From Patescibacteria group bacterium (lineage in GTDB: Bacteria > Patescibacteriota > Minisyncoccia > Phycocordibacterales > DATDWN01), in NCBI GenBank assembly GCA_013816135.1, contig JACDEV010000005.1, positions 28,055 through 52,054 of the forward strand: a stretch of DNA of 24,000 bases. The letters are read 5' to 3'. The notes beneath the pieces were generated by a model, which had not been told where the DNA came from, made no database searches, and saw only the letters and a program-made list of their open reading frames with translations. Position 1 is the first letter of the stretch, and each line of letters opens with the position of its first letter. Shown here piece by piece: positions 1-24,000 of this stretch. The translations under genes were made by a program, and so were the position numbers.

Positions 1-1359
1 TCCTATCAATTTGATGGATCGCTTGAGGAGTTCAAGTCTGTTGTTAACAAACGGAGTACTTGCTTGACATTCGGCAACGCCTTTTTTGAACGTGTATCCA
101 TCTGCGATCATCGAGTCCTTTGCTTTCTGAACATCAGCTTGATGATTTCCGTGCTTGGTTCCGGCATCAGATGGTGCTGGTACTCCAGGATCATTTCCGC
201 CACCAAGTTTAACATTATCAGTGGTACAGCTATCATTACCGCTTGCATCAGTCGTACAAACGGGAGTTTTTACGACTATTGGGCTCGTCGTGCAGGTGAC
301 TTCGCCTGGAGTGGTGTTTCCGTCTGCATCTCTAGAACCAGGTCCTGACGTACAAGAAGTCTGGCCTCCCGTAAATCTTCCGCCATTAGGATCTACCTGT
401 CTTTGTGGATTGTCGCGTAGTTGGTCGGTATAAGATTTCCCTGCAGAAGTTGAGGGGCTGCTCAAACCTCGCAATCCCCCAATCGCTTTGTTCATCAGTT
501 GTCCAATCAGAGCTCCAATAAGGTCTTGTATCTCATGAGCATTTACCAAGCCTTGGAGACCGGCCGGCAGTGCTTTGTCGAGCTGACCTGCGATAACGCT
601 TCCGGGAGTCTCAACTGTCTTTGCTCCTTTTACACAGTCACCGGCTTTTTTCCCTGCCAAGGCGTTATTCTCTCGTTTTAAATTACCTATTTCGATCAAT
701 CTTTCATTATCATCAATATCCTTCTGAGTTATCACTCCCGCAGCACTACACTTCTCGAAGGATAAGAATCCATTTCCTTGTTCCAGCTGTTTTTGTTTAT
801 TTTGTTGCTCAGTGCCTATTTTAATTGAGAGAGATTGTTTTGCTTCTAGATAGGATCCATAGGGATTATTTTGATCATTTTGAGTCACTTCTAACCACCC
901 CTGCCATCCTCCCGCACTGAAATCTCGCGTGAATTGATCATAATTGTTTTTAATTGTACTTAGGCTGCAAGAATAGTTTTCGTTGTCTGATAGATAGTTT
1001 TTAACGAGAGCGAGACGTACTTGAGCTTTGAATGGACTACAAAGTTTATTCAAGTCCGTACCTGACAGAACGTGAGAAGCGATATTATCAGCTGAATCTA
1101 GAAAAAACTGTCCAGGATCTGTAACATACGCAGGATTTCCTTGGAAACCAGAGTTTATCCAGTTTACAGTTTCGGCTGTTAGTTTTTCTACCATTTTCTG
1201 CGCGACTGCCTTGGCTATGAAGTTTCCCGCAAACGAGATGACTGACTGAACTACGTCAACATACTGAGCGTGAGTGGTTTGAGGAGCAATAAATAGTAAA
1301 GAAAACGAGATCGCCAGAATCCCTAAATATTTCTTCATTGAAGGTTTAAAAAAAGACAT
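1..1359 (-). CDS. Secreted hypothetical protein, 3'-truncated by the window edge (N-terminal 453 codons present)
   Basis: Manual minus-strand translation is open from ATG at 1359 (or in-frame ATG at 1338) to position 1 with no stop. It is absent from the ORF track because no stop lies in the window. N-terminus MKKYLGILAISFSLLFIAPQTTHA/QY looks like a signal peptide. The distal part (plus coords about 60-430) is Cys/Thr/Gly-rich and more GC-rich. The plus-strand track ORFs 64..348, 155..433, 499..681 and 621..824 are antisense to it. Confidence 0.6.
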   Translation of the reverse strand, partial: MSFFKPSMKKYLGILAISFSLLFIAPQTTHAQYVDVVQSVISFAGNFIAKAVAQKMVEKLTAETVNWINSGFQGNPAYVTDPGQFFLDSADNIASHVLSGTDLNKLCSPFKAQVRLALVKNYLSDNENYSCSLSTIKNNYDQFTRDFSAGGWQGWLEVTQNDQNNPYGSYLEAKQSLSIKIGTEQQNKQKQLEQGNGFLSFEKCSAAGVITQKDIDDNERLIEIGNLKRENNALAGKKAGDCVKGAKTVETPGSVIAGQLDKALPAGLQGLVNAHEIQDLIGALIGQLMNKAIGGLRGLSSPSTSAGKSYTDQLRDNPQRQVDPNGGRFTGGQTSCTSGPGSRDADGNTTPGEVTCTTSPIVVKTPVCTTDASGNDSCTTDNVKLGGGNDPGVPAPSDAGTKHGNHQADVQKAKDSMIADGYTFKKGVAECQASTPFVNNRLELLKRSIKLIG

Positions 1360-1427
1360 AGAAGTAACTTAATTATACACTAACTTGTCCTTTATAAACT
1401 ATCTATTTGTACACATTGAAATACTCG

Positions 1428-2252
1428 CTATATATTCTTGAATTTAAAATAAGCTTGTAGGTTAGTAAGGCTGGTTTGAAAGTTGATTGTATCGTTTGCA
1501 AACTGGTTTCCTACAGACAGACTTTTTACAGGATCAGTAAAAATTACCCTAAGAGCTTCAAGATCAGCAAGAACAGAACTAGCGCTATTTAATAGTGCTA
1601 AATGCATAGTCACAACATCTACTGGAACTTCCATTTCACTTAGACTTCTAACTATTCCCTTCCCTGTCACTATTAGTGGGTCTAGTTTTGACATCTCATT
1701 CTCGTTTGCAGATTGGGTGGCATTATTCAAAATTGTTACAGGATTCTGCACTTGATTCAGTTTCTCTATCACATCTGTTATTAGTTTTGCTTTATAATTC
1801 TTTACAGTATCCAGATTTGCATTTGAACTTATATTCAGGTTTGAACGTATATAGACAGGAGCTTTATTTTGGCTGTATTCAGGGTTCGCAAGAACATTTT
1901 GAACTATTTGAGCATTGGTTTCACTTGTTATAGTTTGACCTCCTTTTTTTGCAAGTAGATATTGGGAAAAATAATCCTTAGCTAGTTGTGCAGTTAAACT
2001 GGTTTCATCAAATGTGTTCGAGTTGTTGTTTGTTAGAATATTTGTCGAACTCTGATCTACTGAGGTTAGAATCTTTTTCCAGTCATTATTTGTAGAAAGA
2101 GCTGTGTTTCTAGGATTTTCTACAGAAACAGTGGCTGTGGTTTTTTGGGAAAGTTGGCCTACGGGTCTCGTAAATAACCAAACAGAAATTATACTACTCA
2201 TACAAAGGATGAGTATTACATATACACGAGACCAGTTTTTCTTTTCGGGCAT
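1428..2252 (-). CDS. Hypothetical membrane-anchored protein (single N-terminal TM helix)
   Basis: 274-aa ORF. Hydrophobic N-terminal segment VYVILILCMSSIISVWLF is followed by an Asn/Ser/Thr-rich soluble part. I recognise no family. Confidence 0.65.
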   Translation of the reverse strand: MPEKKNWSRVYVILILCMSSIISVWLFTRPVGQLSQKTTATVSVENPRNTALSTNNDWKKILTSVDQSSTNILTNNNSNTFDETSLTAQLAKDYFSQYLLAKKGGQTITSETNAQIVQNVLANPEYSQNKAPVYIRSNLNISSNANLDTVKNYKAKLITDVIEKLNQVQNPVTILNNATQSANENEMSKLDPLIVTGKGIVRSLSEMEVPVDVVTMHLALLNSASSVLADLEALRVIFTDPVKSLSVGNQFANDTINFQTSLTNLQAYFKFKNI

Positions 2253-2281
2253 GGTTTGATTATATCACAGCGGACTATGCT

Positions 2282-3919
2282 CTATAACGCATGCTTTGCT
2301 AACCAATATATAGCCAAGTATGAAAGTGCGATACAAGCAAGAAAAACAAATCTAAGGATAAAAATTGGTTTTTCTTTATATGGTTTTTTTGTTATCAGTC
2401 GATAGCTTATTATTGAAGCTGGAATGGCGAAAATATACAATAAATAAAAGGATAAAAATATAGGTACAAGTAAAATAGCCAATGCCATACATAAGCCTAT
2501 TATTATAGGTGCCCTGTTGCCAAATAATGTTCCAATAGTCATAACTCCTTCAGCTTTGTCCCCTTCTATATCTTTCATATCCTTGAAATTTATAGCCAAA
2601 GTAACGATTATTATTATTCCTACTGCAAGAAGTATCGGAAATACTTGTATTTCTTTATGAATAGAAACATAAAAGAATCCCGCAAGTATAGTAGAGAGGC
2701 ATGCAACACTTATAAGGAATGATGAGACGATTGGGAATCTTCGAAGCCGCAAGGGTGGAGCGGAATAAATATAAGAAGCCGCAGCATAGACCAAGGACAT
2801 GAAAAATGGATAAAAGCCAGCTGACCATGAACCAAACAAGGCAATTACTAGAAACAAAAATCCTATTTCGGACATTTCTTTTTCGCTTAATTCTTTTTTT
2901 ATAAGAGGTCTTTCTGTATTTGATATTTTGTCTATTTCTATATCAATTATGTCGTTCAAATGAACCGCATGCATCCATAAAGCAGTCCATGCAATCATGA
3001 GACAGATAAATCCTAGTGTGTCGATCCAGACGAATTTATTTCCAAGATCATTTATGTAGGCGTATCCAGCGCCGCAAGCAAGAGAAGCAAGATAAAAGTT
3101 CAGTCTTTCTGGTCTAGAATTTTTTACTACAGCCAAGAATTTTTGTGAATTTATTTTCCAAAACAAAATTCCTCCAAATATACATGAAATAATGAATAAT
3201 ATTTGAGACATTAGTTTATCGAAACCTAATTCAAAAAACCTGATATTTGATACCAACAAACTTCCCTCATGGAGTGTGTTATGTAATATATTCGAATTCA
3301 CAATCGTATTTTGGAAGTATGTGAGAATTTCGGAAACTCCTACTCCATGCAGATGGATAAGGGTATATAAAACACCAGGAAGACTTCCAAGAACAAATCC
3401 AAGTATGTATGTAGAAAGTGTAGTAAGAGAAGCTTTCAGGAGATTTTTTTCTGTTTTCCAAACAAAATAAAAAACGGAAATTAGAATAATAAGTATTTCT
3501 ACCCGAATGCCATAGGTTGCCCCTTGAGAAGCATTAGATCCAAAAAAAGTAAAAAAGTCATAAATAAGTCTTGATCCACTTTCAAAAACATAGGTCATTT
3601 TAAATCCTAATCCACGGCTTAAAAGAAGGTCAATTATTGGAGCAATCCATATAACAGGCAGACCAAAAAGAATTATTTTTGCGGACACTTGGTAATCTTT
3701 TGTCGAAAATCCTAGGATACAAATGGTTCCAAGAACGGTGGCAAGGAAAAATAATCCATAATGAACGAGAGTATATGGATCCGAAGTGATAACTCCGGTA
3801 GAGCTGTGGCTAGATAATGATTCGAAAATAAAACGTACGAACAATATACATACAAACGTGACCACCCAACCACTCAATGTCACCTTTTGATTTTTAATAT
3901 CTGTTATGAATTTTTCCAT
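2282..3919 (-). CDS. Polytopic membrane protein with a C-terminal UbiA-family prenyltransferase domain
   Basis: 545-aa ORF with many TM segments. The C-terminal half carries the two Asp-rich UbiA motifs: NDIIDIEIDKISNTERPL (NDxxDxxxD...RP) and DMKDIEGDKAEG (DxxDxxxD). The N-terminal ~250 aa form an extra multi-TM domain of unknown family. Confidence 0.75.
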   Translation of the reverse strand: MEKFITDIKNQKVTLSGWVVTFVCILFVRFIFESLSSHSSTGVITSDPYTLVHYGLFFLATVLGTICILGFSTKDYQVSAKIILFGLPVIWIAPIIDLLLSRGLGFKMTYVFESGSRLIYDFFTFFGSNASQGATYGIRVEILIILISVFYFVWKTEKNLLKASLTTLSTYILGFVLGSLPGVLYTLIHLHGVGVSEILTYFQNTIVNSNILHNTLHEGSLLVSNIRFFELGFDKLMSQILFIISCIFGGILFWKINSQKFLAVVKNSRPERLNFYLASLACGAGYAYINDLGNKFVWIDTLGFICLMIAWTALWMHAVHLNDIIDIEIDKISNTERPLIKKELSEKEMSEIGFLFLVIALFGSWSAGFYPFFMSLVYAAASYIYSAPPLRLRRFPIVSSFLISVACLSTILAGFFYVSIHKEIQVFPILLAVGIIIIVTLAINFKDMKDIEGDKAEGVMTIGTLFGNRAPIIIGLCMALAILLVPIFLSFYLLYIFAIPASIISYRLITKKPYKEKPIFILRFVFLACIALSYLAIYWLAKHAL

Positions 3920-4701
3920 TATATGACAATTGTTTTACAAAACTTAATCCATGTTTCAAGCGATATATCTTCTGCTCTGGCTTTTGGATCAAGATTTAAG
4001 ATGTCGAAAGCTTTCAAAAGCTTATCTTTTTTATATATCAGAGTGAGATTGGGAAGTAATTGTTTACGTTTGTGGGCAAAGCCAGCATGAATGACCTGGA
4101 AGAATACTGCTTCTCTAACATTTTGCAGTCTTTTTTTTGAGATTTTTTCTATGTATAACACAGCAGAGTCGACGTTTGGTTGTGGAGAAAAAGCTCCGCG
4201 ACCAACAGTTCGAACATAAATAGGATCACCGAAGGCTTTGACCGAGAGTGACAACAGACTTTCTTTCTTGTCCTTTGCCACAATGCGTTCCGCAACTTCT
4301 TTTTGGACAAGAAGGGTCATTGATCGTGGCTGATGGTCCGACTCGAGAAACATTCTGATTATCTGACCAGTAATATAATAAGGGATATTTGCCACTATCT
4401 TATACGGTCCTTCCGCAATATGTGGTATCTCAACATCCAATATGTCTGCGTGCACGATCTGAAGCTGTTTTAATGCTATCTCCTTCATAAAGCTTTTATG
4501 AAGTTCCGGAATAAGTCTGTCGTCCTTTTCTATTGCAATAACTTTCGCACCACTTTCTAACAATGCTTTAGTGAGGACGCCTTCCCCTGGGCCGATCTCT
4601 ATTACAATTTCATCTTTATCTATCATTGAAGCTTTGACGATATCGGAAATAATCTGAGGAGAGTTAAGAAAATGTTGCCCTAGTGATTTTTTGGTATGCA
4701 T
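3919..4701 (-). CDS. rsmA: 16S rRNA (adenine1518/1519-N6)-dimethyltransferase RsmA/KsgA
   Basis: 260 aa with LGQHFL near the N-terminus, SAM motif EIGPGEGVLT and NIPYYIT, all hallmark KsgA/RsmA motifs. Confidence 0.93.
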   Translation of the reverse strand: MHTKKSLGQHFLNSPQIISDIVKASMIDKDEIVIEIGPGEGVLTKALLESGAKVIAIEKDDRLIPELHKSFMKEIALKQLQIVHADILDVEIPHIAEGPYKIVANIPYYITGQIIRMFLESDHQPRSMTLLVQKEVAERIVAKDKKESLLSLSVKAFGDPIYVRTVGRGAFSPQPNVDSAVLYIEKISKKRLQNVREAVFFQVIHAGFAHKRKQLLPNLTLIYKKDKLLKAFDILNLDPKARAEDISLETWIKFCKTIVI

Positions 4702-4736
4702 TTTTCTAAGTGCTTAAAACTTTTTTATTATATAGA

Positions 4737-4808
4737 TAAATCATTATGTAAATCATTTATCATATATAAATCAGTAAGGTAAATCATAGTATAAATCATA
4801 GTATAAAT
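4737..4808. repeat. Array of 5-6 direct TAAATCAT repeats spaced about 12 bp apart, including tandem TAAATCATAGTA x2
   Basis: Copies start at 4737, 4749, 4767 (TAAATCAg), 4780 and 4792, with a degenerate copy at 4803. They lie in the intergenic region upstream of rsmA (minus strand). Confidence 0.6.
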
Positions 4809-4844
4809 ATAACATATAAACGCTACACCTGAACTATCTACCAC

Positions 4845-4884
4845 AATACGTTACAATCTTGCTATAGCAAGATTGTAACGTATT
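4845..4884. repeat. Perfect 40-bp palindrome AATACGTTACAATCTTGCTA|TAGCAAGATTGTAACGTATT (copy 1)
   Basis: Read directly; the reverse complement of one half equals the other half. It lies 50 bp downstream of the stop of the PaaX-like gene. A related copy is at 5518-5569. Confidence 0.85.
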
Positions 4885-4934
4885 GCCACCGATACGATCT
4901 AGGAATTTTATCGGTACTTTACCAAGAAAATCTA

Positions 4935-5504
4935 TTAAGAAAATCCGAAATAAGCTCTAACTGGTTTGTCATATTCCAAAGCTTCAACAATCATATATAG
5001 AATATCTTTACCTATTTTTAAGTCAGCTTTCAGTAAGGTTATCAAGTCTTCACAATCATATGGATAAATCCATACGCTGTCTTGGAGGCGCATAAATCCA
5101 ATCGATATGAGCGTATATCGTATGTGCTCGCGTATCGCTTTCTTTCCTTCTGGTATGTCGAAAATTAAAACTCGCCATTTACCATCCCATTTTTTCTTAT
5201 TATTTTTTAGGTTATCGTATAAATTTTCTCTAAGTAGATAAGTCTCACCTTTTTTGGTGATGCGTAGCATATTGTTGTGGTATTCCAAAAAACCCGCAAT
5301 GATCAATCTGTTTCTAGATGCATTAATAAATTCTTTTTGTCGTCCTTTTTCTAATAAACCTAATTTTTTCATAGCAACTAATACACCTGGTGCTATTAAA
5401 CTAACTCCAATTATTCCAGTAGTAGCAACTGTTCTCAAAATAATTTTTTTCAGATTAGCCTTACGATTTTTCTTTGCAATGTCCTTCTCTAAGTTTTTGT
5501 TCAT
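4935..5504 (-). CDS. PaaX-like (Cas2-fold C-terminal domain) putative transcriptional regulator with an N-terminal hydrophobic segment
   Basis: 189 aa. The block WDGKWRVLIFDIPEGKKAIREHIRYTLISIGFMRLQDSVWIYPYDCEDL matches the W-x-G-x-W-(hydrophobic)-x-FDIPE...R...L...GF...Q.SVW.(Y/H)P pattern of PaaX-family proteins common in small-genome bacteria. Confidence 0.65.
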   Translation of the reverse strand: MNKNLEKDIAKKNRKANLKKIILRTVATTGIIGVSLIAPGVLVAMKKLGLLEKGRQKEFINASRNRLIIAGFLEYHNNMLRITKKGETYLLRENLYDNLKNNKKKWDGKWRVLIFDIPEGKKAIREHIRYTLISIGFMRLQDSVWIYPYDCEDLITLLKADLKIGKDILYMIVEALEYDKPVRAYFGFS

Positions 5505-5517
5505 ATGTTTTTCTTAT

Positions 5518-5569
5518 AATCACCATACGTTACAATCTTGCTATAGCAGTATTGTAACGTATGGTGATT
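5518..5569. repeat. 52-bp palindromic element (19-bp perfect arms AATCACCATACGTTACAAT / ATTGTAACGTATGGTGATT), copy 2 of the 4845-4884 palindrome
   Basis: It shares the core ATACGTTACAATCTTGCTATAGCA...ATTGTAACGTAT with copy 1. It sits 14 bp upstream of the PaaX-like start codon (5504), in operator or promoter position. Confidence 0.8.
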
Positions 5570-5605
5570 TGTAATTCAATTTAATATTAACATTCAATCC
5601 TAATA

Positions 5606-7546
5606 TTAAAATTCAATTTTAAACAAAGGTTTTCTTGGAAATTCGCCAAGGAAAGTTTCTTTCTCTATGTATTTTTCAGGCACATCATCAATAAATTCAG
5701 ATCTTGAGTTTACTTCCATTGTACCATATATTGTCCGGGTTTGTGCATGTGTCAAGAAGAGCTTTTTGCCTGCCCTTGTGACCGCTACATAGAAAAGTCT
5801 TCTCTCTTCTTCACTATCTTCCCCTGATTTTTTTGCTTCCCCCATCCTTCTATGAGGGAAAAGATCGTTCTCTAATCCGCAGATGAACACAGTATGGAAT
5901 TCTAGCCCCTTTGATGAGTGCACCGTCATCAATTTCACTCCATTTTTGCCTCCATCCAATGCATCTTGATCAGAGGCTAAAGCGGTATCTGTCAGGAATT
6001 TTTCTATTCCCTCTTCTCCAGGATAAATATCATATCCTATTGCAAGTGTTACAAGTTCCATTATATTTTCCAATCGATCAGTGTCTTCTTCAAATCCGGT
6101 TTTGTACATATTCTCCATTCCGGAAGTTCGGATTATGTGTCGCAACGCATCGGATGGCTTTTCTTGAAGCAGTACATCTTTGAAATCCGAAAGCATCTTC
6201 CGGAAACTTGAGATTTTTATTTTTGTCGCTTCCGGAAGAACATCTTCTAGCCCTTGGATGATTTTTTGAAGAGTTACTTTACCTATTCCTCTTGGTGGTA
6301 TGTTGATGATCCTGGAAAAATCCGTAACATTTTCTGGATTGAGACTAGCTTTGATGAAGCTAACAGCATCTTTTATTTCCTTCCTTTCGAAGAATTTCGT
6401 GCCAAGCATTTGGTAAGCTACTCCATATGACATGAAAGCGTCTTCTAGTACTCTGGATTGGAAATTGGCGCGATATAAGACCGCCATATCCTCTGTGGAC
6501 TGCCCTTTTTCTATTAATTCCTTGCATTTCAAGGCGATGAAATGCGCCTCATCTATCTCGTTTCTAGCCTCAAATACCCCTATTTTTTCTCCCTCTTTGT
6601 TCTCAGTAAATAATTTTTTCGGAATCCTGAAATTGTTCTGTTCGATTATTTTATTTGCAGCACCCAAGATGTTTTTTGTTGAACGATAGTTCTGTTCCAA
6701 AAAAAAAGTCGATACTTCAGGATATGTCCTTTCAAAATGAAGCATGTTCTTTATTTCTGCTCCTCGCCAACTGTATATGTTCTGGTCAGTGTCCCCAACC
6801 ACGCAAATATTGCGATTTTTGCCAGCCAGTAACTCTACTATCTGGTTCTGGACTTTGTTTGTATCCTGATATTCATCGACATGGATATAGAGAAATCGAT
6901 CCTGATACTTTTTCAATACTTCAGGGTACTTCTCTAAAAGTTTCAAACTTTTCAACAATAGATCATCGAAATCAAGTGCATGTTCCTTTTTCAATACTTC
7001 TTCATATCTGGTCCAGGCTTTCTTCACAAGTTCTGAGGTGAAATCATAACTTCCTCTTTCGCCATATTCGGAAAGACTAACCCCTCTACCCTTTTCGTTG
7101 GATATAATGTGCCTGATTTTATCCAGATATTCCTTTGGATCGACTCCTACATATGACAGAGCATCTTTCAAGGCCTTTTTTGAGTCAGCGGTGTCAAAAA
7201 TATTGAAGTGTCTCGGCAGATTTAAAAGCGGAGCATTCTCTTTTATTATAAAAACGCCGAGTGAGTGGAAGGTGCTCATGAACGGCATGCTCCTTCGGAG
7301 ATGGACAAGATTCGGATCTTCTTCAATAAGATTTCTTACTCTTTCTCTCATTTCCTTCGCTGCTTTGTTGGTAAAAGTTATAGCCAGGATTCTTTCAGGA
7401 GAAACTCCGCTAGCAATAATGTGCAAAATGCGATGTGTAATGGTTTTGGTTTTGCCAGCACCTGCTCCAGCCACAATAAGTACTGGTCCTTCAACAGCTA
7501 AAACAGCTTTTCTTTGTTCAATATTTAGAGATTCAAGATAATTCAT
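5606..7546 (-). CDS. UvrD/PcrA/Rep-family ATP-dependent DNA helicase
   Basis: 646 aa. Walker A AGAGAGKTKTITHRI, helicase motifs DEYQDTN, QNYRST, VLYR, and TVHSSKGLEF near the C-terminus. Confidence 0.93.
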   Translation of the reverse strand: MNYLESLNIEQRKAVLAVEGPVLIVAGAGAGKTKTITHRILHIIASGVSPERILAITFTNKAAKEMRERVRNLIEEDPNLVHLRRSMPFMSTFHSLGVFIIKENAPLLNLPRHFNIFDTADSKKALKDALSYVGVDPKEYLDKIRHIISNEKGRGVSLSEYGERGSYDFTSELVKKAWTRYEEVLKKEHALDFDDLLLKSLKLLEKYPEVLKKYQDRFLYIHVDEYQDTNKVQNQIVELLAGKNRNICVVGDTDQNIYSWRGAEIKNMLHFERTYPEVSTFFLEQNYRSTKNILGAANKIIEQNNFRIPKKLFTENKEGEKIGVFEARNEIDEAHFIALKCKELIEKGQSTEDMAVLYRANFQSRVLEDAFMSYGVAYQMLGTKFFERKEIKDAVSFIKASLNPENVTDFSRIINIPPRGIGKVTLQKIIQGLEDVLPEATKIKISSFRKMLSDFKDVLLQEKPSDALRHIIRTSGMENMYKTGFEEDTDRLENIMELVTLAIGYDIYPGEEGIEKFLTDTALASDQDALDGGKNGVKLMTVHSSKGLEFHTVFICGLENDLFPHRRMGEAKKSGEDSEEERRLFYVAVTRAGKKLFLTHAQTRTIYGTMEVNSRSEFIDDVPEKYIEKETFLGEFPRKPLFKIEF

Positions 7547-7602
7547 TTCTGAGATTATAGCATTCTATTTTTCTAGGATTTTAAGCTGTGGGTAACTGCA
7601 TA

Positions 7603-7630
7603 TTGACCAAATGTATGAACTATATATAAT
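7603..7630 (+). promoter_or_regulatory. Sigma70-like promoter TTGACC-N16-TATAAT upstream of the M23 peptidase gene
   Basis: TTGACC at 7603-7608 and TATAAT at 7625-7630, about 140 nt upstream of the 7770 start. AT-rich background makes chance matches likely. Confidence 0.3.
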
Positions 7631-7769
7631 AGATAGATACTGTACTGAGTAGATAGAAATACGGCCATACATAGCCATATTTTAACATCCGATTTTCCGA
7701 ATATACGTTAAATTTTAGCTTATTTTAAGCACACAACAAGATCCGAAATTCAAACCAGGTCTTAAAAGC

Positions 7770-8852
7770 ATGAGTCGAAGATTTCGAGAGAAATCTCTTC
7801 ACATGGGATCAGGTAGAACATCGGTGAACATACTGACGTATTTGATCTTGAATCCAATACTATTTGCGTCAATTTTGGTGCCTTTCCAAGCCCAAGCAAG
7901 TATAGGATCCTTTTTTAGAGGCTTTTTTGCTCCTAGCCAAACTCAAGCAGAAGTAACATCAACTAATTCTCAAACAATGGCTTTGTTACAAGCTGCTATT
8001 TCTCCTGATCAGGAATCAAGCACGACTTCTGCAAAAGATACCCCTATTATAGAAGGAACATCCCTTTCTTCTGAAACATTTACTCTTACCCCTCCAGAAA
8101 CTAAAACTTTTGAAGACGATCAAATTAGTTCTTATGTTGTGCATGAAGGAGATACACTTCCAGCCATCGCAAAGATGTTCAATGTTTCCGTAAATACTAT
8201 TAGATGGGGAAATGATATTAAAGGAAATACCGTTACAGTTGGTCAGACCTTAGTTATTCTTCCAGTATCTGGGATTAAACATGTTGTAAAATCGGGCGAA
8301 AATCTACAAAGCATAGCTAAGCTTCATAAAGGAAACTTAGATGACATAATGCAATATAACAACTTAAGCAAAGACGCTAAGTTGGCAGTCGGAGATGTGA
8401 TTGTCATTCCAGACGGTGAATCAATTCAAGTAACTCCAAGTACCACAAAAATAAAAGTAAATGGTGTCGGTAAATTAAGTCCAAACATACCTCAGTATCT
8501 AGGTTATTTCCTTCGACCTATAATTGGTGGAATAAAAACTCAAGGAATACACGGTCACAATGGAGTTGACCTTGCATCTGCTTATGGATCAAACATTCTT
8601 GCTGCAGCGGAAGGTGTTGTTATAATTTCAAAATCTTCAGGGTTCAACGGAGGTTATGGTTCATATGTGGTTATTAAACATGGAAATGGAACTCAGACTC
8701 TATACGGTCACCTGAGTGGAACAGCTGTCAGTGCAGGTGATGAGGTGACACAAGGTCAATTAATTGGATATATGGGAAACAGCGGGCATGTTACAGGTGT
8801 GACGGGGATACATCTCCACTTCGAAGTACGTGGCGCTCGCAATCCATTTTAG
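7770..8852 (+). CDS. Secreted LysM-domain M23 family metallopeptidase (peptidoglycan hydrolase)
   Basis: 360 aa with a signal-like N-terminus (ILNPILFASILVPFQAQA). Two LysM-like repeats (YVVHEGDTLPAIAKMFNVSVNTIRWGN and HVVKSGENLQSIAKLHKGNLDDIMQYNN). M23 motifs HNGVDLA and GNSGHVTGVTGIHLHFEVR. An alternative start at 7803 is possible. Confidence 0.9.
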   Translation: MSRRFREKSLHMGSGRTSVNILTYLILNPILFASILVPFQAQASIGSFFRGFFAPSQTQAEVTSTNSQTMALLQAAISPDQESSTTSAKDTPIIEGTSLSSETFTLTPPETKTFEDDQISSYVVHEGDTLPAIAKMFNVSVNTIRWGNDIKGNTVTVGQTLVILPVSGIKHVVKSGENLQSIAKLHKGNLDDIMQYNNLSKDAKLAVGDVIVIPDGESIQVTPSTTKIKVNGVGKLSPNIPQYLGYFLRPIIGGIKTQGIHGHNGVDLASAYGSNILAAAEGVVIISKSSGFNGGYGSYVVIKHGNGTQTLYGHLSGTAVSAGDEVTQGQLIGYMGNSGHVTGVTGIHLHFEVRGARNPF

Positions 8853-8873
8853 AACTTCCAAATCTGGCGAACT

Positions 8874-8947
8874 CCTTGTTCCCAAATTTAAAATACTCGT
8901 CACCTTACAGGTGTAAGGCTCCTCATCTTTTAAATTTCACCACAAGG
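8874..8947 (+). terminator. Long imperfect three-tier hairpin downstream of the M23 gene (possible terminator or 3' structure)
   Basis: CCTTGT(8874)...ACAAGG(8947); AAATTTAAAA(8884)...TTTTAAATTT(8937); central CCTTAC-AGGT-GTAAGG (8903-8918). Only a weak T-run follows. Confidence 0.3.
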
Positions 8948-9114
8948 GCACTTCTTGTTTTATAAATAAAACAATGTCGCTCACGTCGGATTTCATCCAG
9001 ATTTTGAAAGTTCATAATCCTCCGAGCTGTTTTAAAAATATATATAGTGATTGTTTTTGGATTTTGTTATATGTATTATTAAACTATAATTTACTTATCA
9101 TTAATATAAAAAAT

Positions 9115-9387
9115 ATGTTTGGATTTGGAAAATCAAGTCGGGAGGGTTTCGATAATCTTGAAGCAAAAAAATTAGAAGCAGAAAGTGCTATGGTAGATGC
9201 CCAGAAAATTATTGATTCACCTGTAGATGGTAGTGAGGCTAGATTAGACGCTGATATTAAAGCTCATCATGATAAAGCAGATGCTATAGATAAAAAAGTT
9301 ACCGCAGAAGTAAAAATGGAACAACATATTGAAAGAGCTCATGGAGAAGCATTGAAAGAAAATGAATCTGGCATTCATAACTTTTAG
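9115..9387 (+). CDS. Small charged, probably helical hypothetical protein (90 aa)
   Basis: I prefer the internal ATG at 9115 of track ORF 8974..9387. A TATAAT box at 9085-9090 lies inside the longer ORF, and the upstream 47 codons are low-complexity AT-rich sequence. A strong terminator follows at 9401-9428. Confidence 0.5.
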   Translation: MFGFGKSSREGFDNLEAKKLEAESAMVDAQKIIDSPVDGSEARLDADIKAHHDKADAIDKKVTAEVKMEQHIERAHGEALKENESGIHNF

Positions 9388-9400
9388 TTAATTTATAAAT

Positions 9401-9428
9401 AAAACGTCGGATATCCGACGTTTTTTTT
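9401..9428. terminator. Bidirectional rho-independent terminator; left boundary of the GC-rich island
   Basis: AAAACGTCGG-ATAT-CCGACGTTTTTTTT: a 7-bp GC-rich stem extended by A/T pairs, with a T8 run on plus and TTTTATTTAT on minus. Confidence 0.8.
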
Positions 9429-9430
9429 GG

Positions 9431-9586
9431 TTAACTATTTCTTAACCATTCCATATATGCGCGCCTGTCGCCAGTGCGATCTGCTTCTGCTCGCATAATC
9501 TCTTCTTTTGCCTTCCAGTCATCATAGTTTTTCAGAGCACTTTGAAGTTTTACAAGAGAATAGATAATAGTTTTTTGTTCTTCCAC
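9431..9586 (-). CDS. Possible 51-aa helical peptide (GTG start)
   Basis: Manual translation gives VEEQKTIIYSLVKLQSALKNYDDWKAKEEIMRAEADRTGDRRAYMEWLRNS. GAGGTGA lies just upstream, but spacing to the GTG is only ~4 nt. It is below the ORF-track size cutoff. Confidence 0.3.
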   Translation of the reverse strand: MEEQKTIIYSLVKLQSALKNYDDWKAKEEIMRAEADRTGDRRAYMEWLRNS

Positions 9587-9630
9587 TTATCACCTCATTA
9601 GAAAACTATGGTTACGAAATACCTCTGATC

Positions 9631-9807
9631 TTAGTCTCTCCGTCTAACTTCGCGAATTGCTAGGACGCTAGAAACCAAGCACAACATGGCAAAACCCAGA
9701 GCTGTGAGGACAAGTCTTGAGTCGGTTTGCTGAAATGCAGTTACAAAAAAAACTGCGGTTCCAACAACTTCCAACACCCCGATTATTCCGAAAACAATCT
9801 TTCTCAT
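9631..9807 (-). CDS. 58-aa small membrane peptide with two predicted TM helices
   Basis: Manual translation gives MRKIVFGIIGVLEVVGTAVFFVTAFQQTDSRLVLTALGFAMLCLVSSVLAIREVRRRD. A GGAGA Shine-Dalgarno lies ~6 nt upstream of the ATG. It is not in the ORF track because it is under 60 aa. Confidence 0.55.
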   Translation of the reverse strand: MRKIVFGIIGVLEVVGTAVFFVTAFQQTDSRLVLTALGFAMLCLVSSVLAIREVRRRD

Positions 9808-9821
9808 GACACTCTCCTGTT

Positions 9822-9903
9822 AAAGAACATTCCCTTAAAACCAAACTATCACAGATAATTTATTTTTAAGGAAGTTCGAGAAAAAGAAAACTTCCTCTCG
9901 AAC
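9822..9903 (-). promoter_or_regulatory. Promoter/5'UTR module B (duplicate of module A at 10721-10807)
   Basis: Minus strand reads: hairpin GTTCGAGA..TCTCGAAC, then TTCCTT(-35)-N17-GATAGT(-10), then TTTTAAGGGAATGTTCTTT, then SD and ATG. It contains the inverted pair CCTTAAAA...TTTTAAGG and aligns block by block with module A. Confidence 0.45.
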
Positions 9904-10313
9904 AATTTGTAAAAAAGAACGCGTGCAGTCTGAGTCTTTGGCACAGCAAGTGTTGGCCACCTCCTTCAGAAGAAATTTAGCCCTCGCCTAGCGACTCAAT
10001 GACTCCTTTTTCTGGAGCCGTGCGCTTTTGCCTAAGCGCTTATGGTCCTCGAGCTTCTGCACAAGCTTGGACACGGTTGGTTGGGAAGAGTACCGCGCCA
10101 TTTTGTCGAGATGCACAGTGGAGTAATTACTCCAGCGCCATCTAGGGCGTTATTCTTCCCATCAAAGCTTTTAAATAATTTTAAAAATTTTGATGGAAAC
10201 CGAATCTCGTAAGATTCGGAACTTTTGACCGCCAAAGTTAAAGGAGTGTTCGCATTAAAGCCCAACACAGAAGGCCTCGGGTCGTCGGGCAAGGAACCGA
10301 CTCACCGGATAGA

Positions 10314-10703
10314 TCACTTCACATTGGTTGTCGCGCATTGTGCGACCGGCGGTTTGAACGCCTTGACCTTTGTGGGGAGCTTGGGAAGCTCCGCGGTAAC
10401 CGGTTTTATGACCGCGACTTTCTCGGCTTTTTGCTGCCGGTACTTGTCTATCAACTTATCTGCTTCCTCGGGAGAGGAAACGTCTTGTGACAAGTTGATA
10501 TCACGTTCTGTGTTCAGACTCGACATGCAGGCACCTTCACTTACTTTGCCGACATTCATGACGAGCTTGTAGCCGTTGTCCTGCTTCCAGAGACTGTAAA
10601 CAATCTCATTATCGCAGTAGTGCCGGACTGGCGATTTGAATTCTGCGCAGCCGACGAGAGTCACGAGCGAGAACAGCACGACGATACGCATGATCATCTT
10701 CAT
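10314..10703 (-). CDS. Putative lipoprotein (129 aa from ATG at 10703)
   Basis: N-terminus MKMIMRIVVLFSLVTLVGC has a clear lipobox (LVGC). G+C is visibly higher than in flanking host genes. The track ORF starts 2 codons earlier at a GTG (10709). Confidence 0.7.
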   Translation of the reverse strand: MKMIMRIVVLFSLVTLVGCAEFKSPVRHYCDNEIVYSLWKQDNGYKLVMNVGKVSEGACMSSLNTERDINLSQDVSSPEEADKLIDKYRQQKAEKVAVIKPVTAELPKLPTKVKAFKPPVAQCATTNVK

Positions 10704-10720
10704 AAGCACACAAGCTCCAA

Positions 10721-10807
10721 AAGAACATTAGGGAATCATTTCCCTTAAAAATAAATTATCGAAATAATTTCCTTTTAAGGAATCCCGAGGAAATTGATTC
10801 CTCAGGG
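10721..10807 (-). promoter_or_regulatory. Promoter/5'UTR module A (duplicate of module B)
   Basis: Minus strand reads: imperfect hairpin CCCTGAGGAA..TTCCTCGGG, then TTCCTT-N16-GATAAT, then TTTTTAAGGGAAATGATTCCCTAATGTTCTTT. It has the same CCTTAAAA...TTTAAGG inverted pair and the AATGTTCTTT leader as module B. Confidence 0.45.
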
Positions 10808-11130
10808 CAGAGTTTTTTCACAAACACTCTCCGAAGTTATGGCAGTCTGGGGGCTCAACCCCAGTTGAGACGCGTCTGGTAATGAGCCAGTCCGCATTCT
10901 CTTTGAGTGAGGCATCTGCAGTGTTGCGAGCATCGGCTCGCATAAGCCCTTTGGGCTCCACATCAAATGCTATGTCGTTTGAGCACGACATCTCCCCTCT
11001 CACCCCGGTACAAGGGGTTCAATTTGAAAGTGGAAATGGCGTCTGCAACACCTACCCCTTTCTCTCGAATTACTAAATTAATAATGCGAGAGAAAGGGAC
11101 AGGTTACTTCGGTTTATTTTAAAAGAACTA

Positions 11131-11188
11131 GATTCTGTTTCGTCCTTTTGGACTCATCAGGCAAAGCTTCACTTTGCGACAGTACCAG
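11131..11188 (-). ncRNA. Hammerhead ribozyme, type III topology (HHR1); predicted cleavage after GUC, between plus coords 11178 and 11177
   Basis: Minus strand: cugguacuGUC|GCAAAG-UGAAG-CUUUGC-CUGAUGA-GUCC-AAAA-GGAC-GAAA-CAGaauc. All invariant core nucleotides (C3-A9, G12-A14, A15.1:U16.1) are present. Stem I is 6 bp, stem II is 4 bp with G10.1:C11.1, and the open stem III is ACAG/CUGU plus 3 further pairs after an A.A mismatch. Confidence 0.85.
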
Positions 11189-12379
11189 TTTTGCGTTCTG
11201 GTAAACGTTCGGGAACTTCCCAAAAAAGAACAAAAGTGGAACAGCGTAAGGTCAAAAACTGTTCCGAGAGTAGATTGCGTTCAGGTGACCCCGAACTCCA
11301 ACCACCGATTTGCGATCGGTTCTACCCTTTTAACCACAACCTATGTCCTTTTGAGACGACTGGTTGCCCGCCTTATCCACCAAGAGCTTATTGCGATTCA
11401 TGCTGGCCGGCACTTCACGCATGAGAAGGGCTTATTCTTCTCTCCCTCTGACGAGGTCCGGCTCTACGCTCTTGGTTTTCCCCCAACTTTGCCTTCGCAA
11501 ATTTTTCAATTTGCGACTGCACTGTGCCGGTAATGGGAGAGGCATTTGCTAAGAACCTTGCGAGTCCTCAGCTGAGCCACCGACTTTCCAACCTTTCAGG
11601 TGTTTGGCGCACTATCTGGAGTTAACCAGATAACTTTTCGGAGTGTCACCTCCTAAAGCCTGTTCGGTCGTCTTACTCTCATAGCATCGCCAAACGCTAT
11701 GATCATACCTGGCTGAAAGTCCTCGGGTTTGGAAAACCCTACTTTCAACCAAACATGTGGAGATTTGGATTCTATCTTTCGATAGTACCCCGCCTCGGTC
11801 GTGCTAACCGAGACAAATCGTCTATTGCTAGACTATCAGGCTCTCCATGGCCACGTTATTGAATCCGAATGTCAGATTCAATAACGTGGCCACAGAATGT
11901 TTTCAAAAATATCCTTTTTCGCTCTTTTGAGCTCATCAGCAGAGATACACATCTCTGAAAAGAGTCCTTAAGGGGGACCAGGCCAATCGATATGGCTATT
12001 CTGGGTTGCCAACCAATGTGTTTTACTAGAACTAATTTATTCTAGTAACTTCCAAGATTATTCTAAGTGGATTGATATAGTGAGACACATTTCTATGCTT
12101 TTTCTTCCGTGGCTAGGTAAGAAAAGTTGGGTAAATCAAGTGGTTTGGCTAACCACTAACCCAAAGCTCCATTGAGCCATGAAATTGTCCACACTTTCTG
12201 CTATATCATTTTCCCAAAGAATTTAATCAAGGAAGCACATTCTCGAGTTTGCAATCTTAATAAGATTGGCTCGAGCTCTAAAGTATTTAGTTAATGCACA
12301 ACCATTCTCCTTCTATATTTCCAATGAACATTTATCTGTTTCGTCCTTTTGGACTCATCAGGCAAAGCACACACTTTGC
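11178..12379 (-). ncRNA. 1202-nt hairpin-dense non-coding RNA delimited by the HHR3 and HHR1 cleavage sites (subdivided 422 + 780 nt by HHR2)
   Basis: No minus-strand ORF of 60 aa or more. Many perfect local stems. GNRA tetraloops occur only when read on the minus strand (CGCAAAUU-GAAA-AAUUUGCG at 11496-11515; CUAUC-GAAA-GAUAG at 11772-11785). G+C is elevated relative to the host genes. Confidence 0.5.
11911..11966 (-). ncRNA. Hammerhead ribozyme, type III topology, divergent copy (HHR2); predicted cleavage between 11958 and 11957
   Basis: Minus strand: ggacucUUU|CAGAGAU-GUGU-AUCUCUG-CUGAUGA-GCUC-AAAA-GAGC-GAAA-AAGGau. The core is intact. Stem I and stem II sequences differ from HHR1/3 but keep pairing (compensatory changes). 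The cleavage triplet would be UUU, which is allowed as NUH but typically weak. Confidence 0.7.
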
Positions 12380-12386
12380 AACAAGG
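12333..12386 (-). ncRNA. Hammerhead ribozyme, type III topology (HHR3); predicted cleavage after GUU, between 12380 and 12379
   Basis: Minus strand: ccuuGUU|GCAAAG-UGUGUG-CUUUGC-CUGAUGA-GUCC-AAAA-GGAC-GAAA-CAGaua. It is nearly identical to HHR1 except for loop 1 and H17 (U instead of C). Confidence 0.8.
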
Positions 12387-12743
12387 CCGTTAAGGTGGCC
12401 AGCCTGATTTTTTGTGACTCGGGAATCAACCGAGTATGCATTTTCTGTTCCCAGGACTGCGATAACATCCCGGCGGACTTATTGCTAAGCTTTTGGCTTA
12501 ACAATTTCCAAGACAGATCCCGTGGGAAGGAGATAGTGCAGAATTTCGCACCCATCCTCCATTCCACACGCAATCAGCTTGGAACCGCGGAGAGCCTTTA
12601 ATAGGTCTCTCATTTTATTTAGGAACTTTCGCTCCCACCTCGGGGCCCTGCGCAACTAATTTGTGCGAACTGGGCTCACCAAGTGGAAGCAAAAGTTATG
12701 TTGTCAAAAGTCTTTGACTCCTTCCCTAATCGCTTCTGGGGAG

Positions 12744-12772
12744 AGTATATACTAACTCACTTATTTTGTCAA
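12744..12772 (-). promoter_or_regulatory. Sigma70-type promoter TTGACA-N17-TATACT driving the hammerhead-containing transcript
   Basis: Minus strand TTGACA is plus 12767-12772 and TATACT is plus 12744-12749, followed by CTCCCCAGAAG. This gives a leader of about 360 nt before the HHR3 cleavage site. Confidence 0.5.
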
Positions 12773-12918
12773 CTACTTTTGACATTTATTATCATTATAA
12801 ATATAAAATAGCCCTAAATAAGGCTATATAATCATAATTTTAATATAATTAAGTCTGACTAAATATTAATAAAATTGACTATTATTTTTATTATTATATA
12901 AATTAGTTTTAATTCTGC

Positions 12919-12946
12919 TTGACATATATAACAGTAGGTGTATACT
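12919..12946 (+). promoter_or_regulatory. Sigma70-type promoter TTGACA-N16-TATACT, divergent twin of the 12744-12772 promoter
   Basis: TTGACA at 12919-12924 and TATACT at 12941-12946, followed by CTCCCACAGAGG. The -10 box and initial transcribed sequence nearly match the minus-strand promoter (TATACTCTCCC[C/A]CAGA). Confidence 0.55.
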
Positions 12947-12952
12947 CTCCCA

Positions 12953-13242
12953 CAGAGGTTCCCAATATGCATGACGAGTGACGGCTTCTCCTGCCTGGGC
13001 AAAAGCAATGTGCTTATGTTGCAGGCAGGAGATGAGTCGACCACAAATCATGATTATATAAACTGCGTAGACGTCAAAAGAGAGAAAAGCAATGCGAAGC
13101 AAGTGCAGTTCACGAGGAGAAAGACAATGCAGGATGATTAACGGCTAGATTCGCTCATAAACAAGCAAAAAGCTTGTTAAGATCGGATCCATCAAAGGCT
13201 CGTCTGGAATTTATTCCGGACGAGCCTTCTTCTTATTTTTTT
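12953..13242 (+). ncRNA. Candidate ~290-nt small RNA (promoter-to-terminator unit), unknown class
   Basis: It is bounded by the 12919 promoter and the 13196-13242 terminator, and no plus-strand gene follows. It contains a perfect 10-bp stem CTCCTGCCTG...CAGGCAGGAG (12989-13032) and AACAAGC-AAAAA-GCTTGTT (13160-13178). A 56-aa ORF from ATG at 12971 cannot be excluded. Confidence 0.4.
13196..13242 (+). terminator. Rho-independent terminator; right boundary of the island; its T-tract overlaps the 3' end of the convergent TrmB gene
   Basis: AAGGCTCGTCTGG-AATTTATT-CCGGACGAGCCTT (13 pairs: 12 Watson-Crick plus one G.U) followed by CTTCTTATTTTTTT. Confidence 0.7.
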
Positions 13243-13982
13243 AGATTATCAAAAGCTAAGTTGAAAAGACTTTTAAGAGTTTCTGCGAAGTCTTTACTTT
13301 CAATGTAGATAGCTGAGAGTTTTTTTCCTAGAATACTAATTCTTACTTTATCTTTATATATACTCATATCAACATAAAAAGGATATTTACTCTCATCAAC
13401 CTTTAATCTCTTTGTAAGTTCAGTGTCTTCTTTTTGACCTTTTGACCAGTTATACAAAACTTTGGCTTTAATATTTTCATTTTTTCTAACCTTTCTATAT
13501 TTACCAGTTTCTACATCTTTAAATACATCATCAAGTAAATCTTTGGAATATAGTATATACACAGGAGATCCATCAGGATTACTGTCATAAACATCCTCAT
13601 TAATACTGATTATTCCCTCTTTTCCAGAGTAATATTTTACTAGAGGCTTTTCACCCGATTCTCTTTGCAAACTTTTTATTTGAGGAATAATATCTTCAGC
13701 AAATCTATTTTTTAGTTCTCCCAATGCCATTTCTTTCCTTTCAATATAAGTTCTAAGCATCTCCGGGGATTCAGCCATATATTTGGTTTTTTTGTTCTCC
13801 TCAACTTCACTCACTAGACCTTTTTTTGCTAAGGAATCCAATATGGTGTATACAGTTGGGCGTTTTATTTTAGTTTTTTGAGAAAGTTCAACAACTGAGG
13901 CTTGATCTACCTTAATTAATTGTAAGTAAATCGCTGCTTCTTTATCACTTAACCCGGCATCTTCTAGGTATTTTTCAATCAT
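13233..13982 (-). CDS. TrmB-family transcriptional regulator
   Basis: 249 aa. The N-terminal winged-HTH GLSDKEAAIYLQLIKVDQASVVELSQKTKIKRPTVYTILDSLAKKGLV is typical of the TrmB family. Confidence 0.8.
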   Translation of the reverse strand: MIEKYLEDAGLSDKEAAIYLQLIKVDQASVVELSQKTKIKRPTVYTILDSLAKKGLVSEVEENKKTKYMAESPEMLRTYIERKEMALGELKNRFAEDIIPQIKSLQRESGEKPLVKYYSGKEGIISINEDVYDSNPDGSPVYILYSKDLLDDVFKDVETGKYRKVRKNENIKAKVLYNWSKGQKEDTELTKRLKVDESKYPFYVDMSIYKDKVRISILGKKLSAIYIESKDFAETLKSLFNLAFDNLKK

Positions 13983-14026
13983 TTCTTAATACTAGTATAA
14001 AAACAATAAACGCACCACATAAATAG

Positions 14027-14051
14027 AAATGCATGCCAGCGGCATGCATTT
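14027..14051 (-). terminator. Perfect 11-bp hairpin AAATGCATGCC-AGC-GGCATGCATTT after the comM operon
   Basis: Read directly. T-rich sequence follows on both strands. It lies between the zinc-ribbon gene and the TrmB gene. Confidence 0.5.
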
Positions 14052-14076
14052 TCAATTTGAGTCAATACACATATAT

Positions 14077-14256
14077 TTAATGTACGATTTCTTTTGGTTT
14101 TTTCTTACTCAGAACTATCAGTTCGTTCCCGAAAATTTCCTCCAGTAGATCATCATCATTGTCTCCATAACATTCCTTGCAGATTTTCTGGTCCTCTAGA
14201 ATTTCAGCCGAGCTAAGCGATAACTCTTTTCCGCAGGTGGAGCAGATTATCATCAT
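14077..14256 (-). CDS. Small zinc-ribbon protein (59 aa)
   Basis: Two Cys pairs (CSTCGKE ... CKECY). I prefer the ATG at 14256 (M10 of the track ORF) because AAGAGGTG lies 4 nt upstream. Confidence 0.55.
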   Translation of the reverse strand: MMIICSTCGKELSLSSAEILEDQKICKECYGDNDDDLLEEIFGNELIVLSKKKPKEIVH

Positions 14257-14298
14257 TAGGCACCTCTTTCGTAAAAATAACACTAATGTATATAAATA

Positions 14299-14589
14299 TC
14301 AATTAAAAACTTTCATATTTTTCAACTCTCGTTTGACAACAAAATAAGTTCCAATCCAAGATCCAATTGCAATTGGGATTATATATAGATAGTTGTGAAC
14401 ATAATTTAGTACCCCGATTGCAATCAAAAAATGCATAAGTGCTCCTGTGGTTGCTGAAACAAAAGGCTTTTTGTTCGTCACTGCTATTGTGTAGTATGCA
14501 TACATTCCGTCAACTAAAATATAAGCTAGAAAAATCCCAAATGCTATTAAGAAATTAAATTCGTGCCAGTGCGAAATAAGAGAGTTCAT
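14299..14589 (-). CDS. Small integral membrane protein (about 3 TM helices), unknown function
   Basis: 96-aa hydrophobic ORF. Its start overlaps the comM stop (14589), which suggests translational coupling. Confidence 0.6.
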   Translation of the reverse strand: MNSLISHWHEFNFLIAFGIFLAYILVDGMYAYYTIAVTNKKPFVSATTGALMHFLIAIGVLNYVHNYLYIIPIAIGSWIGTYFVVKRELKNMKVFN

Positions 14590-16151
14590 TAAAATGATTG
14601 ATATTTCTTAGGACGATACTGTAACGCTTCAAGAATATGATTTTCTTTTATTTCTTTTTCGCCTTCCATATCTGCAATAGTTCGTGCTAGTTTTATTATT
14701 CTATGATAAGAACGTGCAGATAGATCAAGTTGTTTTGCTGAAGTGTTCAAAGTTTCTTTTACTTTATCAGAGAGTTTTATTTCTTTTACCAAATCTTTTG
14801 AAGATAATTCTGCATTGGTTTTTATTTTCAATCCTGCATATCTTTTTGCCTGGATATTTCTAGCTTTTTCAACTCGTGGTTTCATCTTATTTGTTCCTTC
14901 GTGCATCTCTCTAGCATCTGTCAGTTTAGAGTGTTCAACTTTAGAAACTTCTACCCATAGATCTATTCGATCAACGATAGGCCCAGATAGTTTTCTTTTA
15001 TATCGATCAATATTTTGTGCAGAACATGAGCAGTCTTTTCCTTTTACTCCATAATTTCCGCATGGACATGGATTCATTGTGGCAACCAAAATAAAATGAG
15101 CTGGATATCTTACGCTTCCCTTTGCTCGAGAGACAGTGACTTCTCTATCTTCAAGTGGCTGTCTTAAACTTTCCAAAACTTTCTTATCGAATTCTGGAAA
15201 TTCATCCAAAAATAAAACTCCTTTGTGAGCAAGTGTGACCTCTCCTGGTTTCAAATTAGCACCTCCACCAACAAGAGAAACGTATGAGGCAGTGTGATGT
15301 GGTGACCGAAATGGTGGTTCTTCGATAAGTCCTGTTGCTAGCATTCCACCAATTGAATATATAGAAGTTACCTCTAACATTTCTTCAAAAGAAAGTGCAG
15401 GTAGAAGATGAGTAAAAGCTCTCGCCAGCATAGTTTTTCCTGTTCCAGGTGGACCATACATAATGATGTTGTGTCCTCCAGCTGCGGCTATTTCTAATCC
15501 ACGTTTTGCTGATTCTTGACCTTTTATATCTGCAAAATCTACTTCTATATCTTTTAAAATTTTCTTTTTCTTCTTGCTTACAAAAGTTTTTATTAGTTCA
15601 TGTGGAATTGAAGTTTCTTCCTCGCCCGCCTCTTTGGTATTTATGTGCTTCACTACATCCAAGAGATTATCAGCCCCGAATATTTTTATGCCTTTGATGG
15701 TTGATGCTTCTTCGGCATTTTCTTTAGGTAGGAAAATTTCCTTAAAACCGAGTGATTTGGCTTTCTGAGCAATAGGTAGTGCACCTTTAATAGGTCGAAG
15801 GTTTCCATCTAAAGATAATTCACCGATGAATAACCTTGTTTTTGTCTCGGCTTCTATGTCACCAGAAGAGAGAAGATAAGCTAAAGCAATCGGAAGATCA
15901 AAGATTGGTCCTTCTTTTTTTACATCTGCTGGAGCTAGTGAAACAACCACTTTTTGATTTTTATTTTTCGGTGATTTCCAACCAGAGTTTTTAATAGCAG
16001 CTGATACTCTATCCTTGGATTCATCTACGGATTTATCCGCTAACCCTACAATAGAAAAAGAGTGGAGCCCTCTAGAGAGATCCACCTCTATATCTATGAT
16101 TTTTGCATTTAGGAGAGTTGCTTGAGCTGAATAGATTTTGGCAACTGACAT
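14589..16151 (-). CDS. comM: YifB/ComM-family Mg-chelatase-like AAA+ ATPase
   Basis: 520 aa. N-terminal Lon-protease-like domain, Walker A GPPGTGKTM, LFLDEFPEF, and the CPCG...C.C zinc motif characteristic of YifB/ComM. Confidence 0.9.
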   Translation of the reverse strand: MSVAKIYSAQATLLNAKIIDIEVDLSRGLHSFSIVGLADKSVDESKDRVSAAIKNSGWKSPKNKNQKVVVSLAPADVKKEGPIFDLPIALAYLLSSGDIEAETKTRLFIGELSLDGNLRPIKGALPIAQKAKSLGFKEIFLPKENAEEASTIKGIKIFGADNLLDVVKHINTKEAGEEETSIPHELIKTFVSKKKKKILKDIEVDFADIKGQESAKRGLEIAAAGGHNIIMYGPPGTGKTMLARAFTHLLPALSFEEMLEVTSIYSIGGMLATGLIEEPPFRSPHHTASYVSLVGGGANLKPGEVTLAHKGVLFLDEFPEFDKKVLESLRQPLEDREVTVSRAKGSVRYPAHFILVATMNPCPCGNYGVKGKDCSCSAQNIDRYKRKLSGPIVDRIDLWVEVSKVEHSKLTDAREMHEGTNKMKPRVEKARNIQAKRYAGLKIKTNAELSSKDLVKEIKLSDKVKETLNTSAKQLDLSARSYHRIIKLARTIADMEGEKEIKENHILEALQYRPKKYQSF

Positions 16152-16155
16152 AAAA

Positions 16156-16515
16156 TTAATTCATGTGCTCTTTGCAGGTTTGCGAAGATGGGTTGGCTTC
16201 GAGTCGGTCTTCTTCTATTTCTTTGTGACAGACCTCACATATTCCATAAGTACCACTTTTTATTTTTTCCAATGCACTTTTTACATCAGCTAGCTGCTTT
16301 TCTAGTTGGATTAAAATAGAACTGTTAGTTTCGTATTGTTCAATACTTCCAGCAATATCACCTACTTCTGCAGCATCATTTTCTGCTTCGCCTTCAACAG
16401 CCTCCCAGTCACCTTTTTGGTTTGGGTTTTTTCGGCCAACAGTTTTTAATTCATTTTCTAGTACCTCACATTCCTTTAAAAGCAGGTCTTTGAAGTGTGC
16501 TGTGTTTGTAGTCAT
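16156..16515 (-). CDS. DksA/TraR-family C4-type zinc-finger protein
   Basis: 119 aa. Coiled-coil N-terminus and C-terminal CEVCHKEIEEDRLEANPSSQTCKEH zinc-finger pattern. Confidence 0.75.
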   Translation of the reverse strand: MTTNTAHFKDLLLKECEVLENELKTVGRKNPNQKGDWEAVEGEAENDAAEVGDIAGSIEQYETNSSILIQLEKQLADVKSALEKIKSGTYGICEVCHKEIEEDRLEANPSSQTCKEHMN

Positions 16516-16549
16516 AATTGAATTGTAGCAGAAGGTTTTGTTTCTGCAA

Positions 16550-17455
16550 TTATATTCCTTGCTGGCCGATTAGGTACTTCTGAAGTATAGCTGTAAGAAT
16601 ACCTTCGTTTTTGGTTATTATCAGTGTTGTCTTGTCGATAAAAGAATATGACAGGATAGTTTGACCTGTTGAATTTTTCAATATACGCAAGTCTTTATTT
16701 TTTAAAGAAAGATCAGAAAAAGTTGAGGAGGCTGTAGGCGAAATTGAAAATATCTCTCCTATATCAGATGGAATGTCTTTTTCCCATTTCAACATTCCAG
16801 AAAAACTTGTAGGATAATCAGCAGTTTTCAAAATAATAAAAGGCTCAGCTTGATCAAACGAATAAATTCCTATCATATACCTACCTTCGAAAGATCTAGC
16901 TAATGATTCCGGTATTCGTGGCGCAAGAGTTATGAGTAGTTCGTCAATGTTTATAGCTGAACCGCTTGAATTGATTGTATTAAAATATAAGACGGAGTTT
17001 AAGGGTAAATTAGATTTATCCCTCGCAGAAACAATTTCTGCCATTATTTGTTCTCTGGTAGAACTAGCAACATTTAATTTTTTTTCATTAGAAAATCCCA
17101 CTAAAGCTTTTGTCTTCTGTTCAATAGTTACTTTTTCATTAGCTTTTAGATAATAAACAGTACCCATAGTTACAACACCAAGTAGTAATAGCAGTCCTGC
17201 ACCTATCATCACAATTTCATTTCGGGTCTTTGAGTCTTTTGGCGGGTTATCAAATGTCTGTAAATTCCTTTCACGTCTTTTTTGTTCAGCAATTAAAATA
17301 GACGCTGAAGATGATTTAGTGTTAACAATAGCTTCCTCCACATCTCCTTGATAAGTTCTCAGAGATTTAATAGGCCTTTCTTTTGGTGTATCAGGTATTT
17401 TTTCAGGAGGTGAATCAATACCTGGAATATTTTGTACATCTTTTTCTGGATCCAT
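16550..17455 (-). CDS. Hypothetical membrane-anchored protein (single central TM)
   Basis: 301-aa ORF with TM segment IVMIGAGLLLLLGVVTMGTVYYL. I recognise no family. Confidence 0.65.
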   Translation of the reverse strand: MDPEKDVQNIPGIDSPPEKIPDTPKERPIKSLRTYQGDVEEAIVNTKSSSASILIAEQKRRERNLQTFDNPPKDSKTRNEIVMIGAGLLLLLGVVTMGTVYYLKANEKVTIEQKTKALVGFSNEKKLNVASSTREQIMAEIVSARDKSNLPLNSVLYFNTINSSGSAINIDELLITLAPRIPESLARSFEGRYMIGIYSFDQAEPFIILKTADYPTSFSGMLKWEKDIPSDIGEIFSISPTASSTFSDLSLKNKDLRILKNSTGQTILSYSFIDKTTLIITKNEGILTAILQKYLIGQQGI

Positions 17456-17549
17456 TGATTTAATTGTAACAAAAAAGCCAACTACGAGCGAGATTGCAGC
17501 AGCGGGCTTTTGTAAGATTAATAAAAAATATAAAGAACCATCTCAGGTG

Positions 17550-17589
17550 GAGGTAGAGAGATTACTCGGGAGAGCAATCTCTCTACCTC
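17550..17589 (-). terminator. Perfect 14-bp hairpin GAGGTAGAGAGATT-N12-AATCTCTCTACCTC downstream of the NYN gene
   Basis: Read directly. On the minus strand a T-rich run (TATATTTTTTATT) follows about 20 nt later. It could be a terminator or part of a small structured RNA in the 200-nt intergenic gap. Confidence 0.4.
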
Positions 17590-17657
17590 GCTGACTACCT
17601 CAGACCCTTCCCTTGGGTGTGAAGGAATGAGATTTTTATCCTACTATATATTCTATT

Positions 17658-18224
17658 TTATTCAAAACTCTCAGGAGTTGGTCTTTGTCCTCTTCCTTTA
17701 TTTCTTGATTGTCCACCTGAACCCAAAAGATATTTTCTAGGATTTTCATCTAAATCGATGAAATCGTCGCAAACTTCTATTAGCTTAGCTGAAGACGATT
17801 TACCAAATGACATTACTTCTACCTGACATCCTTCATTTACTTGGAGATATTCTACTAATGGTACGAAATCTCCGTCTCCTGTGAGAAGGATAACCGCATC
17901 CAGTTTTGGAGCAAGTTTGATAGCGTCCACTGCAAGACCGACATCCCAATCGGCTTTTTTTGCCCCTCCTGAAAATATCTGGAGGTTTTTGGTCTTTGTT
18001 TCAATACCCATTTTTTCTAGTGCATCAAAAAAGCTCTTCTCCTCCCCAGACTCTGTAGTAATGACATAAGCTAGGCATCGGATAAGTTGTCTTCCAGCTA
18101 AGCCGTCTTTGACTACCTGATCGAAATTAACCTTGGCTCCGTATAGATTTTTGGCACAATGATAAAGGTTTTGTGTGTCGATAAAAATTCCGACACGTTG
18201 ATTTTTGTGTTTTATAACTGACAT
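17658..18224 (-). CDS. NYN-domain (LabA/DUF88-like) putative RNase
   Basis: 188 aa. VGIFIDTQNLYH..., LLTGDGDFVPLVEYLQ and G.QVEV are typical NYN/LabA motifs. Confidence 0.8.
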   Translation of the reverse strand: MSVIKHKNQRVGIFIDTQNLYHCAKNLYGAKVNFDQVVKDGLAGRQLIRCLAYVITTESGEEKSFFDALEKMGIETKTKNLQIFSGGAKKADWDVGLAVDAIKLAPKLDAVILLTGDGDFVPLVEYLQVNEGCQVEVMSFGKSSSAKLIEVCDDFIDLDENPRKYLLGSGGQSRNKGRGQRPTPESFE

Positions 18225-18428
18225 GTATTAAAAATTAAATTTTATATAAAAAATTCTGCTTATAGTATAACATTTTACTCCATACTAAAGACGGATGTTT
18301 TGAATTTTCCGAGACTTGCGCAGATGGGTAGTCGAGCATAGCAAAAATCTAGCAAGATTTTATGCGTGTTGAGGAAATTCAAAACAGTAGTATTTATACG
18401 CGTTCTAAAAAGTAGTTGTTAGGAGTTC

Positions 18429-18695
18429 CTACTTCTTCAAACCAAGTTTCTTATTCAAAGCGTTGTATCTCTTTGGGTTTTTCTTCTCTAGATACTTCAT
18501 ATGAGTCTTTCGATTGGCAACCATCTGTAATAGACCACGTCTTGAGTGGTTATCTTTGTTGTTTTTCTTCAAATGCTGAGCTAATTCATCAATTCTCTTA
18601 GTCAAAATAGCGATCTGAACCTCAGGTGAACCTGTGTCAGTGTCGTGGACTTGAACATCCTTAACTATCTTAGATTTTTTTGTCTTTGTAAGCAT
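18429..18695 (-). CDS. rpsO: 30S ribosomal protein S15
   Basis: 88 aa. DTGSPEVQIAILTKRI..L..HLK.N.KD.HSRRGLL.MV..R...L.YL is the S15 signature. Confidence 0.95.
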   Translation of the reverse strand: MLTKTKKSKIVKDVQVHDTDTGSPEVQIAILTKRIDELAQHLKKNNKDNHSRRGLLQMVANRKTHMKYLEKKNPKRYNALNKKLGLKK

Positions 18696-18754
18696 TGATC
18701 ATAAGATATCACAATTCTACAGCCTTTGCAAGGGTTTTATGGCGTATAAAATTT

Positions 18755-18784
18755 ATGCGCACCCCGAGGTTTTAAGGTGCGCAT
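18755..18784 (-). terminator. 9-bp perfect hairpin ATGCGCACC-N12-GGTGCGCAT downstream of the 18804 gene
   Basis: Read directly. A/T-rich sequence follows on the minus strand. Confidence 0.35.
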
Positions 18785-18803
18785 AGAACCAAGTTTAAGA
18801 GTT

Positions 18804-19106
18804 TTAGTCCGGCAAGACCTCACAACACTCCTTTTTGAATACGAAATGTGAAGTGCCACGGACCCGATCCTCCCACCACAATCGTGCTTGGGGGTTAATG
18901 AGTCCCAGGGCTCTCAAAGCGTCCTTAGGCAGGACGGCAAATTCATCCCCATCATTCATCACTTCTTTATGGGTCAGAATACTACTAAGGACCATTCCTT
19001 CCGAAGTCGCGTTAACTGGCATTACGGCACCAATCCAAGCATTTCGGATTTCCTCAGGAGCTTCCCCTGCTGGTCTAGAAGTTATGCGAATCATACATAT
19101 GGCCAT
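18804..19106 (-). CDS. Small hypothetical protein (100 aa), G+C visibly above neighbours
   Basis: I prefer ATG at 19106 (M21 of track ORF 18804..19166) because AGAGGAAAAC lies directly upstream. The sequence MAICMIRITSRPAGEAPEEIRNAWIG... has normal protein composition. I cannot name a family. Confidence 0.55.
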   Translation of the reverse strand: MAICMIRITSRPAGEAPEEIRNAWIGAVMPVNATSEGMVLSSILTHKEVMNDGDEFAVLPKDALRALGLINPQARLWWEDRVRGTSHFVFKKECCEVLPD

Positions 19107-19180
19107 GTTTTCCTCTAATAAAAATTTATCATATATACTAACGTCGCACAATATTTTGGACCACATGATATAATTTTTTT

Positions 19181-20137
19181 ATGTCAGCCTCTCTTAAGCA
19201 ATTGAAAAGACAATTTCTCGAATATATTGAAATAGAAAAAGGCCGGTCACTTCATACGGTTTCAAACTACGATCACTATTTGCAAAAATTCCTAGATTTT
19301 ACAAAGTTAGACAACCCTGCTCAGATAACTGACATATCAGTTCGAGAGTTTCGACTCTGGCTTAATCGTCAACCGACAAATAACATCAGACCAAGTGAAA
19401 CATTGTCCAAAAGAACCCAGAATTATTATTTGATTGCTCTCAGAGCATTTCTGAAGTATCTCGCTAGGCAAGAAATAAAAACTTTGCCAGCGGAACGTAT
19501 TGAGTTGGCCAAAGTTTCTGAACATTCTCTTGATCTTATTACTACGGCGGAATTAACTAGATTACTCAAATCACCCGACGGCTCCGACATCAAATCTTTA
19601 CGTGATAAAGCAATCCTTGAACTTCTTTTCTCAACAGGTTTACGTGTATCCGAACTTTGTTCACTAAATCGAGATATAAATCTTCAGTCAGATGAACTAT
19701 CTATTCGTGGAAAAGGTGGAAAGATCCGTGTAGTTTTTATTTCTGAAGAAGCAAGGGACGCAGTGAAAACTTATTTAAGTAAAAGAAAAGATATGGCTGA
19801 GGCATTGTTTGTCCGCATCCGCTTGGAAAGCAACGGCAAAGGAAAAAATAAAGCAAAAAAAGAAGCAAAGGCAATAAAAATTGAGGAGAAAGGACTTGAT
19901 AGGCATTCTATTGAAATGATTGTACGTCAATATGCAATCAAATCTGGTATTTCAAAAAAAGTTACTCCCCATACCCTTCGTCACGTCTTCGCCACGGACC
20001 TACTCTCAAATGGAGCTGATTTGCGTTCTGTTCAGGCATTGTTAGGTCATGCCAATATTGGAACTACTCAGATTTATACTCATGTGACTGATAAACACCT
20101 CAAGGATATTCACAAAAAGTTCCATAACAAGAGTTAA
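19181..20137 (+). CDS. Tyrosine recombinase, XerC/XerD family
   Basis: 318 aa. C-terminal catalytic signature HTLRHVFATDLLSNGADLRSVQALLGHANIGTTQIYTHV (R..H-x-x-R...Y) and an N-terminal SAM-like core-binding domain. Confidence 0.88.
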   Translation: MSASLKQLKRQFLEYIEIEKGRSLHTVSNYDHYLQKFLDFTKLDNPAQITDISVREFRLWLNRQPTNNIRPSETLSKRTQNYYLIALRAFLKYLARQEIKTLPAERIELAKVSEHSLDLITTAELTRLLKSPDGSDIKSLRDKAILELLFSTGLRVSELCSLNRDINLQSDELSIRGKGGKIRVVFISEEARDAVKTYLSKRKDMAEALFVRIRLESNGKGKNKAKKEAKAIKIEEKGLDRHSIEMIVRQYAIKSGISKKVTPHTLRHVFATDLLSNGADLRSVQALLGHANIGTTQIYTHVTDKHLKDIHKKFHNKS

Positions 20138-20163
20138 AAGTTTATGTTATATTTGGAATTATA

Positions 20164-21096
20164 ATGACACTAGATAAAGTTCCATCAAATGTAAATGAAT
20201 CGTTAGAGGACAAACTTGAGAAAACACCCATTACCCTTCTACCATTAAAATCTACCTATACGGTAGATGAATTAAGAGAAATTGTTCCAGAAGGCAAAAT
20301 AATAGTATGTGATTTTTATGTTAAAGGAATTGAAGAAGGTGAGGAAATTGAATTTGGCTACACAAAAGAAGGGATAGTAAATATTGATCATCATGCTCCT
20401 GGGGAATTTATGGCGCGTCAGATATCGAGTGCAAACTTAGCGATAAAATTTGTCGAAGAAAATGGTCCTGCACACCCAGAAGACACAGTTATTGTTCATC
20501 ATACGGATTGTGACAGTGTTCTTTCAAGCTCAATAGTTAGAGGGATTCTCTCACCAGATAAAAAATATGGGGAAGCAGCTATTGCCGCTGATCATACTGG
20601 AGCATCCAATAAAATAGCTGACCTACTTCAATCTCTTGAGGAAAAACGAGATCTATTTTTTTCACTTAGTAATTTGGATAAATTAAATAAGGGAGAACCG
20701 CTAGATACTGATGCGGAAATGCTGTTAAATAAACGTTATCAAAATAGAATAAAAGCTGCTGAATTAATTAAAGAAGGTAAATTTGAAAAAGTCGGAAATG
20801 TATATTTTACATCAGTTGATGAGAGGTTTGATGCTGGAATGCTACCCGCCTTGTTACCTGAAGCTGAAATAATAGTAATTGGAAGCCCAATGAAAGATAA
20901 TCCAGAAATGTGGGGAATCTCTGTCAGATTAGGATTAGCTGCTCCTGAAGGTTGGACTTTAGATGATTTTAAGCTTCCTGATTTTGGGGGCAGATGGAAT
21001 GCTGGTAACACTAGAAGACATGGTGGAACTAAGTACAATGCCAAAGAATATGCAACTATCATAAACGAACAAATATCTGATTTGCAGTCCGGATGA
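20164..21096 (+). CDS. Hypothetical protein with His/Asp-rich motifs (possible metal-dependent phosphoesterase)
   Basis: 310-aa ORF. Motifs NIDHHAPGE and VIVHHTDCDSVLSS resemble DHH-type metal sites, but their order is not canonical, so the functional call is weak. Confidence 0.6.
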   Translation: MTLDKVPSNVNESLEDKLEKTPITLLPLKSTYTVDELREIVPEGKIIVCDFYVKGIEEGEEIEFGYTKEGIVNIDHHAPGEFMARQISSANLAIKFVEENGPAHPEDTVIVHHTDCDSVLSSSIVRGILSPDKKYGEAAIAADHTGASNKIADLLQSLEEKRDLFFSLSNLDKLNKGEPLDTDAEMLLNKRYQNRIKAAELIKEGKFEKVGNVYFTSVDERFDAGMLPALLPEAEIIVIGSPMKDNPEMWGISVRLGLAAPEGWTLDDFKLPDFGGRWNAGNTRRHGGTKYNAKEYATIINEQISDLQSG

Positions 21097-21126
21097 TTCA
21101 ATTGGAATCTGTGATAAGCTTTCTTT

Positions 21127-21921
21127 ATGAAAATTATCTCTTGGAACGTAAACGGAATCCGTGCAGTGCACAAAAAAGGTCTTTTTGTGACTTTTTTAGA
21201 AAAACATAAGCCAGATATTGTTTGTTTGCAGGAGACAAAGGCTCAGAAGCATCAAAGTGAGGTTGATCTCGCTGGTTATGAGGAATATTGGAATTCAGCT
21301 GGAAAGGCGGGTTACAGTGGCACAGCAATTTTCAGCAAAGAGAAACCTTTATCTGTCGTTAACAACTTTCCAGCTGAAATCGTTTCAAAATATTCACTTT
21401 CAGATAAATATGGAGACCCAAATACAGAGGGCAGAATTATCGCCGCAGAGTATAAGGATTTTTATGTAGTGACCTCCTATACTCCGAATTCAAAAGAAGA
21501 TTTGTCGCGTCTCCCCCTCAGACATAAAGCATGGGACCCTGCCTTTTTGGAATATATGAAAAAGCTAGAAAAAAAGAAACCAGTTATTTTTTGTGGAGAT
21601 TTAAATGTTGCACACACACCAGATGACCTAGCTAATCCAAAACCAAATGAAGGCAAGCACGGATATACAAACGAAGAGCGAGAAGGAATAGATAAGATTA
21701 TTTCTACTGGTTTTGTTGATACATTTAGGATTTTTACAAAAGGCTCGGGTCATTACTCATGGTGGAGTCATTTTGCTAATTCTCGAGAAAGAAATGTCGG
21801 CTGGAGGATTGATTATTTTTTCGTAAGCAAATCTATCGCACCGAAAGTCAAAAGCGCTTCTATCTACCCAGAAATTTACGGTTCAGATCATTGTCCGGTA
21901 GAAATCGAGATAGAAATTTAG
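21127..21921 (+). CDS. xth: Exodeoxyribonuclease III (AP endonuclease)
   Basis: 264 aa. MKIISWNVNGIRA, CLQETK, GDLNVAH and SDHCPV are the ExoIII/APE1 family motifs. Confidence 0.93.
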   Translation: MKIISWNVNGIRAVHKKGLFVTFLEKHKPDIVCLQETKAQKHQSEVDLAGYEEYWNSAGKAGYSGTAIFSKEKPLSVVNNFPAEIVSKYSLSDKYGDPNTEGRIIAAEYKDFYVVTSYTPNSKEDLSRLPLRHKAWDPAFLEYMKKLEKKKPVIFCGDLNVAHTPDDLANPKPNEGKHGYTNEEREGIDKIISTGFVDTFRIFTKGSGHYSWWSHFANSRERNVGWRIDYFFVSKSIAPKVKSASIYPEIYGSDHCPVEIEIEI

Positions 21922-22214
21922 ACTTGTCCACAGTTTTGTTTTGTTTGTCCTTTACATGTCTTTTATCGAATGCAATACTTATTTCAGAACTCAGATTAGA
22001 TGTCCTTAATTAATTTTGGGACGGATGTTCTGAAATTTGTTCTTTGATTAAATGTTTTGTACTTTGGGAGTTGTACAGCTCCCCTATTAGAAGACTTTCT
22101 GGTTTTCAGGTAAATGACAGAGGTAAACAAATTTCTCAATCATCTACTATTTAAATTGGAATTATTGTTATTATCTAGTCCTACTAGATTGCTGGAGAGT
22201 TCTTCTCCCCTATA

Positions 22215-22269
22215 ACAGTCCGTCGACTCTGCGATTGCGAAATTGCTATGTCCGGGCTGTTTTTTATTG
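22215..22269 (+). terminator. Terminator-like hairpin plus T-tract about 290 nt downstream of xth
   Basis: ACAGTCCG (22215-22222) pairs with CGGGCTGT (22253-22260) as 8 bp with one G.U, followed by TTTTTTATT. Confidence 0.45.
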
Positions 22270-22320
22270 ACTTAAGATTAGGGGGATGTAAAATAATAAT
22301 ATATTATTAATATATAAACT

Positions 22321-22590
22321 ATGACTAATTCTCCTGAAGGGCAATCGATGGATCCACTAATTGAGGCTGAAGTCCTTAAGTTTGAAATATCGAAGAAGAT
22401 GGTTATGGGAAAAATATCCTGGATTCAAAAACAGTTTCCAATCATTACTGATATTGTGAAGGATATTGAGATGGGTGAAAGAATTGGTGACAAAGAATTA
22501 CAGGAAACAGCGGATAATTTGAGCAAAATTGAAAATGAGATAAGTAGTATATACGAAAGGATAATACCACCTACTGATTTAGGGAGGTAG
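22321..22590 (+). CDS. Small acidic hypothetical protein (89 aa)
   Basis: ORF with normal composition. It lies tail-to-tail with cca, and the two stop codons abut. Confidence 0.5.
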   Translation: MTNSPEGQSMDPLIEAEVLKFEISKKMVMGKISWIQKQFPIITDIVKDIEMGERIGDKELQETADNLSKIENEISSIYERIIPPTDLGR

Positions 22591-24000
22591 TTATTTGACC
22601 CAGTGTTTTCCTCGTATTTTTTTGATTTCTTCCTCATCAGCTTCCTCTTTTGTCTGCCTTCCCTGCTTTCCGAGAGCTTCCAATTCCTTTTCCGGCATAG
22701 AAATAAGCTCTATAGCCTTATTTTCAAGATATTCCTCTGTATTTTTTGTTGGATCTTCCAACACTTCCTCTAAAAGTGCATGCAAAATAAATCCGATCTT
22801 CGGACCCGGATTGGTTTTTGTCACTTCGATTAGTTTTTTACCATCAATTTTCAACATCCCAACAGAAATTGGGTCACGCAATGCTTCATCAATCATAGAA
22901 TGATATTTTCTCAGACGGTATGGGTCTTCTTTGGGTCTGCCAGTTCCTATACGGTCACAGATGCGTAGATTCATTAGATCCCAGATATTTTCCCGTCCAA
23001 CATTTGCAATCATCCTACGGACCGCTGAGAGCGTTATCTGCTCAGTGTCAGAAAAGAACATATGCCATCGAATCATCGTTACCACCTTTTCAATAACTTT
23101 GCTTGGATATTTAAGTCTAGTAAGTATTTTTCTGGCTCTTCGTGCTCCTAAAACTTCATGACCATAAAAGGTCCAAGTGTTTTGTTCTTTACCCCATCTA
23201 CGTGACTCAGGTTTAGATATATCATGAAATAGAGCGCTTAATCTGATTTCTAAAGGATAGTTTTTATCTGCAGAGTGCTGAACAGAACGGATAAGATGTT
23301 CCCAAACATCATACGCATGGGCTCTGTTCTGCTCAATTCCAATGGTTTCCACAAGTTCTGGAAGCACATAAGGTAATAATCCCAGCTTTTTCATTGTTAG
23401 CAAAGCCATCATAGGATTATTGGACATAATCATCTTGGTAAATTCATCTCGAATTCGCTCCAAGGAAATATTTTTCAATAATTCTACGTTCTCTTGTATA
23501 GCTTTTTCAGTTTGAGGTTCAATTTCAAATTCTAATTCAGCACTAAACCTTACTGCTCGCAGGATTCTTAAACCATCTTCGGTAAAACGACTCAGAGGTT
23601 CCCCTACTGTTCTAATCGTTTTGTCTTTTATATCTTTCTTCCCTTCATATAGGTCAACAATCTTATTTTGCAATATGTTATAGGCCAAAGCGTTCATAGT
23701 AAAGTCCCGTCTTTGAAGATCGTCTTCTATTTTTTGACTAAAAACTACATTGTCTGGGTGTCTGTTATCAGAGTAGCCGGTTTCTAGTCTGTATGGAGTG
23801 ACTTCAACTACCTTTAGCGTCTCATTTTCTGTCTGTTCGTTCACCACACCTACAGTACCAAAGCTATTTTCATAAAATGTCTTAGAAAATGAAGATATTA
23901 TCTGCTCTGGAGTTGCGTTTGTCGTCACATCCCAGTCTTTAGGGGTTTTATTCAAAATAAGATCTCTCACGCATCCTCCTACCAAAAAAGCCTCAAAACC
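22591..24000 (-). CDS. cca: CCA-adding enzyme / poly(A) polymerase-family tRNA nucleotidyltransferase with HD domain (5' end outside the window)
   Basis: The frame is open to position 24000 (GFEAFLVGGCVRD...), so the track start at 23985 is internal. Motifs GGCVRD, RDFTMNA and the HD region (HDISK) are present. Confidence 0.88.
   Translation of the reverse strand, partial: GFEAFLVGGCVRDLILNKTPKDWDVTTNATPEQIISSFSKTFYENSFGTVGVVNEQTENETLKVVEVTPYRLETGYSDNRHPDNVVFSQKIEDDLQRRDFTMNALAYNILQNKIVDLYEGKKDIKDKTIRTVGEPLSRFTEDGLRILRAVRFSAELEFEIEPQTEKAIQENVELLKNISLERIRDEFTKMIMSNNPMMALLTMKKLGLLPYVLPELVETIGIEQNRAHAYDVWEHLIRSVQHSADKNYPLEIRLSALFHDISKPESRRWGKEQNTWTFYGHEVLGARRARKILTRLKYPSKVIEKVVTMIRWHMFFSDTEQITLSAVRRMIANVGRENIWDLMNLRICDRIGTGRPKEDPYRLRKYHSMIDEALRDPISVGMLKIDGKKLIEVTKTNPGPKIGFILHALLEEVLEDPTKNTEEYLENKAIELISMPEKELEALGKQGRQTKEEADEEEIKKIRGKHWVK

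Follow-up and report, generated by a model that had tools for sequence, protein, structure and literature searches.

The minus strand of the 24,000-nt stretch of DNA analyzed here (hereafter the window), from a tiny Patescibacteria (CPR) genome of roughly the 1-Mb class, contains three complete same-strand type III hammerhead ribozymes (HHR1, HHR2, and HHR3) within 1.26 kb and downstream of one promoter. The segments next to these ribozymes are not spacers. Non-coding RNAs that are conserved and extensively base-paired make up module Y, module Z, and the leader. It is likely (probability about 0.7) that the hammerheads act in one transcript to process a non-coding precursor and free stable structured RNAs, with both cleavage and stability being predicted from these features. 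In transcriptional order, the locus consists of a TrmB-like gene, the promoter, the leader, HHR3, module X, HHR2, module Y, HHR1, module Z, and a lipoprotein gene (Table 1). Bacterial hammerheads have been known since 2011, mostly beside phage genes, and the few known large structured RNAs, OLE, GOLLD, and ROOL among them, have turned out to be mechanistically rich. The novelty of this locus is what the hammerheads flank, namely conserved structured RNAs, and not the cluster itself. Since the hammerheads bracket non-coding RNAs rather than genes, they may be end-defining processing sites for large structured RNAs.

Table 1. Features of the hammerhead locus, in transcriptional order (positions are those of the window; cut positions are predicted, and the bit scores are those of the class covariance model, which are partly by construction as explained in the text).
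Feature	Positions	Strand	Description
TrmB/BlaI-like winged-helix regulator gene	13233..13982	minus	Pfam TrmB 4.8e-15; syntenic marker directly upstream
Sigma-70-type promoter	12744..12772	minus	TTGACA, 17 nt, TATACT; 11/12 consensus matches
Leader RNA module	12381..12737	minus	predicted released 5′ fragment 12737-12380, ~358 nt, ending at the HHR3 cut
HHR3, type III hammerhead	12332..12391	minus	triplet GUU; cut 12380/12379; 65.5 bits
Module X	11970..12331	minus	362 nt between HHR3 and HHR2; ORF-free, longest same-strand ORF 18 aa
HHR2, type III hammerhead	11910..11969	minus	triplet UUU; cut 11958/11957; 69.6 bits
Module Y	11190..11909	minus	conserved, highly structured non-coding RNA; body of the predicted 780-nt fragment (11957-11178)
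HHR1, type III hammerhead	11131..11189	minus	triplet GUC; cut 11178/11177; 61.7 bits
Module Z	10785..11130	minus	ORF-free structured RNA from HHR1 to the lipoprotein gene; z = -9.0
AU-rich hairpin followed by AAUGUUCUUU	10719..10780	minus	upstream of the lipoprotein ORF
Small lipoprotein-like ORF	10314..10709	minus	129-131 aa; signal peptide with LVGC lipobox
Distal part of the putative operon	9397..10313	minus	spacer, two small ORFs, and terminator
Structured spacer	10313-9872	minus	z = -5.5; partly conserved in L129, L130, and L256
Membrane-protein ORF	9807-9631	minus	58 aa
Small ORF	9586-9431	minus	51 aa
Bidirectional terminator	9428-9397		strong

The three hammerheads are confirmed as motifs, from which self-cleavage is predicted. 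An earlier, sequence-only reading of this region had described three type III motifs on the minus strand with complete cores, and the sequences read as it stated. In the minus-strand direction, and with a slash at the predicted cut, HHR1 is ACUGUC/GCAAAG-UGAAG-CUUUGC CUGAUGA GUCC-AAAA-GGAC GAAA CAG, HHR2 is CUUUU/CAGAGAU-GUGU-AUCUCUG CUGAUGA GCUC-AAAA-GAGC GAAA AAGG, and HHR3 is UUGUU/GCAAAG-UGUGUG-CUUUGC CUGAUGA GUCC-AAAA-GGAC GAAA CAG. Three exact matches to the core pattern CTGATGAGNNCAAAAGNNCGAAA are present in the window, all of them on the minus strand, compared to 0.00 expected from shuffles. In all three copies, the CUGAUGA and GAAA core (C3 U4 G5 A6 N7 G8 A9; G12 A13 A14) is intact, the triplet follows the N-U-H rule, and an A15.1-U16.1 pair is present; all three also conform to the published acceptance rules for hammerheads (core consensus, H17, and paired 1.1-2.1, 10.1-11.1, and 15.1-16.1). 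Stem I (7 bp) and stem II (4 bp) are closed by loops and stem III (4-5 bp; 5 bp in HHR2) is open, which is the type III layout. The cleavage triplets and cut positions given in the earlier reading, with spacings of 422 and 780 nt, are correct. HHR1 adopts the hammerhead fold in its minimum-free-energy prediction. In the other two copies, the nearest-neighbor model favors alternative folds in which the 5′ flank pairs against stem II (-15.7 versus -12.1 kcal/mol for the hammerhead fold in HHR2, and -17.2 versus -11.6 kcal/mol in HHR3), and cleavage of these two copies could therefore be partial or regulated. In addition, slow cleavage is expected for HHR2 with its UUU triplet. HHR3 is the counterpart of the upstream hammerhead in the loci L256, L127, L255, and L011 from other genomes.

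A search of the whole window at the Rfam gathering score returned no match, and the gathering score of Hammerhead_3 (RF00008; 48.5 bits) is not reached by any of the three copies. In E-value mode, HHR1 aligns end to end to RF00008 (42.7 bits, E = 2.5e-7), HHR2 matches the same model with 24.4 bits (E = 0.037), and the best match of HHR3 is Hammerhead_1 (22.2 bits, E = 0.037). Thus, the Rfam hammerhead search suggested by the sequence-only reading gave only scores under the gathering threshold, although that of HHR1 is highly significant. The homologous hammerheads of L127 and L011 have 25-45 bits against Rfam and are likewise under the gathering score, which indicates that the low scores reflect a limit of the seed model for a short-loop subclass; this subclass goes systematically unannotated for this reason. 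Like Hammerhead_3, the window copies have H17, the CUGAUGA...GAAA core, an open stem III, and loops that close stems I and II. They differ in stem II, which has 4 bp, and in loop II, a short AAAA, and the copies here and at homologous loci score 24-45 bits compared to the gathering score of 48.5 bits.

For a model of this class, 129 related hammerheads were used. A search of the window with the resulting covariance model found exactly the sites of HHR1, HHR2, and HHR3 (61.7-69.6 bits; next best 11.7 bits), and these scores are partly by construction because the training set included the three window copies. In the alignment of the 129 sequences, 93.5% of the cells are paired and 721 cells have double changes, compared to 212±20 in shuffles and 58-137 in slid controls, in agreement with the earlier claim that the stems covary. 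Stem I is 97.3% paired with covariation in all seven pairs (7/7), stem II is 99.8% paired, and stem III has covariation in 5/6 pairs; the 15.1-16.1 pair is U-A in 125/129 members. This class is large and common in Patescibacteria, and the same architecture is abundant in viral contigs. When the 3.8-kb region was compared by blastn to 120 hammerhead-containing genome loci, matches were confined to the hammerheads and the ~20 nt that follow them on the 3′ side.

The gene context suggests that HHR1-HHR3 belong to a single transcription unit. The promoter overlaps the palindrome ATGTCAAAAGTAGTTGACA, and the -35 box, -10 box, and palindrome are all kept in L256 and L127. Transcription would start near position 12737, and the 5′ end of the leader is deduced from this promoter. 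The TrmB-like gene has a conserved terminator hairpin (12827-12808), and the interval that separates the promoter from HHR1 shows no terminator-like site on this strand. A weak terminator candidate (10745-10730) is located upstream of the lipoprotein ORF, which is apparently part of the same transcript, downstream of the RNAs that the ribozymes would process. This ORF has five homologs (45-62% identity), and neither it nor the small ORFs of the operon belong to a family in Pfam. The AU-rich hairpin with AAUGUUCUUU has a second copy (9871-9822) before the 58-aa ORF, and this module also precedes the ORF in L255 and L129. The 1.26-kb segment had been described as ORF-free; the ORF-poor stretch is larger, at about 2.5 kb (13233 to 10709).

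The same reading had considered the segment compositionally foreign, which did not hold, as the higher G+C content accompanies very strong RNA structure and the locus is shared with four lineages. The TrmB-like neighbor is also found at L123, L127, L255, and L256, and in L011 it is located 3.2 kb upstream. Because the same locus is found beside a TrmB-like gene in four other lineages, it looks native and inherited, and the conserved synteny led us to reject an origin as foreign DNA or an island. No phage genes were found in the window, a distant-mode search of phage and plasmid collections had no match, and a tRNA/tmRNA scan found nothing.

Based on this arrangement, the following processing scheme may be proposed. 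A single minus-strand transcript would start at the sigma-70 promoter, just past the terminator of the TrmB-like gene. During transcription, each hammerhead would fold and cut 5′ of its own stem I, such that the precursor would be divided into four pieces: the ~358-nt leader, a 422-nt RNA (HHR3 and X), a 780-nt RNA (HHR2 and Y), and a downstream RNA that consists of HHR1, Z, and the mRNA of the lipoprotein and two small ORFs. Each freed piece would carry a compact hammerhead fold with a 5′-OH at its 5′ end and a 2′,3′-cyclic phosphate at its 3′ end. Since stem III has only 4-5 bp, the upstream product would be expected to dissociate and the cut would be effectively irreversible. In this scheme, the ancestral layout is leader, hammerhead, Y, hammerhead, (Z and) lipoprotein gene, and the presence of three ribozymes here is explained by the gain of an extra cassette that contains X and HHR2.

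Judged from its sequence, module Y represents a new family of large structured RNAs in a Paceibacteria-like clade. Its folding z-score is -10.3, compared to about 0 for the coding genes of the window. Homologs are found in four other Patescibacteria lineages (L127/L254, L256/L257, L255, and L011/L251), in all of which Y is located near a TrmB-like gene and after a hammerhead, and in three of the four (L127, L256, and L011) it lies between two hammerheads. Between the window and L127, Y has 78.6% nucleotide identity over 835 columns, compared to 45% amino acid identity for the adjacent lipoprotein. The consensus of the five sequences has 235 pairs, of which 96 have double-sided changes (compared to 38.4±4.6 in shuffles and 13-22 in slid controls), and includes a long-range helix (columns 666-674/782-790) with compensation in 7/9 pairs. 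The paired percentages (91.4% for the consensus and 100% for the long-range helix) are inflated by the fitting of RNAalifold structures to the sequences, which the controls address but do not remove. In a pairwise comparison, 219 pairs had 24 double changes and none were broken. In addition, Y carries repeated CGCAA loops.

Coding potential of Y was rejected because tblastx matches occur in all frames, 3-nt periodicity is lacking (50/45/57), and indels of 1, 2, 4, 9, and 10 nt break the frame. The longest same-strand ORFs in the hammerhead-flanked segments have 18 and 46 aa, and none of the reading frames there is conserved. A comparison that covered 4227 Rfam families found no non-hammerhead family in window positions 10500-13200 at E-values up to 10, with only chance-level microRNA, snoRNA, and RAGATH-30 matches, and only chance-level matches in L127, L011, and L129 at E-values up to 1. 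The RAGATH-30 candidate (10745-10793, plus strand) was rejected, as it has 19 bits compared to the gathering score of 59.5 and E = 1.9. No match was found between Y and the models of OLE, GOLLD, ROOL, HEARO, raiA, RNase P, tmRNA, and group I/II introns. The Y family is rare, with five lineages: scans of viral contigs with two Y-specific patterns had no matches, a Y-core covariance model found no new homolog in 131 loci, and a metagenome scan with a block common to three Y sequences found four loci, which correspond to the L011 and L127 organisms and two chance matches.

The leader has folding z-scores of -5.8 and -5.7 and is homologous to those of L256 (192 bits) and L127/L254 and to part of that of L255; a stretch of >50 nt near its 3′ end is almost invariant. 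In L127, an 88-aa gene is called within the leader, and the window lacks an equivalent. Module Z begins with a GUUCUUU motif and a 24-bp hairpin (11105-11049). It is 88% identical to its L129 homolog, with 104 shared pairs, five double compensations, and no broken pairs, and it is present in L256 (141 bits) and absent in L127. For module X, the z-score is -3.2 alone and -4.6 with HHR3, and no homolog was found by nhmmer and blastn among about 250 loci. Module X is absent from L127 and L256, in which the upstream hammerhead runs directly into Y, and together with HHR2, X appears to represent an insertion unique to this genome. Given the lack of a homolog, X is probably a lineage-specific insertion that arrived with HHR2, and given also its modest structure, it may be functionless. 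The conserved structured non-coding RNAs between and around the hammerheads were missed by the sequence-only reading.

Comparisons with known systems clarify which parts of this locus are new. Same-strand hammerhead clusters were reported for Agrobacterium tumefaciens (a triple hammerhead at ardA), Clostridium scindens, and Azorhizobium caulinodans; all cleaved in vitro, one arrangement also cleaved in E. coli, and they were proposed to divide long transcripts into defined segments (Perreault et al., 2011; PMC3088659). Such a cluster in a bacterial genome is accordingly no novelty by itself. Similar to the present locus, these clusters have two to three same-strand hammerheads within ~2 kb of a bacterial transcript. 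However, they flank protein-coding genes in prophage-like regions, whereas the locus here contains ORF-free covarying RNAs in a syntenic chromosomal place. Module Y resembles OLE, GOLLD, ROOL, and raiA in size (600-800 nt), in having many covarying helices, and in narrow lineage distribution, and as with OLE and the oap genes, its transcript seems to include small membrane protein or lipoprotein genes. Unlike those RNAs, Y is bounded by predicted self-cleaving ribozymes, occurs in Patescibacteria, and has no Rfam match. RAGATH motifs, discovered through their proximity to hammerhead or twister ribozymes of bacteria and phages, are likewise structured RNAs (Weinberg et al., 2017; PMC5737381), but unlike Y they are mostly small. 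A literature search for hammerheads in CPR/Patescibacteria, or for hammerhead-flanked bacterial non-coding RNAs, found none.

One alternative is that a doubly cut, hammerhead-bounded unit (Y, or X and Y) is ligated into a circular, retrozyme-like RNA, with closure by a reconstituted hammerhead or an RtcB-type ligase, and either functions as a stable non-coding RNA or is the intermediate through which a cassette moves. This is rather unlikely. The layout is that of plant retrozymes, in which type III hammerheads are reported to bracket a base-paired, ORF-free structured RNA of 600-1000 nt that is released by double self-cleavage (Cervera et al., 2016; PMC4918200; PMC5680766). However, retrozymes are multi-copy eukaryotic retroelements with ~350-bp long terminal repeats, PBS/PPT, and target-site duplications, whereas the present locus is single copy, lacks long terminal repeats, and has conserved synteny and a bacterial promoter. 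No reverse transcriptase or target-site duplications were found either, and the direct repeat shared by HHR3 and HHR1, the longest among the hammerhead copies, spans only 53 nt with 85% identity. The two flanking hammerheads share the stem III CUGUC/GAAACAG in L127, L256, and L011, so the 3′ end of the excised RNA could pair with its own 5′ hammerhead. In the window, this sharing holds for the unit from HHR3 to HHR1, but the 3′ end of Y (CUGUC) mismatches the stem III strand of HHR2 (GAAAAAGG). Moreover, CUGUC/ACAG is the commonest stem III of the class, such that common descent and not function may explain why the stems are shared, and short stem III helices favor product release. Modules of the relatives differ exactly at hammerhead boundaries (X with HHR2 only here, Z absent in L127, and the second hammerhead replaced in L255), which looks like cassette exchange; against mobility of Y itself, there is one copy per locus in a constant syntenic place across five lineages. 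Finally, Perreault et al. detected no circular or spliced products for bacterial clusters (PMC3088659).

A broader and similarly doubtful proposal is that these loci represent a hitherto unrecognized kind of gene in Patescibacteria, in which large, highly structured RNAs are excised by hammerheads and Y is circularized as a stable scaffold that acts, for instance through its CGCAA loops, with the co-transcribed lipoprotein or membrane proteins. Circularization is proposed because, in three of the other four lineages, a hammerhead can be re-formed from the ends of Y. Y would then be the first defined family, with unrelated ORF-free folded modules between hammerheads in many CPR genomes. If true, this would be a bacterial, chromosomally inherited counterpart of retrozyme or viroid-like circular RNAs.

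Alternatively, the hammerheads may be involved in intercistronic mRNA processing only, by separating cistrons or setting the 5′ end or stability of the lipoprotein mRNA. The ORF-free segments would then be long untranslated regions, cis-regulatory leaders, or decayed cassettes with no role once freed; a cis-regulatory role for the whole leader, which overlaps with this explanation, may exist. Most hammerheads of the class are located in short intergenic gaps with the same direction as the upstream gene. The order GUUCUUU, Shine-Dalgarno sequence, start codon is often seen downstream of hammerheads, and many clusters flank real small ORFs. In addition, the second hammerhead of L127 is only 93 nt before the lipoprotein gene, and the weakly structured module X without a homolog fits this explanation as well. 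However, it is improbable as a full account, given that Y and Z are conserved better than the neighboring protein, have many compensatory changes (long-range helices included), and have folding z-scores of -9 to -10 that are far from those of coding or decayed sequences. Furthermore, about 2 kb of RNA is retained by a roughly 1-Mb-class genome and in at least five lineages. That the motifs are relics or chance look-alikes that lost cleavage is very improbable, since the scores under the Rfam gathering threshold, the UUU triplet of HHR2, the competing folds of HHR2 and HHR3, and a C3-to-U core change in the homologous upstream hammerhead of L127 are set against a chance expectation of zero for the core pattern, intact core positions in 3/3 copies, stems kept by compensatory changes between copies and across the 129 relatives, and flanking hammerheads that are positionally conserved in other lineages.

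Under the preferred reading, in which the hammerheads free stable structured RNAs, the role of Y may be considered in two ways. The repeated CGCAA loops suggest a protein-binding scaffold as one option, and by analogy with OLE RNA, Y could be part of a membrane-associated ribonucleoprotein with the co-transcribed lipoprotein and membrane proteins. A strongly covarying family of ~700-800 nt in the poorly understood, genome-reduced CPR bacteria would be a good target for work on structure and function. The locus may also bear on how the many viroid-like RNAs with hammerheads in prokaryote-dominated metatranscriptomes originated.

Other Patescibacteria loci also have segments between hammerheads. 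Ten ORFs from such segments share no Pfam family, with two P-loop kinases as the only assignments. The ORF-free segments have folding z-scores of -5.4 to -12.1, compared to -0.2 to -1.7 for the ORF-filled segments. An all-against-all comparison of the non-coding modules from different loci found no relatedness. That these segments are strongly folded yet unrelated suggests that scanning between paired ribozymes could find new RNAs.

The window holds ordinary housekeeping genes. In the 2.5 kb separating a TrmB-like regulator gene from a small lipoprotein-like ORF, no credible ORF is present. Here, hammerhead ribozymes (HHRs) flank the large structured non-coding RNAs of a conserved locus, among them a new CPR family of about 700–800 nt; no prior description of such an HHR-bracketed locus was found in the searchable literature. 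The G+C content over 10000–12000, which covers much of the ORF-poor region and the lipoprotein ORF, is 46–49%, compared with about 35% elsewhere. The promoter, the palindrome overlapping it, and the upstream terminator are also conserved in homologous loci. Palindromes lie on both sides of the transcript start, and the one at the promoter is kept in two of these loci (L256 and L127). This palindrome is a candidate operator for the adjoining TrmB/BlaI-like regulator.

Features of the HHR locus and of compared loci (L-numbers), with folding z-scores against dinucleotide shuffles
Feature	Position	Strand	Description	z
TrmB-like (TrmB/BlaI-like) regulator gene	13233-13982		Upstream end of ORF-poor region
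Palindrome TGTCAAAAGTAGTTGACA	12784-12768		Overlaps -35 box
Sigma-70 promoter, near-consensus	12772-12744	minus	TTGACA, 17 nt, TATACT; 3' of regulator-gene terminator
Palindrome GTCAAAGACTTTTGAC	12718-12702		At about +20
Leader	From transcript position 1		~358 nt, before HHR3	-5.7 to -5.8
HHR3	12332-12391	minus	Triplet GUU; predicted cut 12380/12379
Module X	Between HHR3 and HHR2		362 nt	-3.2 alone; -4.6 with HHR3
HHR2	11910-11969	minus	Triplet UUU; predicted cut 11958/11957
Module Y	Between HHR2 and HHR1		720 nt	-10.3 (780-nt fragment, HHR2 + Y)
CGCAA sites in Y	11562, 11515, 11395, 11314, 11279, 11195	minus
HHR1	11131-11189	minus	Triplet GUC; predicted cut 11178/11177
GUUCUUU	11122-11128		3' of HHR1
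Module Z	Directly after HHR1		~345 nt	-9.0
AU-rich hairpin, then UGUUCUUU	10780-10719	minus	After Z, before lipoprotein ORF
Small lipoprotein-like ORF	10709-10314	minus	Downstream end of ORF-poor region	-2.5
Structured spacer	10313-9872	minus	After lipoprotein ORF; ORF-free, G+C-rich	-5.5
Second AU-rich hairpin, then GUUCUUU	9871-9822	minus	After spacer, before 58-aa ORF
58-aa membrane-protein ORF and 51-aa ORF	After second hairpin	minus
Terminator	9428-9397		End of inferred transcript
Two coding genes of the window			Comparison	+0.2, +0.5
Pre-ORF hairpin modules elsewhere	L255:8735-8830; L129:340-440
Upstream-HHR homologues	L256:7609-7680; L255:7948-8014; L127:5931-5990
Second HHR pair of L011	L011:4730-5267	minus	Opposite strand to pair around Y homologue
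HHRs of L124	L124:907, 1925, 2922
Structured ORF-free inter-HHR segments	L047:1604-2481; L047:2542-2865; L104:1426-1748
Further such segments	L104:2754-3255; L107:3948-4217; L064:6212-7507

The locus would be transcribed as a single unit, in which each HHR would cut 5' of its own stem I during or shortly after synthesis, and the weak stem III (4–5 bp) would let the upstream product leave. Released RNAs would start with a 5'-OH and a compact hammerhead fold and end in a 2',3'-cyclic phosphate. The leader, X, Y, and Z-mRNA pieces would thereby gain defined, probably nuclease-resistant ends, and the fate of the non-coding RNAs would be uncoupled from that of the downstream mRNA.

Homologues of the lipoprotein are only five among 5.8 billion proteins. 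Their contigs, together with those carrying close homologues of the TrmB-like gene, revealed the same locus in other Patescibacteria. The order in L127 (the L254 organism, 99.96% identity) is TrmB, leader, HHR, 800 nt, HHR, and lipoprotein; in L256/L257 it is TrmB, leader, HHR, Y, HHR, Z, and an ORF. L255 has TrmB, HHR, Y, and an AU hairpin with CUGUUCUUU where the second HHR would stand. In L011/L251 (Candidatus Paceibacterota), a distant Y homologue is flanked by two HHRs and a TrmB-like gene lies 3.2 kb upstream, and L129 matches over Z and the lipoprotein gene (79.7%). Module X has no counterpart in the compared loci, Y directly follows the upstream HHR in L127 and L256, and the stem I GCAAAG/CUUUGC is common to HHR3, HHR1, and both L256 HHRs. 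On these sequence comparisons, HHR3 and HHR1 are read as the ancestral pair and X with HHR2 as an inserted cassette.

Module differences between relatives fall exactly at HHR boundaries, and both flanking HHRs share stem III in L127, L256, and L011, such that the ends of an excised RNA could rebuild a hammerhead. A circular or retrozyme-like RNA from the HHR-bounded unit is therefore possible. However, the window lacks the LTRs of retrozymes (its repeat is only 53 nt) and a reverse transcriptase, the unit has one copy at a constant syntenic position, and no stem III is commoner in the class than CUGUC/ACAG.

Several variations were observed among the homologous loci. The upstream HHRs differ in that the stem II loop is enlarged instead of AAAA in L256 (a 16-nt insert with its own hairpin) and L255 (11 nt), while that of L127 has a C3-to-U core change (UUGAUGA). 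The second HHR pair of L011 encloses a 402-nt segment (55% G+C) that may contain a 103-aa ORF. L129, L130, and L256 retain part of the spacer that follows the lipoprotein ORF. In L123/L124 (JGI), a lipoprotein homologue comes first, followed by three HHRs at intervals of about 1 kb, with small ORFs (63, 138, 66, and 84 aa) bracketed by them; this gene family is thus tied to HHR clusters in a different arrangement as well.

Release of structured non-coding RNAs from one transcript, the preferred reading, differs from plain intercistronic processing in what the spacers are: under the latter they would be functionless. That Y and Z are conserved and covary speaks against such spacers. In the comparison of the window with L127, Y has 78.6% identity (835 columns), compared with only 45% protein and about 66% DNA identity for the adjoining lipoprotein. 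The RNAalifold comparison of these two Y sequences gave 219 pairs, with 24 double compensatory changes and none broken. Their substitutions have no codon periodicity (50/45/57), indels are 1, 2, 4, 9, and 10 nt long, and all frames match in tblastx. The five-sequence Y consensus has 235 pairs with 91.4% of cells paired; 96 pairs changed on both sides, compared with 38.4±4.6 after shuffling (0/500 reach 96) and 13–22 with slid partners. One long-range helix (columns 666–674/782–790; ACCAAGAGC/GCUCUUGGU in the window) pairs in 100% of cells, and seven of its nine pairs show compensation. For Z and L129, 104 pairs include five double compensations and none broken. The patterns in Y indicate an RNA that does not encode protein and is under structural constraint.

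Among 131 loci, a Y-core covariance model matched only Y, a single time in each locus that carries it, and a metagenome pattern scan added no further lineage, suggesting that the family is real but rare. Non-hammerhead Rfam families matched this locus and its homologues at chance level only (microRNA, snoRNA, and RAGATH-30; E 0.1 to 6). Hints to the role of Y may come from its CGCAA motifs, the apparent co-transcription with small lipoprotein/membrane proteins, and the constant TrmB/BlaI-like neighbor. The 780-nt fragment contains six CGCAA copies (0.7 expected), three of them within hairpin loops, and the homologues contain 5, 5, 3, and 3; the motif may bind protein or make tertiary contacts.

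At other loci in Patescibacteria, segments between HHRs that lack ORFs have z-scores of -5.4 to -12.1, compared with -0.2 to -1.7 for ORF-filled ones. No sequence kinship was found among the structured segments listed in the table or between them and the window. Such strong folding of unrelated segments suggests that hammerhead-bounded structured RNAs may be a diverse, general class in Patescibacteria genomes.

As for the ribozymes themselves, direct reading of the minus strand bore out the sequence-only reading, which had claimed three complete hammerheads: in every copy, a stem I hairpin of 7 bp precedes CUGAUGA, and a stem II of 4 bp with an AAAA loop is followed by GAAA; stem III is open and 4–5 bp long. 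The window contains the core pattern CTGATGAGNNCAAAAGNNCGAAA three times (0.00 expected), each time on the minus strand. The Rfam search proposed with that reading gave a mixed outcome. No match reached gathering level across the whole window, such that these HHRs would escape standard annotation; in E-value mode, HHR1 matched Hammerhead_3 with E = 2.5e-7 (42.7 bits, below the gathering score of 48.5), HHR2 matched it at 24.4 bits (E = 0.037), and the top match of HHR3 was Hammerhead_1 (22.2 bits). A covariance model of 129 HHRs of the class, with the window copies in its training set, found only these three sites. The cleavage efficiency of HHR2 is uncertain because of its UUU triplet, and that of both HHR2 and HHR3 because predicted competing folds involve their 5' flanks.

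A core-pattern scan of one genome per species found at least 120 loci. All matches listed have the same architecture, and about three-quarters of the 80 titled records among them are Patescibacteria (Saccharibacteria, Paceibacteria/Parcubacteria, and similar groups). The architecture is also abundant in IMG/VR viral contigs (at least 120 loci; proper stem I, stem III, and H17 in 118 of 127 cores among the matches listed), indicating a widespread class that is not CPR-specific. When 129 distinct copies are aligned, pairing holds in 93.5% of cells, double-sided changes number 721 cells (212±20 shuffled, 58–137 in slid controls), and pairs covary in stem I (7/7) and stem III (5/6). Such massive covariation, with the core count in the window, makes it very unlikely that the motifs are dead or due to chance; as motifs, all three are real. 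Genomic HHRs of this class are mostly intergenic and oriented as the upstream gene, and same-strand groups of two to four (spacing 0.2–1.5 kb) are common. Clustered bacterial hammerheads flanking genes, all cleaving in vitro, have been described (Perreault et al., 2011; PMC3088659). The cluster, which had been called unannotated and non-routine, is indeed missed at the Rfam gathering score, but as such it is a known kind of arrangement, and the window HHRs are new members of a known, widespread class. What differs is that they bracket large structured non-coding RNAs rather than genes.

Short-read assemblies stop or start exactly at the repeated HHR core (L122 ends at window position 12339; L129 begins inside an HHR), and metagenome assemblies probably fragment or under-represent loci with HHR clusters. 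The two AU-rich hairpins belong to a repeated pre-ORF module, consisting of the hairpin (CCUUAAAA...UUUUAAGG), (A)UGUUCUUU, a Shine-Dalgarno sequence, and a start codon. A RAGATH-30 match over the first (10745–10793, plus strand; 19 bits, gathering 59.5; E = 1.9) is most likely due to chance. GUUCUUU stands 3' of 26 of 136 HHRs, HHR1 among them, and in 3' flanks of HHRs in L001, L003, L050, L070, L083, L101, and others; the window has 12 GTTCTTT sites, five of them on the minus strand of this operon. With one G-U wobble, it can pair with AAAGGAC or AAAGAGC, which comprise loop II and the stem II 3' strand of the two variants; it might serve as a switch, unfolding the ribozyme once cleavage has occurred.

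Follow-up and report, generated by a model that had tools for sequence, protein, structure and literature searches.

Organization of the locus

The window denotes here the whole stretch of DNA that was analysed, 24 kb in length. The locus described below is part of a 65-kb chromosomal contig and is surrounded by housekeeping genes (ksgA, uvrD, M23 peptidase, comM, rpsO, and CCA-adding enzyme). Its three hammerheads were named HHR-a, HHR-b and HHR-c in their order of transcription along the minus strand (HHR3, HHR2 and HHR1, respectively, in the initial annotation), and their cut positions were read from the sequence. Features of the locus are the following:

13982-13233, minus strand: gene for a TrmB/TrmBL2-like winged-helix regulator (Pfam TrmB domain), directly upstream
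12772-12744, minus strand: sigma-70-type promoter (TTGACA, 17 nt, TATACT), 11 of 12 consensus positions
~12690-12620, minus strand: conserved 5'-UTR hairpin preceding the 42-aa ORF
12613-12485, minus strand: small ORF of 42 aa, MRDLLKALRGSKLIACGMEDGCEILHYLLPTGSVLEIVKPKA, with protein-level homologs
12388-12333, minus strand: HHR-a, type-III hammerhead by sequence; predicted cut GUU/G at 12380/12379
12332-11967, minus strand: module B, non-coding spacer RNA of 366 nt, this genome only
11966-11911, minus strand: HHR-b, type-III hammerhead by sequence; predicted cut UUU/C at 11958/11957
11898-11236, minus strand: conserved core of module C, ~650 nt; the whole module between ribozymes is 11910-11187
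11186-11132, minus strand: HHR-c, type-III hammerhead by sequence; predicted cut GUC/G at 11178/11177
11131-10720, minus strand: module D, structured leader of ~410 nt, including a 27-bp hairpin at 11104-11050
10703-10314, minus strand: lipoprotein gene, 129 aa (ORF with signal peptide; homolog in locus L138)
9807-9631, minus strand: small membrane protein gene, 58 aa (ORF)
9586-9431, minus strand: ORF of 51 aa
9401-9424: bidirectional terminator, 3' of the 51-aa ORF

The three hammerheads are located between one promoter and one terminator, and they separate the small-ORF piece, module B, module C, and the lipoprotein block. Just upstream of the -35 hexamer, a TGTCAA motif at ~12784-12779 forms with it the palindrome TGTCAA...TTGACA, and the promoter is conserved together with the upstream TGTCA motif in L072, L090, L138, and L143. 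A promoter scan found no minus-strand promoter-like site between 12744 and 9593, and the lone terminator-like hairpin within the unit (10745-10730) is weak. We infer that this conserved sigma-70 promoter would head one long minus-strand transcript. A scan for tRNA and tmRNA returned none.

Homologs of the 42-aa ORF were found in P0001 (78% identity), L129 (60%), and L072 (55%), while L138 has an unlike ORF of ~85 aa in its place. With this difference and a single database homolog, the 42-aa ORF was rejected as an obligate partner of module C. Module B has no ORF with a usable start and no homologs among 140 other loci, and the 422-nt piece that contains it (12379-11958, including the HHR-a body) folds with a minus-strand z-score of -4.6. 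Coding potential was rejected for both B and C, as their short ORFs are devoid of usable starts and the indels that separate the window from L014 have lengths that are not multiples of three. At its end, right next to the ribosome-binding site of the lipoprotein gene, module D has a hairpin and a GTTCTTT motif. L142 and L143 contain module D, L138 lacks most of it, and its first hairpin is common to L014 and L053.

The TrmB-like protein is probably a local regulator of divergent promoters. Its AlphaFold model has a mean pLDDT of 89, with TrmBL2 as the best structural match (E=6e-12). The possibility that it is an RNA ligase or other RNA enzyme was rejected, because the model matches DNA-binding TrmBL2 and TrmB. 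The gene adjoins module C in the window, L138, L139, and L134.

Hammerheads of the locus and their family

The catalytic core CUGAUGAG...CGAAA is the same in HHR-a, HHR-b, and HHR-c, and all three contain C3-U4-G5-A6-N7-G8-A9 and G12-A13-A14 followed by A15.1. In each of them, stem I and stem II (GUCC/GCUC-AAAA-GGAC/GAGC) are closed and stem III is open, which therefore defines them as type III. The triplets preceding the predicted cuts, GUU, UUU, and GUC, all agree with the N-U-H rule. GUU and UUU, used by HHR-a and HHR-b, are less efficient hammerhead cut sites. Stem III is just 4-5 bp long, and is absent from the minimum-free-energy fold for HHR-a and HHR-b.

None of the three reaches the gathering threshold of the Rfam model RF00008 (48.5 bits): HHR-c scores 42.7 bits (E=4e-7), HHR-b 24.4 bits, and HHR-a matches only the type-I Rfam hammerhead model, with 22 bits. 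The sub-threshold scores reflect divergence of this hammerhead clade from the Rfam seed. Model R1, built from 135 relatives and trained on a set that included the three window hammerheads themselves, gives 66.7, 70.7, and 61.1 bits for HHR-a, HHR-b, and HHR-c, respectively. Searching both strands of the whole 24-kb window with R1 brought up no further hammerhead, and both Rfam and R1 searches confine the hammerheads to the minus strand.

The family to which they belong is real and shows strong covariation. In an alignment of 135 sequences with 16 pairs, pairing is kept in 95.5% of cells and compensatory changes occur in 726, with shuffled and slid controls far lower. The core CUGAUGAG...CGAAA is invariant over the 135 members, core and stem II having been fixed by the search pattern. 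Positions 16.1 and 17 had been left free by this pattern; position 16.1 is U in 129 of the 135 members, and the base before the cut (position 17) is C in 87, U in 32, A in 15, and G in one. The family is further characterized by a GUGU loop I, an AAAA loop II, the stem III consensus CUGUC/GAAACAG, a hairpin found 5' of each hammerhead, and a 3' GTTCTTT motif, observed 3' of 28 of 143 hammerheads versus 0.6 expected. In the window, a GGCC...GGCC hairpin lies directly 5' of HHR-a and a CCAG...CUGG hairpin 5' of HHR-c, which has the GTTCTTT motif (11128-11122) on its 3' side.

A genome scan revealed at least 120 hammerhead loci, and about three quarters of the titles among the matches listed name Patescibacteria lineages. 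The variant is concentrated and very abundant in Patescibacteria. Many loci carry same-strand groups of two to four hammerheads. Elsewhere, such arrayed hammerheads separate small ORFs for HTH proteins, membrane proteins, and lipoproteins, and in many loci matched hammerheads in direct repeat flank segments of 0.3-4 kb. Among the genome-scan matches listed, a TrmB-like regulator gene lies within 8 kb of the hammerhead in 22 of 120. A literature search on hammerheads in the candidate phyla radiation, Patescibacteria, Saccharibacteria, or Parcubacteria found no relevant paper; this large type-III hammerhead family is unreported in the searchable literature.

The outer two hammerheads of the window had been described as near-identical copies in otherwise unrelated sequence, with cut sites bounding a 1202-nt RNA. 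As observations, these points are confirmed. The predicted cuts at 12380/12379 and 11178/11177 do delimit 1202 nt, HHR-a and HHR-c align as a direct repeat of 53 nt (85% identity, exact core of 33 nt), which is the only long one in the region 9000-13600. Equally, every minus-strand ORF confined to the 1202 nt is shorter than 60 aa. The interior is structured, as had been noted, with minus-strand fold z-scores of -4.6 for 12379-11958 and -10.3 for 11957-11178, although the two pieces flanking the 1202 nt also give -5.8 and -8.8, the latter for the 458-nt piece 11177-10720 that includes the HHR-c body. The statement that GNRA loops occur only on the minus strand was nearly right: within the 1202 nt there are five on the minus strand versus one on the plus strand, and GNRA-capped hairpins over 10720-12740 number eight versus one.

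The initial annotation interpreted this arrangement as a DNA-encoded unit of a retrozyme- or viroid-like circular RNA, an interpretation that the present results support only in part. The corresponding explanation, which we consider unlikely, is that an RtcB-type ligase, or reversal of the hammerhead reaction, covalently joins the ends of the piece carrying module C once it has been cut on both sides; the circle would measure 1202 nt if HHR-b is slow, and 780 nt otherwise. The expected 5'-OH and 2',3'-cyclic phosphate ends follow from known hammerhead chemistry and are substrates of RtcB and tRNA ligases (PMC11722881). The stem III strand of HHR-c can also pair with the HHR-a body, as had been proposed, so that part of the argument holds formally, but it is no special mark of a circle, since CUGUC/CAG is the mere consensus of the family (CUGUC/GAAACAG). 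Against circles is the position of HHR-b inside the 1202 nt, which it would split into pieces of 422 nt (HHR-a and B) and 780 nt (HHR-b and C). No hammerhead can be reconstituted from the 780-nt piece, as HHR-b and HHR-c have stem III strands that are not complementary, and the pair in L136 is likewise incapable of it.

Matching of the two hammerheads that flank module C within one genome, seen in the window, L142, and L138, and the many loci in which matched direct-repeat hammerheads enclose a segment, have also to be weighed in favour of circles. Stem I of the flanking pair co-varies by genome, being GCAAAG in the window and L142 and GUCYGA in L138. Ligation does not depend on whether the two copies of stem I are identical. 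Nor is the matching needed for simple processing, and we tentatively ascribe it to gene conversion. HHR-b differs from HHR-a and HHR-c in all three stems. Because hammerheads within one locus are generally near-identical across the family, the likeness of HHR-a and HHR-c marks no unit; it probably reflects local duplication or gene conversion, common in these arrays, and is not the mark of a replicating unit.

Conservation and structure of module C

Module C was found at 13 loci. Its homologs are in L138, L142, L141, L014 (the same contig as L128), L129, L133, L134 (of which L137 is a near-identical copy), L131, L135, L125, and L136, with a partial one in L139. Alignment of homologs, suggested initially as a check for covariation, yielded 80 consensus pairs, 56 of them with compensatory changes, a number equalled in 0 of 500 shuffles. 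Paired cells amount to 89.6%, versus 70% in shuffled alignments and ~40% when partners were slid. The 13 helices comprise the P1 hairpin (11895-11879 with 11861-11845), two long-range helices (11842-11839 with 11303-11300 and 11760-11757 with 11337-11334), and ten others. Long invariant single-stranded blocks and GNRA loops complete the structure. Module C is a conserved structured RNA, better conserved than the adjoining protein genes: nucleotide identity between the window and L138 is 78.6%, compared with 65-74% in flanking genes.

At the gathering score, Rfam searches of the window and of 16 homologous loci gave no match for C. The 731-nt C query, compared with 4227 Rfam 15 models at E<=10, showed no sequence or structure match to a known family, and searches at the same cut-off with 4.6 kb, 0.73 kb, and seven loci returned only hammerheads and chance hairpins of microRNA models. 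Module C thus belongs to no known family, and no other ribozyme class accompanies it. A likeness of some C motifs to RNase P (GGAAAGUC, GGAUAAG) was set aside, as no RNase P model scores at E<=10.

Neither hammerheads nor other Rfam ribozymes surround module C in L129, L131, L134, L135, and L125. C is a gene in its own right, carried by other genomes without flanking ribozymes, and its function therefore requires no circle. A simple scan found no promoter for C in L125. In distant genomes C sits among unrelated gene neighbourhoods, and no conserved protein neighbour recurs except the TrmB-like gene.

At each C locus a same-strand ORF follows downstream within ~100-250 nt. This is compatible with the proposal that B, C, and D together make up a very long cis-regulatory 5' leader of the lipoprotein operon, in which C is not free-standing and hammerheads tune mRNA stability in the way of ribozyme insulators. 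All three modules are indeed upstream of the lipoprotein genes in one predicted transcript. The downstream genes, however, are from unrelated families, HHR-c would physically part C from the mRNA, L143 has D and the downstream genes without C, and a fold of ~650 nt with 13 helices far exceeds known leaders. We regard such a leader as very improbable.

Syntenic relatives show how the locus is composed. It is single-copy and chromosomal, and occupies one syntenic site in four relatives. Both flanking hammerheads are found in L138 and L142, ~800 nt apart. L142 has the ortholog of HHR-a as its 5' hammerhead, identical in stem I (GCAAAG/CUUUGC), and HHR-c is kept in both loci. In L138, the core of the 5' hammerhead carries U in place of C3, which means that some copies may be inactive. 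L143 contains neither hammerheads nor module C. Module B and HHR-b are missing from L138, L141, and L142, the three close syntenic carriers of C, and because of this the 1202 nt are no evolutionary unit. Across the window, L142, L138, L141, and L143, modules were gained or lost at hammerhead borders.

Such a pattern could also be produced if the hammerhead-bounded segment were a mobile element, either retrozyme-like or another RNA-mediated element that copies itself to new sites. The indel of B and HHR-b falls exactly at a hammerhead border, the block of C with its two hammerheads is present or absent between close relatives, and the varied neighbourhoods of C in distant genomes would agree with movement. 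Recombination between conserved ribozyme cores, however, accounts for the indels just as well, and the locus has one copy at a syntenic site, a repeat of 53 nt instead of LTRs, and no reverse transcriptase within 24 kb. The retrozyme tRNA-Met primer site TGGTATCAGAGC, allowing up to two mismatches, is absent from 9000-13600; its two matches elsewhere in the window are at chance level. B has no second copy among the other loci. No blastn match of 9400-13200 was obtained in phage records, and the C pattern does not occur in viral contigs. Mobility of this kind is accordingly given very little credence.

The proposal of a 1202-nt retrozyme- or viroid-like circular unit is not upheld, given the relatives devoid of B and HHR-b, the five loci in which C is ribozyme-free, and the missing LTRs and reverse transcriptase. 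Circularisation is unlikely to be required. Most likely, C is a processed piece of a long transcript.

Proposed processing of the transcript and comparison with known systems

The explanation we favour, and hold to be reasonably probable, is a chromosomal RNA-processing locus of a Paceibacteria-like member of the Patescibacteria, in which hammerheads would cut one transcript into separate RNAs, module C among them. The sigma-70 promoter would direct a minus-strand transcript of ~3.3 kb, carrying in order a structured 5' UTR with the 42-aa ORF, B, C, and D with the lipoprotein gene and two small ORFs. Hammerheads at module borders are predicted to cut themselves at their NUH sites, during or after transcription. 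Each downstream piece would start with a 5'-OH and a folded ribozyme body, while upstream pieces would terminate in a 2',3'-cyclic phosphate after a small hairpin. Four RNAs would result, namely the mRNA of the small protein, B, the C RNA, and the mRNA of the lipoprotein, with their folding, translation, and decay uncoupled; the mature C RNA would be ~780 nt long, HHR-b body included. We infer that the locus is transcribed, that the hammerheads cut in vivo, and what part the ends play, and a benefit of precise ends for C is our conjecture.

A bolder possibility, quite unlikely in our judgement, is that matched hammerhead pairs circularise C (or B and C) in vivo and that modules are exchanged between loci as units. 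If true, bacteria would have an equivalent of retrozymes that is encoded in DNA, with a new class of large structured RNA from Patescibacteria at its centre.

Few bacterial RNAs are both large and intricately folded in a conserved manner, and RNase P, OLE, GOLLD, ROOL, and raiA each opened a line of work. Module C, with ~650 nt and 13 covariation-supported helices, not represented in Rfam 15 and present in the little-studied Patescibacteria, is a candidate for a new one. The hammerhead family has arrays that punctuate small-protein operons, is linked to a TrmB-like regulator, and carries two conserved flanking motifs. Locus and family together offer a directly testable system for roles of self-cleaving ribozymes in bacterial gene expression.

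The nearest known systems are clustered bacterial hammerheads, described in Clostridium scindens, Azorhizobium caulinodans, Agrobacterium tumefaciens, and prophages, which cut polycistronic RNAs in vitro and for which circles were sought and not detected (Perreault et al. 2011, PMC3088659), an outcome that also speaks against circles here. Both share several same-strand hammerheads in one transcription unit, flanking single genes or short blocks, and a long RNA expected to be cut into unit-length pieces. The window locus differs in being chromosomal, with housekeeping neighbours and a Patescibacteria host, and not a prophage; its copies are all of one distinctive type-III variant, and one of the flanked modules is a large conserved non-coding RNA instead of a gene.

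Plant retrozymes are non-autonomous LTR retroelements with type-III hammerheads (PMC11722881). Two direct type-III hammerheads around ~1 kb of non-coding sequence, and the predicted 5'-OH and cyclic-phosphate ends, are common to them and the window locus. In contrast to retrozyme LTRs of ~350 bp, the 53-nt repeat in the window is the ribozyme itself. The locus also forms no multicopy family, has no evident target-site duplications (repeat edges are missing), shows no source of reverse transcriptase in the window, and resides in a bacterial host; a third hammerhead lies inside, and the conserved RNA payload also exists without ribozymes. Viroid-like RNAs (Avsunviroidae, satellite RNAs) and Obelisks resemble it in predicted hammerhead self-cleavage and in a structured non-coding RNA of several hundred to ~1000 nt. 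Unlike viroid-like RNAs, the window element is syntenic chromosomal DNA behind a promoter, with ribozymes on one strand only, and unlike Obelisks, it has no Oblin-like ORF.

Module C itself is comparable to GOLLD, ROOL, OLE, and raiA in its size of ~600-800 nt, many covarying helices, GNRA loops, invariant single-stranded blocks, and narrow phylogenetic range. It differs from them in matching no Rfam 15 model, in its host lineage, and in being hammerhead-flanked in part of its loci.

Ribozyme-gRNA-ribozyme cassettes and RiboJ-type insulators are engineered constructs, and in the searchable literature only engineered examples, and no natural bacterial precedent, of a ribozyme-RNA-ribozyme arrangement were found. 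As in these cassettes, ribozymes at RNA borders would give defined ends and uncouple neighbours, and the hammerhead body would remain on the 5' end of the downstream piece. Should C be released by its flanking hammerheads, the ribozyme-RNA-ribozyme layout used by engineers would have a counterpart in nature.

Hammerheads and the predicted transcript

Three type-III hammerheads, named HHR-a, HHR-b and HHR-c in order of transcription (HHR3, HHR2 and HHR1 of the initial annotation), can be read from the sequence on the minus strand of the window. As the initial annotation had it, the outer two are 1202 nt apart, since the cuts at 12380/12379 and 11178/11177 bound this length. Module B is the spacer between HHR-a and HHR-b, module C a structured RNA between HHR-b and HHR-c, and module D a structured leader that follows HHR-c ahead of a lipoprotein gene.

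Features of the element region (window positions)
13233-13982, minus: TrmB/TrmBL2-like regulator gene, adjoining the element
within 12919-13228, plus: second, divergent promoter (TTGACA, 16 nt, TATACT)
12967-12981, plus: mini-ORF (ATG CAT GAC GAG TGA)
12772-12744, minus: strong main promoter (11/12 consensus positions)
12613-12485, minus: ORF of a 42-aa leader protein
12388-12333, minus: HHR-a, cut GUU/G at 12380/12379
12332-11967, minus: module B, non-coding
11966-11911, minus: HHR-b, cut UUU/C at 11958/11957
11898-11236, minus: module C core
11186-11132, minus: HHR-c, cut GUC/G at 11178/11177
10703-10314, minus: lipoprotein gene
9401-9424: terminator ending the minus-strand unit
11128-11122, 12329-12323 (variant GTTCATT), 10726-10720 and 9828-9822: GTTCTTT motif, present in many loci too

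Each hammerhead is composed of CUGAUGAG, a stem II of 4 pairs with an AAAA loop, and CGAAA; stem I is closed, with 6 or 7 pairs, and stem III is short and open. Defining features of type III testable in silico are present in all three, the Rfam score threshold being the sole exception: with RF00008, HHR-c reaches 42.7 and HHR-b 24.4 bits, both below the gathering score of 48.5. A model from 135 relatives gives 61-71 bits for the three and detects no fourth copy on either strand of the window. The repeat common to HHR-a and HHR-c is 53 nt long and includes an exact core of 33 nt, and no other long repeat occurs within 9000-13600, in agreement with their earlier description as near-identical in otherwise unrelated surroundings. 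Contigs of an independent assembly of the same sample (Logan L002 and L004, SRR11719869) break within HHR-a and within HHR-c. These breaks are expected because the 33-nt exact repeat exceeds the assembler k-mer, and were rejected as evidence of a circle.

The window is contained in the 65-kb contig JAITZQ010688793.1, among housekeeping genes (ksgA, uvrD-type helicase, M23 peptidase, comM, rpsO, CCA-adding enzyme), and its nearest relatives among the matches listed are Paceibacterota MAGs. The protein beside the element is assigned by NCBI to a Patescibacteria group bacterium. The element region has no match in phage records, and a scan of the window revealed no tRNA. No minus-strand promoter-like site follows the main promoter before 9593, thus placing the hammerheads, with the terminator at 9401-9424, within one predicted transcript of ~ 3.3 kb. 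The main promoter and its upstream TGTCA motif are kept in loci L072, L090, L138 and L143. The four pieces of the minus-strand RNA all fold much more stably than shuffled sequence, with z-scores of -5.8, -4.6, -10.3 and -8.8. Homologs of the 42-aa protein occur in L129, in L072 and in a single database entry, and two small minus-strand ORFs follow the lipoprotein gene.

The leader also has a conserved 5'-UTR hairpin upstream of the 42-aa ORF (12690-12620, minus; GCUUCCACUUGG...CCGAGGUGGGAGC). Compensatory changes preserve it in L072, L138 and L143, including where the ORF is a different one or is missing. A repeated element, CCTTAAAA..AAATTAT..TTTTAAGGGAA, precedes both the lipoprotein gene and a 58-aa membrane ORF (10780-10735 and 9871-9830, minus). 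The 18-nt arms of this element match perfectly as inverted copies at a distance of 871 nt; elsewhere, L138 has one copy of the element and L143 two.

The hammerhead family and its genomic neighbourhood

The family pattern CTGATGAGYYCAAAAGRRCGAAA, searched in one genome per species, yielded at least 120 matches; of the titles among the matches listed, roughly three in four are Saccharibacteria, Paceibacteria or other Patescibacteria. The hammerheads of the window are members of this large Patescibacteria family; our literature search found no paper connecting hammerheads with these lineages. Across the 135 aligned copies, pairing holds in 95.5% of cells and compensatory changes occur in 726 of them, with far lower values in shuffled and slid controls. 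All but one of the 135 copies have C, U or A immediately before the cut, a position left free by the search pattern. Loop I is mostly GUGU, loop II mostly AAAA, and the ribozyme is usually preceded by a small hairpin whose loop is YUUAAAA. In the window, a small hairpin lies directly 5' of each stem III (12400-12385, 11979-11963, 11199-11183), as it does in L013, L035, L085, L090, L103 and others, often with a CUCUWUAAAA-type loop; once the hammerhead cuts, the RNA upstream would have this hairpin at its 3' end.

GTTCTTT is found 5-10 nt downstream of 28 of 143 hammerheads (0.6 expected), often as GTTCTTTGAAAA or GTTCTTTTAAAATAAA. It also stands directly ahead of two Shine-Dalgarno sites, one for the lipoprotein ORF and one for the 58-aa ORF, and occurs without a hammerhead in L129 and L133; as a guess, it could be a U-rich pause or processing signal. 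Many loci carry 2-4 same-strand hammerheads, and the pieces between them often code for small HTH proteins, membrane proteins or lipoproteins. The Saccharibacteria locus L005 (2142-7629, two hammerheads) contains six copies of an ~ 84-nt repeat, TATCAGGATCTCGAAC..TTCGAGGTTCTGTAGAAA..TTGTTCTTTGAAAA, ending in the GTTCTTTGAAAA tail often seen with GTTCTTT.

Of the 120 listed genome-scan loci, 22 carry a TrmB-like homolog within 8 kb of the hammerhead, placed either divergently or upstream on the hammerhead's strand (L005, L006, L013, L014, L017, L026, L027, L033, L050, L055, L060, L067, L072, L080, L081, L084-L086, L103, L109, L116, L120). The metagenome-scan locus L139 has such a gene too, and in four loci one adjoins module C. 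The structure model of the window's protein matches TrmBL2 and TrmB, and the promoter palindrome TGTCAA...TTGACA may be the operator of this regulator. The divergent promoter, whose -10/start region is an inverted copy of that of the main promoter, would yield an RNA of ~ 280 nt ending at a bidirectional terminator (13195-13228). At the start of this RNA would be a Shine-Dalgarno site and a mini-ORF 3-4 codons long, and GC-rich hairpins would come after them. The close syntenic relatives L138, L141, L142 and L143 all retain this promoter and the mini-ORF, which reads MHD-stop in L142 and L138, MQD-stop in L141 and MWD-stop in L143.

Module C

The first match to module C was in L014 (E=1e-22), which differs from the window by compensatory changes in a long hairpin and has blocks of identical single-stranded sequence. 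A two-block pattern from these blocks revealed further copies in metagenomes, those of L141 and L142 were reached via the TrmB route, and module C is now present in 13 loci. The alignment of homologs proposed earlier as a covariation check was made with ten C sequences, by sequence alone, and RNAalifold predicts 80 pairs in 13 helices, 56 of them with two-sided changes. The structure of module C is conserved among these sequences: 89.6% of cells are paired, compared with 70.4% in the shuffled controls and about 40% when partners are slid, and the observed counts were reached by none of 500 shuffles. Identity between the window and L138 is 78.6% in C and 65-74% in flanking protein genes. No Rfam 15 model matches module C, even at E≤10 with a 731-nt query.

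Among more distant loci, L014 and L136 have hammerheads on both sides of module C, and L133 has one on a single side. Neither a hammerhead nor any other Rfam ribozyme was detected around C in L129, L131, L134, L135 and L125; with the exception of L135, these loci offered no less than 390 nt of upstream and 2 kb of downstream sequence to the search. Module C is thus an independent gene, and the hammerheads around it are an accessory found in some lineages. This payload may itself represent a new RNA class. Module B has no homolog among the 140 other loci compared.

The 1202-nt interval and known systems

Order of parts in the window and its close syntenic relatives (HHR, hammerhead)
Window: leader and small ORF, HHR-a, B, HHR-b, C, HHR-c, D
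L142: leader and small ORF, HHR, C, HHR, D
L138: leader and different ORF, HHR (core C3 to U), C, HHR, D mostly absent
L141: HHR, C
L143: leader, D; hammerhead and C absent

These orders indicate that B and HHR-b, placed exactly between the 3' edge of HHR-a and the C-opening sequence UUUUUGAAAA, are peculiar to the window; HHR-a and the 5' hammerhead of L142 are orthologs. Judged by this comparison, the 1202 nt taken in the initial annotation as a unit of circular RNA are not a unit. In L138 the hammerhead 5' of C (6651-6706, minus) has UUGAUGAG in place of CUGAUGAG, and its activity may be weak or lost; the one 3' of C is intact.

Two hammerheads of one locus reach 85% identity or more in their variable parts in 33% of pairs, compared with 0.8% of pairs taken from different loci. 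Such pairs have only 50-107 nt in common, their payloads being unrelated, and stem I of the C-flanking pair co-varies by genome (GCAAAG in the window and L142, GUCYGA in L138). The likeness of HHR-a and HHR-c looks like local duplication or gene conversion. Near-identity as a requirement of ligation was rejected: a rebuilt hammerhead takes stem I wholly from the upstream copy, and the HHR-c 5' strand does pair in stem III with the HHR-a core (CUGUC with GAAACAG), but this match is the family consensus.

We consider it improbable that a hammerhead-released RNA becomes circular here. The retrozyme or viroid-like reading has partial support at most. A hammerhead could be rebuilt neither from the 780-nt piece between the HHR-b and HHR-c cuts nor from the L136 pair. 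Minus-strand ORFs of at least 60 aa are indeed missing from the interior; GNRA tetraloops favour the minus strand 5 to 1 rather than being confined to it, with one GNRA-capped hairpin on the plus strand. Retrozymes are characterized by LTRs, a tRNA-Met primer site, a multicopy family and reverse transcriptase (PMC11722881). The repeat search of 9000-13600 disclosed no LTRs, no tRNA-Met primer site was seen at the element, and neither a multicopy family nor reverse transcriptase was found among window genes and relatives. Unlike viroid-like RNAs, the element is chromosomal DNA with ribozymes on one strand only.

Most likely, the three hammerheads would divide a single transcript into four RNAs: the mRNA of the small protein, module B, the C RNA and the mRNA of the lipoprotein. 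Each downstream piece would begin with a 5'-OH and a folded ribozyme, and each upstream piece would end in a hairpin and cyclic phosphate; for this locus we infer transcription, cleavage and use of the ends. The proposed processing has the design of engineered ribozyme-flanked RNAs, the only examples returned by a literature search on such RNAs. It also resembles that of clustered hammerheads of other bacteria, which cut in the same way in vitro and for which circles were sought and not found (PMC3088659). The locus is a hammerhead-punctuated RNA operon of Patescibacteria with a previously undescribed large structured RNA: its known part is the clustered bacterial hammerheads, and its departure from them is the payload, module C.
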